This document shows positions 1-64,000 of a DNA stretch of 64,000 nt, piece by piece. A program made the translations under genes and the position numbers. The stretch covers positions 15,470 to 79,469 of the forward strand of contig CAJUOM010000002.1 of assembly GCA_910588255.1 (NCBI GenBank). Direction: 5' to 3'. The notes beneath the pieces are model-generated. The model made no database searches. It was not told where the DNA came from and saw nothing but the letters and a program-made list of their open reading frames with translations. Numbering within the stretch: the first letter of the stretch is position 1; the number at the start of each line of letters is the position of its first letter. The DNA is from an uncultured Alphaproteobacteria bacterium (lineage in GTDB: Bacteria > Pseudomonadota > Alphaproteobacteria > RUG11792).

Positions 1-302
1 CCCCTCTTTTTTGCTTCTTCAGGAGTTTCTAGTTGTTCGCAAATTGCAATCCTAAATCCAGCTTTAACTAATTTTGTTAAATACATTTCAGAGGCATGCC
101 AAGGAACCCCACACATTGGAACATCTGCACGTTTTGTGAGAACCAATCCTAACTCTTTTGAAACAACTAAAGCATCTTCATAAAACAACTCATAAAAATC
201 ACCTAATCTATAAAACAAGAGATAATCTTTATATTGCTCCTTTATAGAGCAGTATTGCCGCATCATAGGGGTCAATTGAGTCGCGTTATTCTTCTTACTC
301 AT
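1..302 (-). CDS. mutS: DNA mismatch repair protein MutS, N-terminal part (runs off the window start)
   Basis: Not in the ORF track. Manual minus-strand translation from the ATG at 302 gives [100 protein letters not shown]. This is the MutS domain I pattern (TPMM.QY, LFYR.GDFYE.F, GVP.H, AICEQ). The start overlaps the ispH stop by 8 nt. Confidence 0.85.
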
Positions 303-1191
303 TTTGCGTATTGAACTCTTTTATAACTATATCTAGTTTTTGTTTTAAAAATTCCAATAAATCTTGAACTATTTCATCTGGAGTGGAAGCTGCAGATGTA
401 ATCGCTATACTATTAATACCATCAAAATTATAATCTGTTAAATTTTCTTTTGAATCAATAAGTATTGCTTCTTTTGTTCCTGCACTAATGGCAACTTCAC
501 GTAGTCTGTTTGCATTTGAAGAATGAGAAGAACCAACGACTATAAACAAATCGATTGAATTTGCAATACGTCGTACCGCATCTTGTCTTTCTTTTGTTGC
601 GTAACAAATGTTATCTTGATTTGTTGACTTTATATGAGGAATTTTCTCTTTTAATTTCTTAACCACATTTTCTACGACTGTTGAATCAAGGGTAGTCTGC
701 GTGAAATATACAACTTCATCATCTGATAAATCAGGGAGCAAATCAACATCTATCTCGTCATAAACAACATATGTATCTTTATTTCCTGCATATCCCAAAA
801 GGGCTATTATTTCAGCGTGAGATCTGTGTCCGATAAGAACTATTTTTTTTTCAGATTCAGTTTCTTTCTTTACACTATTTTGAATAGATTTCACGATAGG
901 ACAAGTACCATCAATTATTGTTAATTCTTTTGATTCCGCTTTTTCAATAACATGAGGAGAAACTCCATGTGCTGAAAACATAACAACAGATCCATCAGGT
1001 ATATCATCTAATGAATCGACTTTTATTAACCCTTTTTCTTCTAGTTGTTTTATGAAAATTTTGTTATGAATTATATCTTCTGTTATGTATATAGTTCCAT
1101 ATAATTTTAACATTTGCCTTGCCATATCCACTGCGCGAGAAACTCCAGAACAAAATCCTCTTGGAGATAACAAATAACAAATAACAGACAT
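295..1191 (-). CDS. ispH: 4-hydroxy-3-methylbut-2-enyl diphosphate reductase (IspH/LytB)
   Basis: 298 aa. Has the N-terminal [21 protein letters not shown] and ICYAT cysteine motifs and the SSNANRL motif typical of LytB/IspH. Confidence 0.85.
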
Positions 1192-1535
1192 AGAAAATTT
1201 TAAAAAAATTTATTATTATCAGAATATAACAAATTTTCTAAAATAGCAATCTCGAATTAAATTAGCTATATGTTTTATGCTTGCACAACCTGGATTGTTA
1301 ATCAGTCTATAATGTCTACTGAAAGCGCTATAGGTACCACTGCGGTGTCAATGAAGTTTTCCGGTGAGACCATCATTCTAATTCACGCTTCGTGCCACAC
1401 TTTGTTTATAATACGTCGCAAATCGTGCTCCATTTGCGATATGTCTAAGGGTTAACTAACATCCATCCCTAAGGTGGAAGGGTTTATTAGGATAGGTTTC
1501 CTATTTAAAAATCAATCCATTCGCGTTGCCAACGC

Positions 1536-2147
1536 CTACGGCGGAGAGAACGCTGAAATATCAAGAATAATTGATAAAGTTTTGCATACATTATTCTTAA
1601 ATACTAAACAGTTTTTCACAACAATTCTCAGAAAATATCCATGATATGTAATACGTTTCAGGAAAACCGGAAACCTCCTCATACGAAGTCTATTTTCCAT
1701 TCTCCGCCTTGGAGCATCACATTCCTTCAGAAGTTTGATCATCGCTTCACGCTTTTGCTCCTCACGAATCTCCTTTTTCGAAGGTATATGACGTACGAGT
1801 TTCACATTACAAACATTCATCAAAAGCTTTTCGACATAATGCTTCGAAGGTGATCCAATCTCAGGAATTCTGAGATCTCTTGCAACAATCTCAATACCTC
1901 CATAATCGTCCATATCAGACTCATAACATCTGAAATTTAGACGAGATTCCATCGCGAGGAATAAGGTTTTCCCATGTCTATCATGAAGTTTTATAAGCTG
2001 AGGACGCATAAAATATTCCTCATATTTCTTATGAATTCTAATAAAAATCTCTGGTTTTTTGCGGTCATTAATGTAGCGATTATCAAACCTAATCTGCTGA
2101 AGTTTAATATCCTTATCACCACCCCAGATGGTCATATAAATTCTCAT
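1536..2147 (-). CDS. hypothetical 203-aa protein carried inside the repeat element (no recognisable family)
   Basis: The ATG at 2147 is preceded by AGGAG (2154-2158) with a 6-nt spacer. The ORF is basic and Arg-rich near the C-terminus (PRRRMENRLRMRRF). I see no HUH/Y1, DDE, CxxC zinc-finger, RT or Walker motifs. Composition looks slightly GC-richer than the neighbouring genes. Confidence 0.55.
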   Translation of the reverse strand: MRIYMTIWGGDKDIKLQQIRFDNRYINDRKKPEIFIRIHKKYEEYFMRPQLIKLHDRHGKTLFLAMESRLNFRCYESDMDDYGGIEIVARDLRIPEIGSPSKHYVEKLLMNVCNVKLVRHIPSKKEIREEQKREAMIKLLKECDAPRRRMENRLRMRRFPVFLKRITYHGYFLRIVVKNCLVFKNNVCKTLSIILDISAFSPP

Positions 2148-2228
2148 AAATTACTCCTAAAAGTTGATAGTCATTTAAATAAAAGTTGTTAAAGATTAAA
2201 GGAAAATATAGTATGTGAGTTACATGGA

Positions 2229-2278
2229 GGGTGCGCAGCGTGTGGTATACTCATTAATTTTACCACACGCCGCGCGCC
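2229..2278. repeat. GC-rich hairpin, type 1 (stem GCGC[A/G]GCGTGTGGTA / TACCACACGCCGCGC)
   Basis: Stem of ~15-18 bp with one mismatch and an AT-rich 13-nt loop. The same hairpin occurs at 45217-45269 and 63952-64000, and in decayed form at 61353-61398. Confidence 0.8.
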
Positions 2279-2298
2279 TGTATATCCCCTATATTTTC

Positions 2299-2355
2299 AG
2301 TATATCTCCAGCTCTTCTCCAAAGTCAAATCCTAAAAAGTCCCATAAAATTTTAG
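2299..2355 (-). promoter_or_regulatory. repeat-borne promoter module: 24-nt motif + TTGACT-18 nt-TATACT (minus strand)
   Basis: Motif CTAAAAAGTCCCATAAAATTTTAG at 2332-2355. The -35 (agtcaa on the plus strand) is at 2323-2328 and the -10 (agtata) at 2299-2304. It points toward ORF203 and ispH. Confidence 0.5.
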
Positions 2356-2508
2356 AGATTTTTACAAGATTTATAAAACTATTTACTAATCTTTTTGGAC
2401 AATCATTATGTCTCTTATGCCGCCCACATATCTAGTAATGATTGATATTGATAAATTTAATAAATTTAATTAAAATGATTTTTGGATAGTTAAAAAATTA
2501 TAATTCAA

Positions 2509-3069
2509 ATGAGTTTAGATTCGAAGCTTGAGCAATTTAAAAATAAAATGGATCTTTCAATTAGTGCATTTTCAAAAGATTTATCCGGAATCAGAGCGGG
2601 ACGTGCTTCCACTGCATTATTGGAGCCAATAAAAGTTGAAGCTTATGGTTCCTTGATACCTATGAATCAAGTTGGTGCTATATCTGCTCCTGATCCAAAA
2701 TTATTAACAGTTAGTGTTTGGGACAGAGGACTCGTAAAAAATGTTGAAAAAGCAATTAGGGATTGTGGAGCTAATCTGAATCCTTCTGTTGATGGACAGA
2801 CCGTTAGGATTCCTATCCCTCCTCTTTCTGATGAAAGAAGGCAAGAACTTTTCAAATTAGCTGCAAAATATGCTGAAGAATCGAAAGTAGCAATCAGAAA
2901 CATACGTCGAGATGCTATGGATTTTATAAAACAACTGGAAAAAAATAATGAAATAAGTGAAGACGATATGCGAAAACTTTCTGATTCAGTTCAGGAATTA
3001 ACAAATGAATCTTCAAAGAAAATCGATTCTCTTTTGGCTCAAAAACAAAAGGATATATTGCAGATATAG
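2509..3069 (+). CDS. frr: ribosome recycling factor
   Basis: 186 aa. Typical RRF sequence (LSGIRAGRAS..LLE.I.VE.YG, RIPIPPLSDERR). Confidence 0.9.
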   Translation: MSLDSKLEQFKNKMDLSISAFSKDLSGIRAGRASTALLEPIKVEAYGSLIPMNQVGAISAPDPKLLTVSVWDRGLVKNVEKAIRDCGANLNPSVDGQTVRIPIPPLSDERRQELFKLAAKYAEESKVAIRNIRRDAMDFIKQLEKNNEISEDDMRKLSDSVQELTNESSKKIDSLLAQKQKDILQI

Positions 3070-3076
3070 GAAGTTC

Positions 3077-3751
3077 ATGAGAAAATTGTTTCATTATCCA
3101 TTATGTGGATTTTCAAGATGTGTCAGGTTAGAATTATCTGAAAAACATCTTGATTACGAAATGATATATGAAACTCCCTGGAATCCTTCAGAAGATTTGC
3201 TTGAATATAACCATTTTGGAACAATACCTGTTTTTGTTGATATTAATGGAGTTTCCGTTTATGGTTTTTCTGCAATAAGAGAATATTTAGAAGAAGTTTA
3301 TTCTGAAATTAATTTAATCGGAACAGATTTTCAACAAAGAGCAGAAGCCAGGAAAATATCTGATTGGTTTTCCTCTGTATTTTATAAGGACGTTTATTAT
3401 CCAATTGTTCAAGAAAAAATATTAAAACGATTTTCGAAAAATATAGATAAAACACCAAATCCAGCTTCTGTTAGAATAGCAAGTTCAAAACTTTCAACGC
3501 ATATGGAATATATATCATGGCTAATAGACAGAAGAAATTGGCTTGCAGGAAAAGATTTTTCCATAGCAGATATTACTGCAGTTTCATTTATTTCTGTCCT
3601 AGACTATTTAGGGGCCATTACTTGGAATAAATATGATATTGCGAAAAGTTGGTATGCAAGAATTAAATCCCGTCCAAGTTTCCGTAATATTTTGAATGAC
3701 AATTTACCTCAAATACCCCCAATAAAAGACTACGTTGATTTAGATTTTTAA
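3077..3751 (+). CDS. glutathione S-transferase family protein
   Basis: I start it at the internal ATG at 3077, which follows AGGAAG; the track ORF begins at 3005 inside frr. It has a thioredoxin-like GST N-domain (LFHYPLCGFSRCVRL, GTIPVFVD) and a C-terminal helical domain. Confidence 0.65.
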   Translation: MRKLFHYPLCGFSRCVRLELSEKHLDYEMIYETPWNPSEDLLEYNHFGTIPVFVDINGVSVYGFSAIREYLEEVYSEINLIGTDFQQRAEARKISDWFSSVFYKDVYYPIVQEKILKRFSKNIDKTPNPASVRIASSKLSTHMEYISWLIDRRNWLAGKDFSIADITAVSFISVLDYLGAITWNKYDIAKSWYARIKSRPSFRNILNDNLPQIPPIKDYVDLDF

Positions 3752-3763
3752 AAAGGATTCTAT

Positions 3764-4000
3764 ATGTTTAAATTTATTTTAATTTACGACGAAGAAAAGT
3801 TATTCGATGCTGAGGTTATGGAAGTGAAAACAGATACAGAAAATGGAATAATCACGATATTAGATAAACACCAACAACATATGTCTAAAATTTCCCAAAA
3901 CATAACTTACAAAACACAAAATGGTTCACAAACAATAGAATTCTCCGAAGGATTTTTATATACCAATGGAGAAGTTTGTTTTGCGGTTATAGATAAGTAA
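3764..4000 (+). CDS. small protein resembling the N-terminal beta-sandwich of F1 ATP synthase epsilon (AtpC-like)
   Basis: 78 aa. The pattern F.F.L....LFD.EV.EV...T..G..TIL..H......I......G....IE.S.GFL...G.V....D follows the epsilon-subunit N-domain. Its stop overlaps the trmD start (TAATG). Confidence 0.4.
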   Translation: MFKFILIYDEEKLFDAEVMEVKTDTENGIITILDKHQQHMSKISQNITYKTQNGSQTIEFSEGFLYTNGEVCFAVIDK

Positions 4001-4707
4001 TGCTTATAACTTTAGTCACTATATTTCCAGAAATGTTTCCAGGTCCTTTGGCACATAGCTTGACAGGAAAAAGTTTGGGAAAATTGTGGGAACTGAAAAT
4101 TATTAACATGCGCGATTTTGCTCCAGATAAACATAAAAAAGTAGACGACACGCCATATGGAGGTGGTGCCGGAATGGTTATGAAACCTGACGTCGTCCAC
4201 AATGCTTTAAAGTATGCTTTGTCGTTTTATGATAAACCCCCTAAAATAATTTTTATGTCTCCGAGAGGATATGTTTTTTCAAATCAAACCGCAAAAGAAT
4301 TATCAAAAAATCAAAATGGCATGATTATATTATGCGGAAGATATGAAGGAATAGATCAAAGAGTAATAGACCATTGGAGAAAACACCATAAACTTCAAGA
4401 AGTAAGCATTGGAGATTATGTCTTATTCGGCGGCGAAATTCCAGCTATGGTTGTTATTGAATCTTGTTTAAGATTTATTCCTGGAATTATGGGAAATAGT
4501 GAATCTGTCAATGATGAAAGTTTTGTTCTTGATTTATTGGAGTATTCGCAGTATACTAAACCTGCAATCTGGAAAGAATATAATGTACCTTCTGTTTTAT
4601 TATCCGGAGACCATGAAAAGATTGCATCATGGAGGATAGCTCAATCAAAACAGATTACTCAAGAGGTTCGTCCTGATTTATGGAAACGATTTATTTCTCG
4701 AAAGTAA
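4000..4707 (+). CDS. trmD: tRNA (guanine37-N1)-methyltransferase
   Basis: 235 aa with the TrmD motifs TIFPEMF, DDTPYGGGAGMVMKP, CGRYEGIDQRV, GDYVL.GGE. Confidence 0.9.
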   Translation: MLITLVTIFPEMFPGPLAHSLTGKSLGKLWELKIINMRDFAPDKHKKVDDTPYGGGAGMVMKPDVVHNALKYALSFYDKPPKIIFMSPRGYVFSNQTAKELSKNQNGMIILCGRYEGIDQRVIDHWRKHHKLQEVSIGDYVLFGGEIPAMVVIESCLRFIPGIMGNSESVNDESFVLDLLEYSQYTKPAIWKEYNVPSVLLSGDHEKIASWRIAQSKQITQEVRPDLWKRFISRK

Positions 4708-4745
4708 AGTGTACCGATTGTATTTAAAATTGGGAGAATTCAAAA

Positions 4746-5111
4746 ATGAATTTGATAGAACAAATTAATAAAGAACAAATTGAAAAATTAACGGCAAATA
4801 AGACTCTTCCTTCTTTCAGAGCGGGAGATTCTGTCAAGGTTCTTGTCAAAGTGATTGAAGGCACGAGAGAAAGAATGCAATCTTTTGAGGGAATTGTTAT
4901 TGCAAAGAAAAATCGTGGAATAAACTCATCTTTCAAAGTAAGAAAAATATCAAATGGAGAAGGTGTTGAAAGATTATTCCATCTATATTCCCCTAATATT
5001 CAGATTGAAGTTTTAAAACATGGAAAAGTACGCCGTGCAAAATTATACTACTTGAGAGAAAGAACGGGTAAGAGCGCACGTATAGCAGAAAAAAAGAGAT
5101 TAGAAGTTTGA
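4746..5111 (+). CDS. rplS: 50S ribosomal protein L19
   Basis: 121 aa. Has [20 protein letters not shown] and sits in the conserved trmD-rplS order. Ends in TGA. Confidence 0.9.
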
Positions 5112-5282
5112 TATTAGCTTGCGGTAATTAATCGCAGATAATAAATAGTATCTCATGCCCCATAGCACATGATATTTTTGATACTATATTGTGTGTTATG
5201 TGTTTTTATATTTTTCAAAAATTTTATGTTTTTTTAAGAACGTCCAAAATTTGTATAAAAGGACTCAAAGGATAGATATTAA

Positions 5283-5460
5283 CTGTGAATAATTATACCC
5301 CAATTTTGAACTTTAGTTGTCCATTTTTTCTCTACGAAATAAACCTCTTCCAACGTTTCTTCACTCGGAAATGTGGGGTTATTTTCATATATTTGCTCAT
5401 ATTTCGATTAAATGACTCTATCGGATTGGTTGTATAAACAAGCCTTCTTACATTCTCCAT
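5283..5460 (-). mobile_element. IS256-family (mutator-type) transposase relic, C-terminal ~55 codons with one frameshift
   Basis: Manual minus-strand translation gives VRRLVYTTNPIESFNRNMSKYMKITPHF / FPSEETLEEVYFVEKKWTTKVQNWGIIIHS. This matches the IS256 C-terminal signature (IYTTN.IES.N ... FP.. .AL..L.. .. KW..P..NW). Confidence 0.6.
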
Positions 5461-5738
5461 TTACATCAATCTTTTGAGAGGTCTCGATTTCATATATGAA
5501 TTGAAAAGTATATACTGAAATTATATTCATCAAACTTAATATGTCATTTTCGAAAAAAAGATAACATAAGAATTGATTTATGAAATTCAGTTAAGTACAA
5601 AGTGCAAGAGAATTAAACAAATTTTGACTAAACAAAAAAAATCCATAATCAGTTTTGCCTTTCTAAAACATAATATAGATCCGCATTTTTCTTGCAGCAC
5701 TAAATATCAGGCACTGCGCATATTTGAAATAACAAGTT

Positions 5739-6644
5739 CTATTTTTCCTCTTTTTTCAAAGCTTCTGCAGAAAATATAGTTTCTCTCAATTGTTCACTGA
5801 TAGAAGCAAGGTTTCCTGGAGAATGAGGAACAAAAACTACGCTTGATTTCGAATTTGCTCCGATATCTTTTAACGTATCAATGTATTGAATTAAAAGCAC
5901 CATGTCCATAACATGTGCAGAATCTTCACCTGTTTGTTTTTTTAAACCTGCAACAGATTCACTTAATCCTTCAATAATCGCCAAACGTTGACCTGCAACT
6001 CCTTTTCCATGGAGTATACAAGATTCAGCTTCCGCTTCTGCTTGTTTTACTTTTAGAATTTTTTCTGCCTCTCCTTTTTCATTAGCGGCAACTCTCAATC
6101 TTTGTGCTGTATTTATCTCATTCATAGCAGCTTTTACGTTTGCATCTGGATCGATATCAGTTACTAGTGCTTTTATTATCTCATAACCAAAATCTTCCAT
6201 TGGGGTTTTCAATTCTGTTTTTACAGCATTTGCAATATCATCTTTTCTTGAGAAAACATCATCCAAATCCATAAGAGGAACTTGAGCTCGAACCAAATCA
6301 AAAACAAAGGCCTTTATTTGAGCTAACGGGTCTTGAAGTGTATAAAAAGCTTCATATATTTTCGATTCTAAAACTTTATATTGTACGGCAATAACAATTC
6401 TAATGAAAACATTGTCTTTAGTCTTTGTTTCCACATCGACATTTAATTGATGAATTCTGAGAGAAATTTTGCTTCTCAAAGTTTCAATCAAAGGTATTTT
6501 GAAATTTAATCCCGGACGAGCTAATCTATTAAACTTACCAAATCTCTCGATTATTGCGCAACTTTGCTGTTCAACTATATAAAAAGATGCTCCAAGTAAT
6601 ATAAACAAAAGAAATATGAATATCAAAAAAATCATTCTCATCAC
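5739..6644 (-). CDS. SPFH/band-7 (stomatin/prohibitin-like) membrane protein
   Basis: 301 aa. An N-terminal TM segment is followed by an SPFH core (IVEQQSCAIIERFGKF.R...PGLNFKIPLIE) and an Ala/Glu-rich coiled coil. Confidence 0.75.
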   Translation of the reverse strand: MMRMIFLIFIFLLFILLGASFYIVEQQSCAIIERFGKFNRLARPGLNFKIPLIETLRSKISLRIHQLNVDVETKTKDNVFIRIVIAVQYKVLESKIYEAFYTLQDPLAQIKAFVFDLVRAQVPLMDLDDVFSRKDDIANAVKTELKTPMEDFGYEIIKALVTDIDPDANVKAAMNEINTAQRLRVAANEKGEAEKILKVKQAEAEAESCILHGKGVAGQRLAIIEGLSESVAGLKKQTGEDSAHVMDMVLLIQYIDTLKDIGANSKSSVVFVPHSPGNLASISEQLRETIFSAEALKKEEK

Positions 6645-6793
6645 ATAATTAATACATTCCTTATATATAGTATAACAAATAATAATTATTTTGTAAAGTG
6701 TATAGATGCACTATTTTATTGATAAGATCTCATGATATCATTTTTATCTAGACAAAAGGTTTGAAATTTTGTATTATAAAATTGTTGATAAAG

Positions 6794-6869
6794 GCCCAGA
6801 TAGCTCAGTTGGTAGAGCAAGAGACTGAAAATCTCTGTGTCGTTGGTTCGATTCCATCTCTGGGCACCA
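6794..6869 (+). tRNA. tRNA-Phe (GAA)
   Basis: 76 nt. Acceptor GCCCAGA/TCTGGGC, D-loop AGCTCAGTTGGTAGAGC, anticodon loop CTGAAAA, T-arm GGTTCGATTCC, encoded CCA. Confidence 0.9.
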
Positions 6870-6884
6870 CTTAAAATCCGTTTC

Positions 6885-9260
6885 ATGAGTTATACAAAAG
6901 AATATTTTGACGCTACGGATATAACTTCATCCAGTTTCGTTTTTGCATCCGCTGGTTCCGGAAAGACTAAAATTTTGGTAGATCGTTATATAAAGTCACT
7001 ATTTTTTGGAATTAAACCTGAAGAAATTCTTTGCATAACATTCACAAATGCGGCGGTTTTTGAAATGGAAACACGTATTTCTGGTATTCTTGAAAAACTC
7101 TATATAAATGAAAATGATTTTACAAAAAATTATATATCTAAAGTCTTAAGAATAGAACCAACAACAGAGAATATAAAAAAAGCTGAAAATCTGTTTTTTT
7201 CTTTTCAAGAAAATCTTTCAAATTTGAAAATTCTGACAATTCATTCCTTCTGTCAGAGTTTGCTTCAACAATTTCCTCTTGAAGCTGATATATCCCCAAG
7301 TTTTGAAATTATAGAAGAGAGAGATTTTTTAAAATTTATACAAGAAATAAAAAATCAGGTTTTGCAAGATTTAAATGAAGAGACTTTACAGAAAATATCT
7401 GATAACTTTTCCATATATTCATTAGAAGATTTTGTAAACAAAATCCAGCAACATATTCCTAATTTTTTGGAGATATTTAAAATTTTTCCAGAAATTGAAA
7501 AATATAAAAAACATCTTATTCAAAAATTTAATTATTCTCCGAATGATACACAGCTCACGGAAGAACAAAAGCTTTTTATTAAGAAAAACATAAAAAGTGA
7601 AAACTTAGAAAATTTATATTTAGAATCAACAGGAAATATTCGAAAAAGAATACCATTTCAAAATAGTATAATTTCTCAGGAATTGGCTAAAGTAATTTTT
7701 AAAAATTCTCAAAATAGAAAAAAAAGTCAGGTTATAGAAAAAACTTGTATTTTTTTAGAATTGACAAAGCAAATTATTCATAAATATGAAGAATTTAAAA
7801 ACGATCAAAATGCAATGGATTTTTTCGATATACTTTTTAAAACAAAATATTTATTGACTGAAAGCTGTGCAAAGGAACTTGTGCTTTCAAAAATATGCAG
7901 CAAAATCAAAGCTATTATGATTGATGAGGCGCAAGATTTAAGCAAAATTCAATGGGAGTTGATTTATCTTTTTTCCGAAGATATTTATATGGATCCAAAT
8001 TCAAATAAAACGATATTTGTTGTTGGAGATATAAAGCAATCTATATATAGGTTTCAAGGAGCGGATCATTCACTTTTTTCAAAATTTTATCAATTTTGTT
8101 CAGATTCTTTGCATAATTTGAATAAAAAATTTAAAACGGTTTATTTGAATATTAACTATAGAACAACTCCGGAAATCTTGCATATAGTTGATGATGTTTT
8201 TAAAGGAAAAATTTCAGAATTTTCAATGGATAATGGAATTATAAATTATAAAAAACATATTCCTTTTCATAAAGAACAGTCAGGTAATTTCTCAATAATC
8301 GAGATCAATGAAATTGAAGATCCTGATCAATTTATAGTTCAAAAAATACTTCAATTAAAAACGAAAAATTCGCTAATTTTAACAAGAAGTCGAAATTTAT
8401 TAACTGAAAATATAATAAATAAATTAACTAATTTAGGAATAGAAATAGCTCCATCTGATAGAATAAATTTAAAGGATAATTTTTTAATATTAGACATATT
8501 AGCAATTGCGGAAATTTGTATAAATCCTTGTTATGATTATGCTTTATGTTGCTTTTTAAAAAGTCCATATTTTTTTAAAGATCCGTTATCAAATGATGAC
8601 TTTTTTAAAATTTGTCATAATAGAACAAAATCCGTATTTGAGATTTTAGAAATTCATTCTCCAAATAAATTTAATTATATTAATCAAATAGTTAAACGTT
8701 ATGATGAAAATGACTTATGTGGATTTTTTTATTATCTAATAAATCTGGCAGAAAATCTAACGCAAGATGATGAAAATGCCATATTTGGATTTATGGATGA
8801 GATCAATAAATTTTCTGAAAAGCATTCTGATAATATTCCTGAATTTTTGAAATATTTTAAAGAAACAGAAATACAAATTATAAACCAAAACACAGAAAAA
8901 GATCGTATTAGATTGTCAACGATTCATGGTTCAAAAGGTCTTGAAGCAGACACAGTATTTTTGTTGGATTTCGATTTAAATGCTGATAAACAAAAAACTG
9001 ATTTTATTTTCTCTTTTGATAATGACATTTTTTTCAAAAATCATAAAACCCCTTTGTTTTTTATAAAACCAAGTCAGAAAGATTCATTTGAGGAGCTAGA
9101 TTCTTTTATTGAACTTGAATACAAAGAAGAAGAAAAGGAGTTGTTACGTTTGCTCTATGTTGCAATGACAAGGGCTAGAGAAAATCTATATATTTTCGGA
9201 AAAGGAAATAGAAATACAGCGTTCAATTTGATAAAATCGAAGTATCTTAATAGGAATTGA
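6885..9260 (+). CDS. UvrD/AddA-family DNA helicase (no C-terminal nuclease domain visible)
   Basis: I start it at the ATG at 6885, because the track ORF start at 6837 lies inside tRNA-Phe. SF1 helicase motifs are present: ASAGSGKT (Walker A), DEAQD, VGDIKQSIYRFQGA, NYRT, TIHGSKGLE, YVAMTRAREN. Confidence 0.7.
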   Translation: MSYTKEYFDATDITSSSFVFASAGSGKTKILVDRYIKSLFFGIKPEEILCITFTNAAVFEMETRISGILEKLYINENDFTKNYISKVLRIEPTTENIKKAENLFFSFQENLSNLKILTIHSFCQSLLQQFPLEADISPSFEIIEERDFLKFIQEIKNQVLQDLNEETLQKISDNFSIYSLEDFVNKIQQHIPNFLEIFKIFPEIEKYKKHLIQKFNYSPNDTQLTEEQKLFIKKNIKSENLENLYLESTGNIRKRIPFQNSIISQELAKVIFKNSQNRKKSQVIEKTCIFLELTKQIIHKYEEFKNDQNAMDFFDILFKTKYLLTESCAKELVLSKICSKIKAIMIDEAQDLSKIQWELIYLFSEDIYMDPNSNKTIFVVGDIKQSIYRFQGADHSLFSKFYQFCSDSLHNLNKKFKTVYLNINYRTTPEILHIVDDVFKGKISEFSMDNGIINYKKHIPFHKEQSGNFSIIEINEIEDPDQFIVQKILQLKTKNSLILTRSRNLLTENIINKLTNLGIEIAPSDRINLKDNFLILDILAIAEICINPCYDYALCCFLKSPYFFKDPLSNDDFFKICHNRTKSVFEILEIHSPNKFNYINQIVKRYDENDLCGFFYYLINLAENLTQDDENAIFGFMDEINKFSEKHSDNIPEFLKYFKETEIQIINQNTEKDRIRLSTIHGSKGLEADTVFLLDFDLNADKQKTDFIFSFDNDIFFKNHKTPLFFIKPSQKDSFEELDSFIELEYKEEEKELLRLLYVAMTRARENLYIFGKGNRNTAFNLIKSKYLNRN

Positions 9261-9266
9261 TCATTT

Positions 9267-9935
9267 ATGATACTTGAATTAAAAAATATAAAAATGGGAT
9301 TTAAAACGGGAGATACTGTTTTGAAAATCTTAAATGCAGTTAATTTCTCGTTATCAAAAGGCGAAAGTGTGGCATTAATAGGGCCAAGTGGATGTGGAAA
9401 GTCAACTTTATTGCAAATAGCTGCTTTACTTGAAACTCCAACTTCTGGTGAAATTATAATTAACGAAAAAAATGCTTTAAAACTATCTGATAATGAGAAA
9501 ACAAAATTACGGAGAGAAAACCTAGGTTTTGTTTATCAATTTCATAATTTACTTCCTGAATTCACTGTTCTAGAAAATGTTATGATTCCTCAAATCATAA
9601 AGGGAATAAGAAAATCTGAGGCAAAAAGAATAGCCGAAGAACTTCTTGAACAAGTCGATTTATCACACAGAATTTCCCATTTTCCAAAAACTCTCTCTGG
9701 AGGAGAGCAACAACGCGTCGCTATTGCAAGAGCATTAGCAACAAAGCCAAAATTAATCATTGCAGACGAGCCTACGGGAAATCTTGACCCAAATACTGCG
9801 AAAATTGTTTTCGACTTATTTATAAAGCTAATTCAAGAAAATAACACAGCTCTATTTATGGCTACTCATAATATAGAATTAGCGAGAAAGCTTAATAGAA
9901 CAATTTCCATTTCAAATGGAATAATTATTAATTAA
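9267..9935 (+). CDS. lolD: ABC transporter ATP-binding protein, LolD-like
   Basis: 222 aa. Walker [10 protein letters not shown], signature [15 protein letters not shown], Walker [12 protein letters not shown]. The [17 protein letters not shown] stretch is typical of LolD/MacB-type ATPases. Confidence 0.7.
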
Positions 9936-9940
9936 ACAAA

Positions 9941-9966
9941 TTCGACCGAAAACAAATCCGGTCGAA
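9941..9966. terminator. bidirectional hairpin between convergent lolD and dps
   Basis: Perfect 8-bp stem TTCGACCG/CGGTCGAA with a 10-nt loop and T/A-rich flanks on both strands. Confidence 0.5.
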
Positions 9967-9976
9967 ATTTCTAATA

Positions 9977-10438
9977 TTAACCTATCGTCGATTTTATCAT
10001 CCAAATTGTTTTCTCATGGAATGATAGTCTGTCTGCTAAAACTCCTTCTGTCCCATAATCTTTTGATCCTGAGATTTCAGATAGTCCTGACATTATGTCA
10101 TCACGAATAATCTCATGAACAACCAACAGTTCTTCCAACATCTCTTTGTCGTTTTTTGCATTCAATGAATCTTTCACCGTCGCTAATTTGGAAAACTCTT
10201 CGAATGTTGCAGGAGCTATGCCTCCAATCATTCTTATTCTTTCAGCGATAACATCAATAGCATTAAATAAATTATTATAATGATCTTCGGTCATCAAATG
10301 TATATCTCTGAAATCAGAAGAAATGACATTCCAATGTATATTTTGTGTTTTCAAAAGCAAGGCATATGAATTTGCAAGCAATCTTGATAAAATTTCGGCA
10401 GATTTGCAATCACACTTTGTTGAACAATTACATAACAT
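9977..10438 (-). CDS. dps: Dps-family DNA-binding ferritin-like protein
   Basis: 153 aa. Has the Dps pattern LLA....L..KT.N.HWNV.G..F..IH.. .E..Y and AERI...GG. Confidence 0.75.
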   Translation of the reverse strand: MLCNCSTKCDCKSAEILSRLLANSYALLLKTQNIHWNVISSDFRDIHLMTEDHYNNLFNAIDVIAERIRMIGGIAPATFEEFSKLATVKDSLNAKNDKEMLEELLVVHEIIRDDIMSGLSEISGSKDYGTEGVLADRLSFHEKTIWMIKSTIG

Positions 10439-10499
10439 TTTAAGTCACCTATAAAATAAAACCATCTATAATTAATTCTGTTCCAAAAAAGATTTCAAT

Positions 10500-10961
10500 T
10501 CAAGTCATTATTTTTTTTATTCGCAATTTCACAGCATAGGCTCCAATTTGTTGCATTGAATCTTTAATTCCAGAAAATGCAATAATTAATTCAGGATGTT
10601 TTATCAGCCAATTTTCAGTTGCCTCCCTCACTATACCAATACCTTTGCCTGTAATTATCGTTACAAATCTTAAATCTTTCAAGATACAATTCATGCAAAA
10701 TTTTTCCAAAACATTATCAATTTCCCTAGTATATCCATGCAAATCAATAAATCTCTCTGATTTAAATTTTTTTGTTTCAGATTTATCGAAATTTCTAACT
10801 TTTTTATTATGAAATGCTTCAAGAGCAAAATGAGGTTTTATACTGATTTTTAGAGAAAACTGGGATTTAAAATCCAAACGTGAAATTTTATCACTTTCAG
10901 ATAATTTCTCTATGGTATTTTTATAATTTAACCAATTTTCCCAATCTTTAATAAATGTCAT
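10500..10961 (-). CDS. Smr domain protein
   Basis: The C-terminal Smr domain reads IDLHGYT..E....L..F, V.IITGKGIG. Confidence 0.65.
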   Translation of the reverse strand: MTFIKDWENWLNYKNTIEKLSESDKISRLDFKSQFSLKISIKPHFALEAFHNKKVRNFDKSETKKFKSERFIDLHGYTREIDNVLEKFCMNCILKDLRFVTIITGKGIGIVREATENWLIKHPELIIAFSGIKDSMQQIGAYAVKLRIKKIMT

Positions 10962-11560
10962 ATTTCTTATGCCGATATTAGTCAGCTAAAAAGCAAAACC
11001 CAAAAATAAAATAATATGGCTGCTGTATTCCTACTCTGACCAGGTTTTTAAGTTATTTCTGCAAATGCAAAATAGCTGACAATATTTATTATATCATGAT
11101 TTTGAATAACTTATATCAAAAATTTTCAACCTCTCTACATTAATAATATATCACAATGTCTTCCGAAAGCGCTATAGGTACCCCTGCGGTGTCATCAACT
11201 ATTTGCCGGTGAGGCCATCTTTCTAATTCACGTTTCGTGCAGTTACTCTTTTTTCTTTAAATCAACATTATTTCGCTCTTTCATTCGAAATACTTTCGTT
11301 GAGGTTAAATAAAATATGTTTTGGAATACTATAGCAGAGTAACAACTTCATCTATAGCTTTCAAAACGGTTTAATATATAACTTTTCTTACGAAAAGTTG
11401 GTTCCTGATTTGTCAAAAAACAATCGAAGATATCTTCTAGATTGATTTTTGCGATTTTTATTATAAAGGAACACTAGTCTTGGATTTCTAAATTGTGTTT
11501 TGTAAATACTATTTTGTTTCCAACAGCGTTTTTTAATAAATCAATCCTGTTTTTTGAGGG

Positions 11561-11608
11561 GCGCCCGTGAGTATGGTAGAATATTGATGGTACCATACTC
11601 ACGGGCGC
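11561..11608. repeat. GC-rich hairpin, type 2 (perfect 18-bp stem GCGCCCGTGAGTATGGTA / TACCATACTCACGGGCGC)
   Basis: Perfect inverted repeat with a 12-nt AT-rich loop. A shorter version is at 29056-29095. Confidence 0.85.
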
Positions 11609-11691
11609 ACTTTGTGACACGTAGCTATATTATTTTCCGAAAGGTAGGCAATATATTAAGTTAGTGAACATTACTACAAGTTCCTAATTTC

Positions 11692-11748
11692 AGGATACAT
11701 ACCTTGATTCGTGTATGTCAAATTCTAAAAAGTCCCATAAAATTTTAG
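11692..11748 (-). promoter_or_regulatory. repeat-borne promoter module (motif + TTGACA-18 nt-TATCCT, minus strand)
   Basis: The -35 (tgtcaa on the plus strand) is at 11716-11721 and the -10 (aggata) at 11692-11697. It points toward smr-dps. Confidence 0.4.
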
Positions 11749-11755
11749 ACTTTTT

Positions 11756-12779
11756 TTAACTCAAGGAAATATACTCACCAAAAGCAAGGGCTTTACTAGG
11801 ATTTTCTTTAGCCCAAGCCTCAAATCTAGAAGTAAAAAACTCGAATTTACTTTTTGAGATAGGATCAATATAACCGTATAAGGCTATCATATGTTTTAAG
11901 ATATCCTCTTTTGTTTTTTCTCTTAAAATTCCCGAAATATCAGAAATTGAATAATGAAGCTGATAAGCTCGGATTGAACTAGAACAGGATTCATATCCTA
12001 ACATTGAAATAAAATCTTTATAATCTCCATCATTGAGATCTCTAAAAGCCTCTAAATTAACTTTATGTGTCTCTGATGGCCAATATCCAACTCCAAATTC
12101 TTCAAAAGCTCTTTTATAATTCCACATAGGTCCTATATCACTTTTTCTGGAAGGGGAAAATATCAGCATGAGTTACAACATGATATCCTGGAATTCTATA
12201 ATGTTCTTGTAAATCTCGTGTGAAAGCTACACTTGCCACAAACTGCTCTTCACTGAACGGATACCAATAAACTTCAGATCCAGTTAGCTTTCGAGGAGCA
12301 GAAAATCCAGGAAAAACAACATTTGTTCTTTCAAATCCCGGATTGATATGTTCTATTCCTATTGAATAATAATTTAAACTTGTTTTCCCTGCAAAATAAG
12401 AAATTCCGGCATGATATGCTATATCAGTATCCGGATTAACAGTCTTATATATAATTCCATCATTGTCTATTGTGAAATGAGCAGAAACGCCTCTTTCATT
12501 ATATGTATTTATAGTTCCTCTAAGAGAAGCTCCAGCGGTATAGTGCAATACAATAAATTGATGTAAATCTTCTTTATATTGTTCAAGAGTTGCCGGTTTG
12601 GAAGGATTTGTCCAAAGCCTATAAGATTCTTCCCATGTTCGATGTGTGACTCCGTTTGTTCTAACTTTATTATCCAAATAGCAGTCTACAGTTCGATATC
12701 GAGAAGAATCAAGAGGACTTTCAGCAGCTTGAGTACAACATATGCATGAAAGCATTACTAAACAATTCAATATTTTCAT
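11756..12779 (-). pseudogene. periplasmic N-acetylmuramoyl-L-alanine amidase (AmpD/AmiD, amidase_2 type) split by a frameshift
   Basis: ORFs 12138-12779 (signal peptide, HYTAG, IGIEH) and 11756-12169 overlap. Frame 1 ends HADIFPFQKK*. Frame 2 continues IFSPSRKSDIGPMW, which is the conserved HADI.P.RK.DPGP motif. The shift lies in the T4C4 run (plus strand GGGGAAAA, 12153-12160). Confidence 0.7.
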
Positions 12780-12879
12780 TTTTACAACCTAAGTAAGTAC
12801 TATTTCTATAATCTTACAATATTTTATAAAATAATGCAATTAACTATGCCAAAGAACGGCACATGAATTTATAGTATAC

Positions 12880-13236
12880 TCAAATAAAAAATGATAAAAT
12901 CCAGACCACAGCAAAATGCAACATAGCAATAAATACAGCTGCACTTCCTATATCTTTTGCTTTTTGGGATAACTCATGTTTCTCGAGACTTATTCTATCA
13001 ACAACAGATTCTATTGCAGAATTTAAAGCTTCTGTCAATAATACCAACATAAAGGATGAGAATAAATACAAAAGCATTGCAAAAGAAGTATTTCGAAAAA
13101 ATTCTATAAAACTCAATATGGCACCACACAATAATTCTTGTTTAAATGCTCGTTCTTTAAGAAGATATTTTATACCATTAAAAGAATAAAAAAATGCATT
13201 TTTGATAGCTATTATATTTTTTAAATTATTTTTCAT
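12880..13236 (-). CDS. dgkA: diacylglycerol kinase
   Basis: 118 aa with three TM segments and the DgkA motif EALNSAIESVVDRIS.E.H.LS..AKD.GSAAV. Confidence 0.8.
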   Translation of the reverse strand: MKNNLKNIIAIKNAFFYSFNGIKYLLKERAFKQELLCGAILSFIEFFRNTSFAMLLYLFSSFMLVLLTEALNSAIESVVDRISLEKHELSQKAKDIGSAAVFIAMLHFAVVWILSFFI

Positions 13237-14817
13237 TGAAGTAAGTAACCTCTCTCTTTTCAGAATCTTTTCTATATTTTATATAACCATATTTCCCATT
13301 AAAATCGGAACCAGAGATATAAAACGTTTTTCCATCTTCATTCGGATTAATTATTTCGTATCCCAGCAATCGTGTTATAAATTTTGCTATTTCATAATGA
13401 TTCGGTTTGTAAATTTTCTTAAAATTATCTAAAAATTCCCTATCATTACTTTGAACAATAACCGGAATATCTGCACACCTTTCATTGAGATGTCCATGAC
13501 CAAACAGGCCATTCTCTCCTAAAAATTCATTATGATCTGATGCCCAAATTATATAAAATTTCCCGATTTTCTGTTTGTTAAAATATTTAAACAAAGAAGA
13601 TATCACATAGTCATTATACACCATAGCGTTGTCATACTCGTCAATAACAGAATTTCGGATTCGGAGAATTGTCTCCTGTTTAAAAAATCTTTACTAAACA
13701 CTTTTGAATACGGAGTATGGACACATCTTTGATGAAGAACTATGAAATTATGTTTGGAGAAAGTTTGTTGATTTAAAACCGTTATTATATACTGATCCGT
13801 ATATATATCGAAATTTTTATCCCGTGATGCTGTTCTTATTTCATCTATATATTTTTTCCCGGAAATAATACTAATAAGCCCTTCCAATTGATCTGAAATA
13901 TAGAAAGTCTTAAATCCATTTTCTTTTGCTAATTTAAATAAATTAGTCGTATCACTGTATGATAACTGGGTATTGTCAGGTTCTCCTATAACATTCATCA
14001 TAAATTTTAATGAAGATTTAGTATTTATTCCTCCTGCTATACCTTTCGTATAATAAAAATTAGATTCCCTTGATAATTTAAATAAATCAGGGGTAGTATT
14101 CCTTTCATAACCAAACAACGACATATGTCTATAATTTGCACTTTCTCCTAATATATAAACTATGAAGATAGGTTCGTTATTTAAAGAAGTTTTCGCTATA
14201 ACATAGGGTTTATATGATTTTGGATTATAGCCTCTGAATGATAAATCCAGAAAACAAGAGAAGCTTTTTAATGTATTATCAATAGTGAAACGATATTCAT
14301 TTGCCGTGCTATTTCTTATAAAGCAATTGGAATAATATATCCCCCCAAAAGTTGCAAAAAGTATTACTATGCCGAAATGCGACTTGAAGCTTTTGAATTT
14401 CAATATCGGAATCATTAACATAAAAGGGATAATCACAATTAAAACAGTTTTCCAATATTTGAAATACACATTTCTGGCTTCTTGAAAAACATCTTGATAT
14501 TCGTCAAAAAACTGATAGAAGTCATAAGGAGATAATTGACTTCCAAAATATGAAATATGGGCAAACTGTATCATTTGGAGAAAGAAAAGAAAAACTATGC
14601 AAAAAACAGGAAAAAACTTGCTTTTATTAATAATTAGCCCAAAGCATAAGGGAATAAGTAATTTAAATATATTTAACTTATCAGAGCAAACAAAAGAAGA
14701 ATTTACAAATTGATATAAATAATCTGAAAGCATGAATAAACATGCTAATATTAAGGTTGCTGATATTGTGATAATTGTGTTTCTTAAATTAAACTTATTC
14801 CGCATTATTATACTCAA
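13226..14817 (-). pseudogene. phosphoethanolamine transferase (EptA/sulfatase family) paralogue, frameshifted
   Basis: ORFs 13603-14817 and 13226-13624 together align with the intact neighbour. Frame 1 reads FSESEILLLTS. The other frame reads IDEYDNAMVYNDYVISS, against FSGSLTPLIDEYDNAMLYNDHIISS in the intact copy. This implies a 1-nt loss near 13646-13650. Confidence 0.7.
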
Positions 14818-16381
14818 TTCTTCTCTTTTTAGAATCTTTCTTATATTTTATATGACCACATTTACCATTGAAATCCACACCAGAGATAAAAAATGTTTCT
14901 CCGTCTTCATTTGGATTAACTATTTCATATCCCAGCAACCGAGCTATAAATTTTGTTATTTCATAATGATTGGGCTTATAAATTTTCTTAAAATTATTCA
15001 GAAACTCTTTGTCATTGCTTTGAATAATAACAGGAATATCTGCAGTAATAGGGACTAATGTTCCATGCCCATGACCAAACGAACCATTTTCTCCAAGTAA
15101 ATCATTATGATCCGACGCCCAAATTATATAAAATTTTCCGATTTTCTGTTTGTTAAAATAGTTAAACAAAGAAGATATTATATGATCGTTATAAAGCATA
15201 GCATTATCATATTCGTCAATAAGAGGAGTTAAAGACCCCGAAAATTTATGTTTAAATTTAAAATTTTTACTGACAGCTTTTGCATAAGGCGTGTGTATAC
15301 ATCTTTGATGAATCACTATAAAATTACGATTTGTAAATTTCTGACTTTGAATCATTTCAAAAAGTAAGTCATCCATTATTTTTTCTGATTTCTTGACTTC
15401 AGAGTCTTTTGTTCTTAATACATCTATATAAGGTATTCCTGAAATACTACCCAATAAATGCTCTGATTGATTCGATAAATAAAATGTTTTAAATCTATTT
15501 GTTTTTGCAATCCTAAATAAATTTGTCGAGTCACTTGCTGCTTGTATGGGGTTATCCGCCTCTCTTAAAGAATTCAGCATAAACTTACAGGATGCTATAG
15601 TGCAAATAGCACCGGATATTCCTTTGGTGTAATAAACATTTGATTGTTTTACTAAAGTTTTCAATTCAGGTGTTGTTTCTCTTTTATAATTAAACAAAGA
15701 CATATGTTTGCAGTTAGCACTCTCCCCTAATATATAAATTATATTCACAGGTTCTTCGAAGCTACTTTTTATAACTATAATTTCATAAGGTTTATAATCC
15801 TTCACGGGCAATTTTTTATATTCTATAACTAAATATCCCCAAAATGCCTTAAAAGAATTATCTAAAGTAAAACGTACTCCATTTGGATTAAATCTTGGCA
15901 AATGCCTGGTATAATACTTATATCCATAAGAGCAAAATGTAATTAGCAATATCAATGTGCCTATGATTGATTTTCTTTTATTTTTCATAATGCAATACGA
16001 TATTCCTCCAAAAGGAACAATAATCAGCGGAATAATATACCAATAATCATAAAAAGCATTTCCTGCTTCTTGAAATGTGTCTTGGATTTCTCTAAAAAAC
16101 AAATAAACTGAATAAGGAGAAAGAAAATTTCCAAAGTATGCCAAACTAGAAAATTGCATTATTTGAGCCAAACATAAAATAATTATGCAAAAATATGATA
16201 TTAATTTAAATCTGTTAATTACTAACCCAAAACTCAAAGGTACTATCAATGCCAGCACCTTTATGTCATGAGATAATTTAAATTTTTGATTTATAAATGA
16301 AAAAATTATATCAGGAAGTATTAAAAGAAAAGCAACAATAAATATCAATAATATTGTTTTATTCAGGCTATTAAATTTCAT
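14795..16381 (-). CDS. phosphoethanolamine transferase (EptA/sulfatase family), intact
   Basis: 528 aa. A five-TM N-domain is followed by a sulfatase domain with GESANCKHMSLFNYKRETTPEL, HQRCIHTPY, YDNAMLYND and ASDHNDLLGENGSFGHGH. Confidence 0.75.
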   Translation of the reverse strand: MKFNSLNKTILLIFIVAFLLILPDIIFSFINQKFKLSHDIKVLALIVPLSFGLVINRFKLISYFCIIILCLAQIMQFSSLAYFGNFLSPYSVYLFFREIQDTFQEAGNAFYDYWYIIPLIIVPFGGISYCIMKNKRKSIIGTLILLITFCSYGYKYYTRHLPRFNPNGVRFTLDNSFKAFWGYLVIEYKKLPVKDYKPYEIIVIKSSFEEPVNIIYILGESANCKHMSLFNYKRETTPELKTLVKQSNVYYTKGISGAICTIASCKFMLNSLREADNPIQAASDSTNLFRIAKTNRFKTFYLSNQSEHLLGSISGIPYIDVLRTKDSEVKKSEKIMDDLLFEMIQSQKFTNRNFIVIHQRCIHTPYAKAVSKNFKFKHKFSGSLTPLIDEYDNAMLYNDHIISSLFNYFNKQKIGKFYIIWASDHNDLLGENGSFGHGHGTLVPITADIPVIIQSNDKEFLNNFKKIYKPNHYEITKFIARLLGYEIVNPNEDGETFFISGVDFNGKCGHIKYKKDSKKRRIEYNNAE

Positions 16382-16468
16382 GTTCTATTGAAAATATTCT
16401 TTTAATCTGATAAATAATATCATATTTTGTTAATATAATCAATTTCTATTTGATAATTCCTCTTCTTA

Positions 16469-16498
16469 TTGACAAAGATATTACTTCGGAATTATCCT
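16469..16498 (+). promoter_or_regulatory. candidate sigma70 promoter for the flavodoxin-like gene
   Basis: TTGACA (16469-16474), 18-nt spacer, TATCCT (16493-16498), about 30 nt upstream of the ATG at 16526. Confidence 0.3.
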
Positions 16499-16525
16499 GA
16501 AAATGTATAGAATTTTAAGGTTATC

Positions 16526-17128
16526 ATGAAAATATCAACTCCGCTTAATGTGCTTTTTGCAACTTTATGCTTTCAAAGTTTTACTTTTGGAGCATTTGGT
16601 AATACAGAAGACCCAATTTCACAAGCAGAAAAATCTGGAGATATGCAGATTGTGTATTTTTCAAAAACTGGAAATACTGAAAAAATAGCAAAGTATATTC
16701 AGGAAGAAACAGGAGGAAATTTAGTTAAGATAAGCCCCCAAAAACCTTATCCTGAAGATTATAACGAAACAACAGAAGTTGCCAGGAAAGAAATTCAAAA
16801 TGAAGAAACTCCTGAAATAATTCTCGATAAAGAATATTCAGAAAATGCAAAAATCATATTCATAGGCTCACCTTGTTGGTTTGGAACTATAGCTTCTCCT
16901 GTCAGGACTTTTTTATCAACACATAATTTTGACGGAAAAACTATAATTCCATTTATAACTCATGGTGGTAGTGAAATGGGAGAAACAGTTGAAGATATAA
17001 AAACTATTTGTCCGAAAGCAACAGTGAAGGATGGAAAAGCTTTTGGAGATCCAAAATTGATTCGTATGGCAAAACCTCAAAATGAAGAAGTAAAAGATTG
17101 GATAAAAACAATCGATATTTCAAAATAA
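16526..17128 (+). CDS. flavodoxin-like protein (possibly with an N-terminal signal peptide; alternative start 16643)
   Basis: The flavodoxin FMN-loop IVYFSKTGNTEKIA is present, and the C-terminal part resembles flavodoxin_4-type proteins. The first 25 residues are hydrophobic. Confidence 0.6.
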   Translation: MKISTPLNVLFATLCFQSFTFGAFGNTEDPISQAEKSGDMQIVYFSKTGNTEKIAKYIQEETGGNLVKISPQKPYPEDYNETTEVARKEIQNEETPEIILDKEYSENAKIIFIGSPCWFGTIASPVRTFLSTHNFDGKTIIPFITHGGSEMGETVEDIKTICPKATVKDGKAFGDPKLIRMAKPQNEEVKDWIKTIDISK

Positions 17129-17279
17129 GCTAAGCTTTTCCAAGTTCCCTATATTTTCATTATTAATAGAATATGATATAAACTCCATTAAATATTAATT
17201 GAAAGCTACATAATGCGATATGTTTGATTTTATAAAATCATCGTGATAGCATTGTATGTTATCAGTTTTTATGTGTTGA

Positions 17280-17567
17280 GTTATACTAATTGATTTCGTT
17301 ATATTAATCGTAGGAAAAGGAACCCGAATGAAATCAAAAACTCTTAAAATTTTCCAAATTATAGCAGAAAAGCCAATTATGAGATATATAATCGACTCAA
17401 GTAAACATTTCAGTTCAAATATTATAGTCGTAACTCAGGAATCACTATTAAAACATGAACTATTTGCTGATATAACTACTGTGGTACAATCTTCACCAAA
17501 AGGAACTGGAAAGGCTATTTTGCAGGCAATACCTTTTTTGAACACAGAGTTCCCCCAAATTTTATGA
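17280..17567 (+). pseudogene. remnant of a glmU-type sugar-1-phosphate nucleotidyltransferase (first ~95 codons only)
   Basis: The frame is open from 17280. It reads VILIVGKGTRMKSKTLKIFQIIAEKPIM...SPKGTGKAILQAIPFL, which matches the GlmU N-terminus (LAAGKGTRMKS..PK). There is no ATG before the P-loop-like motif, and the ORF stops where GlmU would continue for about 350 more residues. Confidence 0.6.
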
Positions 17568-17606
17568 GACTTTATTATATATAAAAATTCCACATTTTTA
17601 TGCTAA

Positions 17607-19670
<2,064 letters not shown>

Positions 19671-19687
19671 ATTGACGGAAAAAATCT

Positions 19688-19711
19688 CTAAAATTTTATG
19701 GGACTTTTTAA
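19688..19711 (+). repeat. solo copy of the 24-nt motif CTAAAATTTTATGGGACTTTTTA(A)
   Basis: A 23/24 match to the motif in the repeat promoter modules. It lies just after ligA and 320 nt upstream of the pfk pseudogene. No clear -35/-10 follows. Confidence 0.7.
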
Positions 19712-20034
19712 CAATCATTATCTTTTAGACCAGAGATTATATCACATAAATAGAACCTGGCAAAGGAAATTTCGCAGTAACTTAAACTTTTTTATTCAAA
19801 ATCTGATCAAAAATTACATTTTTTATATAATTTTTAAACCGTTATTTTTTAATATTTAGATGGTTTTAAACAACATCGATCGGTAAAATTGTATTTTAAT
19901 TCATAATTATAAAGATATTTAACATATTTTAAATTAAAATAATTTTGTTTAAATTTTGGTAAAATTTTTATTATTTTGTTTTCTAAAGTTTTATAATTTT
20001 ATTAAGATAATTCTATTTCTGGTAATTTGGGATA

Positions 20035-21186
20035 ATGATTTTTAAGTTTGTCTTAACAATTGTAGGTAGTTTTTTAATTGCATTTGGAAATATAACAAAT
20101 GCAATTTCCGCAGAAAAACCTAGGATAGGAATATTAACCTCCGGAGGAGATTGTTCTGGGCTAAACTCTACAATATATGCGACTTATAAAAAAGCAACAG
20201 ATTTGGGATATGAGGTTATAGGTTTCAAACATGGAGTCCACGGATTGGTAAACTGAGATTATATTGTTTTGAATAAAGAAATATGCACACCGGATATTTT
20301 AAGAAAAGGTGGAAGCATCTTAAAATCCAATACAAAAGCCTTAAAAGACAAATTTGGAAATCCTTTATCAAAAGAAGATGGAGACAAAGCCATCATTCGA
20401 GAATATCATAAATTGAAGCTACAAGGATTGATTTATATAGGAGGAGATGGAAGTATCGGATTAATGAAAAATATACTTCAAAAAGACCAATCCTTAAATA
20501 TCATAGCAATTCCGAAAACAATAGATAATGATATCGCAAACACAGATGTTTCCGTAGGCTTCTCAACTGTAACAAAAGTAGTGGAAGAAGAAATTTCAAA
20601 TATAATAACAACAGCACAAAGTCATAGTCGAATTATGGTAATTGAAGTTATGGGAAGAGGCGCGGGATACATAGCCTTAAGTTCAGGATTGGCAATTGGT
20701 GCAGACGCGATAATTATCCCTGAAATGAAATGTAATATGAATAATCTTATTGCAAAAATTAAAGATGTTTATAATTCCGGAAAAGATTATAGTATTATAG
20801 TTGTGTCAGAGGGAGTTGAGTTCGATGAGTTTAAATATAAAAATACGAAATTCTCTGACGTTATTTCAAGGAAAGACTATGGAGGAGTTTCTAATTTTAT
20901 AGTTAAAAAATTAAAAGAGGCCGGATTTGATGCCAAAGCTGTCATACTGGGGCATACTCAAAGAGGTGGAATCACATCTGTTGAAGACAGAATTTTAGCT
21001 CAGAAATTCGGAATAACAGCTGTTCAATTGATCGCAAACAAAGATTGCGGATATTTGCTGGGAATTCTGAATAACAAGATTTCCAAAACAAAGCTTTCAG
21101 ATATAAGAAAAACAACGAGAAATTTAACTCCAAATGATCCTAATATTATCTTAGCTCAAAATTTAGGAATTTATATAGGCGGATAA
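20035..21186 (+). pseudogene. 6-phosphofructokinase paralogue interrupted by an in-frame TGA
   Basis: ORFs 20035-20256 and 20269-21186 are in the same frame, separated by a TGA at 20254-20256 (GLVN*DYIVLNKE). PFK motifs GGDCSGLN, GGDGS, PKTIDND and MGRGAG are present. It carries an unusual hydrophobic 28-aa N-terminal extension. Confidence 0.7.
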
Positions 21187-21227
21187 AAAAAGAAAAAGCT
21201 ATTTTCAAATTAGTGTCACAAAGCATC

Positions 21228-21266
21228 ATTTCTAGATCATCAACATACCGGAGATGATCTAGAAAT
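21228..21266 (+). terminator. 13-bp perfect inverted repeat downstream of the pfk pseudogene (possible terminator)
   Basis: ATTTCTAGATCAT / ATGATCTAGAAAT with a 13-nt loop. The trailing T-tract is weak. Confidence 0.35.
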
Positions 21267-21380
21267 TTACTTGTGTTATATAGTCTTTTGCTCACAAAAG
21301 TTTTCAGAAAAAGTCGAAAAATTCTCCACGTATGAAGAGTGTAACTATTAAATATAGATTATGAATACTTGAAAAACTCA

Positions 21381-21457
21381 TGGCGCGCCCTGGAGGATTC
21401 GAACCCCCGGCCCACAGCTTAGAAGGCTGTTGCTCTATCCAGCTGAGCTAAGAGCGC
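21381..21457 (-). tRNA. tRNA-Arg (TCT)
   Basis: 77 nt. The reverse complement is GCGCTCTTAGCTCAGCTGGATAGAGCAACAGCCTTCTAAGCTGTGGGCCGGGGGTTCGAATCCTCCAGGGCGCGCCA. Anticodon loop CTTCTAA. Confidence 0.9.
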
Positions 21458-21539
21458 TTATATAATTATTATACACATTTTGATCTTAAATACAAGAAAA
21501 AAGAGCCTCAAAATGAGACTCTTTAGCTTTCAGCATATT

Positions 21540-21896
21540 TTACCAACCAGCACGGGGACCATATTGTTGTTCCAATGCCTTAATAAAATCCGAAACATTA
21601 GTTGTTAATCTAGTGTCTGAGTATATTCTAGCTTTCAAAAAACCTAAAACTTCACTAACTCCGTTTTGGTAACGTTGTTGAAGTTGCGGTTGCAAAGTCT
21701 GAACTTGATGCTCTGCTAATGTTTTTGCTTGTTCCACAGCAGTAACACGCTGTTGTGCTGCTATTGCATCTTCTCCTAAATCTGCGCCTCCTATCTTTAT
21801 AGCGGCTAAACCTCTAAGCTTTGCTCGCGCATCATCTCTTTCATCTGCTAGAGTTCGAATTTGCGTTTGCAGTTGTACTGATGAATTTGCAGGTTT
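21540..21896 (-). CDS. GC-richer Ala/Gln-rich coiled-coil ORF, in frame with the upstream beta-barrel gene across a single TAA
   Basis: The frame is open from 21896 with no ATG: KPANSSVQLQTQIRTLADERDDARAKLRGLAAIKIGGADLGEDAIAAQQRVTAVEQAKTLAEHQVQ...YGPRAGW. The only candidate start is the GTG at 21737. Composition is clearly GC-richer than the surroundings. Confidence 0.3.
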   Translation of the reverse strand, partial: KPANSSVQLQTQIRTLADERDDARAKLRGLAAIKIGGADLGEDAIAAQQRVTAVEQAKTLAEHQVQTLQPQLQQRYQNGVSEVLGFLKARIYSDTRLTTNVSDFIKALEQQYGPRAGW

Positions 21897-22937
21897 TTAG
21901 GATTGCGCTGCTGACGGAATAGTTTTTGATGTAATTGTATTAGTAGAGATAGGCCTTTCCTGATGTGGAAGAGGATCAGCAGATTTTTGTGGTGCAGGCA
22001 ATGTCGATGCGGGGATAGTTGCAGACGTAGGGACCGTCATCGTTGTCGATCGCTTTTGCGCCGCAAGTTGTGCAGCATATGCTCTCGCTGCCGCCATTCT
22101 ATCTGCTGTCGTACTCGCCTCAGCTTTATCTATATAGCTTGAAAAAACAGCTAACATTGCGGTTGTTAGTAATATTTTTTCATAACTTCCTCCTGCGACA
22201 AAATTTCTTTTCAAATGTCCTGATTTTTTCGTTTTTAAATAATAATCCCCTTCAAAGCGAATGAACGTATTGGGGCATCTCTGCAAATATTTTTCAAAAC
22301 CAAATCCCAAAACAGGAGTAAATCTCGAAAGTTTCAAACTCCCTCCATGTTGAGATATCAACTTCGAACTGACATGACGAACGCCTACTCTTCCATAAAA
22401 CACAGCATTCAATTTTTGACAAATCAACCCAAACTTAACTACCAATGTCGGATTGATCCCTCGAACTTTGTGTGTTATATTTCCAAAGTTACCATCTGTT
22501 GCATTTGAACTATATACAAAAGTAGGGTACAAATCATTAGTTGAATCAACCTGAGGTGTATCATTTTTAACTTTTTTGCTATTTTTTGTCATATCCAAAG
22601 TCAAACTCAAGCCTGTGTAGATTTTGTCTTTGAAAACTTTTCCATAACCGACTGATAAATTTCCTTCAAAAAGCCTGGACTTATTCCTAGAAAATTTGTT
22701 ACTAAATGTTCGGGACAAAACCCTAGTATCAGTAGATGGATTTACATCCAATTTGTCATCATCAACGATATCATCAGCGACAGCATCAGAACTAGTCAAT
22801 CTATGACTTTCGAAGATAGGATTTGAATTGTGAGCGGATATACCAACACCGGCAGATATATTAAATCCTGAAAAATGCTCTGCAGACGCACAACTCAAAG
22901 CAGAAATGGTTAACAAACCTATAACTTTATAGTACAT
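21897..22937 (-). CDS. outer-membrane beta-barrel protein (OmpA-like/surface-antigen type) with a foreign-looking C-terminal extension
   Basis: A signal peptide (ISALSCASA) is followed by alternating beta-strand patterns ending near FIRFEGDYY...GGSYEKI. After that, from ~22165 downward, comes an Ala/Thr/Pro/Gln-rich tail encoded by GC-richer DNA. Confidence 0.5.
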   Translation of the reverse strand: MYYKVIGLLTISALSCASAEHFSGFNISAGVGISAHNSNPIFESHRLTSSDAVADDIVDDDKLDVNPSTDTRVLSRTFSNKFSRNKSRLFEGNLSVGYGKVFKDKIYTGLSLTLDMTKNSKKVKNDTPQVDSTNDLYPTFVYSSNATDGNFGNITHKVRGINPTLVVKFGLICQKLNAVFYGRVGVRHVSSKLISQHGGSLKLSRFTPVLGFGFEKYLQRCPNTFIRFEGDYYLKTKKSGHLKRNFVAGGSYEKILLTTAMLAVFSSYIDKAEASTTADRMAAARAYAAQLAAQKRSTTMTVPTSATIPASTLPAPQKSADPLPHQERPISTNTITSKTIPSAAQS

Positions 22938-22990
22938 AGTTAGTCAAAAAAAACACTTTATATATTATAATTCTACTATTTTTTTTGATT

Positions 22991-24163
22991 TCAAGCTTTA
23001 TTTGAAAAAACTGCAATAATTTTTTCAAAGACAATTGCAAAGATGCCATTCCCCAGGACATTACACATAGTTATCAATGGGTCAAATAATATATAGAGAG
23101 CAGTAACTAACGCCAACATATCAGAAGACAAACCAAGATAATTTTGCATAACAGGCAACATAACCAAGACACCTCCCCCAGGAATCGCTGCTACGGCAAA
23201 TTTTGCCAAAACAAAATGCAATGCAAAAATGAGATACTGATCAAAAGTCGGTTCCATTACACCAAAAGACTTCATGGCAGCAAGAGCGATCATTGGTATG
23301 AAAAAGCAATCCCCAACAAGATGAATATTCACTGTCGCAGGAACTATTATTCCCGCATTGTTTTTGTCTTTCAAATTTTTCTCTGCAGCTTTTATTGAAA
23401 GAGGCAATGCCGCAGCGCTTGACATCGCTCCAAATGCAGTTATTACAGCCGGTGAAATATTCTTTAGATAAAAACCCAGTTTGGAAAAATTAAATTTAGA
23501 AACCAATATGAATTCTATAAATGCCGTTCCATAAGCAGAAATTAAAAATATGATTAATACAGGAAAATACTGTCTGAAAATTGATTGCAAGATCCCATCA
23601 TGTTCCAATTTCAAAATAGTTCCCATAACAAAAAAAGGCATCACGGGTATAAGAAATTTGAAAAATATCTTAGTAAATCTGTCAAAATACTCAGAAATTT
23701 TCGATGTTAAATTAGGTGCAAATATACCAGAAATTAATCCAGATAAAACCCCAAACAAAAGAGAAAAATCATTTGAAATTATATTTTCTAATTCTAACAC
23801 AAAACACGGTTTCAAATCCATCCCAGCTTTACTTTTCAATGTATTTAAATCGAAATTTAATAAATTAACAGAGGAAAGATAAGAAAGCATAGTATTCAAA
23901 AAATTCGAACAACAAATAAGTGAAATTATTATCGCTATATAACGAAAAGCTCTTGCTCCTAGCTTTGAAATTGAAGAAAAAACCAAGAAAAATATAATAA
24001 ATGGCAAACAAAAAATTAATATATTCTTAATGGATAAGCTAACTGAATACAAAAATGATTTTACGTTTATTGATATAAAATCAGCAAAAAACAAAGAAAA
24101 AAGCAATACCCCTAAAAAGATAAGAGGCATTGCAAAGCTTTTCATTTTCGAGCAAAATCCCAT
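22991..24163 (-). CDS. dicarboxylate/amino acid:cation symporter (DAACS family)
   Basis: 390 aa, multi-TM. Has the motifs MSSAAALPLS and IPGGGVLVMLPVM typical of GltP/SstT/TcyP-type carriers. Confidence 0.7.
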   Translation of the reverse strand: MGFCSKMKSFAMPLIFLGVLLFSLFFADFISINVKSFLYSVSLSIKNILIFCLPFIIFFLVFSSISKLGARAFRYIAIIISLICCSNFLNTMLSYLSSVNLLNFDLNTLKSKAGMDLKPCFVLELENIISNDFSLLFGVLSGLISGIFAPNLTSKISEYFDRFTKIFFKFLIPVMPFFVMGTILKLEHDGILQSIFRQYFPVLIIFLISAYGTAFIEFILVSKFNFSKLGFYLKNISPAVITAFGAMSSAAALPLSIKAAEKNLKDKNNAGIIVPATVNIHLVGDCFFIPMIALAAMKSFGVMEPTFDQYLIFALHFVLAKFAVAAIPGGGVLVMLPVMQNYLGLSSDMLALVTALYILFDPLITMCNVLGNGIFAIVFEKIIAVFSNKA

Positions 24164-24168
24164 ATAAA

Positions 24169-24615
24169 TTATCTCTTTGAGAATTGGAACCTTCTACGTG
24201 CTTTTCTTCTTCCGTATTTCTTTCTCTCGACAACTCTCGAATCTCGTGTCAGGAATCCCGTTTTTTTCAAAATTCCATGCAAGTCAGGTTCGAAAGCATC
24301 AAGAGCTTTGCTTATACCATGACGTATAGCCCCGGCTTGTCCGGATAAACCACCTCCAACAACCGTGCAGTAAACATCATATTGCCCTTCCCTACTTGTT
24401 ATAACAAATGGCTGGGCTATTAACATACGAAGAACTGCTCTGGCAAAATAAGTATCTTGATCCCTGCCATTAATTAAAATTTTTCCGGAACCAGGCTTTA
24501 TCCAAACTCTTGATATAGAACTCTTCCTTTTTCCCGTTGCATAAGCTCTTCCTTGAGCATCAAGTTTCTGTTCTCTTTTCACAGGCTCATTTGCGATATT
24601 AATATCTTCAATCAC
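24169..24615 (-). CDS. rpsI: 30S ribosomal protein S9
   Basis: 148 aa. Has GGG.SGQAGA.RHGI.KAL, ends in [10 protein letters not shown], and follows the rplM-rpsI order. Confidence 0.9.
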
Positions 24616-25082
24616 GATCTAATTCTCCGACTATTCTTACTATTCAATTTAGCAACATCTAAAACTTCAGGATTTTGAGCAACATGCGGATGTTCCGCAC
24701 CTTTATAAACCTTTAACTTAGAAAGGATTTTGCGACTCAAAGGACCTTTCGACATCATTCTTCTGACAGCATTCATGACCATTCTATCAGAACGAGGTTC
24801 TTCCATTAATTGTTTCATACTACGGCTTTTTATTCCTCCCGGATATCCCGTATGCCAATAAAACATTTTATTATTTAATTTTTTCCCAGTAAATGCAACC
24901 TTATCGGCGTTTATAACAATAACATTATCTCCACAATCTGCATTTGGAGTAAAATAAGGCTTATTCTTTCCACGAAGTATATTGGCTATCACAACAGCCA
25001 TTCTTCCAAGAATCATACCTTCAGCATCAATAAGTATCCATTTTTTATCGACGTCAGAAGACCTCATAAAGGACGTACTCAT
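24612..25082 (-). CDS. rplM: 50S ribosomal protein L13
   Basis: 156 aa with [24 protein letters not shown]. Confidence 0.9.
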
Positions 25083-25183
25083 ATACTAACCTAATAACAA
25101 AATTTCTAAATAATGTTATCAAATAACTTCAAATCTGTCAACGGTATTATGCTAAAAACACAAAAAACAATCATAATATGGAG

Positions 25184-25213
25184 TTGACTAAGGAACTTTT
25201 CTCGTAGTACTAT
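25184..25213 (+). promoter_or_regulatory. candidate sigma70 promoter upstream of tdk
   Basis: TTGACT (25184-25189), 18-nt spacer, TACTAT (25208-25213). Confidence 0.3.
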
Positions 25214-25245
25214 AGATTATGCATAGATAGATTGGACAATTTTTA

Positions 25246-25986
25246 ATGAAAAAATATTTATCATTAATATTCTCAATTTTTTTCTTTTCAAAAATCTCAA
25301 CGGCTTCTCTTCCGGATATGGGTATTGACTATGGTATTATAAGAGCAATAAATGAGAATAAAATGACTTATTTTTATGGAATTATGTATTCCGGAAAAAC
25401 CTGCTTGTTAATGAAAACTTATGAAAAATTAGCTTCTGATGATTCAAATGTAGTTTTAGCATTCGCCCCTAAACGGGATACAATATCTTTAGAAGGAGAA
25501 ATAAAATCAAGAGATATACTCGGTTCATTATCCGAATTTCCAATATCAGATGGAGAGAATATTTGCCATATTATACAAGAGTACTTAAACACAAATCTCG
25601 AAAAACACATGTATATATTTTTTGATGAAGCACAATTTATTTCAGCAGATATTCTTAATAATCTTTGGACTTTTATTGGTTCTTTAGAAAATGTTAACAT
25701 ATGTTTTTTTGGATTGAAAGTTGATGTGTTTGACAATTTATTTTCTGGAAGTAAGTGGTTTTATACAAAACAAACTGATCCTCATATAGCCTTTTTACCT
25801 ATCAAATCAAGAGCTGTATGCCCTTGTGGAAATAAAGCAGAATATTCTATAAGACTTGATTCAGCAGGTAACGTTGTTCTGAATGGAGAGCAGACCGTTT
25901 TAGAGGGAAACGCAAGATATGATGTTCGATGTTCGAAACATCGATATAACGGCGAGAATTGGAAACAGAAAAATTTGAATTTATAA
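25246..25986 (+). CDS. tdk: thymidine kinase (alternative start at 25363)
   Basis: P-loop GIMYSGKT, FDEAQF, and the Zn-ribbon C.CG...C..H. It aligns with type II Tdk from MTYFYG onward. The first 39 codons are a hydrophobic extension that may not be translated. Confidence 0.75.
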   Translation: MKKYLSLIFSIFFFSKISTASLPDMGIDYGIIRAINENKMTYFYGIMYSGKTCLLMKTYEKLASDDSNVVLAFAPKRDTISLEGEIKSRDILGSLSEFPISDGENICHIIQEYLNTNLEKHMYIFFDEAQFISADILNNLWTFIGSLENVNICFFGLKVDVFDNLFSGSKWFYTKQTDPHIAFLPIKSRAVCPCGNKAEYSIRLDSAGNVVLNGEQTVLEGNARYDVRCSKHRYNGENWKQKNLNL

Positions 25987-26048
25987 ATTGAAAAACACTG
26001 AGTAGCATTGTATCATATAAGTATATTGTCTTTGTATATGGCGATGTT

Positions 26049-27119
26049 GTGAAATTGCTTTCCGCAAAATATTGTTTAATACGTGTTTCTATTTTTTTAT
26101 CATTTATATTCTTGCTAATTTCCAATCTTTGTGATATTTTAAAAAATGCTTTTTGCTATAACATTTACCTTAATTCTATTATAATATCTGCTTTTTTGTT
26201 TGGAATTATCCTTGTTTATCACAGAATTGTCTCATTTAATAATGAATTTGAAAAATTGTCACAAAAACATCCTATTTCAAAAAAAGCTAATCTAATATCT
26301 CCGATTTATATTTATCTCAATAATGGAAAAATTATTCATCAAGACAAGATACAGATCATACTTTCTGCAATTGAAAAGAAAACAGACGAATATTGCAGTT
26401 TTTCAAGATATATTTCAGGCTCTTTGATATTCCTCGGTCTTCTAGGAACTTTTTGGGGATTGTCGCATACGATAGGAAATGTTGCTAATATTATAGATAA
26501 TCTCGGAATTGATGCAATGGATGCAGCAGAATCATTCTTGAAATTAAAAGAAAGTTTAAAAATACCTCTTTCCGGAATGGGAACAGCATTTGGATGCTCT
26601 CTTTTTGGTTTGTCAGGATCTCTGATTTTAGGATTTTTAAATATTAATCAAAAAAAAGTTGCTGATGATTTTTTGGATAAAATAGAAGAATATTTAGTTA
26701 AAAACTCCATAACTTTCAACTCTAGAGAACAGGATTTAAGTTATCATGGATCTGCTTTCTCTATGGCACTTCTCGAAAAAACTATAGAAACAATTTATGT
26801 TTTCCAAAATCAATTAAAAGAATTTGAAGCTAATCGAAATTCAATTTTAGATATCCAAAGAGACTTCTCAGGTAAATTAACCCAATTGGTTGATGCCGTC
26901 TCAAAACATCAGGAAATTGTAAAAGCTATTAGGGAAAATCAATTAGAATTGCAAAAAAACAACGTGACTTCAGATGTTGTTTCTAAACTAACTGAGATAG
27001 AAAATTCTTTAAACAATATGATTAAAAATGGATTTATGAACAGAGAATATGTTGTCGATAACCTTGGAAAAGAAATAAGATTGGTATCAAAAACTCTATC
27101 TTCACTAGTACGAGATTAA
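26049..27119 (+). CDS. MotA/TolQ/ExbB-like proton-channel family protein with a C-terminal coiled-coil tail
   Basis: 356 aa. Several TM segments, then [11 protein letters not shown] ... [21 protein letters not shown] (the MotA_ExbB signature), then a ~130-aa helical tail. There is no MotB/ExbD/TolR partner next to it. Confidence 0.5.
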
Positions 27120-27121
27120 AT

Positions 27122-28195
27122 ATGAATGAACTTCAAGAAAAATTAAAATCTATTCTGGATAAATATGAAAATGTCAAAGAAACTTTGAATTCTCAAAAAG
27201 AATTTGATCAAAAGGAATTCGTTAAATTATCAAAGGAATTTGCAGAACTTTCAGACTTAGCAAAGGAAATAAAGTTATTTTTTGCAAAAACAAAGGAACT
27301 AGAAGAAACTCTTGAAATAGCTGATTCATCTGAAGATAAAGACCTCAAAATTATGGCGGAAGAAGAAATACCTGAATTGAAAAAAGAACTTGAAAAAATT
27401 GAAAATAATATAAAAATACTCCTTCTTCCAAAAGATATAGATGATGAGAAAGGTGCTATATTGGAAGTTCGAGCAGGAACAGGGGGCGATGAAGCTGGAC
27501 TTTTTGCTGCTGATTTATTCAAAATGTATGAACTTTATGCAGTTATTCACGGATGGAAATTTGAAGTATTAGAATTATCAGGAACAGGGATCGGATCCAT
27601 AAAAGAAGCAAGTGCGAGTATATCAGGGAAAGGAGTCTTCGCTCGCTTAAAATTCGAATCAGGTGTTCATAGAGTTCAAAGAGTCCCGGAAACAGAAGCG
27701 TCAGGGCGTATACACACATCTGCAGCAACTGTTGCTGTTCTTCCTGAAGCTGAAGAAGTTGATATTCAAATAAATGAAAATGATCTTCAAATTGATACTT
27801 ATCGAGCATCAGGAGCAGGAGGTCAACACGTGAACAAAACGGACAGTGCTGTGAGAATTACTCATATTCCGACAGGTACTGTTGTTGCAGTCCAAGATGA
27901 ACGATCTCAACATAAAAATAAAGCGAAAGCAATGAAAATTCTTCGTTCAAAAATTTATGAAAATGAGAAGCAAAAACAAGAATCTTCAAGATCTGAAAAC
28001 CGAAAAATTCAAGTCGGATCAGGAGATAGATCAGAACGTATTAGAACATATAATTTTCCGCAAGGAAGAGTTTCAGATCACAGAGTAAACTTAACTTTAT
28101 ATAAAATAGATAAAATTATGGATGGTTCTGCTCTCGATGAAATAATCGATAAATTAATAGAATTTGATCAGGCAGAAAAACTAAAAAACAATTAA
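27122..28195 (+). CDS. prfA: peptide chain release factor 1
   Basis: 357 aa with the GGQ motif ([23 protein letters not shown]) and a PxT-type tripeptide (PET). Confidence 0.9.
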
Positions 28196-28199
28196 AATT

Positions 28200-28973
28200 A
28201 TGGTTAAGAAACGTATACAACATAAGAAAAAACATTCGAGATATTTTGTAAAATATCTTTTATTGCTTCTCATCGTAGGTGGCGGGATTTATTCTTTTTC
28301 TAATTATATATATAGTTTTTTTACTTTTATCCATAGTTCCATACCTCAAACTATGGGTTTTTCAATTGATCATATAAATATTTCTGGAGCGAATAAAAAA
28401 ACTCAAAGATTGATTTTTGAAAACATAGGAATATCAAAAGGAGAGTGTATACTTAAATTATCAACTCAGAAAATTTTTTCTAATATTTCCAAAATCAATT
28501 GGGTAAAATCTGTAGTTGTTCAAAAAATTCTCCCAAATAGTATTAATATAAAAATAAAAGAAAGAACACCAATTGCTATATTTCAAAATGGGTCAGGAGC
28601 AATTCTGATAGATAAAAGTGGAAATCTCATTGAAAAAATAAAAACTAGACTCCCTAATATTCCTATAATCTCTGGAGGAAACGCAAACTTCAACGTGAAA
28701 TATATTTTAGATCTTATTTCTCAATACAAAGATTTGCGAGATAACCTTGATTCATTGACTTATATTCGAGAAAGGCGTTGGAATATCATTCTTTCAGGAA
28801 TAAAAGTCTTGCTTCCTGAAACAGAAATAGAGAAAGCCTTAGAAATTTTATCAACTATACTGAAAACAGGAAAAATAAATAAAAATACAGTCAGTAAAAT
28901 TGACTTAAGAACACCAGAAAATGTTATATTCAGTAAGTTAAAACTAACTAACAGAGGCTCTTTAATTTTATAA
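28200..28973 (+). CDS. ftsQ: cell division protein FtsQ
   Basis: 257 aa. One N-terminal TM segment, a POTRA-like region (I.I.G....T......) and an FtsQ-type C-domain (V.KILPN.I.I.I.ER.PIA). Confidence 0.7.
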   Translation: MVKKRIQHKKKHSRYFVKYLLLLLIVGGGIYSFSNYIYSFFTFIHSSIPQTMGFSIDHINISGANKKTQRLIFENIGISKGECILKLSTQKIFSNISKINWVKSVVVQKILPNSINIKIKERTPIAIFQNGSGAILIDKSGNLIEKIKTRLPNIPIISGGNANFNVKYILDLISQYKDLRDNLDSLTYIRERRWNIILSGIKVLLPETEIEKALEILSTILKTGKINKNTVSKIDLRTPENVIFSKLKLTNRGSLIL

Positions 28974-29055
28974 TTTTTATGTCTACCGAAAGCACTATAG
29001 AATTCCTGTGGCGATGATTTATACATTTTTGAGAATTCAAGCTTTTTGAAGGCAC

Positions 29056-29095
29056 CCGTGAGTATGGTATAATATCAAGCGTACCATACTCACGG
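29056..29095. repeat. GC-rich hairpin, type 2 (14-bp stem CCGTGAGTATGGTA / TACCATACTCACGG)
   Basis: Same stem core as 11561-11608, with a different loop. Confidence 0.8.
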
Positions 29096-29107
29096 ATACC
29101 AAACATT

Positions 29108-29752
29108 TCATTCTAGATCATATGCTAAGGCCCAGCTTATAATATTCCTGTAATCTCGGATAGGATAATAACCTGGCATAAATTCATTAAATCTTTCAGC
29201 CAAAAAATTCATTAGGAAAAATATTTTTTCGATTTTTTTATCATCATAACCTTTTGCTTTTAATGAAGTTTTTATTTTTTCCTGATCTTCAAAAAGTTCA
29301 GATTCATTACCTTGTATCTGATCAACAGGAATAAGTATTTCATTTATTTCTAAAAACTTTTTCAAAAAGAACTTAGATAAAAAATTTATTCTCATCGGAA
29401 TATAATCTGATAAATCCCATTTGCTAGAATCTTCACTATCAGCAAAAGATTTATATTCATCAATTAGATTCCTTAAAGAATGAGAATTTCGTTTTTTGCA
29501 AAATTCAGTAAAACGAGAGTTTTCATCATCTTCTTCATAAGAGAAATGCTTATTATTAAAAGCATCCTTTTCATCTTCAGTCAAAGGAGTGTTTATTTTT
29601 TCCTCTACATCATATTTCAAATCATCAAGATCTGTATTAAAGAAAGTAGGATTCGAAGCTGTATAAAGCAAAATATTTTCAGCTAATGAAGTTTCACATA
29701 TAGTTATACAATTTAACAAAAGCATAACTGGTAATAATTTTAAGATTTTCAT
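29108..29752 (-). CDS. hypothetical secreted protein (214 aa)
   Basis: N-terminal signal peptide (LLLNCITICETSLA), then an acidic Asp/Glu-rich sequence. No recognisable domain. Confidence 0.5.
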   Translation of the reverse strand: MKILKLLPVMLLLNCITICETSLAENILLYTASNPTFFNTDLDDLKYDVEEKINTPLTEDEKDAFNNKHFSYEEDDENSRFTEFCKKRNSHSLRNLIDEYKSFADSEDSSKWDLSDYIPMRINFLSKFFLKKFLEINEILIPVDQIQGNESELFEDQEKIKTSLKAKGYDDKKIEKIFFLMNFLAERFNEFMPGYYPIRDYRNIISWALAYDLE

Positions 29753-29850
29753 AAATCTAACAATATATTTATTATATATTGTGTATATGTGATTGTCAAT
29801 ATTTTTGAGAAATATAATTACAAAACAATCCTATGCGTTCTTAATTTCAG

Positions 29851-29905
29851 AATATACAACTTGATTCATACCTGTCAAACTCTAAAAAGTCCCATAAAAT
29901 TTTAG
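29851..29905 (-). promoter_or_regulatory. repeat-borne promoter module (motif + TTGACA-16 nt-TATATT, minus strand) driving the 214-aa ORF
   Basis: The -35 (tgtcaa) is at 29873-29878 and the -10 (aatata) at 29851-29856. The ORF start at 29752 is about 90 nt downstream. Confidence 0.5.
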
Positions 29906-29983
29906 GAATTTTTATACGCTTAAAAAATCACTTATCAATCTAAATAAGCCTCTATTACTGGAATTTTAAAAAATCATGTTATT

Positions 29984-30829
29984 ATGTTAATATATATTAA
30001 GATTGAAAAATGTTTGTTAATAGTTATGTTGGTTTGGTCTATTTCTCCTATTGCATTTACAATAGGAAATTGGGGAATATATTGGTATGGAATTATATAT
30101 GCAACAGCATTATTTTCATCATGGGCAATAGCAACTTGGATTTTGAGAAACTTACGAACTAACGGATTTTATGTCCTTTCAAAAGAAAAATTCGACAGCT
30201 TCATGTTTTGGGCTATTATTTACATAATAATTGGGGCAAGGCTAGGACATGTTTTGTTTTTCGATTTGGAGTATTATATTGCACATCCTTTAGAAATATT
30301 TATGTTGAGAAATGGAGGACTTTCCTTCCATGGATCAGTTATAGCCCTTGCAATTTACACTTACCTTTTCATGAGAAAACACAAATTTTCATGGAAATTG
30401 TTTGCGGATATATTCTCTATAGCAGGAGCTTTTGGAATTGGAATCGGAAGAATAGCAAATTTTATGAATCAAGAATTATATGGAAAAATATCAACAAATA
30501 ATTTTTCTGTTATATTCTCTATGGTAGATCACATGCCTAGATATCCTACACAACTTTTTGAGTCATTTTTTGAAGGTTTTTTTAATTTCTTAATATTATT
30601 TGTAGTATTCAAAACAAAGGGTTTGAAATCAATAGGAACAGGAGTAATCACAGCTTTGTTTTGTATCATCTACTCATCTGCAAGATTTGCCATAGAATTC
30701 TATAAAGATGTTGAAACCTACACATACTTTGACTCAATAACATTAACTGTTGGCCAAATTTTATCTATCGCCCTATTCTTTTTTGGTATTTTCATGCTAT
30801 ACTTAAAAGATAACAACAAGCTTTCTTAA
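29984..30829 (+). CDS. lgt: prolipoprotein diacylglyceryl transferase (start possibly at 30026)
   Basis: Lgt motifs are present: I.WYGIIYA, GARLGHV, GGLSFHG, GRIANFMNQELYG. Confidence 0.85.
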   Translation: MLIYIKIEKCLLIVMLVWSISPIAFTIGNWGIYWYGIIYATALFSSWAIATWILRNLRTNGFYVLSKEKFDSFMFWAIIYIIIGARLGHVLFFDLEYYIAHPLEIFMLRNGGLSFHGSVIALAIYTYLFMRKHKFSWKLFADIFSIAGAFGIGIGRIANFMNQELYGKISTNNFSVIFSMVDHMPRYPTQLFESFFEGFFNFLILFVVFKTKGLKSIGTGVITALFCIIYSSARFAIEFYKDVETYTYFDSITLTVGQILSIALFFFGIFMLYLKDNNKLS

Positions 30830-30843
30830 AATATAGCAAAAAA

Positions 30844-32118
30844 ATGATTGATATAAATTTCGTGAAACAAAATCCCGGCGTTCTTGATAATGCTTTAAAA
30901 AACAGAAACAAACCGCTGATAGAAAAAGAGTTATTAGAACTTGAAGAAAAATCAAGAAATTTACAAACTGAACTTCAAAAAATTCAAGAGCAACGTAATA
31001 TTTTTTCAGCAGAATTCGGAAAAGCAAAATCAAAGGGAGAAGATACGAGTAAACTTCAATCTAAAATGGATTTTTTGAAAAAAGAATTAACCAAACTAAC
31101 AGAATTATCTAATCAAGCAAAAACAAATTATTTAAATTTGTTGTGTACAATTCCGAATATACCATCTGACGAATGTCCTATTGGAAAAGATGAAAATGAT
31201 AATGTTGAAATAAGACGCTTTGGAACTCCAAAAATATTTGATTTCAAACCATTGGAACATTATGAACTGGGTGCAAAATTGGGAATGATGGATTTTGATA
31301 AATCTGCTAGAATCGCTGGTTCTAGATTTGTTTTCTTGTTTTCTGAGATTGCGAAATTAGAACGTGCTTTAGCTCAATTTATGCTGGATATACACACAAA
31401 AGAAAATGGGTATACAGAAGTTTATGTTCCTTTGATATTAGATCAAAAAGCAATGTTTGGAGTTGGACAGCTTCCAAAATTTGAAGAAGATTTATTCAAA
31501 ACCACTATCGGATCATATTTAATCCCAACAGCAGAAGCATCATTAACAAATATTCATAATGGTGAAATTTTAAATGAAAAAATATTACCACTCAGATATA
31601 CTGCATACACTCCATGTTTTCGTTCAGAAGCAGGATCTGCAGGAAGAGACACAGCTGGAATGTTACGTCAACATCAATTTGGGAAAGTTGAATTAGTCAG
31701 CATAACAACTCCAGATAAATCAGTTGAAGAACATGAAAGAATGACAGAATGCGCAGAGGAAATATTAAAAAGACTTAATCTTCCATTTAGAACAGTTGTT
31801 CTTTCAACGGGAGATATGGGATTTTCATCAGAAAAAACATATGATCTTGAAGTATGGTTGCCTGGACAAGATAAGTACAGGGAAATTTCAAGTTGTTCAA
31901 GATGCAATAGTTTTCAAGCTCGCAGAATGAACACAAAATTCAAAAACGAAAAAACTAATAAAAACGAATTTGTTCATACGTTAAATGGATCTGGAATTGC
32001 TGTTGGACGTTGTTTAATTGCTGTTATGGAAAATTATCAACAAAAAGATGGTTCTATTGAAATTCCGGAAGCTTTGATACCATACTTTGGAAAAGAGAAA
32101 ATAGATGCAGGAAAGTAA
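30844..32118 (+). CDS. serS: seryl-tRNA synthetase
   Basis: 424 aa. N-terminal coiled-coil arm and class II motifs (TAEASL, FRSEAGSAGRDT.GMLRQHQF.KVE, GSG.AVGR). Confidence 0.9.
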   Translation: MIDINFVKQNPGVLDNALKNRNKPLIEKELLELEEKSRNLQTELQKIQEQRNIFSAEFGKAKSKGEDTSKLQSKMDFLKKELTKLTELSNQAKTNYLNLLCTIPNIPSDECPIGKDENDNVEIRRFGTPKIFDFKPLEHYELGAKLGMMDFDKSARIAGSRFVFLFSEIAKLERALAQFMLDIHTKENGYTEVYVPLILDQKAMFGVGQLPKFEEDLFKTTIGSYLIPTAEASLTNIHNGEILNEKILPLRYTAYTPCFRSEAGSAGRDTAGMLRQHQFGKVELVSITTPDKSVEEHERMTECAEEILKRLNLPFRTVVLSTGDMGFSSEKTYDLEVWLPGQDKYREISSCSRCNSFQARRMNTKFKNEKTNKNEFVHTLNGSGIAVGRCLIAVMENYQQKDGSIEIPEALIPYFGKEKIDAGK

Positions 32119-32557
32119 TGGAAATAAACTTAGATCTTATGTCTGTGTTTATTTGATTTTGAAAGAAGGAGATAAAATTCTCCTTTCTCTTCGTCAAAAC
32201 ACAAAATTTGAAGATGGCAATTGGTCATTGATTGCTGGACATGTTGAGGAGAATGAAAAGGCAACAGATGCTATGATCAGAGAAGCTGAAGAGAAAGCAA
32301 ACATAAAAATCCTTCCTGAAAACTTAAAAGTTATATATGTGATGGACAGAATAACTCCAGGCAGACAAAATATAGATATCTTCTTTAATTGCTCAGAATA
32401 TTCTGGAGAATTATTTAATAACGAACCTCACAAATGCGGCGGAATTTCGCTCTTTGATATAAATAACCTTCCCCCAAACACTGTAAATTATGTAAAAAAG
32501 GCAATTTCAGATATCCAAAATAAAATAATATATAGCGAATTCGGATATAACTGTTAA
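32105..32557 (+). CDS. NUDIX hydrolase
   Basis: Nudix box GHVEENEKATDAMIREAEEKANI (G.5E.7REUxEExxU). Confidence 0.6.
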   Translation: MQESNGNKLRSYVCVYLILKEGDKILLSLRQNTKFEDGNWSLIAGHVEENEKATDAMIREAEEKANIKILPENLKVIYVMDRITPGRQNIDIFFNCSEYSGELFNNEPHKCGGISLFDINNLPPNTVNYVKKAISDIQNKIIYSEFGYNC

Positions 32558-32661
32558 TATATTGCAAAATTATACCATATATTGAAATCAAATTATTGTA
32601 TCATTACAAATATTATGTTAAAATAACCCCATGTTGTGTTATAAAATTTAGGACTAAAAAA

Positions 32662-33519
32662 ATGTCTAATTTATTAAAAGTATTTTATATACTTATAAGC
32701 GGGGCGCTAATTGCATCCCAAGCAAATGCATCAGCGCAAGTATCTCATTCTCAATATGGTATCTTAAAAGAAAAGATTGATACCGCTCTTGATAACAGTA
32801 AACCTTGTCCTGTTATGACTTATTGGGAGAAAAAAAACAATGAATGTAAGGTGCTCTTTCAACGAATATGTTTCAAAAACTCAGGAAATAATACAAAAAA
32901 TTTATCCATGTTTTGTCAAATAGATGATATGGATTATGAAGAAGACGCGGAACAATATGTGAATAATCAGCGTATTTATGAGGGATATAATTTATATATC
33001 TTCGAAAATATTCCGGAATATTTTACTCTAAAAAAACTGCAACTTTTAATAGGAGGTCCGGCTATGAAGGATGTCTCTCAACCAACTTATATAATAGGAG
33101 TAATGGATGAAAAAGGTAACAAAAATATTGAATTGCTGGATTCCGAATATCCTTTAGGAGAAATGAATATACCTAATTGGTCATATATTTGCGCGTATCA
33201 ATCTAATGATGAATGTGGTTTTGTTGAGCAATTGCAAGGAGAGGAAGAGAACATTATAAACGATTTTTTTGATACCCGTGATTATGCAATATCGGTATTT
33301 ACAAACCTTTCGAATAATACAAAACTACCTTTACCTGTTGGATTTAAATTATGTAGCTTTTTGCAAATAGATCGCGATAACTGGATTGGTCGTAGATTAC
33401 ACAGTGTGATTGAGAGTGAAGAAGAAATAGTACATCGAGCAATGGGAGACGGATCTCTGACCACGATTCCAGAAAATCCTTCTGAAATTTCTACAAAATC
33501 TTTAAAAACTCCTTGGTAA
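32662..33519 (+). CDS. hypothetical secreted protein
   Basis: I start it at the ATG at 32662 (MSNLLKVFYILISGALIASQANASA, a signal peptide). It is Cys-containing and acidic, with no recognisable domain. Confidence 0.45.
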   Translation: MSNLLKVFYILISGALIASQANASAQVSHSQYGILKEKIDTALDNSKPCPVMTYWEKKNNECKVLFQRICFKNSGNNTKNLSMFCQIDDMDYEEDAEQYVNNQRIYEGYNLYIFENIPEYFTLKKLQLLIGGPAMKDVSQPTYIIGVMDEKGNKNIELLDSEYPLGEMNIPNWSYICAYQSNDECGFVEQLQGEEENIINDFFDTRDYAISVFTNLSNNTKLPLPVGFKLCSFLQIDRDNWIGRRLHSVIESEEEIVHRAMGDGSLTTIPENPSEISTKSLKTPW

Positions 33520-33537
33520 TAAAATTAGATAAATATA

Positions 33538-33566
33538 TCCCTATGTTTTCTTTAGAACTATAGGGA
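33538..33566 (+). terminator. possible terminator hairpin after the secreted-protein gene
   Basis: 7-bp stem TCCCTAT/ATAGGGA followed by TATTTATT. Confidence 0.3.
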
Positions 33567-33820
33567 TATTTATTGTTCTTAACGAGTTTGTTCAAAGCCT
33601 GGATATAATTTAAAATCATTGCAAGATTTTTAGAAACGTGTTATTCTAAAAAAGATTAGATATGGCTTTAGGTATGATTATGAATTATTATTATATGTTA
33701 TCGATATAATTTTAGTATCATATTTTTAAGCTACTAATTTATCCCACAATTTAAAAATCCCTGATACTAATAATTATTTTCACGTAATCACTATCAATTA
33801 TTAAAAGAAAGGTTATTAGT

Positions 33821-35023
33821 ATGAAAAAACAATTAAGCGCAATATTTTTATTAGCTGGAACAGCTATCGGTTCTGGAATGTTATCTTTGCCTATATTCCT
33901 TACTAAATATGGGGTAAATTTCACATTCATTGTTATGTGTTTCTTTGCTTGGCTAACTTATTTCACAGCTATAATACGAACTGATCTTAATATAAATTCT
34001 GATTCGAGTTTTTCATTAAGAGACGTTGGGAAGTTTTTCAGTGGAAACTCAGCTTCGAAAATAGGAAGTGTATCATTAAAGCTATTATCATATTCATTAA
34101 TGTCAGCATACTTATATGGAGCAGCATCTTTATTAAAAACATTTTTTGATTTTGATCTGAAATGGATTATTTTAATAATATCGATATTTATCATATCGAT
34201 ATTGGTTTCAAGAATAAATATCATTTATATCAATAAGAAACTATTTGTATTATTACTCATAACACTTTTTGTTGTTATAATAAAACTTTTTCAAAATCTT
34301 AAATTTGAAAATATTGAAATACAACTTTCTAATGTTGATTACTCTGCGATATCATCTGTTCTGCCAATAGTATTTACCTCATTTGGATTTCAAGGATCAT
34401 TGCATTCATTAACGAAATTCGTCGATAATGACAGGAAATTAATCAAACGAGCTTGTTTATATGGAAGTTTAATACCAGCCATTGTATATATTTCTTGGGT
34501 AGCTTGTGTCATTTCAGTCATATATTCTAATAATATAAGCTTTTTCGAAAAGATGATAAAAAACAATGTTGAATTGTCTGAGTTAATATCGTGTTTAACA
34601 AATATTTCAAATTGCGCTTATATCAAAACTGTATCCTGGATAATATCAATACTAGCTCTTTTCACTTCCATCATAGGGGTTTGTGTCGCGATTTTTGATG
34701 AATGGAAAAATGTTACAGATCGAAAATTAAAACAAAAATTTTCCACATTATGTTCAACAATCATAACAATCTTCCCTACGATGTTTGTTGCAATATTAAT
34801 ACCTAACGCCTTTATTAAAGTATTAAATATTTCGGGAATGATCCTATCGATAATTGCCATATTTTTACCAACATTTTTATATTTAAAAATGACAAAGCAA
34901 AAGAATCTAAAGATTTCAAATTTGAGATATTTTGGAATCATAGCAATCACTATTATAGGGATTTTCATATTTTTATCTGGAGCAAAAGATTTATTTGATG
35001 AAATTCGAAGTTTTATAATGTAA
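33821..35023 (+). CDS. aromatic/hydroxy amino acid permease (HAAAP family, Mtr/TnaB/TyrP-like)
   Basis: 400 aa, about 11 TM segments, with the N-terminal signature LLAGTAIGSGMLSLP. Confidence 0.7.
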   Translation: MKKQLSAIFLLAGTAIGSGMLSLPIFLTKYGVNFTFIVMCFFAWLTYFTAIIRTDLNINSDSSFSLRDVGKFFSGNSASKIGSVSLKLLSYSLMSAYLYGAASLLKTFFDFDLKWIILIISIFIISILVSRINIIYINKKLFVLLLITLFVVIIKLFQNLKFENIEIQLSNVDYSAISSVLPIVFTSFGFQGSLHSLTKFVDNDRKLIKRACLYGSLIPAIVYISWVACVISVIYSNNISFFEKMIKNNVELSELISCLTNISNCAYIKTVSWIISILALFTSIIGVCVAIFDEWKNVTDRKLKQKFSTLCSTIITIFPTMFVAILIPNAFIKVLNISGMILSIIAIFLPTFLYLKMTKQKNLKISNLRYFGIIAITIIGIFIFLSGAKDLFDEIRSFIM

Positions 35024-35059
35024 GATGAACCTATAGATTCTCTACGAAGTGTTGAAATA

Positions 35060-36055
35060 ATGTTTGAAAAAAATTTAGAAAATATATATGAAAATTATGA
35101 TGCTTTCTTGATTGATATGTATGGAGTATTATACGATGGAAGTGGATTTTTCGATGGTACATTAGAACTTTTGAGAAAAATGAAAAATTCAGGAAAAAAG
35201 ATAATAATCTTAACCAACACAACAATAATCTCAAAATCTTGCAAAGAAAATTATTTAAAAAAAGGTTTGATAGAAAGTGTTCACTATGATTTGTTTATTA
35301 GTTCAGGAGAAGCCTTCAAGCAGACTTTACAAGACTATATTCCTAATGCAAAAACTTATTTCCAAGCTTTTCATCCAAATAACGATCTTTTTAAAGAAAG
35401 CCCATTAACAGAATCAAACTCTATTGAAGAATCAGATTTTGTTTATGTAGGTTATTTAAATGCGGGAAAGAAAATATACATAGCTGATGATTTAAAGGAT
35501 AAATCTGGAAATATAATACCCCTGGATAATTTGACATCCATAGATTGCCACTATATTCAGGATTTTGAAGAAATCTCAGGCTTATTAGATACATGTTTGA
35601 AATTAAAAAAAACTTTAGTAGTTGCCAATCCTGACTTATTTGCTCTTGAATTGATATCAACAAACGAATTTTCTACTAGAAGGCCTGTTTTATGTCAAGG
35701 AGCAATCGGTGAATTTTATGAAAAAATGGGAGGAAAAGTTATATATTTCGGAAAACCTTATTCAGCTGTATATAATTTTGCTAAGAGATTTCTTTCAAAA
35801 AATGAAAAAACAGCTATGATAGGAGATACACTTTGGACAGATATACTCGGAGGAAATATAGCCGGATTTGATACAATTCTGACACTGACAGGAGTATCCG
35901 GAGAATTTCTAAAACATTTAGATCAAAAGTCAGATATAAAAGACAAAATAGAATTTCTTTTGGAAAATATATCTTCAAAAATGACGCATAAAAACTTATT
36001 GCCTTATTCTCAAATTCCAACTCATGTGATAGAGCGCTTTGCAGGTAATTATTAA
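35060..36055 (+). CDS. HAD-superfamily class IIA hydrolase
   Basis: Motif I FLIDMYGVLYDG, TN.. motif II (ILTNTT) and motif IV GDTLWTDILGG. Confidence 0.6.
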   Translation: MFEKNLENIYENYDAFLIDMYGVLYDGSGFFDGTLELLRKMKNSGKKIIILTNTTIISKSCKENYLKKGLIESVHYDLFISSGEAFKQTLQDYIPNAKTYFQAFHPNNDLFKESPLTESNSIEESDFVYVGYLNAGKKIYIADDLKDKSGNIIPLDNLTSIDCHYIQDFEEISGLLDTCLKLKKTLVVANPDLFALELISTNEFSTRRPVLCQGAIGEFYEKMGGKVIYFGKPYSAVYNFAKRFLSKNEKTAMIGDTLWTDILGGNIAGFDTILTLTGVSGEFLKHLDQKSDIKDKIEFLLENISSKMTHKNLLPYSQIPTHVIERFAGNY

Positions 36056-36092
36056 ATTTCTTCAATTAATAAAGAGTTATAAAAATATAAAT

Positions 36093-36986
36093 TTAATAAA
36101 TGTAACCTTCATACTTTTTCATAAGATTATCGATATTTTCAAAGGGAACCTCTGCTTTAAGGAATTTATTTATCCAATTTAATAGTTTCAATCCTTTAAA
36201 ATTAACTATCATAGAAATACAATCTTTTTCACCTTGTAATATCAAAGGAACAAGATTTAATGACAATTTGGGATTACGACGCAAAAGGGTTTTTATTTTT
36301 GTTTCACTATTTAGTGTTAACATTATTTCTTTTTTCTTCAATTTACCAGCTATTCTATTATCCCAATCAGAGATTGAAGAAATTTTTGCATTAGGAAAAA
36401 GTGTTTCCGCAAATTCCAAATATGAAGAATCCTCTATAGCTATTGTTAAATTTTTATCTTTAATGAGCTCTTTTATTGATTTAGATCTATATGTTTCCAA
36501 CATTTGTCTATTTATTAAAAATAACTTTTTATCAACAACATAAGGATTTGTATAAAGAACTTTCCTACTACGATGAATTGTATATGATAAATGTGAAATT
36601 CCAATATCCCCTTCACCTTTTTTTATCGCATCAACTACATCTTCATATCTAGAATAACAACATCTGAAAATTAATTTGACTCCCAAAGCTTTTGCAATTT
36701 TCTTTGCTAACTCTATATCTTCACCTGTTAAATCAAATTTTTTATTCTTTTTCTTCATCAAAAATAATGGCCTGTTGGTATCTTTATTAGAACAAACAAT
36801 CAAAGTTTTTCTTTTCAAAATATCATCTATATCTCCACAAATTATTCCCCTTTCTTTTTTGAAATCAGGAAGAGTTGTTTGGTATTCTACCTCAACTTCT
36901 GTATTTTCTGCAGAAATAACTATCTCACAAAAGAAGAAAATTGCAGAGACAAAAATACCAACCTTGTTCAGTAACATTAAAAACAA
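36093..36986 (-). CDS. amino acid ABC transporter substrate-binding protein (family 3 SBP)
   Basis: Signal/TM N-terminus and the SBP_bac_3 pattern (G.DIELAK.IAK.LGVKL.F......D...A...G..D...S....T..R......T.PY). Confidence 0.55.
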   Translation of the reverse strand: MFLMLLNKVGIFVSAIFFFCEIVISAENTEVEVEYQTTLPDFKKERGIICGDIDDILKRKTLIVCSNKDTNRPLFLMKKKNKKFDLTGEDIELAKKIAKALGVKLIFRCCYSRYEDVVDAIKKGEGDIGISHLSYTIHRSRKVLYTNPYVVDKKLFLINRQMLETYRSKSIKELIKDKNLTIAIEDSSYLEFAETLFPNAKISSISDWDNRIAGKLKKKEIMLTLNSETKIKTLLRRNPKLSLNLVPLILQGEKDCISMIVNFKGLKLLNWINKFLKAEVPFENIDNLMKKYEGYIY

Positions 36987-37058
36987 AAACCAAGAACTTT
37001 CTGATAATATTTTATCAAATTTACATTAATTTTTGGTTAATTTATGGCTTGTAATAAT

Positions 37059-38516
37059 TTAAATCAGTAACTCTTTCAAGATATTGTTTACCATTTCTGG
37101 GTTTCCTTTTCCATGTAAAGCTTTCATAGATTGCCCAACAAAAAATCCGAATAGTTGTGTTTTTCCTGATTTATATTGCTCTACTTGCTTTGAATTATCC
37201 GATAAAACTTTCTCAATAACACTTTTAATGACAGATTCATCTTGAATCTGAACAAGTCCCAACTCTTTAACGAGGCTAGCAGGAGATTTTCCGGTTTCTG
37301 CCATTTCAGCAAAAACTGTTTTTGCAATTTTTCCTGATATTGTTTTATCAATAATCAAATCAACTAATTCAGCAATATATTCCACAGGGAATTCGACTTC
37401 TTCGATATCTTTTCCTTCTTTATTTAAAAGAGCAAAGAATTCACCAATCATCCAATTGGCAATCAATTTTGCAGATTCTGAAGCGGAAAATTTTGATGAA
37501 GCAACGATCTTTTCAAAACAATCTGCGATTTTCTTATCCTCAATTAACACATTTGCATCAGATTCAGAAATTTCGTATTCTTTTATGAATCTTTCTTTTT
37601 TGGAGTCAGGAAGTTCAGGCATAGTCGCCATTAGTTTTTCTATTCTTTCATCTGATAATATAACAGGTTTCAAATCAGGATCAGGGAAATATCTATAATC
37701 TGCAGCATCTTCTTTTGATCTCATTGATCTTGTTTCTCCTGCGTTAGAGTCAAAAAGCCTTGTTTCTTGGATAATCTCTTCCCCGGATTCTTTAGCTATT
37801 ATTTGACGTTCCGTTTCATAATCTAAAGCCTGTCCTAAAAACTTTATAGAATTTATGTTCTTAATTTCCACACGATTTCCGAATCCTTCTCCGGGTTTTC
37901 TAATCGATATATTGGCATCAACTCTCAAATTTCCACGTTCCATATTACAATCCGAAGTTTCGATATATCTCAAAATTGTGCGAAGTTTCTTAACATATTG
38001 CATAGCTTCATAAGAAGAACTCATATCCGGTTTTGATACTATTTCCATCAACGGAACTCCGGATCTGTTCAAATCAACATAAGAAAAATCTGGAGATAAA
38101 TCATGTATACTTTTTCCAGCATCTTGCTCTATATGAATTCTTTCAATATTGATAATTTTTTTAGAGCCATCTTTCAATTCGATTTCAAGATATCCGTCTG
38201 TAATTATCGGATAATATAATTGTGAAATCTGATATCCAGATGGAAGATCAGGATAAAAATAATTCTTCCGATCAAATCTGGAGATTTTATTTATCTTTCC
38301 ATTTATTCCAAATCCGGATTTAATAGCCTGATCTATAGCGTTTTCATTCAAAACAGGAAGCATTCCGGGCATTGCGGCATCATAAAAACTAACCTGAGTA
38401 TTCGGATCTGAACCGAAATTAGTTGGACTTGAACTAAATAATTTCGATTTTGTGGAAATCTGCGCATGCACCTCGAGTCCAATAACAACTTCCCATCCTT
38501 TTATTAAATTATCCAT
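37059..38516 (-). CDS. gatB: Asp/Glu-tRNA(Asn/Gln) amidotransferase subunit B
   Basis: 485 aa with GLEVHAQ, DRKNYFYPDLP.GYQISQ and a C-terminal GatB/YqeY domain. Confidence 0.9.
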   Translation of the reverse strand: MDNLIKGWEVVIGLEVHAQISTKSKLFSSSPTNFGSDPNTQVSFYDAAMPGMLPVLNENAIDQAIKSGFGINGKINKISRFDRKNYFYPDLPSGYQISQLYYPIITDGYLEIELKDGSKKIINIERIHIEQDAGKSIHDLSPDFSYVDLNRSGVPLMEIVSKPDMSSSYEAMQYVKKLRTILRYIETSDCNMERGNLRVDANISIRKPGEGFGNRVEIKNINSIKFLGQALDYETERQIIAKESGEEIIQETRLFDSNAGETRSMRSKEDAADYRYFPDPDLKPVILSDERIEKLMATMPELPDSKKERFIKEYEISESDANVLIEDKKIADCFEKIVASSKFSASESAKLIANWMIGEFFALLNKEGKDIEEVEFPVEYIAELVDLIIDKTISGKIAKTVFAEMAETGKSPASLVKELGLVQIQDESVIKSVIEKVLSDNSKQVEQYKSGKTQLFGFFVGQSMKALHGKGNPEMVNNILKELLI

Positions 38517-38534
38517 AAAATTCTCCAGTTTTAT

Positions 38535-40019
38535 TTAGTATATAGTTAATATATCTTTTCTTAATTTTTCAAAATCAGCAGATTCTTCTATAATCTTTGC
38601 AGCTTTAAATATATTTACTTCTCCAAATCTATTACCTATCAATTGAACTCCCATAGGCAACCCATCGTTTGATAATCCAGCAGGAATAGACATAGCAGGA
38701 AGTCCGGCTATATTCGCATTAACCGTAAATATATCATTTAAATACATTTCTACAGGTGTCATTTTTGCGGATTCTTCTATTCCAAACGCAGTGTTTGGAG
38801 TTGTTAGGGTTAAAATCAGATCTACTTTGGAAAAAGCATTATTTTTAAAATCTTCTTTTATCATTTTCTGAATTTTTAAAGCCTTAGTGTAATAAGCATC
38901 ATAATACCCTGCAGACAACACATATGTTCCCGTTAGTATTCTTCTTTTCACTTCCTCTCCAAACCCTTCAGATCTGGAATTGATATAAAGCTCATTAATG
39001 TCATTATAATGTTCAGCTCGCCTTGAATACCTCACCCCATCATATCTTGTTAAGTTCGAGGAAGCTTCGGCAGGAGCTATGATATAATATGCAGGAAGTG
39101 CATAAGGAGTTGTTTTTAAAGATATATCAATTAATTCACAACCGGCAGATACCAACCAATTTTTTGCCTTTTCAAATAAATCTAAATTTTCTTGATTCAA
39201 TCCTTCAATGTATTCTTTAGCAATACCAATTTTCATTCCTCTTATAGATTGTCCTAAAAAACTCGCATAATCTGGAATAGTAACATTTTCTGAAGTTGAA
39301 TCTTTATCATCATATCCTGCCATCGCACACAGCATTATAGCAGCATCTTCAACAGTTTTTGTCAAAGGTCCTGCTTGATCTAAAGATGATGCAAAAGCAA
39401 CCATTCCCCAACGTGAACATAAACCATATGTAGGTTTTATACCCACTAATCCAGAAAATGCAGCAGGCTGTCTTATGGATCCTCCTGTGTCAGATCCTGT
39501 AGCTGCGACACATAAATCTGAAGCAACAGCGGTTGCAGAACCACCAGAAGATCCTCCCGGTACTAATTTCATATCACTGTTGGATTTTTTCCTGAAAGGT
39601 AAATAACATGGCCCAAAATAGCTTGTTATATTAGCCGATCCCATTGCAAACTCATCCATATTTGTTTTCCCAATAAAAACAGCTCCATTATTGAGCAAGT
39701 TCTGAGTTACTGTAGACTCATATTCAGGCACAAATTCAGAAAGTATTTTTGAGCATGCGGTTGTTCGAATACCTTTCGTACAAAACAAATCTTTAACAGC
39801 AATAGGAACACCTGAGAGTAATTTTTCTTCCCCTTTTGATATTTTTTCATCAGCTTTTTTTGCTGCTTCTAATGCCTTTTCTTTATCCAGAGTGACATAA
39901 GCATTTAGCTCTGAATAACTTTCAATCCGCTCTATATAATAGTTCATTAGCTCTAAGGAGCTAAATTCTTTGTTTTTCAAACCTTTTCTTACTTCTGATA
40001 TCGTCAAAAATTTTTTCAT
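38535..40019 (-). CDS. gatA: Glu-tRNA(Gln) amidotransferase subunit A
   Basis: 494 aa with the amidase signature GGSSGGSATAVA...GSDTGGSIRQPA. There is no gatC next to it. Confidence 0.9.
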   Translation of the reverse strand: MKKFLTISEVRKGLKNKEFSSLELMNYYIERIESYSELNAYVTLDKEKALEAAKKADEKISKGEEKLLSGVPIAVKDLFCTKGIRTTACSKILSEFVPEYESTVTQNLLNNGAVFIGKTNMDEFAMGSANITSYFGPCYLPFRKKSNSDMKLVPGGSSGGSATAVASDLCVAATGSDTGGSIRQPAAFSGLVGIKPTYGLCSRWGMVAFASSLDQAGPLTKTVEDAAIMLCAMAGYDDKDSTSENVTIPDYASFLGQSIRGMKIGIAKEYIEGLNQENLDLFEKAKNWLVSAGCELIDISLKTTPYALPAYYIIAPAEASSNLTRYDGVRYSRRAEHYNDINELYINSRSEGFGEEVKRRILTGTYVLSAGYYDAYYTKALKIQKMIKEDFKNNAFSKVDLILTLTTPNTAFGIEESAKMTPVEMYLNDIFTVNANIAGLPAMSIPAGLSNDGLPMGVQLIGNRFGEVNIFKAAKIIEESADFEKLRKDILTIY

Positions 40020-40024
40020 CTACC

Positions 40025-41071
40025 CTACTCTACTTTCATGTTTTCAAAATCTTTAAAAAAACTAAGCACATATTTGGCTCTATTTTCGGAAGAAATTTGA
40101 TCTAATTCTATTTTATCATAATCTCCTTTTTTAAAATAACTTATTCCGCTTTCTTTTAAATTTTTCATAATTTTATCCAAATCCTCTGATTCATATCTGC
40201 CATCAATCCAACAAAGTCTAAATACCCCGGCCAGAAAAGCTGTCGCTTTCACATAGAATAAGGTTGCTTTAAGTTCAAAATCCGAAACTTTTCTATTAAA
40301 ATATTTTTCCAAGACGTATCTCATAGTTTTTGGATCATCTATTCCAGATTCATAAAAGAAATAACCAAATTCAGCAAAAACAGAATCTCTCCTGCTCTCT
40401 TGGAAATCTATAAAATATACCTTCTTATCATCAGAAATCAATATATTTCCGGGAGCTAAATCCCCATGTATTATAATCTTGGAAGTTTTGTATTTCTTAT
40501 AAACCTCTGTCAATTGATCATACCACTTGAAAAATTCAGATGGCACTTTCTTTTTACTAATTTTAATACCTTGAACTGAATCTCCTATAGATTCCAGCAT
40601 TGGTTTATTATGAAAAATATCAGTATTGGAGAAATTATGTATTATTCGCAAACCCTGGATAATTTGATTAAGAATATTTTCATTATTTAAGTCAGTTTTA
40701 GGATTAAAAATCCTTCCATTTATGTAATCTATAACAATTATATATGGATTTTTTTCGTTATCAGTAAATACTATTTCAGGAGCAAGTCCTTTTTCTGATA
40801 AGAATTTATGCATATTCAATTCAGAAATCCGATTTTCAATAGGAGTATTCTTGCTAAGAATCCTGATAACTAACGATTTTTCGGGTAAATTAATTTTATA
40901 AACTGAAGAAGATGACATTCCTCCTCTCAGTAATTCCACATTGATCTCAAGTGAAATACCAAAATTTTTCGCAAACTTTTTAATACCAATGTAATCTAAC
41001 TCATTTAGCTTAGTGGCATATAAAGAAGCAGAAAACAAAGTAAAAATCAGAAATATTGTCTTATAAAACAT
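40025..41071 (-). CDS. APH/choline-kinase-fold phosphotransferase with an N-terminal signal-like peptide
   Basis: Brenner motif IIHGDLAPGNILI, then YFIDFQES. The first 19 residues (MFYKTIFLIFTLFSASLYA) are hydrophobic, and there is no internal Met before the nucleotide-binding region. Confidence 0.6.
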   Translation of the reverse strand: MFYKTIFLIFTLFSASLYATKLNELDYIGIKKFAKNFGISLEINVELLRGGMSSSSVYKINLPEKSLVIRILSKNTPIENRISELNMHKFLSEKGLAPEIVFTDNEKNPYIIVIDYINGRIFNPKTDLNNENILNQIIQGLRIIHNFSNTDIFHNKPMLESIGDSVQGIKISKKKVPSEFFKWYDQLTEVYKKYKTSKIIIHGDLAPGNILISDDKKVYFIDFQESRRDSVFAEFGYFFYESGIDDPKTMRYVLEKYFNRKVSDFELKATLFYVKATAFLAGVFRLCWIDGRYESEDLDKIMKNLKESGISYFKKGDYDKIELDQISSENRAKYVLSFFKDFENMKVE

Positions 41072-41077
41072 ATGTTA

Positions 41078-42736
41078 TCACACTTTATGTATATGAACAC
41101 TCACAAGAGGTTTTTTTTCGAAATGTCTTGCGATTAATTTTCTTAATGAATTTTCACAAGACATTTTTAATTTTTCTATATCCGAATTTTTCACAAGTTC
41201 TGTAGAAATTATTTGATATATAACAGAACTTAATTTTTCGTTTGTTGTATTTTCCAGATATATACCTTCTATGACAACATCTGGAGATCCGATCAGTTTG
41301 TCTTCATTTGAAACAACAAAACTGACACTCATATGTCCGTTATATGTCATTACAGTTCTTTCACGAATAGCTTTTGAATTAATCGGTATCAGATCATCAC
41401 CATCTAAAGCGTTGAAAATAACATCATGGTGTTTTATTTTTTGTAATTTCCCTCCTTTGAAACTCACAACATCTCCGGATTCTGCCACAAATACTTCGGA
41501 TATACCACATTCTTTTGCAAAATCTTTATGAGCAAAAAGCATTCTTGCATCACCATGAATAGGCATAAGCGAACGTGGTTTCAGCCATTTATACATCAAA
41601 GCTATGGATTCTTTGTTTGGATGTCCGGAAACATGAATATCATCTTCTGTATCTGTTGTGACTATTTCAACACCTTTTCTGATTAACAAATTTTGCATCT
41701 CACGAATTCCAAGTTCATTTCCGGGAATTACTTTTGAAGAAAACAAAACAACATCGTTTTTGTCTAATTTTATAAGTTTATTTTCCCCTCTAGCTAATCT
41801 AAATAAAGCAGAACGAGCTTCCCCTTGAGAACCTGTGCAAATCACTAAGACTTTTTCAGGAGGCATACTTGCTGCTTCTTCATCTGTCAATATTGAATTA
41901 ACATTATCTTTAAATTGCTTTGAAAAATAAGAAGTTTCGGAAACAGCATCAAGCATCTTATGCATTGATCTTCCAATAATCGCAACTTTCCTTCCGAGTT
42001 TTTTAGCAACGCTAAATATAGTCTCTAATCTTGCAACATTCGAAGAAAAGCAAGTCACTGTTATTCTTTTGTGTTTATATTTTGGTATAATCCTTAACAA
42101 AGCATCTTTGACGGTTGTTTCAGATCCTATTTGATCTTCAGTCAATATATTTGTTGAATCACAAAGAAGACAATCTACTCCTTCTTTTCCGATTTCTTCT
42201 AGCCTTTTTTCATCAACAAAATCTCCTAGGAGTGGCGTTTCGTCAATTTTCCAATCTCCCGTGTGAAAAACGTTTCCAGCTTGCGTTTTTATATAAATTC
42301 CACAAGCCCCCAAAATAGAATGCGCTAAAGAAACAAACTCCACTTCAAAACTTCCGGTTTTTATAACCTGTTTAGGTCTCACAGTATTAATCTCAACTTC
42401 CTCCCTCCAAGAATAATCTTTTAATTTCTGTTTCAGAATCGCTGCAGGAAATTCAGTTAAATAAATAGGACATCTCAACTTTGGCCAAAGGTATTGAATC
42501 GCTCCAATATGATCCTCATGAGCATGAGTTATGAACAAACCTTTTATCTTGTCCCTTACACTTTCTGGAAATGATATATCCGGAGTTAAAATTTCTATTC
42601 CAAGCTTATCATAAAAAGCTATTCCTAAATCAACTATAATCCATTCTTTATTATTTCCAATCATAGTACAGTTAGCGCCGATCTGTTCAAGCCCTCCGAG
42701 AGGAAGTATCAACAAATCTTCTTTTTTTGCATTCAT
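41078..42736 (-). CDS. rnj: ribonuclease J
   Basis: 552 aa. Metallo-beta-lactamase motif HAHEDHIG, a beta-CASP region and an RNase J C-domain. Confidence 0.85.
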   Translation of the reverse strand: MNAKKEDLLILPLGGLEQIGANCTMIGNNKEWIIVDLGIAFYDKLGIEILTPDISFPESVRDKIKGLFITHAHEDHIGAIQYLWPKLRCPIYLTEFPAAILKQKLKDYSWREEVEINTVRPKQVIKTGSFEVEFVSLAHSILGACGIYIKTQAGNVFHTGDWKIDETPLLGDFVDEKRLEEIGKEGVDCLLCDSTNILTEDQIGSETTVKDALLRIIPKYKHKRITVTCFSSNVARLETIFSVAKKLGRKVAIIGRSMHKMLDAVSETSYFSKQFKDNVNSILTDEEAASMPPEKVLVICTGSQGEARSALFRLARGENKLIKLDKNDVVLFSSKVIPGNELGIREMQNLLIRKGVEIVTTDTEDDIHVSGHPNKESIALMYKWLKPRSLMPIHGDARMLFAHKDFAKECGISEVFVAESGDVVSFKGGKLQKIKHHDVIFNALDGDDLIPINSKAIRERTVMTYNGHMSVSFVVSNEDKLIGSPDVVIEGIYLENTTNEKLSSVIYQIISTELVKNSDIEKLKMSCENSLRKLIARHFEKKPLVSVHIHKV

Positions 42737-42755
42737 TTATATTTCTCCTTAAAAA

Positions 42756-43256
42756 TCAGCGTATTTCATTATCAAATACACCAAAAACATCTGATTTCTT
42801 TATCCACCCCCGATATTTTTCTCCGCCACTATAAATCTTTACTTCACACCATTTTCCACGAACTGCAATCAATTCCATAATTACATTTTTCTTAATAAGT
42901 GCAATCAAATTTGAATTATCATTTGAATCGGACATAAGTTTTGCCGAAGTATTATTTGTCGTCATCACAAACCTTTTTGAAGAAAGTAAACTTTTATGAA
43001 TCCAGCTTTCACTTCCAAAAGGATCTTTTATCTTTCTCCAATGATCATATTTTGCAATAATCATAACAGGCATCCCTTTTTGAATATATTCAAAACTTAT
43101 CTTATATTCTTTTCCAGGCCCTCTATGAGAATTAGCTTTATTTGATTTTATCGAAGCATAATAAGGATCACAAATCCCGCTTTTTATAAACGCAAAAGTC
43201 TCATCCGCAAGCAAAAATAAAAATAAGAGTAAATATATGGTTTTTCTATATCTCAC
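42756..43256 (-). CDS. SH3-like domain protein (COG3807/DUF1058 type)
   Basis: Signal peptide, then the pattern N.HRGPG..Y.I...Y...G.PV.IIA.YD.WRKI.D..G.E.WIH.S.LS..R and WC.V......GWI. Confidence 0.7.
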   Translation of the reverse strand: MRYRKTIYLLLFLFLLADETFAFIKSGICDPYYASIKSNKANSHRGPGKEYKISFEYIQKGMPVMIIAKYDHWRKIKDPFGSESWIHKSLLSSKRFVMTTNNTSAKLMSDSNDNSNLIALIKKNVIMELIAVRGKWCEVKIYSGGEKYRGWIKKSDVFGVFDNEIR

Positions 43257-44337
43257 CTATATAGACCCCTAAATTTCTCGCAGCTTTGACATATTCATTA
43301 TTTAAATCCAGAACCTTATTGACGCTTTTTATTACATCAGAAATATTCATTGTTTTTAATCTATTTTCAGAAAACAACAAGACTTTTCCAGAAACTTTCT
43401 TGTCTATAAGATTAATAGCCTCAAGTCCAAATAAAGTTCCAAGTAACCTATCATTAATACAAGTTTTTCCTCCTCTTTGAACATGCCCTAGAGTGACGCA
43501 TCGTGATTCAATACCAGTTTCCTTTATTTTACTCACCAAATGTTGCCCTATACCTCTATATGCCAAATGTGAATATTTCATTACTCCATCAACATTTTCC
43601 ACATTATGCTTAAAATCACTATCTTCAACAGACTCAGCAACAACTACAATACAATAATTTTTTCCATTTGAAAAACATTCTTTTACTTTGTTTTTCACTT
43701 TTTCAATATCATATTTAAATTCTGGAACAAGAATAATATCAGCTCCTGAAGCTATTCCTGCATACATTGCAATAAATCCGGCATCTCTTCCCATAACTTC
43801 AACAACCATAGCTCTCTCATGGCTTTTTGCAGTTGATCTGATATTTTCAACAGCTGAAACGACAACCTCTAAAGAAGTTTGAAAACCAATGGAATAATCG
43901 GTATAATTAACGTCATTATCAATAGTTTTAGGAATAAAAGCTATATTTAAATTTTCATTTTTAATAAGCAGTTCGTTTATTAATCGAAGACTGCCATCCC
44001 CGCCAACACAAACCAATCCTTCCAATTCGAGTTTTTTATAGCCCTCGTGAATCATATTCTTTATGTCTTCTATAGACTTTCCGGATTCTATAGTTGATGA
44101 CATCCATTTTGTGTCGGAAAGAATAATACTACCCGAATTCGTCAACATGTCTTCATTACAAAGTTTATCAGTAAGTTTTATAAAGTCAATAGGATCATTT
44201 GCAAGAGCTCTTATTCCCCTTTTTAATCCCAATAATTCATACCCAAGGTTTTTTGCTCTGATAAAAGCAGCTCTTATGACTGAGTTTAATCCGGAACAAT
44301 CTCCACCCACAGTTAGTATTCCTATTCTTTTCTTCAT
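43246..44337 (-). CDS. pfkA: 6-phosphofructokinase, intact
   Basis: 363 aa with RIGILTVGGDCSGLN, GGDGS, PKTIDND, MGRDAG and GH.QRGG. Confidence 0.85.
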   Translation of the reverse strand: MKKRIGILTVGGDCSGLNSVIRAAFIRAKNLGYELLGLKRGIRALANDPIDFIKLTDKLCNEDMLTNSGSIILSDTKWMSSTIESGKSIEDIKNMIHEGYKKLELEGLVCVGGDGSLRLINELLIKNENLNIAFIPKTIDNDVNYTDYSIGFQTSLEVVVSAVENIRSTAKSHERAMVVEVMGRDAGFIAMYAGIASGADIILVPEFKYDIEKVKNKVKECFSNGKNYCIVVVAESVEDSDFKHNVENVDGVMKYSHLAYRGIGQHLVSKIKETGIESRCVTLGHVQRGGKTCINDRLLGTLFGLEAINLIDKKVSGKVLLFSENRLKTMNISDVIKSVNKVLDLNNEYVKAARNLGVYIGEI

Positions 44338-44468
44338 ATATGTCGTTTGTTCAAACTTAACAAATTAGGATATAATCATTTTTTATATTAACATTCTTTA
44401 AACAAAATTTCAAAAAGTATCTTAAATTGGAATTAAAATACACATTCATAAAAACATCTTAAAAACAC

Positions 44469-44501
44469 CTAAAACTTTAAGGGACTATTTATGATTTGAC
44501 A
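44469..44501 (+). repeat. degenerate copy of the 24-nt motif plus TTGACA
   Basis: CTAAAACTTTAAGGGACTATTTAT followed by TTGACA (44496-44501). No good -10 is visible. Confidence 0.5.
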
Positions 44502-44577
44502 TGAAAGAAGGGGAAGAGGAACACTGAATAGCGTTCTCACTAGTTCCCCAATACTTCTCTTCATTAAGTATTGAATT

Positions 44578-45016
44578 TCAAACGTAGAAACCTATACTTT
44601 TTTCCCGAGCAATACTTCTAAATCTTTCCTTTAATTTATCCCCTATGTTATTATTGGTTAGACTAAGGTGATTAATAACTGTACTTGGCAGAATTTTAGC
44701 AAGTGCTCGTATTTCTTCTGCTCCTATATTTTTAGACCTTAGATTAATTCTTTCGCGGATGGTATTTTTTTCTAAAAGTTCTCGAGCTCTATCTAAAGCA
44801 ATTTGAGATATTGGTTCTTCTGCTTGAGGAGCCTGAAGTGATAATCTATTATCTAAAACACTTTGAACAGCTGCTAACTGATCTGTTAAGAAACCCTTTA
44901 AAGTAGTTAATTGCTCTATATTGAAGTTATCAAACGTGTTTTTTTGTTGAAGCAGTAACTTCCATACTTCCCAACATTATGGAAAGCATACTTATTCCTA
45001 ATAATATTTTTTTCAC
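44578..45016 (-). pseudogene. small secreted leucine-rich-repeat (RNI-like) protein, frameshifted in an A7 run
   Basis: Not in the ORF track. The GTG at 45016 gives MKKILLGISMLSIMLGSMEVTASTKKHV*. The neighbouring frame continues QKNTFDNF...INLRSKNIGAEEIRALAKILPSTVINHLSLTNNNIGDKLKERF...GFYV* to the TGA at 44578-44580. The switch lies at the homopolymer 44939-45 (T7 on the plus strand). Confidence 0.5.
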
Positions 45017-45141
45017 AATCTTTCTCCTGTAATAAATTTAACTTATATCCATATTATATCGAATATTATATCAAAAAGCAAGGGAAAAATATATTTATTT
45101 CGTACTTATAAAATAAGTAATAGAAACGTCAAGAAAATTTA

Positions 45142-45198
45142 TTAAAATTTTATGGGACTTTTTAGAGTTTGACTTGTGGAAAGAACGAGGAATATACT
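45142..45198 (+). promoter_or_regulatory. repeat-borne promoter module (motif + TTGACT-18 nt-TATACT) pointing at tRNA-Leu-rpmI-rplT
   Basis: Motif at 45142-45165, -35 at 45169-45174, -10 at 45193-45198. Confidence 0.5.
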
Positions 45199-45216
45199 GA
45201 AATTATAGAGGATATA

Positions 45217-45269
45217 CAGGTGCGCGGCGTGTGGTGAAATTAACGAGTATGCCACACGCCGCGCTCCTG
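45217..45269. repeat. GC-rich hairpin, type 1
   Basis: GCGCGGCGTGTGG / CCACACGCCGCGC, extended by CAGG/CCTG. Confidence 0.8.
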
Positions 45270-45595
45270 AATGCCTCATTCCGATTTGATTACATATAAA
45301 CCCTTCCACCCTAGGGATGGATGTTAGTTAACCTTAAACCATATTGAAGAAGTTGTGACTTTACAATTAACCTATCAAAATAAGTCACTGCACGAAGCAT
45401 GAATTAGAAAGAAGACCTCACCGGAAAACTTCATTGACACCGCAGAGGTACCTATAGCGCTTTCGCAAGGCATAAAGATTATAAAACAACCAGATAGATC
45501 TGTCTTAGTAAAACAATGTTTTTTAAAAAATAGCATAAATTGAATTTATGAACTTGACAAATAACGTAAAAGCTAGTAAATTTAAGAAGTAAGCT

Positions 45596-45681
45596 GCCTG
45601 CTTGGTGGAATTGGTAGACACAACAGACTTAAAATCTGTCGCCCAATCGGCTTGCCGGTTCGAGTCCGGCAGCAGGTACCA
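45596..45681 (+). tRNA. tRNA-Leu (TAA)
   Basis: 86 nt, long variable arm, anticodon loop CTTAAAA, T-arm GGTTCGAGTCC, encoded CCA. Confidence 0.85.
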
Positions 45682-45710
45682 AGTTTATATTATATGTGTT
45701 TTGAGGAATT

Positions 45711-45905
45711 ATGAAATTAAAAACAAAAAGCAGTGCAAAAAAGCGTTTTCGTTTTACGGCTTCAGGTTTGGTAAAAACTGCACAATGTGGTAAACGCCAT
45801 AATATGCGTAAAAGGGGCAATAAAATGCTGAGAAATGCCAGAGGGATGACTTTGATGCATCCAAGCGATGCCAAGAAAGTCTCAACTTTTTATTTTCATG
45901 TATAA
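45711..45905 (+). CDS. rpmI: 50S ribosomal protein L35
   Basis: 64 aa, basic, with MKLKTKSSAKKRFRFTASG. Followed by rplT. Confidence 0.85.
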   Translation: MKLKTKSSAKKRFRFTASGLVKTAQCGKRHNMRKRGNKMLRNARGMTLMHPSDAKKVSTFYFHV

Positions 45906-45923
45906 TTTTTAGGAGATTTATTT

Positions 45924-46361
45924 ATGGCACGTGTAAAAAGAGGTATGACAGCACATGCAAGACACAGAAAAGTTTTGACTTTATCAAAAGGATTCAGAGG
46001 CCGCTCTTCAACTTGCTTTAGACCAGCTCTTGAGAGATTAGAAAAATCTTGGCAATATGCTTATAGAGACAGGAAAGTAAAGAAAAGAGAAATGAGAGCA
46101 CTTTGGATTCAAAGAATTAATGCTGCAGTCAGAGAATTCGGTTTGAAATATTCAACATTTATCAATAGATTATCAAAGGCAAAGATCTCTATAGATAGAA
46201 AGATATTAGCAAAATTTGCAGTAGAAAATCCTGAAATTTTAAAAAATTTAGTTTCTAAGATTCAAACCGGAAACACAGCTACTGATTCTTCTGAAAAATT
46301 AGCCCAACAAGCTCTTGCAAAAAGGACAAGAACAACGAAAAAAGCTACAGTAGAGGCTTAG
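45924..46361 (+). CDS. rplT: 50S ribosomal protein L20 (with a ~25-aa C-terminal extension)
   Basis: MARVKRG..A..RHKK.L...KG.RG...R....A and YAYRDRK..KR..R.LWI.RINAA. Confidence 0.9.
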
Positions 46362-46373
46362 TATGTGTTTTGA

Positions 46374-46457
46374 GCGGTCGTGGCGGAATTGGTAGACGCG
46401 CAGCGTTGAGGTCGCTGTGGAGAGATCCTGGAAGTTCGAGTCTTCTCGACCGCACCA
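46374..46457 (+). tRNA. tRNA-Leu (GAG)
   Basis: 84 nt. Acceptor GCGGTCG/CGACCGC, anticodon loop TTGAGGT, long variable arm, encoded CCA. Confidence 0.85.
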
Positions 46458-46472
46458 TTTAATGAGGCAGAT

Positions 46473-46967
46473 ATGAAAAGCTTTTTAAAAAAAGATATAA
46501 ATTCTGTTAGAAATTTATTATTATCTGTTGCCTTTTTGGCAATCAGTTCAAAAGTTGTGGTTCCTTTGTATCCTGTCCCTATTACATTGCAAATGTTTGC
46601 TGTTTATTTCTTAGGATTATTGCACACTCCTCGCGAATCATTTTCTGTTGTTTTATGTTGGCTTTTTATTGGTTCTATAGGCGTTCCGGTTTTTGCATCC
46701 AGTTTGGGAGGAATAAGCGGACCTACTGTTGGTTATTTGATTGGTATGTTATTTGGCACTCCTTTAATAAGTTTTCTGAAATCCAAAGGTATTTTGCTCA
46801 TGATGTCATGCGTTGCATGTTATTTTGTGGTTCATATATTAGGATGTTTATGGTTGGCAAATTTTGTTGGCTTTGAAAATGTTATACAACTTGGCGTAAT
46901 TCCTTTCATTGTTCCAGATTTGTTAAAAATGACTTTGGCCTGTTCTTTGGTTGCTTTGAAAAAATAG
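46473..46967 (+). CDS. bioY: biotin transporter BioY
   Basis: 164 aa with 5-6 TM segments and the BioY pattern (VP.T.Q.F.V...G......G......Y...G..G.PVF......G...L.GPT.GYL.G). Confidence 0.7.
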   Translation: MKSFLKKDINSVRNLLLSVAFLAISSKVVVPLYPVPITLQMFAVYFLGLLHTPRESFSVVLCWLFIGSIGVPVFASSLGGISGPTVGYLIGMLFGTPLISFLKSKGILLMMSCVACYFVVHILGCLWLANFVGFENVIQLGVIPFIVPDLLKMTLACSLVALKK

Positions 46968-47124
46968 TAATAAGTTTTTTATTTTATAACAGATATTCAA
47001 AGATTTATTTATTCCCAATTTGTTGAAATGTAGTATTGCTGTTAATTTATGTAACAAATAGAAATTGGCAAAAATATTATTGAAAATTTGTAAACCAAAG
47101 TGTTAATTTAATAAATTTTTGAAT

Positions 47125-47303
47125 GTTCTAAACTTTTCCATATTATGAACTTTAATCGTTCATTTTTTTCTGCCTTTAACATTTCGAGAAATAAGCTCTT
47201 TGGCAATGTTTCCTCACTTTAAATGCTTACTTAATTTGTTTTACATATATTCTTTCTCATTTTGGTTAAATGATTCTATCGTATTAGTCAAGTAATAAGC
47301 CTC
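47125..47303 (-). mobile_element. IS256-family transposase relic (C-terminal region, multiple stops)
   Basis: Minus-strand fragments AYYLTNTIESFNQNEKEYM* and KELISRNVKGRKK*TIKVHNMEKF match the same C-terminal signature as 5283-5460. Confidence 0.5.
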
Positions 47304-47384
47304 TTAACCTTCTCAAAATCATTCCAGAATATTGATAATTCCATTTACAAAACTCTATATGGTTTCCTGGCACGACTTTCGGAG

Positions 47385-48104
47385 TTATTTCTTTAACTTT
47401 TTTATTGCTTCTATCAAAGTTTTATGAGCTTTTTGTGTATTTGGAGTATCAAATGCATCGCTATGAGCATGATTTGCATATCTGTCCATATAATTCAATG
47501 CTATATCATGACTCTTTTCAAGATTTTTTAATCCATATGCAAAATTTGCAACAGATGAAGGATCTCTATCGGCTTCTTCTTTCATAAATGCATCAACAGC
47601 TTCAGCATCTTCATTTTTTGCCCAATCGTCAATAGCTTTTTGTTCTTCACGATGTTGCAGAGCTTCCAGCAAAATTGATGAATCTACATCGTCAGAATCT
47701 GTTAAATCTATTGAAAGATACCTTTTTACTAATTCTTGTATAGCTGCTTTTGGAGTTATACCAGCTATAGTTGCTGGAGATTTCGCAATTGTTCGAACTA
47801 TATCAAAAGGTAGCCTTTTTACATCAGCAGGAGATTTATCAATCTCTAATTCTTTTCCACTTCTGTTTTCAAGTTCTTTTAATGCCATTTCTGGAGTAAT
47901 CTTATATATCATTTCATTTTTGGTAATTATTAATCTCAATATATCGGAGTGTATTTCTTCTATCTTCGTTATATATTTATGTGCATTTGCTTGATCCATT
48001 GGAGATATATTATTTTTATGCTCGCTAAAAAGTATTGTAATTCCAATACCTGTGATACTTAATACCATAATCCATGAAAGTATTGTTCTTTTTTCATTAT
48101 TCAC
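47385..48104 (-). CDS. hypothetical membrane-anchored protein (239 aa)
   Basis: One N-terminal TM segment followed by an acidic helical sequence. No recognisable domain. It is flanked by inverted IS256 relics. Confidence 0.45.
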   Translation of the reverse strand: MNNEKRTILSWIMVLSITGIGITILFSEHKNNISPMDQANAHKYITKIEEIHSDILRLIITKNEMIYKITPEMALKELENRSGKELEIDKSPADVKRLPFDIVRTIAKSPATIAGITPKAAIQELVKRYLSIDLTDSDDVDSSILLEALQHREEQKAIDDWAKNEDAEAVDAFMKEEADRDPSSVANFAYGLKNLEKSHDIALNYMDRYANHAHSDAFDTPNTQKAHKTLIEAIKKLKK

Positions 48105-48240
48105 CTTTTTTTGCAGTTTTGGTTTCTTTAAATTAAAGTTTATTCAGAAAAAGTTAAAAAATAGTTAATTTATGAAAAATATTTTATAAAATTTTTGCTA
48201 ATTTATTACAAAAAACAAACTAATATCTCAAAACAGGAAA

Positions 48241-48305
48241 GCATTAGCAAAGAGCTTAGTCTTTGGAATAAAGTGGAAAAAATGAACCACTAAAATTCAT
48301 TAGAT
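48241..48305 (+). mobile_element. IS256-family transposase relic (short)
   Basis: The plus-strand fragment ALAKSLVFGIKWKK*TTKIH matches the ..AL.KL.Y.A....KW..P..NW region. It carries the same TGG-to-TGA change after the A-run as the 47125-47303 relic. Confidence 0.45.
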
Positions 48306-48630
48306 ATAAGTATGATCTCAAATAAACTCAGTTCTAATTATCATTTTAAACTTATGGGGGAATTTAAGAATTTTAAATAGCAAGTGAGGCTTTTTTTATA
48401 TCTTACGAATGCTTAGCATAATGTAATAAGATATGCTTAAGCATGTGACGTGTAGTATTTGGATATTATTAGTAAATTTTTGCCACATCTGTGCAACAAT
48501 GTAGCACTAGAAAGCGAAAAAATCTCTAATTTTTAGAGCTTTAGAATTTGACGTATATGGAAGTATGTACACTAATCAATTTTACAATTTTGATACACAA
48601 AACCCTAGATTGTTTTAATTATTTTTTAAT

Positions 48631-48665
48631 TAGAAAAAAGAGAACTCATCTCTTTTCATGAGTTC
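48631..48665 (-). terminator. intrinsic terminator of rho
   Basis: On the minus strand: GAACTCAT-GAAAAGAG-ATGAGTTC followed by TCTTTTTTCT. The stem includes the rho TGA stop. Confidence 0.6.
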
Positions 48666-49915
48666 ATTGAGCTGAAAAAATCCTCGTTAGTTTTCGAATA
48701 CTTCAATTTTTCAGTCAAGAATTCCATGGCCTCAATTGTGCCCATTGGGTTCAGTATTCTACGCAAAATCCACATTTTTGACATTTTATTCTTATCTTTA
48801 ACCAGCAATTCTTCTTTTCTTGTTCCTGATCTATTGATATCAATAGCTGGAAAAACGCGTTTATCTGAAAGTTTTCTATCCAAAACTATTTCTGAATTAC
48901 CAGTTCCCTTGAACTCCTCAAAAATAACATCATCCATTCTGGATCCAGTTTCAACTAGTGCTGTTGCAATAATTGTCAAAGATCCTCCTTCTTCGATATT
49001 TCTTGCTGCTCCAAAGAATCTTTTAGGTCGTTGAAGTGCATTTGAATCAACTCCACCTGTAAGCACTTTTCCAGAGGATGGGACAACTGTGTTATAAGCA
49101 CGAGCTAGACGAGTTATGGAATCTAACAATATTACAACATCTTTTTTGTGTTCGACAAGTCGTTTTGCTTTTTCAATAACCATTTCCGTCACTTGAACAT
49201 GCCTTGATGCTGGCTCATCAAAAGTTGAGCTCACGACTTCTCCATTCACAGAACGTTGCATATCAGTGACCTCTTCAGGACGCTCATCTATCAATAAAAC
49301 TATCAAATAAATATTCTTGAATTTTTCCGTAATAGATTGTGCTATGGTTTGAAGCATAACGGTTTTTCCCGTTCTTGGGGGAGCTACAATTAATGCTCTT
49401 TGGCCTTTTCCTATTGGAGAAACTAAGTCTATAACCCTTTGAGTAAAACCATCCTTTCCTGGATGATCCAGTTCCAAACTAAGCATTTCTTCAGGATAAA
49501 GTGGAGTTAAGTTATCAAAGTTGGTTCGTCTCTTTATATTTTCAAGATCCTCAAAATTAACTTTTTGTATTTTTAGAACCGAAGAATATCTTTCTGTTTC
49601 TTTTGGAGCTTTTATTTGGCATTCGATTGTATCTCCTGTTTTTAATCCAAGCTTCTTTATGAAAGATGGGGCAACATAAACATCATCTGGGCCCGGTAGA
49701 TAATTCGATTCAGGAGATCTCAAAAATCCGAAACCATCTTGAAGAACTTCCAAAACACCTGTACTAAAAATTGGAATATCTGCTTCTGAGACTTTTTTTA
49801 GTATGGAAAAGACGAGATCTTGTTTTCTCATTAAATGAGGATTTTCGACATTATGTTCAATTGCACATTCCAATAAACTTGATAATGATTTTGCTTTTAA
49901 TTCTTGAAGATTCAT
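48656..49915 (-). CDS. rho: transcription termination factor Rho
   Basis: I start it at the ATG at 49915, which follows AGGAAG, giving 419 aa (MNLQELK...). It has an RNA-binding OB domain (GFGFLR) and Walker [18 protein letters not shown]. The track ORF extends 36 codons further upstream. Confidence 0.9.
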
Positions 49916-50061
49916 TCTTCCTACTTTCTTTAAATATGATACCTTATCATCTGTGATTTTGTTTTGATGAAAAGAAAATTGTTGATAACTATCGCAAAAT
50001 GCGGTACATATATAATGTAACATGGTTTTAAAAATAAAAAAACATTTTTTTTGGTGATTTT

Positions 50062-50280
50062 ATGAAAAAAAATATTCATCCCGAATATCACACTATCTCC
50101 GTTGTCATGACAAACGGAGAGAAATTTGAAACGAAATCTACATTTGGAAAAGAAGGGGATACGATTAACTTAGATATCGATCCTTTTTCACATCCTGCTT
50201 GGACCGGTTCTGGACAAAAGCTTGTTGATACAGCTGGACAAATAAGCAAGTTTAATAAGAGATATAATATCAAAGGTTAA
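50062..50280 (+). CDS. rpmE: 50S ribosomal protein L31
   Basis: 72 aa with MKKNIHPEY and HP.WTG. Confidence 0.85.
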
Positions 50281-50313
50281 TTTTGAAAGTTATAACATAC
50301 TTCATATATCTCA

Positions 50314-50342
50314 TTGACAAGATGCGGGAATTATGTTTTAAT
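50314..50342 (+). promoter_or_regulatory. candidate sigma70 promoter for rpsD
   Basis: TTGACA (50314-50319), 17-nt spacer, TTTAAT (50337-50342). Confidence 0.4.
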
Positions 50343-50394
50343 TAATATGTTTAAATGAAAGTTAGTAAAATTTTATAGAGGTTATTTCCTAAAT

Positions 50395-51009
50395 ATGGCA
50401 AAAAGAGTCAATGCAAAATACAAAATAGACAGAAGGCTTGGTGTGAATCTGTGGGGACGTGCGAAAAGTCCGTTTAACATAAGAAATTATGCCCCTGGAG
50501 AACATGGAAAAAACAAATCAAAACCTTCTGATTATTGCATTCAATTGCATGCAAAACAGAAACTGAAAGGTTATTATGGCAATATAGGCGAAAAGCAGTT
50601 CAGAAAGATTTATCAGGAGGCAGTTAGAAGACGTGGAGATACTTCTGAAAATCTAATAGAGTTACTTGAAAGAAGACTCGATGCCGTTGTTTACCGTATG
50701 AAATTTGCAATAACTGTTTTTGCTGCAAGGCAATTAATTAATCATGGTCATATAGCTGTAAATGGTAAAAAAGTTGACATTCCATCTTATAGATTAAAAG
50801 ATGGTGATGAGGTTTCCATAATTGGAAAAATGAAAGACAATGAAAATACCCAAGCAGCAATTAATACCTCAGAGAGAGATACACCAGATTATTGTGATGT
50901 TGATGCCAAAACATTAAAAGGGAAATTTATAAGAGCCCCGAAATTGGCAGATGTCCCTTATCCGGTGTCTATGGAACCAAATCTCGTAGTCGAGTTTTAT
51001 TCCAGATAA
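50395..51009 (+). CDS. rpsD: 30S ribosomal protein S4
   Basis: 204 aa with an S4 N-domain and S4 RNA-binding domain (LERRLD.VVYR..FA.T...ARQL..HGHI.VNGK). Confidence 0.9.
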
Positions 51010-51017
51010 CATTAATA

Positions 51018-51635
51018 ATGTTATTTAGTTTTTCTTCTTTAACTTCTTCCTTAAGCCGGTATTTTTTAATACCGGCTTTGTTTTTTTCTATTTCAGCAAA
51101 AGATCTTTCAACTCAAATTGAAAATTACTTAAAAGGTATAAATTTTATTTCTGCAGATTTTGAACAAATATTAAATACAGGAAAAATTTATGAGGGACAT
51201 TTTTGGCTAGCGAAAAGAGGCAAAACAAAAGCAAAAATTGAATATACCAAAGGTTTAAATCAGGATATATTCATTAATGATGCATATATAACTATTATAG
51301 ATAAAAAAACAAACAAAAAATATACAAATTTAATTTCACAAACTCCAATATATTCTGTTTTAACGGGGAAATTAAGTTTATCAAAAGAAAAATATAAAAT
51401 TATAGAAAACAATAAAAACATTCTTCGATTAGTAATAGAAAAATCCTCTTCATTTGGGGGAATAAGTATTATGCTTGTTTTTTCAAAATACCAAAATGGA
51501 AATATAAAAAATTTAGAAGCGTGGATTATTAATGACGGAAAAAATGAAACATTATTCAGTTTCGATCCTGAAAATTTATCAGTAAATGATGAAAAAAAAG
51601 TTCCAGAATCAATTTTTACTTTTAAAAGTAGATAA
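51018..51635 (+). CDS. lolA: outer-membrane lipoprotein carrier LolA-like protein
   Basis: Signal peptide and the pattern ADFEQ......G...G.F......K.K.EY......I..ND....IID. Confidence 0.55.
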   Translation: MLFSFSSLTSSLSRYFLIPALFFSISAKDLSTQIENYLKGINFISADFEQILNTGKIYEGHFWLAKRGKTKAKIEYTKGLNQDIFINDAYITIIDKKTNKKYTNLISQTPIYSVLTGKLSLSKEKYKIIENNKNILRLVIEKSSSFGGISIMLVFSKYQNGNIKNLEAWIINDGKNETLFSFDPENLSVNDEKKVPESIFTFKSR

Positions 51636-51680
51636 ATTTATTTTAACATAAAATAAGAGGGATAAGTTTTTGAGTTAGAT

Positions 51681-52334
51681 ATGCGTATTGCAGCTTCTCT
51701 TTTATCTTGTGATTTATTAAATATTGAATCAGAAATTAAACTTTTGAAAAAAGCGGGAATAGCTGCTGTTCACATAGATATTATGGATGGGCATTTTGTT
51801 CCGAATATCGCTTTTGGAATAGATATAATAAAACAAATTGCAAAAATTTCTGAATTACCTATTTCCGTGCACCTTATGATAGACAATCCTGAGCAATTCA
51901 TAGATATTGTATCATATTATAATGTAGATTATTTGATTATTCATACGGAAAATTCAAGAAATGTAGAGAATCTTATGAATCGTATAAAAAACAAAGGCAT
52001 TGGCTGCGGAATAGCTATAAATCCACAAACCCAAATTAATTCTATTCGAAGATATCTAGAAAAATGTGATTTAGCATTAGTTATGGGAGTTCATCCAGGA
52101 TTTGGAGGACAAACTCTCATTTCATCAACTTTGAAGAAAATACAACAAATAAAAAGCATTAAACATGATATTATTGTTGGAATAGATGGTGGAATAAATG
52201 ATAAAACTATTTCTCTTGTAAACAAAGAAAAACCTGATATACTTATTGTCGGAAGCTATTTGTTCGATAGCGAAAAAGAAAATAAACTCGAAAGTATGAA
52301 AGAGAAAATAAAAGTTTTATGTCAGAAGGAATAG
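51681..52334 (+). CDS. rpe: ribulose-phosphate 3-epimerase
   Basis: 217 aa with SLLS.D, H.DIMDGHFVPN, HLM, V.PGFGGQ and DGGIN. Confidence 0.85.
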   Translation: MRIAASLLSCDLLNIESEIKLLKKAGIAAVHIDIMDGHFVPNIAFGIDIIKQIAKISELPISVHLMIDNPEQFIDIVSYYNVDYLIIHTENSRNVENLMNRIKNKGIGCGIAINPQTQINSIRRYLEKCDLALVMGVHPGFGGQTLISSTLKKIQQIKSIKHDIIVGIDGGINDKTISLVNKEKPDILIVGSYLFDSEKENKLESMKEKIKVLCQKE

Positions 52335-53875
52335 AACGATTTAGAAATTTGTTGTATCTTTATAAAGCAGAATTTATAAAAAACAGTTTTTTCTATAGAT
52401 TATCTTTAAACAGACGTTCTGATATTTTCGATACTTCAAAGTTTATTCCTGATCCGTGGGAAGGAAATCCAGATTCAGGAAAAAATATTTTAAATGGTGA
52501 ATTTTACAGTTTATTATTAAATCATCCCATAGATATATTAAACATATTTTCACAAAAAAAATGGAAAGAATCTAAATTTATTTCAGATTTTTTTTGGCTG
52601 AGAGATATACAGGCTATCGGAGGAAATAGTGGAAGAAAATATGCGCAAAATTTGATTTCGGCTTTTATCTCAAGCTATAAAAAAACTCGGAAATTTTGGA
52701 AATATGATGAAATATGGAATTGTGCAACGCTTGGGGAACGAATCGTAAATTGGATTTTATCTTATACTTTTTTTGCTTCAGGGAGTAGTGATAACTTTCA
52801 AAAAACACTACTTTCATCAATAGATGAACAACTTTCTCATCTATTGAAATGTTATAAAGCAGAATTTAATCCTTATTCAAAATTGATGGCTTTGAAAGGT
52901 ATTGTATTCTGTTATTGTGTTATGAAGTTTCGTCACAAGAAAAAGATATTCTTATTAATTAATGAGATATGTGAACTTATTGATAATGCTAATAATTCTT
53001 TTCTTAAAATGTCACCGAAGGATTATTTTCATATTTTCAGAAGCCTCTTAGAAATTCGATTTATAGTAAAGATCAATAATATCAATTTACCCGATCTATT
53101 TTTAACAACATTATCCAAGATGGCTGCGAATATTAGAGCTCTGCGACTAGGCAACGGGGAACTTTCTATGCATCCGAGAAATAGCAATGAAAATATGCTG
53201 TTTATTCCATCATCAAGAATAATAGATACAGCTCTTTCCATAGTGGACATAAAAGATAACGCTTCTTTGGATTTAGGATTCGATAGATTAGCAACGAAAA
53301 AATCAACATTGATAATCAATACAAAAACATATAATATGAAATCGATATTTAATCCTCTAAAAGAACCAGGAATAAATATATTTGATTTTGAAGCTTCTTT
53401 TGGTATGAATAAATTACTCCACCGCTCTGATATATCAGTTTTATATAATAATCACAGGATAAAATTAGGAAAAAATTCTCAAAACTTTTCAAAAAGAGAA
53501 ATAAAAAATAACACACTATTATTTGAAGGTGAATCTCAATTTTTTAATAACTTCTTCAAATTCGCATTTAAAAGAGAATTAAAATGTTTTTCGAATTTCT
53601 CGAAATTAGAAGGTAGAGAACTCATATTTTTATCGAAACCTAATACGGAATTTTTCGTTCGTTTTGTTTTTAATGAAAACGCAGAACTTTGTCAAACGGA
53701 TGAAAGAGGAGTCTTGGTTATTTTTTCACAAACAGCCTATGATTTTAAATATATTTTTAATGATAAATTATCATTAAAAATTAGAAAACTGAAATTTCCA
53801 ACAGTAGAAATAACTGCTATTTCTGATGGAAAAAATGAAATAGAATGTAATTGGACAATTGAAGAAAGAGAGTAA
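52319..53875 (+). CDS. heparinase II/III-like family protein (conserved alphaproteobacterial hypothetical)
   Basis: 518 aa. The N-terminal pattern (DPWEGN...G..IL.G.F, FFWLRD..A.GG...R.YA..LI..FI) resembles the heparinase II/III-like proteins found in alphaproteobacteria. The assignment is tentative. Confidence 0.4.
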   Translation: MSEGIERFRNLLYLYKAEFIKNSFFYRLSLNRRSDIFDTSKFIPDPWEGNPDSGKNILNGEFYSLLLNHPIDILNIFSQKKWKESKFISDFFWLRDIQAIGGNSGRKYAQNLISAFISSYKKTRKFWKYDEIWNCATLGERIVNWILSYTFFASGSSDNFQKTLLSSIDEQLSHLLKCYKAEFNPYSKLMALKGIVFCYCVMKFRHKKKIFLLINEICELIDNANNSFLKMSPKDYFHIFRSLLEIRFIVKINNINLPDLFLTTLSKMAANIRALRLGNGELSMHPRNSNENMLFIPSSRIIDTALSIVDIKDNASLDLGFDRLATKKSTLIINTKTYNMKSIFNPLKEPGINIFDFEASFGMNKLLHRSDISVLYNNHRIKLGKNSQNFSKREIKNNTLLFEGESQFFNNFFKFAFKRELKCFSNFSKLEGRELIFLSKPNTEFFVRFVFNENAELCQTDERGVLVIFSQTAYDFKYIFNDKLSLKIRKLKFPTVEITAISDGKNEIECNWTIEERE

Positions 53876-54632
53876 GCATTTGAAAAACCAGGGGATAATA
53901 CATTATGGATCAAGTGAAAATCTTGTGATAAAAACAGCTTTTGATATGGCTTTAGACTATCTCAGCAATGAAAATACAAATAAAGATATGCTTTCCAGAT
54001 ATATTTTTTCAAACACGTACCCGAACTTTTTCCATTTGAAAAAAAGTTCGGATGAAAATGAAATTTCTATAGAAAAATCGAGAGAAATAATTAACTTTCT
54101 ATCTCAAAAACCAAGTTTAAACAGAAATAGAGCTGTATTAATCGAGAATTTTGAAGATATGTCACGTAATGCTGCAAATTCCATTTTAAAGATCCTTGAA
54201 GAACCACCGTCAAATTCTATAATAATTTTAACCACAACACGATTATTTTCTATTCTACCAACTATCAGATCTAGATGTGTTAAATTTAGAGTAAAATCAG
54301 AAACTTCTCCAAACGCAATAAATTACTCAAATTCTTTAGAATTTGCAAAAGACAAGTTGAAGAATATTGATTCCAAATTGATTGAAAAATTTGATAAATT
54401 TATAAACTCGGGTTGCGTTGATTGCATGACATTTGCTAAAGAAAACTCTGCAAACTTTATTGAGTTTTTAAAAACAGCTTTAATTTTTTGCTCACTCAAA
54501 GCATCATTTGGGAATTTGGAATACGCCCAAAAATTATTATCCTTGCAAGAATTTTATAACTTGGCAGAATTAACTTATCCGGACAAACAAACTGCTATTA
54601 TAGCAGTTTGTGAAATATTAAATAACAAATAA
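53859..54632 (+). CDS. holB: DNA polymerase III delta' subunit (short)
   Basis: Motifs AANSILKILEEPP.NSIIILTT and LPTIRSRC. Uses a TTG start, and the Walker A region is degenerate. Confidence 0.65.
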   Translation: MKKESKHLKNQGIIHYGSSENLVIKTAFDMALDYLSNENTNKDMLSRYIFSNTYPNFFHLKKSSDENEISIEKSREIINFLSQKPSLNRNRAVLIENFEDMSRNAANSILKILEEPPSNSIIILTTTRLFSILPTIRSRCVKFRVKSETSPNAINYSNSLEFAKDKLKNIDSKLIEKFDKFINSGCVDCMTFAKENSANFIEFLKTALIFCSLKASFGNLEYAQKLLSLQEFYNLAELTYPDKQTAIIAVCEILNNK

Positions 54633-54646
54633 TTCCAGAAAAATAT

Positions 54647-54679
54647 CTAAAATTTTATGGGACTTTTTATTTTTTGACA
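54647..54679 (+). repeat. solo 24-nt motif plus TTGACA
   Basis: CTAAAATTTTATGGGACTTTTTAT at 54647-54670 and TTGACA at 54674-54679. The -10 is weak. It points across tRNA-Val (antisense) toward the capsid gene. Confidence 0.6.
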
Positions 54680-54722
54680 AATTATTAAAAAATATCTTAA
54701 CCTGAATATAGATCAGATAAAT

Positions 54723-54798
54723 TGGTGGTCGCAACAGGACTCGAACCTGTGACAACTGCGATGTGAACGCAGTGCTCTACCAACTGAGCTATACGACC
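54723..54798 (-). tRNA. tRNA-Val (CAC)
   Basis: 76 nt. The reverse complement is GGTCGTATAGCTCAGTTGGTAGAGCACTGCGTTCACATCGCAGTTGTCACAGGTTCGAGTCCTGTTGCGACCACCA. Anticodon loop TTCACAT. Confidence 0.85.
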
Positions 54799-54879
54799 TG
54801 TTCACCAATACATATCATATTTGATCTTATCAAAAAAACATATTAAATTAAACAATTTTATTTTAAGGAGAAAAAAATT

Positions 54880-55839
54880 ATGAATATACCTGAACAAAAT
54901 TTAAACGATATAAATATCGCAGACTCAAAAAAGTTTATAAACTTTTTGAAAGGAAACCAAGATACACATGAATCTATTGTTTTGCCAGCGTGTATAACAG
55001 ATTCTATTAGCAGCAAAATACAAGCTCTGAGTCCTATAAAATCACTTGCAAAAGTGACATATACTTCTGGAGACAGATTAGATATTGTTACTGATTCTGG
55101 AAAAGCCCAGGAATCAGGCTGGATAACTGACGAGTTGATAAAAAACAATGAGAATAATACAGTTTCAAAAATATCGATTTATCTGCATCAATTGTTTGCT
55201 AAACCAAGAGTTGCGCATAGCCTTTTAGAAGATCAAACAACAAATGTTGAAGAATTTATTCACGATAAAATAACTACTCAAATGGCTGCATCTGAAAATA
55301 AAGCGTTTTTGTTTGGAGATGGAATTTCTCAACCTAAAGGAATTTTAAGCTATGAAATTTCGACAGAAAGTCCAAAAGAACACCAAATTGAAGGCGTTAT
55401 TGGCGGTGTAAATGGAAAAATAACCGATTATACTAAGATTGTTGAAGTTATGGAAAAACTTCCTTCGAAATATCTTTCAGGTGCGACTTGGATTATGTCA
55501 AGAAACGCAGCTTCTCATATCAGAACACTTCGCGATGAGACAAATGGAAAATTCCTTTGGCAAAATTCGATAGCTCATGGTATCCCTGATACGCTTCTTG
55601 GCTATCCTGTCGTTATATGCGATGATATGCCGAAATTACACAAAACCGAGAATTGTACGCCGGTGTTATTTGCAAACTTGTATGAAGGTTATCAAATAGC
55701 AGAGAAGCCAACTATGAATATCTTGAAAGATCCATACAATGCAAAACCATTTGTTGAGTTTTATGCAACAAAAAGAATCGGTGGAGATGTTGTCAATTTC
55801 GACTCTATCAAAGCTTTAGTTTTGAAAAACGAAGAATAA
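54880..55839 (+). CDS. phage/GTA major capsid protein, HK97 family (short, little or no delta domain)
   Basis: 319 aa with FLFGDGISQPKGIL, ATWIMSRNAASHIRTLRDETNGKFLWQ and GYPVVICDDMP, as in HK97-type capsids. Confidence 0.7.
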   Translation: MNIPEQNLNDINIADSKKFINFLKGNQDTHESIVLPACITDSISSKIQALSPIKSLAKVTYTSGDRLDIVTDSGKAQESGWITDELIKNNENNTVSKISIYLHQLFAKPRVAHSLLEDQTTNVEEFIHDKITTQMAASENKAFLFGDGISQPKGILSYEISTESPKEHQIEGVIGGVNGKITDYTKIVEVMEKLPSKYLSGATWIMSRNAASHIRTLRDETNGKFLWQNSIAHGIPDTLLGYPVVICDDMPKLHKTENCTPVLFANLYEGYQIAEKPTMNILKDPYNAKPFVEFYATKRIGGDVVNFDSIKALVLKNEE

Positions 55840-55844
55840 TGAAA

Positions 55845-55863
55845 AGGAGGCGATACGCCTCCT
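55845..55863. terminator. bidirectional hairpin between the capsid gene and a convergent small ORF
   Basis: AGGAGGCG-ATA-CGCCTCCT. T-runs follow on both strands (AGTTTTA on the plus strand, TTTTCATTATT on the minus strand). Confidence 0.55.
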
Positions 55864-55867
55864 AGTT

Positions 55868-56230
55868 TTAGATTGGATACATTGTAACGATGCTTATAAC
55901 TCCATGTAAGACTTTTATGACAATCCTCACTCTGTTAGTTAGAGCCCCATTTTGATCAATTCCAATACCATTTCCTCCGAAATTATTATAGGTAACATCA
56001 ATTGTGAAGTTATTATTCGCTTGAACAGGATTCACGATCAAATTGCCTGGAAGAATAGTATTATCTGTCAATAAACCATTTATCATTCTATTAGTGAAAT
56101 TTTCTAAATTTAAACCAATAGGAGGAATAGGTTGTCTTGGGATAATAACATTTAAAGCATTAACTACGTTCGGCGCCAATCCTCCTGGGAAAAGGATTAC
56201 TGGATCTACACAAAACCCTAAATTACTCAA
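55868..56230 (-). CDS. hypothetical Asn/Gly/Pro-rich protein (120 aa, TTG start)
   Basis: Starts 1-2 nt after the stop of the upstream 190-aa ORF, with no SD. It shares a P-G-G + Asn-rich motif with that ORF (LFPGGLAPNVVNALN versus IIPGGMNHNILANNN). It may be the 3' part of one frameshifted gene. Confidence 0.35.
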   Translation of the reverse strand: MSNLGFCVDPVILFPGGLAPNVVNALNVIIPRQPIPPIGLNLENFTNRMINGLLTDNTILPGNLIVNPVQANNNFTIDVTYNNFGGNGIGIDQNGALTNRVRIVIKVLHGVISIVTMYPI

Positions 56231-56231
56231 A

Positions 56232-56804
56232 TTAATTAGGAAGGAGATTTAAAATTTCCAAATTATTTCCTCCATGAGTAACCCCATGCAAAGCATTCTG
56301 TTGTGCATTCATAACTCTTTGTATTATATTTGGGCGTACACGAAATATCCCCCTAGGAACAAGTTTATTAACCTTTACCAGAGGATTTTCATTTATTACA
56401 GAAAAAATAGGGAAATATCCCAAATGACCATGTGCCAAAAGATGAGTTTTTAATTCACTACATGATTTGTATACATCATTTATATTGGCAGGAGCTATAT
56501 AAGCGGCATTATTATTTGCTAGAATATTATGATTCATGCCTCCTGGAATAATAGGTATTTGAGCTAACAGCATTCTGGCTAATTCTCTCAATGTATTTGC
56601 AACAGGCATGCCATTTAAATGATTCATGAGCATTTGAGAGGTTAATCTATTGTTTCCTCCGACGTTATGCCACACATTATTTCCGCCCACTGGCCCAAAT
56701 GTATAGTTAGTACCAGCAATATTTACTTGTGCAGAATTAATATCTGTTATAAGATAAAATATAATAAAAGACATAAACTTTAATAACCTTCTTAATTGTT
56801 TCAT
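56232..56804 (-). CDS. hypothetical secreted Asn/Gly-rich protein (190 aa)
   Basis: Signal peptide (FIIFYLITDINSAQV) and GGNN repeats. No recognisable domain. Confidence 0.45.
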   Translation of the reverse strand: MKQLRRLLKFMSFIIFYLITDINSAQVNIAGTNYTFGPVGGNNVWHNVGGNNRLTSQMLMNHLNGMPVANTLRELARMLLAQIPIIPGGMNHNILANNNAAYIAPANINDVYKSCSELKTHLLAHGHLGYFPIFSVINENPLVKVNKLVPRGIFRVRPNIIQRVMNAQQNALHGVTHGGNNLEILNLLPN

Positions 56805-56826
56805 TTTGAAATCCTCCCCATAAAAT

Positions 56827-57162
56827 TTATTCAGTTAAATAACCGTATTCCGCATTAAATTTGGAGTATAAACTACGGCCTATGTCATCGATTAAGTCTG
56901 CTTTTGCCTCCGAAATGCTCCCATCATTTTCTGTCCACCGACCAGTCAGAATCTGTCGAACAACATCGTAGCTTCCTTCATCAATATTTTTTGATAAATC
57001 ATACAGATGTTGCATAACTTCATCCGAAGGCATGGTAACATTCTCAACGATATCATTCAAAATTCTTCCACCTTCACCTATTATAAATTCTTGATAAGTA
57101 ACTGTATTACCAGCATTCACCATACCAATCATTATCCCCAACGCTAAAATTTTCTTTAACAT
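56827..57162 (-). CDS. hypothetical small secreted protein (111 aa)
   Basis: Signal peptide (ILALGIMIGMVNAG) and an acidic mature part. Confidence 0.45.
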   Translation of the reverse strand: MLKKILALGIMIGMVNAGNTVTYQEFIIGEGGRILNDIVENVTMPSDEVMQHLYDLSKNIDEGSYDVVRQILTGRWTENDGSISEAKADLIDDIGRSLYSKFNAEYGYLTE

Positions 57163-57244
57163 AAGAACTAACCTCTAAAAACTATCTATATTTATTATAA
57201 CGAATAAACATTAAAAATCAATTAAAAAGAAAGGAAAAATAATT

Positions 57245-57778
57245 ATGTCAATATCAATATTACAATCAGTACTTGCTCTTGCACAATTTTCACCCAAAAT
57301 TGCAAAATGGTTGTCCGGGACAAAAGTTGAAACTATATCAAATAAAATCGTTGAAATAGCAAAGGAAGTAACCAACAGTTCAAGTGAAAAAGATGCAATT
57401 GAAAAAATTAAAACAGACAAGAATATGTATTTATTATTTGAAAAAGCTCTTATAAATTCAGAAAGAGAAATAGAGCTTGCTGTAATAAAGGATAAACAAG
57501 ATGCCAGATCTCGCGATATAGCGATTATTAACTCCGGAAAACGAAACAGAAGAGCAGATATAATGGTTGTTTCAGCCGCTATGGGTTTAATCTCCTGTCT
57601 TATTTCTATATGTTTTTATCAAAAGGAATTACCTGGAGAAGCTGTCGGAATCATATCAACTATTGCGGGCATATTTGGTGCCTGTTTGAAAGATGCTTAT
57701 AATTTTGAATTTGGTTCTTCAAGAGGGAGCAAAGAAAAAGATCAAACAGTTGCAAATATAATAAATAAAAGAAATTAA
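57245..57778 (+). CDS. phage holin-like membrane protein (GTA 3-TM holin-like architecture)
   Basis: 177 aa. An amphipathic N-terminus, a central coiled region with DARSRD, C-terminal TM segments and the tail FEFGSSRGSKEKD. The layout resembles alphaproteobacterial GTA/phage holins. The assignment is tentative. Confidence 0.35.
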   Translation: MSISILQSVLALAQFSPKIAKWLSGTKVETISNKIVEIAKEVTNSSSEKDAIEKIKTDKNMYLLFEKALINSEREIELAVIKDKQDARSRDIAIINSGKRNRRADIMVVSAAMGLISCLISICFYQKELPGEAVGIISTIAGIFGACLKDAYNFEFGSSRGSKEKDQTVANIINKRN

Positions 57779-57788
57779 TAATGAACAT

Positions 57789-57818
57789 AAGGAAAGAAAT
57801 ATTTATGTTTCTTTCCTT
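57789..57818. terminator. hairpin between convergent genes
   Basis: 11-bp stem AAGGAAAGAAA / TTTCTTTCCTT with an 8-nt loop. It overlaps the stop of the 57817-58248 ORF. Confidence 0.45.
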
Positions 57819-58248
57819 AATCTGTCAATCTTGGGATACCATAAGGATGCAAAAACATAGCGCGAATCTTGTTTAATTCTTCCGCACTAGGCATTAAATT
57901 ATATATTTTATAATTATCAGGTTTATAAGGTTCAGGTATAGATGGAATATAAGGAATATCAAAATCAAATATTTCTTGCTGACAGTTATAAAAGAAAATA
58001 TTACCAATTTTAATAATTCTTGTTCCATTAGAGAGATACAATATTTCTTCAGGGGATGGAGATGGATTTCGCAAAGGGAGCTGTTCTTCTGAGTCCTCTA
58101 TGGAAGGATTTATTTCCTCGATTGAAGGACTAGGATTGGGTAACGAATTATCGAAATAAATAATCGGGGCATTCAAATCATCTTCATCGGGCATAAATAT
58201 TTCTCTGTATGGTGATACCGGAGGCGATACAGGATCATCATTTACCAC
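57817..58248 (-). CDS. hypothetical Pro/Ser-rich protein
   Basis: Repeated NPSPS..EEI motifs. The start is uncertain (GTG at 58248 or the ATG giving MPDEDD). Confidence 0.3.
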   Translation of the reverse strand: MVNDDPVSPPVSPYREIFMPDEDDLNAPIIYFDNSLPNPSPSIEEINPSIEDSEEQLPLRNPSPSPEEILYLSNGTRIIKIGNIFFYNCQQEIFDFDIPYIPSIPEPYKPDNYKIYNLMPSAEELNKIRAMFLHPYGIPRLTD

Positions 58249-58478
58249 AGAAAAAGGTTTTCAGTTGCAAGAAGTATATATAAAAAATATTTCAACATAT
58301 GATACCATACTACTAACAATACACTATATAATCTAACATGTTTATAAGAAAATTACTATAAACTTGCAAATGATTTTATAATTCCTCAAGACAGGATTCA
58401 TCAAATCAGAAACTCTGTGATACTAGACATAATATGACTGAATTAACAACATTCTAAAAGTATCCTGAGGAGATACAG

Positions 58479-58524
58479 AGGCTTATATAAGACTAGACTG
58501 ATAAAATCATTTAATCGAAATATC
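58479..58524 (+). mobile_element. IS256-family transposase relic (very short)
   Basis: AGGCTTATATAAGACTAGACTGATAAAATCATTTAATCGAAATAT aligns with the AGGCTTGTTTATACAACCAATCCGATAGAGTCATTTAATCGAAATAT segment of the relic at 5283-5460 (..IESFNRN..). Confidence 0.45.
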
Positions 58525-58641
58525 TAGCAACGAAAATCCATTTTTCAAAATGTAAAATTCAATAAGAGTATAAATTAATACAGTTAATTAACCCATATTT
58601 GCAGATAAGTTAGCTAATTATGGCTCTATCCCTTGATCCCA

Positions 58642-59970
58642 TTATCTTAATAAATTATACCATTTTAAGGTTTGATATCTTCTGTAGAATAATATCAATG
58701 TAATAATCGTCCACAGTATAGTAAGCCAATAAATCAGGATTGCGGAATTTAAAAGTCCCAGATAATACAATAAACAAACCGGAGCAACAACACATCCCCA
58801 TAAGGAACAAAGATTCGCAATCATAGGATATTTTGTATCTCCTCCAGACATTAATATACCCCAAATAAGAGAACATACTCCTTCAAGAGGAATAGAAAAG
58901 CAGAGAAGTCTAAAAATGGTTTTTATTGCTGGATATAAAGCAGATATGTCATCATGAAGCATATTCAGGAAAAATAACAAAGATTCTGGAAAAACAGCTA
59001 AAGGCATTGCCATAACTATACCTATTGCAAAAATAATATTCAAGAAAGTTTTGAATGATTTTCTAATTGAGTTCAAATCTTTCTGTCCAATCAAATTTGC
59101 GGAAACTGTTGCTGCAGATTTGCTTATTCCATCACAAATGAAGGCAAAAAATACATATATACTAACACATATTCCCTGGACTATTGCAAGATCTTTTGAA
59201 ACATGGCTAATTGCAACATAGACAAGATACTAGGCTAAGAGCTCAAAAATACGTCCTGCAGACATTGGATATCCCAATTTTATACATCCTTTAAATATTT
59301 CTTTGTTAAACTTTATATTAGATGTTGTTTTGTATCTCAATCGATTGTTTTTGTTGAAAAATACAAGAGCAAGAACCAATATCTGAACAACTTCTGCCAA
59401 AATTGTTGCGATAGCAGCTCCTTTGCATCCCATTTCCGAAATCAAATTTTTATATCCAAAGATAAATAAAATATCTAAAATAATATTTGAAACAGCTCCT
59501 AATAATACTGTATATGCTATGATTCTCGTTTTTCCTTGCCCAATAAAAAATGAAGCAAAAGCAACTTTTATTGCTGGAAGTGATGCGAGATATATAAGAG
59601 GTTTTTGATAATCGATTCCTTCCTTTTCGCAATAACTTGGAAGTAAATTAATATATTCTGTAAAATATCCAAAAGGAAACAGGATAATAAAACCAATCAA
59701 TGAAAAGTAAATCATTTGCCAAACAGGCACGGCTAAATCTGAATAGCTCTTTTTTCCATTACTTTGTCCTACATAAATTTCAGAAATTCCAGCTATAGAT
59801 GAGAAAACAAAACTAAATATAGCAACGAAGTTTCCTGACATGGCCGCAGCATTCATTGGGTCAATAGAATAATAAACCAAAATCATCCGGTCAATTAGAT
59901 ACAACAAATTCGCTGACAATGCCGAAAGAATTAACGGCAGTGATATATTTAAATACTTTTTAAAGAACTG
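58642..59970 (-). pseudogene. MATE-family efflux transporter interrupted by an in-frame TAG and lacking a start codon
   Basis: ORFs 59230-59919 and 58642-59094 are in the same frame. Reading through the TAG at 59230-59232 gives ...GRIFELLA*YLVYVAISHVSKDLAIVQGICVS...ANLIGQKDL. The frame is open up to 59970 (QFFKKYLNISLPLILSALSANLL) but has no ATG, GTG or TTG before the conserved N-terminus. Confidence 0.7.
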
Positions 59971-59985
59971 TTAATTACCTTATGT

Positions 59986-61023
59986 TCACTGTCCATAATA
60001 CTCCAACCATCTTCGATCTGTATCAAATAAATTTCGAATATCTGTTATTCCGTTTTTCAACATAACAAGACGTTCTAATCCAAACCCAAAAGCAAAGCCA
60101 AAAGCTTCGTTCTCGATTCCGCAATTTTTGAATACATTGGGATGAACCATTCCAGCTCCCCCTAATTCAAGCCATTTATCTCCTTCTGGAGTTATTATCA
60201 ATTTTCCGTCTTTTTTGGTGTATCTGCAATCGACTTCCATTCCAGGCTCTGTAAATGGGAAAAAGCTAGGTCTGAATCTTATGGCAACATCTTCAACTTC
60301 AAAGAAAAATGCTAGAAATTTCTTTAATTCACTTTTTAGATGTCCAATAGTTATTGGTTTTCTATCAGCAACTAATCCTTCTATTTGATGAAACATAGGA
60401 GAATGAGTTGCATCCAATTGATCATTTCTATAGGTTTTTCCAATGGATATCATACGAACAGGAATTCCCCGCTCCTTCATAGTCCTGATTTGAACACATG
60501 ATGTGTGAGTTCTGAGTAATGTCTTGTTAAATCTTTCTAGATAGAAAGTATCATGACTTTGACGTGCTGGATGATGTTCCGGAATATTTAAAGCATCGAA
60601 ATTAAAGAAATCTGTCTCAACTTCAGGTCCATCTAAAACTAAAAATCCACGCGCTAAATAATGATTTCGGATTCTTCTTATAGATTGAGTTAGTATATGC
60701 AATCCTCCAAATGATGAATTTTCAACAGGAAGAGTTATATCTAATGTTTCATTTCTTAATTTTTCGGAAATTTCATACTCTTCCAACTTTTTCTTCTGAA
60801 GGCTGATGGCTGTTTCTATTTGGCTTTTGATATTATTCAGTCTTTCTCCAAAAGACTTTTTTTCATCACCAGAGAAATCTTTAAGAAGTCTAAACGCAGA
60901 TGTAATAACTCCGGATTTTCCAATTAATTCAGCTTTTGTTTTTTCCAAATCTTGAAAGGAAGTTATTCCCATAATGGATTTTACCCAATGGTCTAGATTT
61001 TTCTCTATTTCAATTAAAGCCAT
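59986..61023 (-). CDS. pheS: phenylalanyl-tRNA synthetase alpha subunit
   Basis: 345 aa with the class II motifs HP.R...DTFY, FRPSFFPFTEPG and GAGMVHPNV. There is no pheT next to it. Confidence 0.9.
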   Translation of the reverse strand: MALIEIEKNLDHWVKSIMGITSFQDLEKTKAELIGKSGVITSAFRLLKDFSGDEKKSFGERLNNIKSQIETAISLQKKKLEEYEISEKLRNETLDITLPVENSSFGGLHILTQSIRRIRNHYLARGFLVLDGPEVETDFFNFDALNIPEHHPARQSHDTFYLERFNKTLLRTHTSCVQIRTMKERGIPVRMISIGKTYRNDQLDATHSPMFHQIEGLVADRKPITIGHLKSELKKFLAFFFEVEDVAIRFRPSFFPFTEPGMEVDCRYTKKDGKLIITPEGDKWLELGGAGMVHPNVFKNCGIENEAFGFAFGFGLERLVMLKNGITDIRNLFDTDRRWLEYYGQ

Positions 61024-61128
61024 TTTATTTCATAACATTTATCATTTCTCTATATGATATCACAATGCTTTAATTTACTCAATGTTATCACAGAAGTTAG
61101 GATCGATAGATAATTTTTCAGATTCACG

Positions 61129-61484
61129 ATGTCTACCGAAAACGCTATAGGTGCCCCTGCGGTGTCATCAACCGTTTACCGGTGAGGCCATCTTTCTAAT
61201 TCACGCTTCGTGCAGTGACTTATTTTGATAGGTTAATTGTAAAGCCACAACTTCTTCAATATGGTTTAAGATTAACTAACATCCATCCCTAAGGTGGAAG
61301 GGTTTATTGGGTAATTTTTCGTAAGAAAAGTTGGAAATGAGGAGTTAAGGAAGCACGGCGTGTAATAAAATTAACGTGCATACCACACGCCGCGCGCCTG
61401 AATATTCTTTATATTTTCAGTATATTCCCTGTTATTTCCTTATGTCAAATCATAAATAGTCCCATAAAATTTTAGGTGTTTTTA
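61129..61484 (-). repeat. ORF-less copy of the modular repeat
   Basis: A module from 61129, B module (TTAACTAACATCCATCCCTAAGGTGGAAGGGTTTATT), decayed type-1 hairpin at 61353-61398, promoter module and motif at 61452-61475. Confidence 0.8.
61419..61475 (-). promoter_or_regulatory. repeat-borne promoter module (motif + TTGACA-18 nt-TATACT, minus strand) pointing at pheS
   Basis: The -35 (tgtcaa) is at 61443-61448 and the -10 (agtata) at 61419-61424. Confidence 0.5.
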
Positions 61485-61508
61485 CGGGGCATTTGTTATT
61501 CTTGTTAA

Positions 61509-62645
61509 TCATAGAGCTTTAATAATATTAAATATTTCACAAAATACTATGATTATCCCCATAATAAAACATATATGATGAATAACTCTTGATCCTTTCG
61601 ATTTCAACATTAAGAAATATGGTGTAAATATAACAAAGATTGTTGCAATCATGCCTCCAAAAGATAATATATTAATAAATGCATCTGGTACAAAAATTGC
61701 AAATAAAATAGGCATGAAACATATAAACAAATCAGACAGATTTTGTAATTTTCGTATCATTTCTTTCATAGGTTTTTGAAGACCTATAGCTATTCCTAAT
61801 GCTGAAGTTATTACTGCAAATAAAGTTAAGGTTTTCAAAATGATTTCCATATAAAAACTTCCTGATGATTTACACAAAAAATTGATTAATTCGCCGACAG
61901 TTACTTCATGGTTTTGTAATTTTTGGAAAAAGACGAAGTTTGTAAATCTGATGTTTTGAAATACGCATGAAATCCAGATTATGTAAATTATAGTAGGTAT
62001 CATTATTCCAACAAGAAAAGCCAACTTTATCTTTTTTCGGTCATTATCTAAATAATCGCAAACATAGTGACATATATTCTGAATACCGAATGATGTGAAA
62101 ATTATAGTAATAAAATTCGGAATTTCTAATGGCTTTGTTAGAGGTATTAAATCGAAGAGTGAATTAAAAATTTTTATTTTAAGTATTGAAACTATAATAA
62201 AACTCAATAAAATCAATACCAGAATGGAATTCAATTTCGAAAATGATTTTACATTTAAATTTAAAATTCCCAAAAGTAATATTCCTAATATAATTACAAT
62301 TAAGTTTTAATTAAAATTAAAAAATGAACATAGTAAACTTGCTATTCCAGAAAAATAAACAGTAAGCAACGAAAAAGATAAGATATAAAAACTTAAAGAA
62401 GTTATGGTAAATGCTGTATTTCCTGAAAGCATTTTACTCAATTCCATAACAGAATAAGACGTATTTCGTTTGATATTTAAATCTATAATCATCAAAGAAG
62501 TTTGATAAGCTAAGAAAGCCATGAAGAGTATCACAATTGAAGAGATAATGGATCCGATGTTTATGGCAACAAGTGGAAGAGCAATCAATCCAGCTCCTAT
62601 AGCTGTTCCCGAAATTAGGAATATAGAGTTTAGTAGTTTTTTCAT
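61509..62645 (-). pseudogene. second HAAAP-family amino acid permease, interrupted by an in-frame TAA
   Basis: ORFs 62307-62645 and 61509-62273 share one frame. Read-through gives ...LLCSFFNFN*NLIVIILGILLLGILNLNVKS, which aligns with FFDFDLKWIILIISIFI of the intact paralogue (33821-35023). The TAA at 62307-62309 sits where that copy has Leu. Confidence 0.7.
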
Positions 62646-62821
62646 ATAAAAATCCTAAATATAATATTGAATAAAAAAATTGCTTGAAAGAATAAAAGAT
62701 TAAGAAGGTGCTTAGCGCCACCAAGTATTGAAAAAACTATTTAATACCAAATAATTTAATTTTATTAACATATAATTATCCGGCAAAAAAACTCTCTTAA
62801 TTTTAGAATAACATTATTTAA

Positions 62822-63784
62822 TTAATGAATCAACAGAAATTGAGATCCCATGTTCATGAACTTCTTTCGCCTTATTTCTTTGCGATCTTGAGCAGATATG
62901 CTTTCCGATTTTTTTAAATAAGTCATAATTTCTTTTTTAAGATTTTGTATTGCTTCTTTCTTATTTCTATGAGCTCCACCTACAGGCTCTTTTACTATAG
63001 AATCAATAATGCCTAGTGAAAGCAAATCTGAAGCTGTCAATTTCTGGGTTTCTGCTGCTAAGTTTGCCTTGGTATCGTCTTTCCATAAAATAGAAGCACA
63101 TCCTTCAGGAGAAATAACAGAATAAATCGAATGTTCAAGCATCAAAATATAATCTGCAGTTGCAATGGCAATTGCTCCTCCAGATCCACCTTCCCCTATT
63201 ATGGAACTTATGTATGGCACTTCAATTTGAAAACTTTTTTCCATGCATTTTGCAATAGCTTCTGCGACTCCTCGTTCTTCAGATTCCATCCCAGGAAAAG
63301 CACCAGAAGTATCCACAAATGAAAAGACTGGAAGTGAAAACCTATTAGCAATATCCATCAATCTATAAGCTTTTCTATAACCTTCCGGTTTTGGCATACC
63401 AAAGTTGTGTTTTAAACGAGAGTCTGTATCCCAACCTTTTTCTTCTCCTATCACAACACATTTTATGCCATCTAATTCAGCAAAACCACCTATGATTGCC
63501 TGATCTTCAGCGAAAAATCTATCCCCTGATAATTCAACAAAATTTGAAAAAATTTCATTTATATAATCAGTAAATTTTGGACGATTCGGATGTCTGGCTA
63601 CTTGAACTTTCTGCCAGGGAGTAAGCTTCTGATAAATCTGAGAAAGCATCTTGTCTACTTTTGTTTGCATTTTTGTGATTTCTGATGCGACATCAAGATC
63701 TCCAACTTTTGATGCATCTCGAAGAGCTAGTATTTTCTTTTCTATATCGATAACTTGACTCTCAAAATCCAGAACCGTACTCAT
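62822..63784 (-). CDS. accA: acetyl-CoA carboxylase carboxyltransferase alpha subunit
   Basis: I start it at the ATG at 63784 (MSTVLDFESQ...), because the track ORF start at 63874 lies inside tRNA-Cys. Motifs: FIDT.GA.PG..AEERG, IGEGGSGGA. Confidence 0.9.
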   Translation of the reverse strand: MSTVLDFESQVIDIEKKILALRDASKVGDLDVASEITKMQTKVDKMLSQIYQKLTPWQKVQVARHPNRPKFTDYINEIFSNFVELSGDRFFAEDQAIIGGFAELDGIKCVVIGEEKGWDTDSRLKHNFGMPKPEGYRKAYRLMDIANRFSLPVFSFVDTSGAFPGMESEERGVAEAIAKCMEKSFQIEVPYISSIIGEGGSGGAIAIATADYILMLEHSIYSVISPEGCASILWKDDTKANLAAETQKLTASDLLSLGIIDSIVKEPVGGAHRNKKEAIQNLKKEIMTYLKKSESISAQDRKEIRRKKFMNMGSQFLLIH

Positions 63785-63798
63785 AAAGTATCTCAATT

Positions 63799-63872
63799 TG
63801 GAGGCCGAGACCGGAATCGAACCGATATACAAGGATTTGCAGTCCTCTGCATAGCCATTCTGCCACTCGGCC
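63799..63872 (-). tRNA. tRNA-Cys (GCA)
   Basis: 74 nt. The reverse complement is GGCCGAGTGGCAGAATGGCTATGCAGAGGACTGCAAATCCTTGTATATCGGTTCGATTCCGGTCTCGGCCTCCA. Anticodon loop CTGCAAA. Confidence 0.85.
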
Positions 63873-63951
63873 AAATTTTATATATTAAGATTACTAATTT
63901 TATTAACTTTTTTCAAGATGTTTTGTTATGAATCTATTTTTGTAATATTGT

Positions 63952-64000
63952 GGTGCGCGGCGTGTGGTATACTCATTAATTTTACCACACGCCGCGCACC
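63952..64000. repeat. GC-rich hairpin, type 1, perfect 18-bp stem (at the window edge)
   Basis: GGTGCGCGGCGTGTGGTA-13 nt-TACCACACGCCGCGCACC. It has the same loop orientation as 2229-2278, so its promoter module would lie just beyond the window, pointing toward tRNA-Cys-accA. Confidence 0.85.

Follow-up and report, generated by a model that had tools for sequence, protein, structure and literature searches.

The IS200/IS605 elements, together with their TnpB/omega-RNA systems and PATE derivatives, have asymmetric, hairpin-rich ends without inverted terminal repeats or target duplication, and carry a conserved, structured non-coding segment that lies behind the protein gene and reaches to the right boundary. 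Their transposase TnpA is a Y1 HUH enzyme, both ends have subterminal imperfect palindromes and insertion takes place 3' of a fixed tetra- or pentanucleotide. TnpB (about 400 residues) has a RuvC domain and a zinc finger, the omega-RNA overlaps the 3' end of its gene, and the PATEs are shorter, gene-less copies in which the ends are kept. In the IS1111/IS110 elements, a structured RNA (seekRNA or bridge RNA) lies beside the recombinase gene inside the element (3' of the gene in IS1111), classical inverted repeats are absent and the end sequence can serve as a -35 hexamer; the transposase is of the DEDD (RuvC-like) type with a C-terminal Tnp domain, and loops of the RNA are complementary to the target and to the ends of the element. 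The pneumococcal BOX, enterobacterial BIME/REP and neisserial Correia repeats are dispersed and intergenic, and are built of interchangeable hairpin modules, some copies containing promoters and many lying beside gene starts. They carry no protein gene (REPs rely on a separate, single-copy RAYT), and Correia repeats have inverted ends and TA duplications. In the type III toxin-antitoxin system ToxIN, a small protein, the endoribonuclease ToxN, is coupled to a structured RNA under one promoter, the RNA of ToxI-type antitoxins being tandemly repeated and located upstream of the toxin gene.

We analysed a 64-kb stretch of DNA (hereafter the window) in which an initial annotation, made from the sequence alone, had described an ORF-carrying modular repeat between ispH and frr. 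In our preferred reading, to which we give about an even chance, the repeat is a lineage-restricted, dispersed and modular family of selfish-type elements, the unit beside ispH is an ORF-bearing member, and its protein and right-end RNA act together. The hosts are alphaproteobacterial symbionts of Holosporales type with AT-rich genomes (31% GC); genome size and GC content have been given for the Hepatincolaceae (PMC11724238). No account of the repeat or of its protein came up in our literature search. All the features previously claimed for the minus-strand unit (motif, promoter, GC hairpin, AGGAG-ATG, ORF, post-stop hairpin, B and A modules) are present, and they are arranged as follows:

1296-2367, minus strand: whole unit, between ispH and frr
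2330-2367, minus strand: left end (LE), an A-tract and then a 21-nt motif (AAAATTTTATGGGACTTTTTA, at 2333-2353)
2299-2328, minus strand: sigma-70-type promoter TTGACT-18 nt-TATACT, facing inward, 10/12 matches
2230-2278, minus strand: H1, a GC-rich palindrome of the 5' leader whose 18-bp stem has 2 mismatches, repeat family D3/D4
2148-2229, minus strand: leader, including the 24-nt hairpin repeat CCAACTTTTCGYAAGAAAAGTTAT in degenerate form
2158-2154, minus strand: Shine-Dalgarno AGGAG, followed after 6 nt by the ATG at 2147
1536-2147, minus strand: 203-codon ORF, basic orphan protein, pI 9.9
1523-1546, minus strand: small hairpins at and right after the stop, CGCC-GUA-GGCG and GCGUU-GGC-AACGC (the latter at 1535-1523)
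1439-1503, minus strand: B module with hairpin
1411-1440, minus strand: central hairpin UCGCAAAU/AUUUGCGA
1296-1406, minus strand: A module, which is the right end (RE), the last ~110 nt, 3' boundary at about 1305-1312
1391-1385 with 1328-1322, minus strand: A-module helix P1 (RNAalifold)
1370-1366 with 1340-1336 and 1363-1361 with 1345-1343, minus strand: A-module helix P2 (RNAalifold)

The ends of the element are asymmetric: LE consists of A/T tracts, the motif and the inward promoter, and RE of ~110 nt that combine two covarying helices with invariant single-stranded stretches. Optional hairpin modules and the 203-residue protein gene, which is under purifying selection, lie in between. At LE, phased A/T tracts immediately precede the -35 hexamer, and the 21-nt motif occurs eight times in the 64 kb, against 0.06 expected by chance (eight were reached in 0 of 100 shuffles). 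The motif is kept in the paralogues L003 and L006 and occurs in diverged versions in L015, L017 and L018; the ORF copy L025 is without LE. The promoter is the top-scoring promoter-like site of its region, and its hexamers are kept in all paralogues and in L014. H1 is an optional module, present in L006, missing from L003 and standing alone at 63952-64000, and its loop is found in both orientations.

The protein is predicted (AlphaFold2 model, pLDDT 78) to consist of a beta-rich N-terminal domain (residues 1-118) and a single long basic helix (residues 124-200). Its homologues are 64-100% identical and nearly all exactly 203 residues long, although shortened versions of 124-157 residues also exist; every family member is basic (pI 9.5-10.2), the FRxYExD motif, G98, S101 and a C-terminal (S/A)P(P/T) are conserved, and Tyr75 is invariant. 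Its dN/dS of 0.04-0.24 identifies the ORF as a real gene. That the protein could not be placed in any family was borne out by the Pfam, NCBIfam, PDB and fold searches. Neither the protein nor 19 family members matched anything in Pfam (thresholds E 10 for the protein itself and 0.1 for the 19 members), NCBIfam, PHROGs or PADLOC, a PDB sequence profile search gave chance synaptotagmin matches alone (E > 0.06), and plasmid and phage collections searched by tblastn yielded nothing. The Foldseek comparison proposed in the initial annotation, carried out with two AlphaFold models (pLDDT 68 and 78) against the PDB, and with the first also against BFVD, returned nothing at E < 0.01. An Hcp/tail-tube-like fold was considered on the basis of the top match, an Hcp-like barrel (E 0.019, query-normalised TM 0.29), which is too weak to assign. 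An ordinary chromosomal family, which would have told against the initial annotation, is not what was found: the family has no match in Pfam or NCBIfam and is tiny, with 17 clusters among 1.84 billion representatives.

No HUH, DDE, DEDD or serine/tyrosine recombinase signature emerged from the profile or fold searches of the protein. These results bear on the possibility that the unit is a divergent ssDNA transposon (IS200/IS605 or REP/RAYT-like), the DNA hairpins of which would be recognised by a Y1-type enzyme. The asymmetric ends, the subterminal hairpins, the gene-less derivatives, the lack of target duplications and the invariant Tyr75 would all suit such a transposon, but the 19 family members have no HUH motif and match neither Y1_Tnp nor OrfB_IS605 profiles, the predicted fold is unlike solved HUH enzymes and the left flank shows no conserved target tetranucleotide, and we consider this origin very improbable.

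The tail behind the ORF is modular. A stop-codon hairpin analogous to that of the ispH unit is found in L014, L011, L015, L016 and L024 (L023 is without it), the place of the B module is taken by a different hairpin in L017, L018 and L014, the central hairpin shows a compensatory G-C to A-U change in L017 and L018, and the central segment has a second sequence variant (at 45296-45390 and 61174-61260, and in L010 and L025). The A module contains an invariant loop, UGAAUUAGAAAGAUG, and a conserved 3' end, GGUAGACAUUAUGAA, and its covariance model gives a 121-bit match. In L013, the RE end TAGACA is followed, after 18 nt, by a TG-n-TAGAAT element just before the next gene.

Covariation in the A and B modules had been named as a check on the initial annotation, and compensatory base changes are indeed present in the A module. 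In a small sample of about three independent lineages, 95% of the cells in the A-module helices are paired, against 38-50% in slid controls, and the observed value was reached in 0 of 500 shuffles; both sides have changed in six of the seven P1 pairs, and L023 differs from L015 by an A-U to G-C swap. The sample stays small because a metagenome scan with the A core gave two short contigs only (L017 and L018); a scan of viral contigs with the same core gave no match. The comparison of strands (95.2% of cells paired in the sense and 79.8% in the antisense direction, and 40 G-U cells compared with 8 A-C cells) indicates that the pairing favours the transcribed strand. The folding energy of the whole tail is unremarkable (z = +0.35 sense, -0.49 antisense) and significant on neither strand; the case for a tail structure is made by covariation.

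Several other candidates for the tail were rejected. A local A-module hairpin, CACG-AAG-CGUG, has its pairing broken in L015, L017 and L023 while P1 is kept, so that the long-range P1 is preferred; the AGUGU/ACAUU extension of P1 proposed by RNAalifold is lost in the second tail variant and in L015; the frame and stop of a peptide on the opposite strand (ORF 1270-1455) are not kept between copies; and the P2 loop, considered as a locus-specific guide, is identical across copies at different loci. With Rfam 15 at the gathering threshold, tRNAs and the SRP RNA match in the window and nothing else does, and at E up to 10 there is no match in 1296-1546. A chance mir-84 match (E 3.4, 15 bits) falls at 1547-1615, in the last ORF codons adjoining the tail.

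Between copies, the A module has a JC distance of 0.05-0.09, compared with a dN of 0.08-0.13 and a dS of about 0.3-0.9 in the ORF; by these distances it is the most constrained part of the unit, exceeding the non-synonymous sites of the protein in constraint. The same values can be set against an ordinary paralogous family, whose flanks would be alike through segmental duplication or gene conversion and whose tail would be functionless. Copies within a genome are closer than those across genomes, a pattern that concerted evolution could give, but conversion would homogenise the ORF as well, and not the tail only. Moreover, the tail is found without the ORF, its helices are kept by compensatory changes and the A module is still there when protein identity has fallen to 30-35%. 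On the present evidence, the covariation and the gap between the tail distance and the dS of the ORF largely refute the paralogous family, and we hold it to be highly improbable.

On its distribution, RE has kept its link with the protein gene across deep divergence, L015 and L023 each combining an LE-like motif, a homologous protein (30-35% identity) and an A module; L014, which encodes a 64%-identical homologue, has no A module within 1 kb downstream. The proposal that protein and tail act together is strengthened by an A module that tracks the gene in two copies of one lineage at only ~30-35% protein identity. Such co-inheritance would also be expected of an addiction module resembling type III toxin-antitoxin systems, in which the basic protein would be a toxin, the structured RNA would neutralise it and the ORF-less copies would be extra antitoxin. 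A toxin/antitoxin pairing would account for each copy staying intact, several intact genes under purifying selection occur in a reduced genome, and units that have a promoter but no ORF would make RNA alone. We nevertheless judge this improbable: there is no match to ToxN, AbiE, another toxin family or a defence model in Pfam and PADLOC, the RNA lies 3' of the ORF and has no tandem repeats, unlike ToxI-type antitoxins, and L014 lacks the RNA.

The window contains the following further members:

45131-45489, plus strand: ORF-less copy with LE, promoter, H1, B, variant centre and A, 107 nt upstream of tRNA-Leu
61113-61485, minus strand: ORF-less copy, 90 nt upstream of pheS, deletion junction inside the GC palindrome
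11139-11760, minus strand: ORF-less copy preceding the SRP RNA gene, its leader of the second type that L003 also has (palindrome H2)
28963-29941, minus strand: unit with LE and promoter, a different 214-residue ORF (29108-29752) and palindrome H2
19669-19710, plus strand: solitary LE motif, the element truncated right after it
44460-44528, plus strand: degenerate solitary LE and promoter
54639-54720, plus strand: solitary LE and promoter, touching the 3' end of tRNA-Val
63952-64000, strand not given: solitary H1-family GC palindrome, at the window edge

BLASTN and a repeat finder recovered the claimed ORF-less recurrence of both ends at 45143-45473 (inverted) and 61129-61485 (direct); the members at 11139-11760 and 28963-29941, the solitary LEs and the solitary palindrome come in addition to those listed earlier. 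The 214-residue ORF has its own consensus promoter, the covariance-model match to the A module in that unit is weak (E 2e-4), and there, as in L011, internal deletion has spared the termini but reduced RE to TATAGCGCTTTCGSWAGACAT, its last ~25 nt. The layout of ORF-bearing copies and ORF-less derivatives is real: short ORF-less and long gene-bearing copies share their termini, the junctions of the ORF-less copies fall inside repeated hairpins, and, judged by these junctions, a deletion through recombination of hairpin repeats inside the element accounts for the ORF-less members.

Other ORF-carrying copies, on which the initial annotation had made its proposal depend, exist at different loci. 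At least four are dispersed in this genome and five in a sister MAG, with none at a shared locus. One metagenome has ORF copies at frr/ispH, ssb/argS and tgt/phzF; the tgt/phzF copy (L007) is also present in a sister sample, along with one at portal/iscS, and the sister-MAG copies lie at murD, gltX, lepB-rnc, rpsT-uvrA and a kinase gene, in all five cases at contig ends. The cross-genome dS of the ORF is 0.69-0.90, compared with 0.32-0.36 for ispH, mutS and a BON-domain gene, and there is no orthologous pair. Three relatives (IspH 94%, 88% and 85% identical) lack the element ahead of ispH, and all of them keep ispH's own promoter; the idea that ispH takes its promoter from the element was rejected on these grounds. 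Since synteny upstream of ispH differs in every relative, no exact pair of filled and empty sites was found among those compared. The two ends are unrelated and form no terminal inverted repeats, no direct repeats indicative of target-site duplication flank any copy, and no conserved flank or target tetranucleotide was seen at 10 left junctions. Of the autonomous/non-autonomous mobile pair proposed earlier, the shared termini and gene-less derivatives stand, while a transposase signature, inverted repeats and target duplications are missing.

No pair of copies is near-identical, and a dS of at least 0.3 between them gives no sign of recent movement. Purifying selection acts on all the full-length copies examined, and each of them is intact; old copies in this state are unusual for an active insertion sequence. 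ORFs that are intact and a tail that is conserved in every copy fit a host-level function better than a decaying parasite, and they bring forward a serious rival, namely a domesticated, no longer mobile, multi-copy RNA gene family, whose promoter-driven, ~300-nt structured RNA would sometimes be preceded by the gene of a small basic RNA-binding protein and would then lie in a 3'-UTR. The host would retain the RNA, or the promoter read-through, for expression of the downstream housekeeping gene. The strong constraint on every tail, the low dN/dS and the age of the copies (dS 0.3-0.9) agree with this, as do the TAGACA end of L013 ahead of TG-n-TAGAAT and the orientation of the elements, 12 of the 13 with a known downstream gene being co-oriented with it, 36-125 nt upstream (one-sided binomial p ~0.002). 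However, the downstream genes are unrelated (ispH, argS, aspS, pheS, phzF, rpsT, lepB, tRNA, SRP RNA), those checked have promoters of their own whether the element is there or not, the loci are wholly different between sister genomes, and shortened or rearranged members are common. We regard a domesticated family as possible, if rather unlikely.

The best reading remains a new, old and slowly moving selfish element. In the mechanism that we propose, the LE promoter would transcribe the whole unit (transcription of the tail being deduced from the promoter alone), and ORF-bearing and ORF-less copies alike would yield an RNA ending in the A module, with its 3' end expected near GUAGACAUUAUGAA. 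The basic protein may bind this RNA, or the same strand as ssDNA, and the resulting complex would help to propagate or maintain the element and would work in trans on copies that lack the ORF. Surviving copies would be found mainly upstream of a next gene in the same orientation, because an unterminated strong promoter would be tolerated only there. A bolder and rather unlikely possibility is that the protein, with its beta-barrel-like domain and long helix, assembles with the covarying right-end RNA into a ribonucleoprotein able to mobilise or home the element by itself, the ORF-less copies being trans-mobilised, RNA-only partners; this would define an RNA-dependent selfish class unrelated to TnpB/IscB, IS110 bridge-RNA systems, retrons and group II introns.

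If protein and right-end RNA do act together, the unit would be a compact protein-RNA selfish element whose parts are without known relatives. It would then join the recently enlarged group of RNA systems encoded by transposons (omega-RNA, bridge RNA, seekRNA) and be a candidate for supplying a very small protein that binds, or is guided by, nucleic acids. Conservatively read, it still provides a structured RNA family without earlier description and a family of orphan proteins, both under strong selection, in poorly studied symbiont genomes. The repeat copies also explain assembly breaks at these sites in such genomes, and offer a concrete case of gene-less copies arising by recombination between internal hairpin modules.

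How does the element compare with the systems described at the outset? The likeness to IS200/IS605 holds for the architecture and for nothing beyond it: the ends are asymmetric and hairpin-rich, inverted terminal repeats and target duplications are absent, a conserved structured segment extends from behind the gene to the right boundary, and shorter gene-less copies keep both ends, as PATEs do. RE has covarying hairpins, and LE is an A/T-tract motif of only weak dyad symmetry. In contrast to TnpB, the protein has only 203 residues and no RuvC, HUH or zinc motif (it matches neither the OrfB_IS605 nor the OrfB_Zn_ribbon profile, and an H-x-H motif is not conserved in the family alignment). The structured segment, unlike omega-RNA, does not overlap the 3' end of the ORF, and the element has a strong LE promoter of its own, with no target-adjacent motif found. 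With IS1111/IS110 it shares a structured RNA 3' of the gene, the lack of classical inverted repeats and an end (TAGACA) that recalls their -35 hexamers; it differs in having no DEDD/RuvC-like transposase (no match to the DEDD_Tnp_IS110 or Transposase_20 profiles and no RNase H-like fold match) and, in contrast to the IS110 guide RNA, in a P2 loop that is the same at different loci. By eye, no consistent complementarity of the element RNA to LE or RE was seen, and no circle junction was observed. Like ToxIN, it couples a small protein to a structured RNA under one promoter, but that RNA is downstream, single-copy and about 110-300 nt long, no tandem repeat lies upstream of the ORF, and the protein has no similarity to ToxN, CptN or TenpN. 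Finally, the element resembles the BOX, BIME/REP and Correia repeats in its dispersed, intergenic, interchangeable hairpin modules, in the promoters of some copies and in its position beside gene starts, without the inverted ends and TA duplications of Correia; it is set apart from all of them by its ORF-bearing form and by an A module under much stronger constraint than repeats of this kind usually show.

The repeat copy between ispH and frr (1296-2367) reads on the minus strand as an ordered unit, and every part assigned to it in the initial annotation (motif, promoter, palindrome, AGGAG-6-ATG, ORF, hairpin and B/A modules) is present. Its parts, the other units of the window and the GC-rich palindromes are listed below, where LE is the left end (A-tract plus motif), RE is the right end (the A module, last ~110 nt) and B is the module upstream of A.

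2333-2353, minus: LE A-tract and motif AAAATTTTATGGGACTTTTTA
2328-2299, minus: promoter-like TTGACT-18-TATACT
2230-2278, minus: GC palindrome
upstream of the ORF, minus: Shine-Dalgarno AGGAG, 6 nt, ATG
2147-1536, minus: 203-codon ORF
between ORF and B module, minus: small hairpin 3' of the stop codon
ending near 1305-1312, minus: B and A modules
45131-45489, plus: both ends without the ORF
61113-61485, minus: both ends without the ORF
11139-11760, minus: same LE and RE, other leader
28963-29941, minus: LE and promoter, only the last ~25 nt of RE, a different 214-aa ORF
2230-2278, 45219-45267, 61350-61398, 63952-64000: palindrome family one
11560-11608, 29051-29095: palindrome family two

The recurrence of both ends without the ORF, also claimed earlier, was recovered in two of these units, and those at 11139-11760 and 28963-29941 lie beyond that first list. 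We predict, with about even confidence, that the unit is a selfish element, old and slow to move, with asymmetric ends and its own promoter; its small basic protein and structured RE RNA would belong together, and its ORF-less derivatives would be trans-dependent.

The LE motif occurs 8 times in the 64-kb window (0.06 expected), which also has lone LEs and one lone GC palindrome. The 214-aa ORF (29108-29752) is unrelated to the 203-aa protein, has a hydrophobic N-terminus, no Pfam match and a perfect TTGACA-17-TATAAT promoter of its own; it may have been captured as cargo, or may be a gene between element fragments. The palindromes are GC-rich despite the 31% G+C of the window, and the finding of the H1 loop (the palindrome of one leader type) in either orientation with respect to the element around it, together with one copy standing alone beside tRNA-Cys, suggests that the palindrome is independently invertible or mobile. 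A diverged copy in the related locus L014 (1316-1362) has kept its stem through many paired changes.

Other features were seen around the lone LEs. One LE with promoter (54639-55839 region) abuts the 3' end of tRNA-Val (54723-54798, minus), and a phage major capsid gene comes next (54880-55839; Pfam Phage_capsid, E 8e-61); degraded phage portal fragments adjoin the ORF copy of L025 (from a sister sample), and both may be what remains, at a tRNA, of a prophage or gene-transfer agent. A lone LE motif (44460-44528 and 19669-19710, respectively) lies near each of two phosphofructokinase paralogues, 43246-44337 and 20269-21186, the second having a TTG start and matching profile positions 57-277 only. 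Elsewhere, diverged tandem direct repeats (13253-15331; 78-85% identical, spaced about 1570 nt) sit within two adjacent minus-strand ORFs (13603-14817 and 14795-16381), which indicates tandemly duplicated paralogous genes.

The 203-aa ORF is a real gene under purifying selection, since its pairwise dN/dS is 0.04-0.24; close homologues (64-100% identity) are nearly all exactly 203 aa long. No relative was found in Pfam, NCBIfam, PHROG, PADLOC or PDB sequences, and only 17 clusters (175-227 aa) came out of a profile search that covered 1.84 billion representative proteins. Invariant across the family are E43, F63, R73, Y75, E76, G98, S101 and a C-terminal (S/A)P(P/T), and all members are basic (pI 9.5-10.2); from this charge only, we infer a putative nucleic-acid binding. 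The AlphaFold model (17 sequences, pLDDT 78) has a beta-rich domain (1-118) and a single long helix (124-200). Foldseek searches of PDB and BFVD gave no match below E 0.01, the top one being an Hcp-like barrel (TM 0.29, normalised to the query). The (S/A)P(P/T) ending, common to all family proteins, is a protein-level feature, because third-codon positions vary. Additionally, the stop codon lies inside a 3-6-bp hairpin in most copies (window 1536-1546; L014, L015, L016 and L024 regions checked).

The B+A tail (~177 nt) is constrained at least as strongly as the replacement sites of the protein, given its Jukes-Cantor distances of 0.05-0.09 among six ORF-bearing copies from both genomes (the window genome and a sister MAG), against ORF dN of 0.08-0.13 and dS of 0.3-0.9 in the same pairs. 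Gene conversion is ruled out as the cause, since the synonymous divergence of the adjacent ORF would vanish too. For 12 A modules aligned with MAFFT, RNAalifold gave the long-range helix P1 (GAAGCG/CGCUUUC), within which lie an invariant loop UGAAUUAGAAAGAUG and the hairpin P2 (CCUC..CGG/CCG..GAGG). About three independent lineages contribute to this covariation: both partners change in 6 of 7 P1 pairs, and the paired fraction of cells is 95%; none of 500 shuffles reached the observed values, slid registers pair 38-50%, and the result was unchanged with 14 sequences. Among the strongest cases, P1 is replaced by CACUCAUA/UAUGAGUG in L015 and by CACUCGUA/UACGAGUG in its paralogue L023, while L017 and L018 have G-C to A-U swaps in P1 and the central hairpin. 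The pairing favours the strand that the LE promoter would transcribe, because 95.2% of cells pair on the ORF strand vs 79.8% on the other (40 G-U vs 8 A-C cells). The folding energy of the tail by itself is unremarkable, and Rfam gave no match to it. The invariant loop (window 1380-1388 and equivalents in all A modules) opens with a two-codon mini-ORF (AUG/GUG, AAU, UAG), and a string resembling it, AUGAAUCGAAAAG, comes after P1 at the 3' end.

A domesticated RNA/protein gene family would account nearly as well as a selfish element for the intactness and strong constraint of every copy, and we hold such a family to be possible, if on the unlikely side; an addiction module seems improbable. The linkage of the parts extends beyond close relatives. 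In JGI sample 3300031521, the paralogous contigs L015 and L023 encode 184-aa homologues (30-35% identical to the window protein) with an A module ending GUAGACAUUAUGAA about 250 nt past the stop codon; a related LE, CTTTTATGGGCGTTTTTTTATTTTGACA, precedes the gene in L015, and L023 starts inside the leader, hence no LE is visible there. ORF-less units in the L017/L018 lineage comprise LE, promoter, a B-like module, the central hairpin and an A module, and aspS follows 76 nt downstream of one such unit. L014 (a 64%-identical homologue) keeps promoter, leader and B-like module with no A module within 1 kb, and the ORF copy L025 is without LE, so that the linkage is strong but not absolute. Upstream of the ORF-less element of L018, a 108-aa fragment (186-512) resembles the N-terminal arm-binding domain of P4-type integrases and is probably a pseudogene.

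Twelve of the 13 units with a known downstream neighbour are co-oriented with it and end 36-125 nt before it (ispH, SRP RNA, tRNA-Leu, pheS, argS, phzF, lepB, rpsT, a kinase gene, aspS, a small ORF plus iscS, and the L014 gene), the single exception being 28963-29941. We read this bias as probable counter-selection of units whose strong, unterminated promoter would fire into convergent genes. The units may also contribute to regulation of the downstream gene; the neighbour genes checked have promoters of their own. The RE terminus GGUAGACAU (also given as GGTAGACAT; window 1305-1320) contains a -35-like TAGACA. In L013 (1040-1103) it is separated by 18 nt from a downstream TG-n-TAGAAT, with the next gene immediately behind; the pair could there act as an outward-facing hybrid promoter, such as insertion sequences are known to form.

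The only GTDB species with the protein is an 'uncultured Alphaproteobacteria bacterium' MAG, and the IspH homologues of <=65% identity belong, by their labels, to Holosporales or Alphaproteobacteria MAGs. The metagenome of the window locus also has copies at ssb/argS (L003) and tgt/phzF (L006), the L025 copy lies between a degraded portal gene and iscS, and the sister MAG has five copies, all at contig ends (adjoining murD, gltX, lepB-rnc, rpsT-uvrA and a kinase gene). Pairwise dS between ORF copies is 0.32-0.45 within the window genome, 0.41-0.70 within the sister MAG and 0.69-0.90 across the two, against 0.32-0.36 for housekeeping genes of the two genomes, and thus none of the 20 cross-genome pairs is orthologous. 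The copy sets of both genomes have turned over since, or around, their split. No near-identical pairs occur among the copies compared, and therefore there is no sign of recent movement. Three relatives (IspH 94%, 88% and 85% identical) have no element upstream of ispH and keep its promoter ATTGCTATTTTAGAAAATTTGTTGTACTCT; far-side synteny differs in each, and the position of an empty site can therefore not be fixed exactly. This region is a rearrangement hot spot, since each of the four genomes compared has its own gene order upstream of ispH; in the sister MAG (L019, 3313-4001) it is a 690-nt spacer that lacks the element and in which the called ORFs are all short (36 and 40 aa).

ORF-less units were compared with full elements by BLASTN. 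The unit at 61113-61485 matches L006 from LE into palindrome H1 and again from H3, a related palindrome 3' of the ORF, with an overlap of the two matches inside the palindrome; 11139-11760 matches the L003 leader as far as a 24-nt hairpin repeat, CCAACTTTTCGYAAGAAAAGTTAT, present on both sides of the L003 ORF. With junctions at these repeats, the ORF-less members look as expected from deletion between repeated hairpins inside a full element; alternatively, the ORF segment may have been gained by insertion. L011 and 28963-29941, with larger internal deletions, retain about the last 22-25 nt of RE, as expected if the termini were needed in cis.

Literature searches found no description of the motif, protein or RNA, and none of the curated libraries contains them. 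The proteins or ends that define the IS200/IS605, IS110/IS1111, classical IS/MITE and type III toxin-antitoxin families were not found in the unit, which is therefore placed in none of them. The likeness to systems that pair a transposon-encoded protein with an end-derived RNA is architectural only, and a new protein-RNA mobility system is, in our judgement, unlikely; we rate the unit as a dispersed element with gene-less derivatives, a known kind of arrangement.

Follow-up and report, generated by a model that had tools for sequence, protein, structure and literature searches.

On balance, we favor a model in which the GC-rich hairpin at positions 11561–11608 is one copy of a lineage-specific family of GC-rich palindromes that spread in the past as a selfish element and is now maintained by recombination. 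The DNA-level part of this account is well supported and comprises a single family, an inverted cassette, loops that flip in place, concerted evolution and past insertion. Any role of the hairpins in RNA stability, processing or transcription initiation is one that we infer.

The window, the whole 64,000-nucleotide stretch of DNA analyzed here, corresponds to C2:15470–79469 of a 0.98-Mb draft genome (48 contigs, 31% GC, estimated completeness 99.3%). The hairpin at 11561–11608, designated ‘type 2’ in a preliminary description of the window, has a perfect 18-bp stem (GCGCCCGTGAGTATGGTA), with arms at 11561–11578 and 11591–11608, and a 12-nt loop (GAATATTGATGG). A covariance model matches it at E 4e-13, and its predicted RNA folds have energies of −39 kcal/mol on the plus strand and −34.8 kcal/mol on the minus strand (z approximately −9 to −10). 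It belongs to a copy of a modular repeat that reads on the minus strand. In this copy, promoter module A (11692–11747, minus strand) contains an upstream block (AAATTTTATGGGACTTTTTA), a TTGACA box at 11721–11716, an 18-nt spacer and a TATCCT hexamer at 11697–11692. The hairpin begins 83 nt past this −10 element, beyond a leader and linker (11609–11691, minus strand) that contains a remnant (...TTTCGGAAAATAATATA...) of a long AT-rich palindrome, D; most of D has been deleted in this copy, as comparison with the full D of another copy (L050 2760–2905) reveals. The right-end module C of the same copy (11156–11253, minus strand) ends in CTATAGCGCTTTCGGAAGACAT and is followed on its 3′ side by an SRP RNA gene (11071–10987) and then a Smr-domain gene.

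All six hairpins reported for the window in the preliminary description are present at the positions given there, with sequences as described. The type-2 core, CCGTGAGTATGGTA, occurs on both strands at 11565/11591 and 29056/29082, and the type-1 core occurs at 2233/2261, 45222/45250, 61353/61381 (with three mismatches) and 63955/63983. The second type-2 hairpin (29051–29100, perfect core 29056–29095) lies between the convergent ftsQ gene (stop codon at 28973) and a 214-aa ORF (stop codon at 29108), 13 nt after the stop of the ORF, 83 nt after ftsQ and ~750 nt from the promoter. Among the type-1 hairpins, the one at 2230–2278 has the L2 loop described below and a single G•U pair on its sense (minus) strand, and is positioned ~20 nt past the −10 element of a repeat copy that carries a 203-aa ORF. 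The hairpin at 45219–45267 begins 20–23 nt past a TATACT hexamer (45193–45198) in an ORF-less copy consisting of module A, hairpin and module C. The hairpin at 61350–61398, upstream of pheS, had been called decayed; it does have three mismatches, but all three are G•U pairs on the sense (minus) strand, and its RNA is predicted to fold in full at −27 kcal/mol. The last, a perfect 18-bp hairpin at 63952–64000, lies outside any repeat copy, 80 nt 5′ of a tRNA-Cys gene (63872–63799, minus strand). At the gathering threshold, Rfam 15 recognizes only tRNAs and the SRP RNA in the window and matches none of the hairpins.

The hairpins extend far beyond the window. Perfect hairpins with a stem of at least 12 bp, at least 50% GC and a loop of 8–20 nt number 32 in the genome, compared with 0, 0, 0, 0 and 1 in five dinucleotide shuffles, and none of 100 shuffles reaches the observed count for either the type-1 or the type-2 core pattern. 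These numbers bear out the earlier judgment that such stems are very unlikely to arise by chance and, together with the presence of the same palindromes in independent assemblies, rule out chance or artifact as explanations. The genome-wide search for palindromes proposed in the preliminary description finds ~50 copies in the 0.98-Mb genome once up to three mismatches are permitted, and the covariance model arrives at the same number of loci, with 102 matches counted over the two strands. All but two or three of the ~50 copies are intergenic. Across copies, stems are 16–24 bp long, loops are 10–17 nt long and predicted RNA folds range from −26 to −41 kcal/mol, with z-scores from −4.4 to −10. 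Many hairpin-bearing repeats fall at contig ends, both in this assembly and in that of the sister species, G001, and the family accounts for assembly breaks at these sites.

Type-1 and type-2 hairpins had been viewed as two sequence families. Alignment of both as the same module of an inverted cassette, together with intermediates that connect them in both stem and loop, rules out two independent families and shows that the two types are homologous members of one family. At least eight stem variants occur in this genome (GCGCGGCGTGTGGTA, GCCCGTGAGTATGGTA, GCGCGGCACGTGGTA, GCGCGGCGCATGGTA, GCGCGCCGCGTGATA, GCGCTCGATGTGATA, GTGCGGTACGTGGTA and GCTGCACGTGGTA), each ending in (T)GGTA followed by one of two loops, L1 (TAATATCAAGGA) or L2 (AAATTAACGAGTA). 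Intermediate loops (AAATATCAAGGA and AAATATAAGAGTA) are present in the sister species, so that arms and loops form a continuum. All copies share the apex TGGTA|NAAT...ANNN|TACCA above a covarying GC-rich stem in a unit of 44–45 nt, with T12, G13, T15, A18, A25, T29 and A33 as invariant columns. Among 43 aligned L1 copies, 96% of cells pair, a percentage inflated by our family scans, which demanded at least 12 of 16 pairs, whereas the count of double-sided changes, found in 11 of the 16 pairs, is not. None of 500 shuffles reaches this level of covariation, and shifting the partner columns abolishes the pairing signal.

Within the modular repeat, the order of elements is module A, hairpin, palindrome D, sometimes the 203-aa orphan ORF and a second hairpin, and module C. 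Module A is a promoter, with a 20-nt upstream block, TTGACA, a 17–18-nt spacer and TATACT or TATCCT; palindrome D is long, AT-rich and imperfect, and module C is ~180 nt in length. Approximately 20 hairpins begin 62–77 nt from the start of module A, which places them ~20–25 nt past the −10 element, a further 11 begin 107–247 nt from the module start, and five sit ~200 nt ahead of the end of module C. When the block comprising the first hairpin, linker and D of one copy is compared with the reverse complement of the block comprising D, linker and the second hairpin of another, 214 columns align at 77% identity with the type-1 hairpin matched to the type-2 hairpin, whereas alignment of the two blocks in the same orientation matches D alone. 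At one orthologous intergenic site, moreover, the two sister species bear the two different forms of the block. The hairpin–linker–D block can thus stand behind module A in either orientation, which results in two distances between hairpin and −10 element, ~20 nt or 80–250 nt. The proposal that the hairpins occupy a common slot is only roughly true: the hairpin at 11561 starts 83 nt past the −10 element, and the one at 29056 is ~750 nt from the promoter. Nevertheless, placement relative to the promoter module is non-random, as the preliminary description expected, and the hairpins are neither confined to the window nor scattered at random around the module genome-wide. The orientation of the loop relative to promoter A is random (21 copies in the same direction, 17 in the opposite direction).

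The 203-aa orphan ORF is a real gene under purifying selection (dN/dS 0.14–0.29), but we reject it as a mobilizing enzyme. Its product has no match in Pfam or PHROG, no HUH motif and close homologs only; its AlphaFold model has a pLDDT of 68, and its best Foldseek matches are Hcp or tail-tube-like proteins at E 0.018, leaving no recognizable fold. A 69%-identical homolog resides in a copy that has modules A and D but no GC hairpin.

Hairpins also occur alone. Approximately 11 solo copies follow a stop codon at a distance of 9–58 nt, and several of these separate convergent genes; a T-run is found at only ~3 of 10 solo copies, one of which (C24:13392) is bordered by A4 and, at its other end, by T4. 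No target-site duplication is evident in the flanks of solo copies. One copy (C8:17498) lies within priA, where it forms a 16-codon in-frame insert encoding GARCDKIDKDITSSAL, located between the Walker A helix of PriA and the next strand. This hairpin is kept at the orthologous site of the sister species, and the hairpin-encoded insert is borne by the PriA of this genome and that of an 81%-identical relative (both 667 aa). The nearest PriA homologs without the insert have 74% and 66% identity (651 and 648 aa, respectively), and homologs of lower identity also do not have it, but a more distant Holosporales PriA has a similar hairpin-encoded peptide in the same place; the nearest named homologs are likewise labeled Holosporales. 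The site is in a variable loop, and the insert has indistinct boundaries. We reject a second in-gene copy, C23:5796, as a clean insertion, because homologs are equally long there.

Whole-genome comparison with G001, in which orthologous regions are ~90–95% identical to those of this genome (G000), reveals how the family now evolves. Approximately 9–10 orthologous copies, mostly solo, can be aligned across the hairpin, and all are occupied in both species, with no empty site or target-site duplication among them; there is thus no sign of recent movement in the genus. The copies have nonetheless changed in place. At the orthologs of C1:17740, C10:21665 and C12:7338, the loop has been reverse-complemented while the stems are unchanged, and at C21:5821 one species has an L1 loop and the other an L2 loop. 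A stem pair that is G–C in this genome is A–T in nearly all type-1 copies of the sister species, including the ortholog C32:1994. Loop flips, loop exchange and concerted stem change indicate that the arms of a copy recombine with each other and that copies convert one another; in this way stems can stay complementary, and yet change, with no transposase involved. On the transcribed strand, stem mismatches in this genome are G•U in 16 cases and A•C in five, but the sister species shows the reverse (4:7), and the combined ratio of 20:12 is not significant and includes many inherited events. Because the G•U excess is not reproduced in the sister species, selection at the RNA level cannot be claimed, and we reject the bias as proof of it.

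The hairpin family has a restricted distribution. A covariance model (R1) detects it in 11 of the 41 species genomes (five of the 23 genera) of this one-family order and in none of 100 genomes of other Alphaproteobacteria; close relatives of this genome are metagenome-assembled genomes (MAGs) of uncultured rumen Alphaproteobacteria. The hairpin is missing from three genera that have promoter motif A, and this difference in distribution marks it as a separate entity. Both the apex and the GC-rich stem are kept across genera whose FtsQ proteins share only 37–48% identity. Such conservation of a GC-rich stem and an invariant apex across distant genera suggests selection or a recognizing factor, which a selfish, recombining family does not by itself identify.

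The hairpins could be true REP- or REPIN-type elements, once moved as single-stranded DNA by a RAYT-like Y1 HUH transposase whose gene was lost in the genus, leaving orphan copies, but we consider this very unlikely. Several observations fit it. Y1_Tnp domains occur in eight of the 11 hairpin-positive genomes of the bacterial family versus nine of the 30 hairpin-negative ones, and the loop presumably resembles the nick sites of rolling-circle Rep proteins. The densest array, with 50 hairpins in 204 kb, is found in G042, a 64%-complete MAG of which 40 contigs were analyzed, and among the products of this MAG is a 324-aa protein bearing an NHFHLL motif, whose match to the NCBIfam model ‘REP-associated tyrosine transposase’ (E 4e-16) falls short of the curated cut-off. 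Where the preliminary description advised searching this genome for an HUH/Y1 gene, however, the profile search finds none: PF01797 (Y1) has no match at E ≤ 1 in G000, which is 99.3% complete, and none in G001, and PF04986, PF01446, PF05840 and PF02407 (searches for Y2, Rep_1, phage gpA and CRESS-virus Rep) are absent from both, so that a cognate protein for a rolling-circle origin is also lacking. With no HUH domain in this genome or its sister species, the suggestion of a REP/RAYT or IS200/IS605 origin fails on the enzyme. The RAYT-like gene of G042 (C27:616–1590) occurs in that MAG only, on a 2.7-kb contig and with no GC hairpins in its flanks, and tblastn of its product against this genome gives only matches with E > 1; we reject it as the enzyme of the family. 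The other Y1 loci examined in relatives are tnpA genes of the IS200/IS605 type, some of which neighbor an ORF of ~357 aa, and their end hairpins, detected at four of six loci, are unlike the family in having 9–10-bp stems and 3–4-nt loops. These differences, with the absence of tnpA from G000 and G001, also argue against IS200/IS605 ends or gene-less derivatives of them. Finally, neither hairpin pattern has an exact match in a collection of viral contigs, which speaks against both a REP-type element and a phage origin.

The hairpin could be a host-selected RNA element that protects or marks transcript ends, as a 5′ stem-loop, a 3′ exonuclease barrier or an RNase III site, and a 5′ stem-loop of this kind would start ~15 nt into transcripts from promoter A. 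The ~20 copies shortly after a −10 element, the ~11 solo copies shortly after stop codons, the very stable predicted folds, the GC-rich stem in a 31%-GC genome and the sense-strand G•U pairs, which keep the 61353 copy fully paired and prevail in this genome, are all in keeping with such a role. We nevertheless find it rather unlikely, given that the strand bias is reversed in the sister species, that the loop flips freely with respect to transcription, that the apex is invariant across genera, a feature unneeded by a generic stabilizer, that one copy lies within the priA coding sequence and that the hairpin side of the G042 unit is turned toward a gene start about as often as toward a gene end. 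Intrinsic (Rho-independent) termination would also suit the solo copies that immediately follow stop codons, in some cases where two genes converge, and two or three copies do have T-runs. However, most copies have no U-tract, the stem at 11561–11608 has no T-run on its 3′ side and 0 terminator-like sites by scan, loops of 12–13 nt and stems of 16–24 bp are atypical of intrinsic terminators, in which a short GC-rich stem with a 3–8-nt loop precedes a U-tract, and at other sites the genome does have ordinary terminators, short-looped and with T-runs. Moreover, a terminator ~20 nt past a strong, gene-facing promoter, where ~20 copies sit, would silence that gene. The earlier statement that these are not classic terminators therefore stands, and we regard this role as extremely improbable. 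A different possibility, which we consider unlikely, is a portable promoter or ‘punctuation’ element: the palindrome would have an extended −10 on both strands at the stem–loop junction and would work as duplex or as cruciform. By sequence, the nearly invariant TGGTA(T/A)AAT matches the sigma-70 extended −10 consensus, and the opposite junction is usually TGGTAnnnT (TATCCT, TATACT), a reading that would explain why A25 is invariant; the best-conserved positions are T12, G13, T15, A16, A18, A19 and T20, together with A25, the T at −7 of the other strand. In genera g3 and g11, 12 of the 24 hairpin sides inspected have a TTGACA box 19–21 nt (almost always 20 nt) upstream of the junction hexamer, as do 37 of the 50 hairpins in G042, where the hexamer on the TTGACA side is TATAAT in 34 of 37, asymmetric loops are oriented 21:1 and a co-oriented ORF begins 15–325 nt downstream in 16 cases. 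In the 11561–11608 hairpin region itself, a promoter scan flags TTGAGG, a 17-nt spacer and TAGAAT with an upstream TG (11554–11582). Against a promoter, a 20-nt spacer is poor for sigma-70, and the lineage’s own promoters use 17–18 nt; in this genome the hairpins are found behind a promoter that is already complete or in the gap between convergent genes, or their flipping is unconstrained; and in ~11 cases a G042 unit is directed at the 3′ end of a gene that converges on it. Since the copies in G042 differ very little from one another, a burst of recent copying may be all that their fixed orientation reflects. Within the loop, the conserved T4 and A(−4) could simply be partners in a base pair, and it is not evident why a promoter should need a GC-rich palindrome.

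By analogy, the family most resembles REP/REPIN sequences without their transposase, mitochondrial GC clusters and Rickettsia palindromic elements (RPEs). REP/REPIN sequences are known together with RAYT transposases (PMC3116915, PMC3337134, PMC5581495). Like them, the hairpins are short GC-rich palindromes that number dozens per genome, are almost all extragenic and persist vertically within a lineage, and the unit can be read as two inverted arms and a spacer. In BIMEs, REP sequences exist in mosaic association with other repeat motifs, as the hairpins do here. The 5′ end of a REP sequence has a conserved GTAG-type recognition tetranucleotide, whereas the arm consensus of our family, nGCGCGGCGTGTGGTA, has no conserved GTAG. 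The stems of the family are also perfect and long (16–24 bp), its TGGTA/TACCA apex is peculiar to it, this genome and the sister species have no RAYT or other Y1 gene, and the only RAYT-like gene in the bacterial family has none of the hairpins at its sides.

Palindromic GC clusters of yeast mitochondria, such as GC42, show a putative AG target-site duplication and presence/absence polymorphism (PMC4478555). They share with our family a GC-rich palindrome of ~42–44 nt scattered in a small, very AT-rich genome, stems that are conserved and loops that are more variable, merging and shuffling with other modules, and the lack of an identified dedicated transposase. In contrast to GC42, the family described here has a bacterial host, an invariant apex and documented inversion of the loop in place, and neither target-site duplication nor presence/absence polymorphism was found in it. 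RPEs, of which Rickettsia bellii has 526 copies, 53 of them inside protein genes, are likewise palindromic repeats of a reduced, AT-rich, intracellular-type alphaproteobacterium with no known transposase, and the tolerated in-frame insertion in a protein gene, here priA, has a parallel among them (PMC1458961). Our element is 44–49 nt long and has one clear in-gene copy, whereas RPEs are frequently in genes. Their length, ~100–150 bp, is also different. Small hairpin-loop inversions of chloroplast DNA, in which close relatives differ by an in-place flip of the loop on an intact stem (PMC12371153), offer a parallel for the loop flips at unchanged stems; those are single-locus features, whereas our family is dispersed and evolves in concert. 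The modular intergenic repeats with promoter elements and RNA hairpins upstream of genes also recall Correia (CREE) and BOX repeats. Correia elements are bounded by terminal inverted repeats, and BOX elements are built of boxA, boxB and boxC modules; the hairpin here, unlike either, is a self-contained palindrome that also occurs alone.

Returning to the model of a selfish, now recombining family, we propose that the hairpin once spread by insertion and is at present kept and reshuffled by recombination between the arms of a copy and between copies. Recombination would keep the stems complementary and turn the hairpins into joints at which repeat modules are inverted or deleted. A transcript that crosses a copy would gain a hairpin of −27 to −41 kcal/mol without a U-tract, which probably serves as an exonuclease barrier or processing site at 5′ leaders or 3′ ends. 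We regard any such effect on RNA as a side effect or later co-option and not as the reason for the existence of the family. If the palindrome were instead a promoter, its extrusion would pre-expose the −10 element, and in the sister genera the hairpin would work with a TTGACA box placed at a constant spacing of 20 nt. One structure would then end an upstream transcript and start the next, a compact and supercoiling-sensitive arrangement for regulator-poor genomes, and an apex that was truly a promoter element would be a rare natural example of a promoter built into a cruciform-forming palindrome.

More broadly, the family adds an undescribed palindromic repeat, hosted by a lineage of uncultured rumen bacteria, to the short list known from reduced, AT-rich genomes, which includes REP sequences, RPEs and mitochondrial GC clusters. 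Loop inversion, concerted change of the arms, inversion of modules and the insert in priA together provide unusually direct evidence for how palindromes can evolve without a transposase.

The hairpin family is most densely represented in G042, a 64%-complete MAG, in which 50 copies lie within 204 kb (40 contigs, L199-L238), or one per 4 kb, and are almost identical among themselves (GCGCGAGTATGGTA). In 37 of these 50 hairpins, a TTGAC[AT] box precedes the junction hexamer, which sits at the stem-loop junction, by 19-21 nt. In the G042 copies inspected, the box doubles as one arm of another palindrome, CAGTCTGTCAAGGA...TCCTTGACAGACTG, and the resulting arrangement is TTGACA-N20-TGGTATAAT. G042 is also the sole genome found to encode a protein of 324 aa in which the HUH motif reads NHFHLL (L225, its contig C27, 616-1590, + strand); the protein's top NCBIfam match, under the cut-off, is 'REP-associated tyrosine transposase' (E 4e-16). 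No hairpins flank this RAYT-like gene; direct repeats of the form CTGGTA-N6-CTGGTA lie upstream of it, at ~483-506 of L225. Y1 tnpA genes of the IS200/IS605 type occur in the relatives G013, G018, G015, G024, G006 and G053 (L239-L244), where some adjoin an ORF of ~357 aa; G006 has 82 matches, most of them interrupted by stop codons.

Another hairpin copy lies in frame within priA of the genome under study, G000 (C8:17498-17546, outside the window), with an orthologue in the sister species G001 (C35:7014-7058). It contributes 16 extra residues, GARCDKIDKDITSSAL, C-terminal to the Walker A helix, which are missing from homologues at ≤74% identity. A distant Holosporales PriA (P0023) has a similar peptide in this position, likewise encoded by a hairpin.

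Some repeat copies contain a 203-aa orphan ORF (window 1536-2147, - strand; also G000 C4:29843-30451, C7:35713-36321 and others), present in at least six copies with a dN/dS of 0.14-0.29. No family was found for the protein, whose homologues are close ones only; its predicted structure (model pLDDT 68) bears a weak Foldseek likeness to an Hcp or tail-tube fold (E 0.018).

Near the hairpin at 11561-11608, a bacterial small SRP RNA gene (window 10987-11071, - strand) lies immediately 3' of module C of the same repeat copy, co-oriented with that copy's promoter. Elsewhere in the window, neighbouring ORFs of 404 and 528 aa share ~500 nt of ~80-85% identical DNA (13253-13755 and 14822-15331, - strand) and look like a tandem gene duplication.

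Module D, a long imperfect AT-rich palindrome with arms of ~65 nt and TTGACT inside (L050 2760-2905; G000 C1:53650-53800), is seen in either orientation and has been deleted in part or whole from several repeat copies, including the one that carries the hairpin at 11561-11608. When G000 and G001 are compared, the two sides flanking a repeat copy in one species frequently fall on separate contigs of the other, at many loci (for example, L010, L011, L017, L032, L045 and L047). The majority of these split-flank loci are contig ends at repeats; because some are inside contigs, the genomic comparison suggests that rearrangements have occurred at the repeats.

Follow-up and report, generated by a model that had tools for sequence, protein, structure and literature searches.

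In a 64,000-nucleotide stretch of DNA from an uncultured alphaproteobacterium (hereafter the window; the genome to which it belongs comprises 978 kb in 48 contigs), a gene for an apparent outer-membrane barrel changes character part-way along and runs, in its own reading frame, into a tail of very different composition beside a tRNA gene. This locus raises the question of where the tail came from and whether the fused product is a working protein. The earlier note on this DNA had proposed that a fragment of foreign DNA integrated at the tRNA, became fused to a resident surface protein and was then truncated by a stop.

A reading frame of two compositions

The fused open reading frame (ORF) lies on the minus strand at 21897..22937, from an ATG at 22937 to a TAA at 21897–21899, and encodes 346 aa. 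Its first ~248 residues are AT-rich in coding and rich in Lys/Asn/Ser, and they open with an N-terminal signal peptide that was read straight from the sequence (MYYKVIGLLTISALSCASA-EH). The switch from barrel to tail falls at ~22180–22115, where the product reads ...KAEASTTADRMAAARAYAAQLAAQKRSTT...PAPQKSADPLPHQ..., and from ~22180 downward the same frame continues as ...GGSYEKILLTTAMLAVFSSYIDKAEASTTADRMAAARAYAAQLAAQKRSTT...PAPQKSADPLPHQ.... Past the TAA, this frame runs on uninterrupted for exactly 118 more codons, as far as a second stop (TAA, 21540–21542). These 118 open codons are not due to chance: only 0.035% of shuffles of the stretch remain open, and the other five frames each contain 4–10 stops. 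The TAA and the open codons behind it had been described correctly in the earlier note, and so had the adjacency to tRNA-Arg(TCT) (21381..21457, minus strand), although the second stop is separated from the tRNA by 82 nt rather than 80. A terminator-like hairpin followed by a T run (21500..21524, minus strand) lies just past this second stop, which is the original stop of the tail gene. A search of the locus against Rfam returned no match but the tRNA.

The neighbouring genes in the window are ligA, pfk, SDF permease, rpsI, rplM and tdk. An adjoining pfk paralogue is split by an in-frame stop, both in the window and in independent assemblies.

The intact locus in related lineages

The comparison rests on two related lineages, namely G001, a MAG and the closest relative, and a lineage from a macaque gut metagenome project (PRJEB22765; PMC6137240). 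In G001, rpsI and the SDF permease gene are followed by a 286-aa barrel gene ending ...DGYVVRLALGRSF* and by two tail genes: tail1 (MKKILLTTAILAVFTGYIDNAKAADRLAALRAQLLAKQQQQ..., ~143 aa), which starts four bases after the barrel gene, and a second paralogue, tail2 (MRKILLTTAILAVFAGYIDNTTATTAADRLAALRA...), which is cut off by the contig end. Another G001 contig opens inside an array of 84-nt tail2 repeats and carries the end of tail2 (...EVLAFLKSRL...QALKQQYPSYNW*), then tRNA-Arg(TCT). The order in the macaque-gut lineage is rplM, rpsI, SDF, barrel (304 aa as called), tail1 (147 aa), tail2 and tRNA-Arg(TCT), with a tail2 of 387, 408 or 415 aa depending on the sample and a 28-residue repeat of variable copy number. 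The intact barrels of both lineages terminate in ...LALGRSF. In both lineages the tail genes stand apart from the barrel gene, each with its own ribosome-binding site and signal peptide, and lie between it and tRNA-Arg(TCT), a downstream neighbour that is conserved in the window as well. The two tail paralogues of a given relative are nearly identical over their first ~50 codons. These separate genes bear out one part of the earlier reading, namely that the tail belongs to another gene, which was joined in frame to a gene for a surface barrel and then cut by a stop.

The identities of rplM, rpsI, SDF and the barrel gene placed the window and G001 as sisters with the macaque-gut lineage outside (for SDF, 92.8% versus 84%), and the window barrel is 86% identical to the first 250 residues of its G001 ortholog. 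With this branching, the intact three-gene state is ancestral and the state in the window is derived; likewise, because both related lineages have tail genes in this place, these are resident genes and ancestral to the group. The tails have diverged strongly, with 40–46% identity between the window and G001 as against 86–99% for the neighbouring genes. Barrel homologs in other genera (G023, G015 and RUG14145) had no tail genes downstream, and thus the pairing of barrel and tail is restricted to the window's group. The members of this group are gut-associated alphaproteobacteria with genomes of ~1 Mb.

Lesions separating the window from its closest relative

Alignment of the window with the DNA of G001 revealed a 125-bp gap in the window. 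In G001, this gap is flanked by two copies of AATTTTGTYGC lying 125 bp apart, one inside the barrel gene (GGAATTTTGTCGCGGATGG) and the other in the spacer (AAATTTTGTTGCAGGAGG), in the contexts ...AAAAGGAATTTTGTCGCGGATGG... and ...TTTTTAAATTTTGTTGCAGGAGG..., respectively; the window keeps one copy of this direct repeat (AATTTTGTCGC) at the deletion junction (22195..22205, minus strand). The missing 125 bp correspond to the last 37 barrel codons, the stop codon and the first part of the spacer. What is left of the OmpA-like barrel gene (22194..22937, minus strand) retains the signal peptide MYYKVIGLLTISALSCASA and ~248 codons and is without the terminal hairpin and the ...GYVVRLALGRSF end.

The former translation start of the tail gene now lies inside the fused ORF (22175..22193, minus strand) and consists of GGAGGA (22188–22193), an ATG (22181–22183) and a run of six A's (22175–22180). 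One base fewer follows this ATG in the window (ATGAAAAA-ATATT) than in G001 (ATGAAAAAGATTTT), and the window's tail ATG reads ATG AAA AAA TAT TAC TAA, which leaves the start of the tail gene out of frame. The 126 bases missing in total bring the barrel frame into phase with that of the tail. What was once the tail gene's signal peptide (KILLTTAMLAVFSSYIDKAEA; 22116..22178, minus strand) has become an internal hydrophobic segment; its counterparts in the alignment are MKKILLTTAILAVFTGYIDNAKA and MRKILLTTAILAVFAGYIDNTTA in G001 and MRKTLSLTTAILAVFMSYDVNA in the macaque-gut lineage. Transcriptional slippage at the A6 run was considered; six A's are short for slippage, and the other lesions would stay unmended.

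The first part of the tail body (21900..22115, minus strand) contains a conserved ADRMAAARA motif, a Gln-rich stretch and a Thr/Pro-rich linker, and it is the GC-richest DNA of the window. It is ended by the premature TAA (21897..21899, minus strand), which aligns with an AAA (Lys) codon of G001 tail2 (window GCGCAATCCTAAAAACC, tail2 GCGCAATCCAAAACGCC); the surrounding residues are SAAQS*KP in the window versus SATAQSKTP in tail2. The second part (21543..21896, minus strand) comprises the 118 open codons, which encode coiled-coil-like sequence and the conserved C-terminal block EVLGFLK...ALEQQYGPRAGW of the long paralogue, and it has neither tandem repeats nor a usable start. Reassignment or read-through of TAA was ruled out, as the tail frame itself stops at TAA 21540–21542, where tail2 of the relatives ends, before the terminator.

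The window has one tail gene where G001 has two, and it is without the 84-nt repeats. The 25 nt upstream of the tail ATG match G001 tail1 at 22 of 25 positions and tail2 at 12 of 25, whereas tail2 alone matches the block GCGCAATCC(T/A)AAA and the entire C-terminal domain; the window's one tail gene is thus a hybrid with a tail1 5' part and a tail2 3' part. The locus accordingly combines disabling lesions with intact, separate orthologs in relatives, the combination by which pseudogenes and fusion remnants are recognised. Intermediate states, such as the deletion without the nonsense change, were not found.

Base composition and the case for foreign DNA

The shift of the barrel ORF into GC-richer DNA, on which the earlier note had built its proposal, was confirmed. 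The GC content of 21540–22170 is 0.433 relative to a window mean of 0.309 (z 3.55), a level reached by only 0.05% of equal-sized windows, and across the entire 64 kb, GC measured over 200 nt peaks at 21951 (0.505). When GC was broken down by codon position, however, the values at positions 1/2/3 were 0.48/0.60/0.30 for 21900–22181 and 0.61/0.42/0.20 for 21543–21896. The excess of the tail is confined to positions 1 and 2, and its third-position GC (GC3; 0.30 and 0.20) compares with 0.22–0.28 in the neighbouring genes, which indicates that the GC peak is a matter of amino-acid composition and not of foreign base composition. The higher GC stems from codons for Ala, Gln, Thr, Pro, Arg and Glu, while synonymous sites match the AT-richness of the rest of the genome. 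As a practical lesson, GC peaks in genes for Ala/Gln/Thr/Pro-rich proteins should be checked at third codon positions before horizontal transfer is claimed.

That a GC-richer foreign fragment integrated at tRNA-Arg and was joined to a resident barrel gene is very improbable on this and other evidence, and a recent integration is refuted. The idea draws on the position of the tail, the most GC-rich part of the window, beside a tRNA, on the change of gene order directly after the tRNA in all three lineages, and on the restriction of the tail family to a genus-level group, which would allow an old acquisition by the common ancestor; tRNA adjacency, deviating G+C and lineage-restricted genes are indeed what the locus shares with tRNA-linked genomic islands. 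It differs from such islands in nearly everything else. Both related lineages have the same genes, separate and intact, in that position, and GC3 is that of resident genes. Integrases that target tRNA genes insert at the tRNA 3' end, but the tail lies on the 5' side of tRNA-Arg(TCT). The earlier note had suggested looking for a direct repeat of the tRNA 3' end as the mark of an attachment site, but this end has no second copy in the window: searched as a 26-nt pattern with up to 3 mismatches over the whole window, it was found only in the tRNA itself. No relevant repeats were found in 19000–24500, and no integrase or other mobility gene was present among the neighbouring genes. As read from the alignment with G001, the fusion came about through the internal 125-bp deletion and not through an insertion. 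That the fusion and the TAA are artefacts, whether of contig mis-joining or of an erroneous base or homopolymer, is extremely unlikely. The window sequence is MAG-derived, the one-base difference falls in an A run and the tail2 repeat array broke the assembly in G001, all of which might raise suspicion; yet the exact 346-aa product is encoded on 15 contigs from different runs (NCBI, ENA and Logan assemblies), and seven of these, independent assemblies that derive from no fewer than two read sets, show 100% identity with the window across 921 bases (21380–22300), a stretch that takes in the junction and the A6 run, the TAA with the 118 codons downstream of it, and the tRNA. Given this identity, the locus is no assembly error.

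Loss of the terminal hairpin from the barrel

Neither the window ORF nor its close orthologs had a direct match in Pfam or NCBIfam, and no match to PF01389 or PF13505 above the curated cut-off was obtained for the window ORF, the G001 ortholog or a further homolog (P0002). P0005 (23.2 bits) and P0010 (27 bits), two homologs at a greater distance, do exceed the PF01389 (OmpA_membrane) cut-off of 21, and the link of the window ORF to this family is thus transitive only. An exhaustive HMMER search with the G001 ortholog recovered 89 relatives, some of which score above the OmpA_membrane cut-off. The AlphaFold model of this ortholog, based on 36 aligned sequences, was a beta-barrel with a mean pLDDT of 82.9 and values of 91–96 over the last 40 residues, and its Foldseek matches were all outer-membrane barrels (OmpT, Pla, OmpA, Ail and FadL; probability 1.0, TM 0.3–0.6). 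The predicted barrel identity of the window gene is in this way supported indirectly. With OmpA-like/OMP_b-brl barrels (PF01389, PF13505) it shares the N-terminal signal peptide, the antiparallel barrel of its ortholog and the aromatic end of its orthologs; it differs in its long loops (286 aa) and, in the window copy, in the missing last hairpin and aromatic end.

The hairpin lost by the window corresponds to residues 250–286 of G001. Its pattern, K..GY.VR....(F/I) with an invariant Arg, is present in 35/35 other aligned homologs and absent only from the window ORF, and the terminal strand with its aromatic end is found in G001, P0002, P0003 and the other aligned homologs and is deleted in the window. 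Its place is taken by the former signal peptide and then by helix-prone, low-complexity sequence. The BAM machinery recognises the terminal strand or hairpin of a barrel with its aromatic end. Without this hairpin, the 346-aa product would not be expected to form a closed, BAM-inserted barrel, and, judging from its anatomy, it is therefore most likely a non-functional remnant.

An eroded remnant or a new chimera

We consider it likely that the segment is a fixed, lineage-specific and eroded remnant of a three-gene envelope/surface locus, in which a truncated barrel is read into a hybrid tail that has lost its start and its repeats and bears a nonsense codon. The ancestor would have had a barrel gene with the canonical ...GYVVRLALGRSF strand, a short tail gene, a long tail gene and tRNA-Arg(TCT). 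Each tail paralogue would have possessed its own ribosome-binding site, signal peptide, ADR(L/M)A..RA motif, Gln/Thr/Pro-rich linker and coiled coil, and the long paralogue also 28-residue tandem repeats and the conserved ...EVL.(F/Y)LK...QY...W end. A deletion of 125 bp between the two AATTTTGTYGC copies, probably by slippage or illegitimate recombination at the short repeat, would have removed the barrel end, its stop and the start of the spacer; the loss of one base right after the tail ATG would have put the tail start out of frame and the fusion in frame. The single tail gene may be the product of unequal recombination, for which the first ~50 codons, nearly the same in both paralogues, offer an obvious substrate. 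The 84-nt repeats would also have been lost and a Lys codon (AAA) turned into TAA, presumably recently, since the 118 codons behind it are still open.

Reduced genomes of symbionts and pathogens, such as those of Rickettsia and Mycobacterium leprae, contain fused and split pseudogenes that arose by deletion between short direct repeats. The window locus shares with them the junction repeat, the lost stop and spacer, two genes read as one, further frameshift and nonsense lesions, and decaying genes nearby, and differs in nothing essential. Its fate is that of ordinary gene decay in a symbiont-like genome of ~1 Mb, and a decayed locus fits its surroundings, given the split pfk paralogue close by. 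The one-base loss happens to restore the frame, and hence the remnant looks like a designed fusion. The locus offers a clean and fully reconstructable case in which a short-repeat deletion and the loss of a single base, in a genome that is losing genes, mimic a designed fusion with a seemingly foreign tail.

The alternative is that the fusion is a functional new chimera, in which the first ~248 residues fold into a periplasmic beta domain or a smaller barrel, with the former signal peptide and the Ala/Gln/Thr/Pro linker as a new C-terminal appendage. We regard this as unlikely, and hold the same low expectation of a chimeric product that is tolerated or even useful. In its favour, the fusion keeps the reading frame and is fixed, without variation among the independent assemblies; this fixed state in all samples counts against a remnant, as do the promoter-like site and ribosome-binding context that remain at the barrel gene. 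The loss of one complete hairpin leaves an even number of strands, barrel and tail genes adjoin one another in each of the three lineages, a confident barrel core persists when the fused ORF is modelled with AlphaFold, and a barrel followed by a Pro-rich hinge and a periplasmic domain would resemble OmpA. The chimera would, however, have to do without a hairpin that every other aligned homolog has kept. The strands modelled at residues 265–290 reach a pLDDT of only 56–81; we regard them as imposed by alignment columns on the helix-prone sequence ADRMAAARAYAAQL, and as evidence neither for nor against closure of the barrel. In addition, a tail that has acquired a nonsense codon and has lost its repeats, its paralogue and its own start points to several independent degenerative changes at one locus, and an in-frame outcome had a prior chance of 1 in 3. 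Were the chimera real, it would imply that the barrel and tail proteins normally work together, as in a Rosetta-stone fusion. It is quite improbable that the in-frame fusion was such a tolerated or useful Rosetta-stone event, with the barrel as anchor or export partner of the coiled-coil proteins in one envelope/surface structure of these reduced, gut-associated alphaproteobacteria; if it was, the tail family would be a new kind of variable surface coat.

Reach and likeness of the tail family

Searches of Pfam and NCBIfam with the barrel remnant and both tail parts gave nothing significant, and a PDB profile search with the tail gave weak coiled-coil matches only (E > 0.06). Word-indexed searches of 5.8 billion proteins, using the read-through tail and the intact 415-aa tail2, returned the same lineages only. 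Across 41 genomes of the family and order, a profile of the tail family matched in G000 and G001 only, apart from one weak coiled-coil match, and the family was found in none of the other 39. The tail family could be an old acquisition, or it could evolve too fast to be traced.

In the relatives, the intact locus consists of an OmpA-like barrel gene and genes for two orphan coiled-coil proteins with signal peptides and 28-residue repeats, the copy number of which varies between samples, and it is a candidate variable envelope/surface system of an uncultured gut lineage. By analogy only, these intact tails resemble streptococcal M-like proteins in having a signal peptide, a long coiled coil and tandem 28-residue repeats, in the variation of repeat copy number between samples (387/408/415 aa) and in a very fast divergence of sequence. 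They differ in having no sequence or family relationship to M-like proteins, in their Gram-negative host and in the absence of a cell-wall anchor. As for the fused ORF of the window, annotation pipelines will call the 346-aa chimera a real protein, and it is already present in public protein collections.

Gene content beyond the tRNA-Arg(TCT) gene

In all three lineages, the 3' terminus of tRNA-Arg(TCT) marked the precise point where the common gene order stopped, and what lay past it was different in each. The window, from position 21381 downward, continued into a convergent phosphofructokinase (pfk) paralogue, the closest relative, G001, into ssb and dapB (L015, its second contig, 740-1300), and the macaque-gut lineage into rpsF, rpsR and acpS (locus L034, 7974-8500). 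In addition, four Logan contigs ended within tRNA-Arg(TCT). The 3' side of this gene looks like a rearrangement hot spot. The pfk paralogue (window 20035-21186, + strand) was split into two ORFs of 73 and 305 aa, and both pieces were also called, unchanged, in independent assemblies; it is a further decaying gene, directly adjoining the barrel-tail fusion. Between the end of this paralogue and the 3' end of the tRNA gene lay a perfect 14-nt inverted repeat (ATTTCTAGATCATC / GATGATCTAGAAAT; window 21228-21266) with a loop of 11 nt.

Paralogous tail genes in the relatives

When compared within a lineage, tail1 and tail2, the short and long coiled-coil paralogues between the barrel gene and tRNA-Arg(TCT), were almost identical over their first ~50 codons (2383-2460 and 2839-2920 on L010, from G001; L034 5936-6080 and 6576-6720), while the remainder of the two genes was unrelated. 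This shared start comprised the signal peptide and an ADR(L/M)A..RA motif. Such a pattern suggests that the 5' ends have undergone concerted evolution or gene conversion. The long paralogue of both relatives also contained 84-nt (28-residue) tandem repeats (L015 1-358; L034 7387-7592), which were equal in period between G001 and the macaque-gut lineage but different in sequence. Its product varied in length among samples of one lineage (387, 408 or 415 aa), and the G001 assembly was broken by the 84-nt repeat array.

Upstream of the barrel locus, and separated from it by a few genes, the macaque-gut relative encoded a 1502-aa protein whose N-terminal domain is related to IcmF (L034 1-742). This protein hints at a secretion system in this reduced-genome lineage.

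Follow-up and report, generated by a model that had tools for sequence, protein, structure and literature searches.

Does a dispersed repeat supply the promoter of a core translation operon? The question arises in the genome of an uncultured Holosporales-like alphaproteobacterium, where a repeat copy of about 340 bp, which we call S1, lies upstream of tRNA-Leu(taa), rpmI and rplT in the 64,000-nt stretch of DNA analysed here (the window; G+C content ~31%). The first-pass annotation had proposed that S1 provides the operon with its promoter and a ~280-nt structured leader, on the grounds that no other obvious promoter lies between the repeat and the tRNA. Our analysis favors a different answer. 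We put the probability at roughly 0.65 that S1 is a recent sense insertion upstream of an ancestral operon promoter, to which it adds at most a minor extra promoter. Within this explanation, the sequences directly support the insertion itself, the make-up of the repeat family, the conservation of the two promoters and the lack of the element in relatives, while the activity of either promoter, read-through and processing are inferred.

A repeat search within the window delimited S1 as a gene-less copy on the + strand at 45134-45473. All of its matches are to the reverse complement: 95% identity to 61174-61307, 84% to 61382-61474, 83% to 2230-2363 and 88% to 1312-1395. An ORF-less copy sharing its ends with the two other copies had been described before, and these matches bear that out. 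The order of modules in S1 is also that of the 1312-2367 and 61129-61484 copies, but S1 is genomically inverted, so that the collinearity claimed with 61129-61484 holds for module order and not for strand. S1 and the DNA that follows it consist of these parts:

45134-45164, + strand: 5' terminal motif, with its 22-nt core TAAAATTTTATGGGACTTTTTA at 45143-45164
45169-45198, + strand: S1 promoter TTGACT-18-TATACT, sigma-70-type, 10/12 consensus positions, facing tRNA-Leu
45217-45269, + strand: GC-rich hairpin (18-bp stem, 15-nt loop, U-tract absent; -37.7 kcal/mol, z = -5.3)
45296-45344, + strand: module B (ATAAACCCTTCCACCCTAGGGATGGATGTTAGTTAACC...), 90% identical to 1439-1487 and inside the 95% match to 61174-61307
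45345-45473, + strand: interior of the ORF-less subfamily and module A, ending in the 3' terminal motif TATAGCGCTTTCGCAAGGCAT (45453-45473)
45474-45553, + strand: native intergenic DNA from the end of S1 to the native promoter, homologous to element-free relatives from ~45497 on

S1 lacks ORF203, the gene of the full-length copy, and the spacer between its hairpin and module B is only ~30 nt. The ORFs found inside S1 are only 53-55 aa long and on the minus strand, and were judged spurious. A short ORF starting at the 3'-terminal ATG (MSTESAIG...) was likewise rejected as a real gene, its frame and length not being kept between copies. Directly upstream of S1 lies a minus-strand gene (window 44560-45010) with a signal-peptide-like start (VKKILLGISMLSIMLGSMEVTAS). 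It is frameshifted at an A run, and the other frame continues as leucine-rich-repeat-like sequence; the break points to a pseudogene, to a slippery site or to an error of assembly.

S1 belongs to a family of repeats with the following further members in the window, listed with the genes that they point at:

1312-2367, - strand: full-length copy (F), with 5' motif, promoter, hairpin, ORF203 (2147..1536), module B and module A
295-1191, - strand: ispH, 120 nt downstream of F
61129-61484, - strand: second ORF-less copy (S2), pointing at pheS (59986-61023, minus strand), 105 nt downstream
11156-11756, - strand: variant c11, with the same two termini, another hairpin family (11560-11604) and no intact ORF
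10987-11071, - strand: SRP RNA gene, 84 nt downstream of c11
28979-29913, - strand: variant c29, with the same two termini and a 214-aa ORF (29752..29108) as cargo
44460-44528, + strand: solo 5'-end remnant between pfk and the frameshifted gene, 95% identical to 61442-61484

The two ends define the family. The 22-nt 5' core occurs nine times in the window against 0.05 expected, seven times perfectly, and the 5' motif is identical in copies whose neighboring sequence has diverged; the 3' motif occurs five times against 0 expected. A fixed 5' terminus, made up of the 22-nt motif and the promoter, and a fixed 3' terminus (...TATAGCGCTTTCGGTAGACAT) enclose variable contents, namely ORF203, the 214-aa ORF, no intact ORF, or a short form. 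This short form is represented by S1, S2 and the 3' part of a copy at metagenomic locus L003. Because the interior of S1 and S2 is 95% identical, recurs in L003 and is unlike that of the full-length copy, the sequences indicate that the ORF-less form has been propagated as such. Compared by eye with the consensus sites of CtrA, DnaA and IHF, the 5' motif fits none of them. The 214-aa ORF of c29 has a signal-peptide-like N-terminus and no Pfam match, and c29 is the sole copy convergent with its neighbor (ORF 28200-28973).

The hairpin is an optional and movable module: it is absent from L025, degenerate in L024 and placed 3' of the ORF in L002-L004 (CAUDEV01 MAG), and in c11 and c29 a second hairpin family replaces the first. 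The second hairpins (11560-11604 and 29051-29095) read GCGCCCGTGAGTATGGTA...TACCATACTCACGGGCGC, with ~-33 kcal/mol and z ~-8, and in both families the stem ends beside the loop in TGGTA/TACCA. Set against the hairpins at 2230-2278 and 45219-45267, the S2 hairpin (61350-61398) has flanks that run collinear with F but a loop that is the reverse complement of that in F, which suggests that the loop was inverted by recombination between the stem arms. The orientation of a hairpin loop is therefore no safe guide to the orientation of an element. A further hairpin copy at the window edge (63944-64000) is 96% identical to the 2230-2278 hairpin and lies 72 nt upstream of tRNA-Cys (63799-63872, minus strand), with no B or A modules between them; the remainder of this copy falls beyond the window. 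A solo 5' motif with TTGACA (54639-54679) closely follows the 3' end of tRNA-Val (54723-54798, minus strand), next to a phage-capsid-family gene (54880-55839). The same tRNA-Val arrangement recurs in orthologous position on a JGI metagenome contig (L023 7298-7339), and this tRNA-flanking motif is either a site conserved by the host or a hot spot of insertion. Another set of repeats in the window, three collinear direct-repeat blocks at 13253-13755 and 14822-15331 (78-85% identical, ~1570 nt apart), is unrelated to the element family; the blocks sit within minus-strand ORFs and look like tandem paralogous genes.

Beyond the window, the family is lineage-specific and the lineage itself is rare. 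Scanning a genome collection yielded one MAG with five copies, mostly at contig ends, and a metagenome scan with the 22-nt motif yielded three loci, too few for a census. BLAST searches of plasmid and phage collections with the element and with ORF203 gave no match, and a literature search on the accession numbers and on Holosporales repeats found nothing relevant; the family is undescribed.

Downstream of S1, the intergenic DNA and the operon are arranged as follows:

45554-45582, + strand: native promoter TTGACA-17-TAAATT, 10/12 consensus positions, ending 13 nt before tRNA-Leu(taa)
45596-45681, + strand: tRNA-Leu(taa), starting 122 nt past the end of S1
45711-45905, + strand: rpmI, 29 nt after tRNA-Leu(taa)
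45924-46361, + strand: rplT, following rpmI
46374-46457, + strand: tRNA-Leu(gag), closing the conserved unit

The layout reported earlier, with a rightward TTGACT-18-TATACT facing a tRNA-Leu(TAA) ~120 nt past the element and rpmI-rplT beyond it, is correct. As only 29 nt separate tRNA-Leu(taa) from rpmI, the two are presumably co-transcribed. The statement that no other obvious promoter intervenes is false: a single promoter scan found both TTGACT-18-TATACT and TTGACA-17-TAAATT, with equal consensus scores, and the latter is phylogenetically conserved. Since the case for the repeat as "the" operon promoter rested on there being no other, it is left unsupported. The scan returned 8 promoter-like matches against 4.9 +/- 2.2 in shuffled sequences; such matches are common by chance in this AT-rich DNA, and hexamers alone therefore prove little.

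We assessed the conservation of the native promoter across five rplT loci from relatives (L013, L016, L017, L020 and L029) whose L20 proteins are 80-94% identical to that of the window. The unit tRNA-Leu(taa)-rpmI-rplT-tRNA-Leu(gag) is present in 5/5, bioY comes next in the four loci that reach far enough, and tRNA-Leu(taa) starts ~130-165 nt downstream of the preceding gene, which is IcmF-like in three relatives, nth in L020 and an unassigned ORF in L029. Element sequence was found in none of the five. In two alignments, CTTGACA is invariant in the window and all five relatives, as are three bases of the -10 hexamer, its T, A and final T (TAAATT, or TAGTAT in L020), and all of them keep a constant distance from the tRNA. 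Homology between the window and the relatives spans ~45497 to the tRNA; farther upstream the sequences diverge. This invariance of the -35 and of key -10 bases in element-free relatives marks 45554-45582 as a phylogenetic footprint and as the ancestral, predicted promoter of the operon itself. Comparison with relatives lacking the repeat had been suggested earlier as a check on the promoter claim, and it went against that claim: all five keep the unit together with the native promoter, and the operon is hence not dependent on the repeat.

The L20 protein of the window (145 aa, 45924-46361) carries a lysine- and alanine-rich C-terminal extension of ~25-30 aa that is common to its closest relatives only, most homologues being 115-125 aa long.

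S1 sits ~80 nt upstream of the native -35. S1 is present at the tRNA-Leu site in all contigs recovered for this species, which come from several samples, and several short-read contigs break within module A. Because every one of these same-species contigs has the element, we regard the insertion as fixed in the species, as far as the sampled sequences indicate, and it is absent from the nearest sampled relative (L029, L20 90% identical). Neither a target-site duplication nor a clean empty site is definable at S1, where the upstream DNA is rearranged with respect to the relatives. Rearrangement breakpoints appear to coincide with repeat copies: in L020, ligA and nth immediately precede tRNA-Leu-rpmI-rplT, while in the window a solo 5' motif (19680-19710) and then a truncated second PFK gene (20269-21186) come after ligA (17622-19670), and the intact pfk (43246-44337) is adjoined by the solo remnant at 44460-44528.

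These observations bear on the proposal that TTGACT-18-TATACT is the main promoter of the operon and the element a functional structured leader. In its favor, the element promoter is intact, conserved within the family and preceded by a UP-like tract, a terminator is not predicted ahead of the tRNA, most family members point the same way as the gene that follows, and the element is present in all same-species contigs sampled. However, a conserved native promoter stands intact 13 nt upstream of the tRNA, five relatives have the same operon without the element, and the leader shows no conserved structure beyond one hairpin that is itself optional in the family, nor any Rfam match. We consider this proposal improbable. 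The part of the earlier promoter claim that survives is that an intact promoter is aimed at the operon with no predicted terminator in between; the conservation of the native promoter in element-free relatives speaks against the rest.

What, then, might the element promoter do? Its hexamers and their 18-nt spacing are kept in F, S1, S2, c11 and c29 and in copies from other metagenomes (L002, L024, L025 and L026), with the family consensus TTGAC(A/T)-18-TAT(A/C/T)CT, whereas the spacer sequence diverges. Such conservation of the hexamers across diverged copies suggests that the S1 promoter is probably genuine and active, and in full-length copies the element promoter is predicted to drive ORF203. 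From its position (~-40 to -65 of the element promoter) and its composition (A/T-rich apart from GGGAC), we infer that the 22-nt motif resembles an UP element; given this UP-like A/T tract, the S1 promoter could be the stronger of the two.

Transcription from S1 would have to cross a would-be leader of ~390 nt, which is untranslated. No intrinsic terminator is predicted in 44900-46500, and the hairpin has no U-tract, making read-through from S1 into tRNA-Leu plausible. Several features argue against efficient read-through: the leader has more C than G over 45235-45445 (C/G 1.3-2.3), a rho gene is present nearby (locus L007), and the GC duplex is a plausible RNase III substrate. These features lend some weight to the alternative that S1 is transcriptionally irrelevant, its promoter being weak or silenced or its transcript ended by Rho or cleaved at the hairpin, so that the copy is neutral DNA in a permissive site. 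The ~390-nt untranslated leader, with a C > G stretch of the Rho-loading kind, the nearby rho gene (L007), the 18-bp GC stem as a possible RNase III target and the chance frequency of promoter-like hexamers in AT-rich DNA would all fit. Conservation of the -35 and -10 across diverged copies nevertheless argues for a working promoter, and the strong sense bias of the family suggests that outgoing transcription matters to the host, which makes irrelevance unlikely.

The leader is also less structured, and longer, than had been proposed. At E-value thresholds, an Rfam search of 45050-45720 returned the tRNA only, the remaining hits being microRNA-type hairpin artefacts far below gathering scores, and at gathering thresholds no element or leader family was found in the whole window. 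No covariance model of a ribosomal-protein leader RNA (e.g. the Rfam L20 leader) matched within 45050-45720. RNAalifold applied to modules B and A of seven copies gave a covariation term of -0.49, which is weak and does not support any conserved RNA structure other than the hairpin. Of the ~280-nt structured leader, one hairpin stands; its length would be ~390 nt, no other conserved structure was found and Rfam holds no match, so that "structured leader" essentially amounts to that hairpin.

Under the preferred reading, a gene-less modular repeat would have entered the species recently in sense orientation, ~80 nt upstream of a pre-existing -35. The ancestral TTGACA-17-TAAATT (45554-45582) would remain the principal operon promoter and would give a leader of a few nucleotides that is removed by RNase P. 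The element promoter is probably active as well and, as no terminator follows it, may add a minor long transcript with a ~390-nt leader; this transcript would then undergo processing at the tRNA, unless Rho, or RNase III acting at the hairpin, shortened it first.

A similar arrangement recurs at other insertion sites. The 3' end of the element lies 52-127 nt upstream of a same-strand gene in 8/9 scorable copies, namely F (ispH), S2 (pheS), S1 (tRNA-Leu), c11 (SRP RNA gene), L004, L005, L006 and L026 (PhzF-family gene). The exception is c29 (one-sided binomial p ~0.02, our own arithmetic with n=9). At the S2 site, relatives L030-L032 (pheS 83-86% identical) have no element, and the stretch from S2 to pheS contains an extended -10 (TGATATCAT) that L031 shares. 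The pattern suggested by these sequences is one of insertions just upstream of retained native promoters, in sense orientation. It fits selection against antisense insertion of a promoter-bearing, terminator-less unit, and it equally fits targeted insertion. Dependence of host genes on the element does not follow from this bias, which could also reflect host co-option of element promoters, a view closer to that of the first-pass annotation.

To place the family among known systems, we compared it with several classes of intergenic repeat. As in MITEs, the ORF-less form is short (343 bp), multicopy, non-coding and propagated as such. The repeat search detected no terminal inverted repeats within a copy, and direct reading of the alignments shows the 5' end (..CTAAAATTTTATGGGACTTTTTA) and the 3' end (TATAGCGCTTTCGGTAGACAT) to be unrelated in either orientation. 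No target-site duplication common to the copies is visible in the flanks of 10 of them, and the rearranged upstream flanks of the relatives offered no clean empty site for comparison. Derivation from a transposase-encoding parent is not indicated, since ORF203 matches no transposase family. The absence of inverted-repeat ends and the Holosporales-like host likewise separate the family from Correia repeat-enclosed elements (CREEs), described in PMC2649163 as able to generate promoters at either or both ends and to bind IHF and RNase III. Like the CREEs of Neisseria, the present repeats are small, abundant, gene-less and intergenic, can give promoters to adjacent genes and yield transcripts with RNase III-type duplexes. 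CREEs, however, are bounded by terminal inverted repeats and create promoters at their ends. In the present family the two ends differ, a single internal promoter near one of them reads across the entire element, modules can be swapped and one form bears an ORF; the sequences are not similar, and the hosts belong to different lineages.

The operational class of putative mobile promoters, near-identical promoter segments upstream of non-homologous genes within a genome as PMC3575422 presents them, does accommodate the family. The 5' motif, -35 and -10 precede ORF203, the 214-aa ORF (ORF214), no ORF at all, and the host gene tgt (L026). Two differences stand out: here the promoter belongs to a longer repeat, of which it forms one end and whose 3' terminus is defined, and the native promoter is retained at tRNA-Leu and pheS rather than replaced. 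In REP/REPIN-RAYT and IS200/IS605 systems, GC-rich hairpins of similar size are dispersed in intergenic DNA, as are the two hairpin families here; the hairpin of the present family, in contrast, is optional and lies away from the element termini, and neither the sequence nor the fold of ORF203 points to the Y1 (HUH) transposase of those systems. Pneumococcal BOX elements and Rickettsia palindromic elements (RPEs), like our family, are abundant in small or host-restricted genomes and are built from short modules that some copies lack or carry in another order; no transposase is known for them either. RPEs often sit within genes, and neither class is known to be defined by a conserved end made of an UP-like motif and a promoter. 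The mosaic make-up of our family resembles theirs when compared by description, Rfam giving no match. We file the family as a promoter-carrying, non-autonomous intergenic repeat, a broad known kind, and within no named family.

The lack of inverted-repeat ends and of a recognizable transposase also raises the question of whether these are mobile elements at all. The 5' motif and promoter might instead be regulatory DNA of the host, a transcription-factor or UP site that defines a regulon and that recombination has spread, the copies being promoter cassettes maintained by the host. Even solo copies preserve the 22-nt motif perfectly, and the motif occupies an orthologous position by tRNA-Val in another metagenomic genome (window 54648, L023), and heads unrelated cargo and host genes such as tgt (L026). 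A regulatory site would not, however, account for hundreds of bases of non-promoter similarity (modules B and A, 80-95% identity) or for a fixed 3' terminus without obvious regulatory role in ORF-less copies; the copies interrupt contigs, which dispersed repeats typically do, and they are absent from orthologous sites in relatives. We regard a host regulatory unit as highly improbable.

If the family is mobile, ORF203 is the protein to consider. It has 16 close homologues, most exactly 203 aa long and 64-100% identical, and an HMM search of 1.84 billion representative proteins added 17 remote relatives of 175-227 aa, none with a Pfam domain. These homologues indicate a real, conserved protein. 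ORF203 belongs to no family in Pfam, NCBIfam, PHROGs or PADLOC, and a sequence-profile search of the PDB returned nothing; Y1_Tnp gave no match at E <= 1, nor did the fold search. In the confident AlphaFold model (pLDDT 85.8), the N-terminal part is a beta-rich domain and the C-terminal part a long helical hairpin. Foldseek searches of the PDB with two AlphaFold models found a weak resemblance to Hcp/tail-tube proteins (E 0.016-0.04, and ~0.04 for the confident model; query-normalised TM-score 0.24-0.31). We file ORF203 neither as an Hcp nor as a transposase; in the models, it has no recognizable transposase or recombinase fold. ORF203 (1536-2147, minus strand) and its remote relatives share a conserved C-terminal tripeptide (APT, SPP or TPP) and the motifs KKYE, FHD..G, FR(C/Y)YE.D and G..SK.Y..K.L.

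A bolder idea would make the family a new kind of mobile cassette. Such a cassette would have fixed, non-inverted 22-nt/21-nt termini and interchangeable cargo, would land 50-130 nt upstream of genes in sense orientation with a strong UP-like promoter, and would be moved by the non-canonical protein ORF203, a beta-barrel joined to a long helical hairpin and ending in the conserved APT/SPP tripeptide, or by some other factor acting in trans. Collectively, the insertions would rewire housekeeping transcription, including that of tRNA-Leu-rpmI-rplT, in a reduced symbiont genome. We consider this scenario rather improbable.

For the organism, the ancestral operon promoter is intact, and the repeat is therefore not needed. 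If read-through from S1 is true, a selfish repeat would have added a second promoter to a core translation operon in a reduced, endosymbiont-like genome, a further example of repeats rewiring expression where regulators are scarce. Besides correcting the promoter claim, the analysis catalogues an undescribed modular repeat family with a conserved promoter and an orientation bias, and flags ORF203 as a conserved protein without assigned function. The family itself, with its fixed termini, swappable cargo, orientation bias and uncharacterised protein, is the more interesting thread.

Follow-up and report, generated by a model that had tools for sequence, protein, structure and literature searches.

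In strong sigma-70 promoters, the UP element of the E. coli rrnB P1 type has the consensus NNAAAWWTWTTTTNNNAAANNN and lies at positions -59 to -38. Phased A/T tracts such as AAAATTTT bend DNA and stimulate promoters. Putative mobile promoters, as defined by Matus-Garcia, Nijveen and van Passel (2012; commentary PMC3575422), are sequences of at least 50 nt with at least 80% identity that lie upstream of non-paralogous genes, with no mobilisation mechanism known for them. Correia elements of Neisseria, ERIC sequences and REP/REPIN repeats are dispersed intergenic imperfect palindromes that are able to supply promoters and terminators (PMC3575422).

Here we describe a 24-nt motif, CTAAAATTTTATGGGACTTTTTAG, that recurs in the window, by which we mean the whole 64-kb stretch of alphaproteobacterial DNA that was analysed. 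The window has 31% GC and holds ordinary alphaproteobacterial housekeeping genes together with an HK97-type capsid gene and several pseudogenes (a split MatE gene, a split Trp/Tyr permease gene and one truncated PFK gene). We propose, with a probability of roughly 0.5, that the 24-mer may act from -62 to -39, just upstream of a promoter, as either an UP-like element or an activator site.

The motif and its predicted promoters

When both strands of the window were scanned, seven copies of the 24-mer with 0-2 mismatches were found where the first-pass annotation had placed them. None is expected by chance, and none appeared in dinucleotide-preserving shuffles of the window (0/100). The degenerate copy that had been proposed at 44469-44492 is also present, with 4 mismatches and its own TTGACA. 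Two weaker copies had been suggested as well: the one near 48529 corresponds to a variant that retains much of the arrangement (Table 1), whereas the one near 21313 is unconvincing and was rejected, only AAAAAGTC being present there. One further decayed copy, at 17554-17577, was absent from that earlier list.

Table 1. Positions of motif copies, predicted promoters and cassette parts in the window
Feature	Position	Strand	Remarks
Motif copy, exact	2332..2355	-	Heads type A cassette, pointing at ispH
Sigma-70-type promoter TTGACT, 18 nt, TATACT	2299..2328	-	-35 begins 9 nt past GGGACT
Motif copy, exact	11725..11748	-	8 nt past stop of ORF 11756-12169; heads type B cassette; SRP RNA, smr and dps downstream
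Promoter TTGACA, 18 nt, TATCCT	11692..11721	-	
Motif copy, 1 mismatch, without -35 box	19688..19711	+	18 nt past ligA stop codon; position terminator-like, hairpin weak
Motif copy, exact	29882..29905	-	In divergent intergenic region; heads type B leader; secreted-protein ORF 29108-29752 downstream
Promoter TTGACA, 18 nt, TATTCT	29849..29878	-	
Degenerate motif copy, 4 mismatches, CTAAAACTTTAAGGGACTATTTAT	44469..44492	+	TTGACA 44496-44501, AACACT 44520-44525
Motif copy, 1 mismatch	45142..45165	+	Heads compact type A cassette; tRNA-Leu, rpmI and rplT downstream
Promoter TTGACT, 18 nt, TATACT	45169..45198	+	
Variant copy AAAAAATCTCTAATTTTTAGAGCTTTAGAATTTGACG	48505..48560	+	Flanks and -35 kept, GGGAC not: A-tract, small palindrome CTCTAAtttTTAGAG replacing GGGAC, then TTTGACG, 17 nt, TACACT
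Motif copy, 1 mismatch	54647..54670	+	15 nt past holB-like stop; outside any cassette; points through antisense of tRNA-Val into capsid gene
Promoter TTGACA, 18 nt, TAACCT	54674..54703	+	
Motif copy, 2 mismatches	61452..61475	-	34 nt past stop of permease pseudogene fragment; heads type A cassette upstream of pheS
Promoter TTGACA, 18 nt, TATACT	61419..61448	-	
Hairpin A, GGCGCGCGGCGTGTGGT-loop-ACCACACGCYGCGC, GC-rich palindrome	2230..2278	.	~25 nt past -10
Hairpin A, further copies	45219-45267, 61350-61398 (loop inverted), 63952-64000		
Hairpin B, CCCGTGAGTATGGTA-loop-TACCATACTCACGG, GC-rich palindrome	11560..11604	.	Second copy 29051-29095
3' cassette blocks mid, blk, sig3, end ...CACCGCAGGGGCACCTATAGCGYTTTCGGTAGACAT	61124..61323	-	
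3' cassette blocks, further copies	1312-1503(-), 11151-11253(-), 45299-45473(+)		Orientation always that of promoter

It had been claimed that, where a -35 box is present, the motif ends a few nucleotides before TTGAC(A/T). Indeed, in six of the seven near-exact copies and in the copy at 44469, the box begins 9 nt past GGGACT, which is 3 nt past the 24-mer. The -10 box of these window promoters follows about 18 nt past the -35 box and reads TATACT, TATCCT, TATTCT or TAACCT. All of these promoters are predicted, as matches to the consensus. The gene sets downstream had been called unrelated and Pfam agrees, the products and RNAs being IspH/LytB, Smr and a Dps-like ferritin (after the SRP RNA), tRNA-Leu, L20, PheS, the truncated PFK and the HK97-type capsid.

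A scan of the 17-mer core across 185,579 species genomes returned at least 96 loci. Approximately half of the matches listed come from a single rumen MAG, CAUDEV01 (uncultured Alphaproteobacteria), which shares ~86-93% identity with the window over aligned segments of 1 kb or more, and the matches listed also include the rumen Alphaproteobacteria MAGs CAJOOW01, RUG11420, RUG14374, RUG14192, RGIG3458 and RGIG4847. Matches in other phyla, among those listed, were dismissed as chance events because they are singletons that lack a -35 box and often lie in coding DNA, and three metagenome matches (L098, L100 and L106) were dismissed for the same reasons. Another locus (L099/L104/L105) was judged to be a chance match because its TTGACA has no -10 box at a workable spacing. 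The motif-plus-promoter pattern gave 0 matches among viral contigs, and a phage origin was rejected on this basis. A preprint on rumen ciliate symbionts does not have the alphaproteobacterial lineage in question among its subjects.

We added 49 related loci to the window, giving 362 kb of DNA, and counted as copies all occurrences of AAAATTTTATGGGACT with at most one mismatch. This gave 63 copies, for which the apparent conservation of the core outside the window is inflated because the related loci were retrieved by exact-match patterns. All 63 lie outside ORFs of 90 aa or more, even though such ORFs make up 81% of the DNA. TTGAC begins exactly 9 nt after GGGACT in 52 copies, against a background of 0.8% per 14-nt window, and the -35 and -10 boxes are separated by 18 nt in 41 copies, with another 6 at 17 nt. 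In 23 of 30 scorable cases, the motif and the first gene downstream share a strand. The first-pass annotation had held that a regulatory element should be biased in orientation toward the genes downstream, and the intergenic location, fixed offset to TTGAC and shared strand of these copies agree with that expectation. Taken genome-wide, the argument from position and orientation becomes much stronger. The upstream neighbour is divergent for 34 of 50 scorable copies and co-directional for 16; in the window itself, a co-directional gene lies directly upstream in four of seven copies. The extended consensus can be written as AAAAwTnyCTAAAATTTTATGGGACTTTTTAnnnTTTGACAt-N18-TATAcT-GAAAwTA. If TTGACA is set at -35 to -30, then the motif spans -62 to -39 and the additional A-tract extends to ~-70.

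Conservation is distributed unevenly along this arrangement. Among the six window promoters, pairwise identity is 95% for the motif and 92% for the -35 box, and it falls to 36% in the spacer between the -35 and -10 boxes, to 51% in the linker of 3 nt and to 54% in the stretch of 12 nt upstream. A column profile over 54 copies has the same pattern. The intergenic region shared by the holB-like gene, tRNA-Val and the capsid gene is orthologous in window/CAUDEV, RGIG3458 and RUG14374, whose coding DNA is 69-72% identical. There, the 40-nt block AAAAwTATyTAAAATTTTATGGGACTTTTTAwwwwTTTGACA is invariant across the three lineages, as is the tRNA, and the flanks are unalignable. Conservation of the motif and -35 box within the window, coupled with this invariance across lineages, points to selection and not to recent copying alone. 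Furthermore, in other genera (CAJOOW, RUG11420, RUG14192 and RGIG4847) the -10 and leader sequences that come after the module are unrelated, so its conservation does not depend on the cassettes treated in the next section. Because ~80% of the window and CAUDEV copies belong to such repeated cassettes, their uniformity could partly reflect recent copying or gene conversion.

Repeated cassettes and signs of mobility

In the genus represented by the window, the whole promoter and a short leader have been copied to many sites, where they head repeated cassettes. The cassette parts in the window and CAUDEV have a constant order and orientation: motif and promoter, short leader, GC-rich palindromic hairpin A or B, and the blocks mid, blk and sig3, which end in ...CACCGCAGGGGCACCTATAGCGCTTTCGGTAGACAT. 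Type A leaders have the sequence CTGAAAATATAGAGGATATTCAG and type B leaders have the form GAAATTAAGAACG-loop-CGTTC, and the loop of hairpin A is found in either orientation. A compact cassette is ~330-400 nt long. Some cassettes enclose a gene, such as ORF203 (1536-2147), which is frameshift-free and encodes a protein with 80% identity to its counterpart at L023, or the gene for a secreted protein (29108-29752). Downstream of the cassette promoter, a further consensus promoter precedes tRNA-Leu (45554+), and another precedes ORF 29108-29752 (29799-). With at least two downstream genes served by a proximal promoter of their own, transcription from the motif promoters may be mainly, or in part, that of the cassette itself.

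Similarity between cassette heads can extend well beyond the motif. The segments 2261-2365 and 61381-61485, which lie upstream of ispH and pheS, share 82% identity over 105 nt (family D7), and this pair falls within the definition of putative mobile promoters. Segments 11667-11781 and 29824-29938 share 74% identity over 115 nt.

The first-pass annotation had also raised the possibility that the motif is a terminal recognition sequence of a mobile element. Repeated cassettes do begin at the motif on their 5' side, which makes its connection with mobile or repeated DNA a real one, and alignment of cassette copies places this boundary at the A-tract. Neither inverted terminal repeats nor target-site duplications were found in these alignments, and a transposase was likewise not found. 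For the latter, a tblastn search of ~400 kb of partial genome for an IS200/RAYT Y1 transposase, with an IS200 TnpA query, was a weak test, and it returned nothing below E=6.

These observations bear on a quite unlikely explanation, namely that the motif belongs with selfish palindromic repeats such as REP/REPIN, Correia or MITE elements and is conserved as the target of a transposase or recombinase, with the promoters being a by-product. The copies are dispersed, intergenic, imperfectly palindromic and numerous in each genome, and they co-occur with other GC-rich palindromic repeats in both orientations. Correia, ERIC and REPIN elements that bear promoters provide precedents (PMC3575422), and one copy here (L021) is symmetric, with TGTCAAA...TTTGACA at its two ends. 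Contigs of the CAUDEV MAG break at motif copies. In addition, CAUDEV locus L092 has a 1.5-kb insertion/deletion that carries a 450-aa kinase-like secreted protein, and a 24-nt segment from the left part of the motif is duplicated on its flanks. This is the sole duplication seen, and it shows that the repeats participate in rearrangements. However, dead repeats should decay, and the motif and -35 box are invariant at the orthologous site even where coding identity has fallen to 69-72%. The structural and transposase searches just described, the lack of matches in viral contigs and the bias toward downstream genes (23/30) also speak against a purely selfish repeat.

Searches of Rfam in gathering and E-value modes assigned no family to the motif, hairpins or cassette blocks; only tRNAs and the SRP RNA pass, and a match to HPnc0260 at 54621-54761 is below threshold. 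RNAalifold predicts short helices for the 3' cassette blocks, with 3 covarying pairs in 8 sequences, and this covariation was considered insufficient to call the blocks an RNA gene.

Hairpins and a possible role in termination

The motif had been described as an imperfect palindrome with arms CTAAAA...TTTTAG. This symmetry exists in the consensus but is unconserved in related copies, in which the conserved axis lies between AAAA and TTTT and, in a subset of copies, the arms are GTCCCAT and ATGGGAC. Most copies are asymmetric. Some are full palindromes (AAAAAGTCCCATAAAATTTTATGGGACTTTTT) that fold at -14 to -16 kcal/mol. Among the palindromic copies are L017, L021, which has a TTGACA promoter on either side and so one half-element for each promoter, and L043, a perfect palindrome without a -35 box.

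A metagenome scan that used only the right arm and -35 box recovered relatives on Ga0256405 contigs. These relatives have the form AAGTCCCAT-(variable loop, ~10-16 nt)-ATGGGACTTTTTATTTTTTGACA. At L107, six such copies lie between tandem co-directional operons of HExxH-motif proteins, and 3/6 scored as terminator-like (GTCTCATgcttATGGGAC plus a T-run). The element is related to a hairpin with a T-tract, GTCCCAT-loop-ATGGGAC-TTTTT, whose T-run enters the -35 box. Palindromic copies have 8 nt between GTCCCAT and ATGGGAC, and other lineages have ~10-16 nt. Across lineages, the promoter-proximal arm, T-tract and -35 box are constant, and the left arm and loop vary by lineage. This terminator-like hairpin relation is absent from the first-pass annotation.

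Such features invite the view that the element is primarily an intrinsic and often bidirectional terminator, composed of an A-tract and a T-tract with an AT-rich hairpin, clamped by GGGAC/GTCCC, between them. The -35 box would then adjoin it only because terminator and following promoter spread together in compact intergenic regions. We consider this unlikely, although several observations favour it. L043 sits between convergent genes, 38-44 nt past both stop codons, and the perfect palindromes fold at the energies given above. Also in its favour are the terminator-like hairpin form between tandem operons at L107 and the four window copies at 11725, 19688, 54647 and 61452, which sit 8-34 nt past co-directional stops, and C-to-T changes in the left arm would yield G-U pairs in RNA. 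The strongest hairpins, at -11 to -16 kcal/mol, are found in the palindromic or long-loop variants L024, L043, L021, L004 and L107.

The lineage of the window behaves differently, however. Its left arm is mostly degenerate, and many of its copies fold at only -1.6 to -5 kcal/mol, no better than controls; in 4 of 8 window copies the hairpin is weak and does not beat shuffled controls, whereas the T-tract is present always. Invariance is confined to the loop TAAAATTTTA and the right arm, and the left arm varies without compensation, which is the reverse of what is expected of an RNA stem. Moreover, a terminator would be needless on the motif's strand in the divergent regions that hold 34/50 copies, and the constant 9-nt phasing to the -35 box is left unexplained.

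The preferred reading of a promoter element can accommodate the hairpin in a subsidiary role. Copies that follow co-directional genes have a mean fold of -7.5 kcal/mol (z -1.7, n=20), compared with -5.2 kcal/mol (z -0.7, n=37) in divergent regions. Better folds after co-directional genes, with a proximal half that is always kept, fit a dual-use module. In other words, the pattern fits a proximal half that is always needed for promoter function and a distal arm that is kept where stopping read-through is useful. The sequences suggest that the module probably also terminates read-through, which would make it a terminator-promoter unit.

Proposed function and comparison with known systems

We propose that the 24-mer forms the unvarying centre of a module of ~42 nt that is specific to the lineage, AAAAwTnyC-TAAAATTTTA-TGGGAC-TTTTTA-nnn-TTTGACA. 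Within this module, the motif would be tied by a constant spacing to a -35 box of the sigma-70 consensus, which is followed by an 18-nt spacer and a TATACT-like -10 box. The motif DNA would coincide with the zone touched by the C-terminal domains of the RNA polymerase alpha subunit or by class I activators, and its most likely role would be to raise or license initiation at the adjoining promoter. Contacts with the alpha-CTD and curvature of the DNA could bring this about, as could a clade-specific DNA-binding protein that recognises ATGGGAC, and the two routes might be combined. The left arm tends to persist in copies that have a co-directional gene upstream, where it would probably stop read-through too, and in divergent intergenic regions the promoter-proximal arm alone is retained.

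Several observations are relevant to the first of these routes. The module carries phased A/T tracts, including AAAATTTT. The alpha-CTD encoded in the CAUDEV MAG (L055 4893-5126) is 62% identical to that of E. coli. It also keeps the equivalents of R265, N268, C269, G296, K298 and S299, the six UP-binding residues of the E. coli domain. The suggestion of an UP element made in the first-pass annotation is borne out by position and register, but not by sequence: only 4/14 specified positions of the E. coli UP consensus match in register, and the best match, 10/14, needs a 4-nt upstream shift. This poor agreement makes the motif at best a lineage-specific UP-like element. Furthermore, the near-invariant core, which contains G and C, exceeds what alpha-CTD contacts alone need. 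The poor UP fit and the excess information in ATGGGAC together keep a clade-specific reader protein as a live possibility. Pfam, PHROGs and NCBIfam searches of 30 window ORFs revealed no DNA-binding regulator; ORF203 and several other ORFs remain orphans after these searches. Candidates for a reader protein include ORF203 and the HU/IHF-like protein encoded at L056 1941-2207.

A reader protein need not be a specific regulator, and it is very improbable that the motif is the operator of a repressor or signal-responsive factor that controls a defined regulon. The high information content and the invariant G/C core ATGGGAC are more like a transcription factor site than an alpha-CTD site, and some copies are partly two-fold symmetric. 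Yet the site lies entirely upstream of the -35 box and leaves the core promoter uncovered, and its half-sites are 8 to ~16 nt apart depending on lineage, with degeneracy of the distal half in most cases. A dimer of fixed geometry should not accept such variation, which makes a classical dimeric operator unlikely; the asymmetry of most copies also speaks against the operator suggested in the first-pass annotation, if meant in that sense. The genes downstream are unrelated and largely involved in housekeeping (tRNA, ribosomal proteins, pheS, ispH, SRP RNA, capsid and secreted proteins), which renders a specific regulon unlikely as well, and in the window a regulator gene was not found nearby.

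Other known sites were compared by eye. The spacings of the alternative sigma factor promoters for sigma-54 (TGGCAC-N5-TTGC), ECF/sigma-E (GGAACTT-N16-TCAAA) and EcfG (GGAAC-N16-17-CGTT) are unmatched. The sites of IHF (WATCAANNNNTTR), CtrA (TTAA-N7-TTAA), Fis and LexA do not fit, or do so only in the non-conserved flanks.

A bolder extension of the promoter module can be imagined, although we regard it as something of a long shot. A clade-specific DNA-binding protein or RNA polymerase accessory factor that reads ATGGGAC beside the -35 box might set a near-universal promoter grammar in this rumen lineage with its reduced genome, and the units of promoter, hairpin and 3' block might be new mobile expression cassettes that carry or capture genes (ORF203, secreted proteins) and rewire the genome.

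If the promoter reading is right, then a genome-reduced, uncultured rumen alphaproteobacterium drives many unrelated genes from one stereotyped promoter, whose upstream 40 nt would be conserved like a tRNA gene. Transcription units in these MAGs could then be annotated by a ready-made promoter signature, and the reader protein could be sought with a concrete bait sequence. The module would also exemplify how a promoter joined to a terminator-like hairpin spreads in nature. General principles would be unchanged, since UP elements, mobile promoters and palindromic repeats with promoters have all been described before.

Of the known systems, the module would work most like an UP element or upstream activating region to which a terminator-like hairpin is attached. 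Like an UP element, the module lies directly upstream of the -35 box at ~-40 to -60, is rich in A/T tracts and has a fixed phase, and the DNA-binding residues of the alpha-CTD are kept in a related MAG. Unlike it, the module has an invariant GGGAC core, T-tracts where the consensus has A-tracts, a far lower degeneracy than known UP elements and a relationship to a hairpin. Curved A4T4 DNA upstream of promoters is similar in that the module has AAAATTTT and A/T tracts ~10 nt apart, but curvature requires no invariant sequence.

With putative mobile promoters, the family shares near-duplicate upstream sequences at unrelated genes, as seen for the 105 nt at 82% upstream of ispH and pheS. It differs in being very large for a small genome, in having an invariant sub-element that is conserved across genera and in the leader hairpins and 3' blocks that make up whole cassettes. 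Correia, ERIC and REPIN elements are comparable as dispersed intergenic imperfect palindromes, and L021 even has an outward -35 box on both arms. In contrast to those elements, neither inverted repeats with target-site duplication nor a cognate transposase were detected here, and most copies are one-sided, with selective conservation of the promoter-proximal half. The palindromic and long-loop variants resemble Rho-independent terminators in their succession of A-tract, stem-loop and T-tract and in their location after stops or between convergent genes, but most stems in the window lineage are broken, conservation falls on the loop and one arm, and two thirds of the copies are in divergent regions.

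By its sequence the element falls outside the definition of the E. coli UP element, by its structure it falls outside that of a MITE, and most window copies fail the stability expected of a terminator. What best describes it, at even odds in our estimation, is an unusually long, invariant and lineage-specific upstream promoter module that is related to a hairpin and borne on cassettes in an uncultured clade of rumen Alphaproteobacteria.

The holB, tRNA-Val and capsid region

Between holB and the motif promoter (the recurrent 24-nt motif followed by a TTGAC -35 box and a TATACT-like -10 box), the related rumen MAG CAUDEV carries a 1.5-kb segment that is missing from the window (L092 1077-2571 versus window 54627-54659). 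Its product is a secreted kinase-like protein of 450 aa (HGDLHADN...IDWE). On both sides of this segment lies a direct repeat of 24 nt, AAGAAAAATATYTAAAATTTTATG, corresponding to the left portion of the motif; motif repeats thus mediate insertion or deletion. The motif promoter here is directed across the antisense strand of tRNA-Val to an HK97-type capsid gene, a layout that is kept in three lineages (seen in the window and at L018, L074 and L092). A below-threshold Rfam hit to HPnc0260 at 54621-54761 is probably spurious.

Both of the consensus promoters that lack the motif sit downstream of motif promoters, and thus tRNA-Leu and the ORF at 29108-29752 have tandem promoters.

Gene families and gene decay

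The six paralogous operons that form a tandem array in metagenome contig Ga0256405_10012014 (L107 1-10864) encode signal-peptide proteins and metalloprotease-like proteins with an HExxH motif, and the hairpin-promoter form of the element lies 5′ of each. Furthermore, a secreted-protein family with multiple copies (MNKLLQTTLISAILSTG...) adjoins many motif copies in CAUDEV (L044, L055, L077, L078, L082 and L086). These genes are located divergently, with the motif roughly 150 nt downstream in the motif's own orientation, and carry their own conserved 5′ region of 150 nt.

The window itself exhibits signs of gene decay and duplication (58642-59919; 61509-62645; 20269-21186 versus 43246-44337; 12880-16381). 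The MatE and Trp/Tyr permease genes are split, a truncated PFK copy lies beside an intact paralogue, and two sulfatase/EptA-like genes stand in tandem, with DNA repeats between the two at 84-85% (repeat families D1 and D2).

Parts of the cassettes

Features in the window
Feature	Position	Strand	Remark
Motif promoter	54674		5′ of antisense tRNA-Val
tRNA-Val	54723-54798	-
HK97-type capsid gene	54880
Motif-less promoter	45554-45582	+	Directly 5′ of tRNA-Leu
Motif-less promoter	29771-29799	-	Directly 5′ of ORF 29108-29752
Cassette 3′ blocks	1312-1503, 11151-11253, 61124-61323	-
Cassette 3′ blocks	45299-45473	+
Hairpin A	2230-2278, 45219-45267, 61350-61398, 63952-64000
Hairpin B	11560-11604, 29051-29095
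ORF203	1536-2147	-	Basic orphan ORF, 203 aa

One type A cassette, a repeated unit headed by a motif promoter, encloses ORF203, with hairpin A on one side of the ORF and the 3′ blocks on the other. This ORF has no matches in Pfam, PHROG or NCBIfam, and its counterpart in CAUDEV (L023) is free of frameshifts, with 80% amino-acid identity and 91% positives.

The conserved 3′ blocks (~100-200 nt) terminate in ...CACCGCAGGGGCACCTATAGCGCTTTCGGTAGACAT and share the orientation of the motif promoter in every case. An Rfam search of these blocks gave no match, and covariation within them is weak. They could correspond to an RNA of unknown kind, to a module of the 3′ UTR or to the end of an element.

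The GC-rich palindromic hairpins fall into two families with stems of 15-18 bp, in a genome of 31% GC. The hairpin A loop occurs in both orientations relative to the adjoining promoter. At L076, a related locus, one hairpin copy is flanked by two convergent motif promoters. A tblastn search of ~400 kb, using an IS200 TnpA query, found no transposase to accompany the hairpins, both families of which look REP-like.
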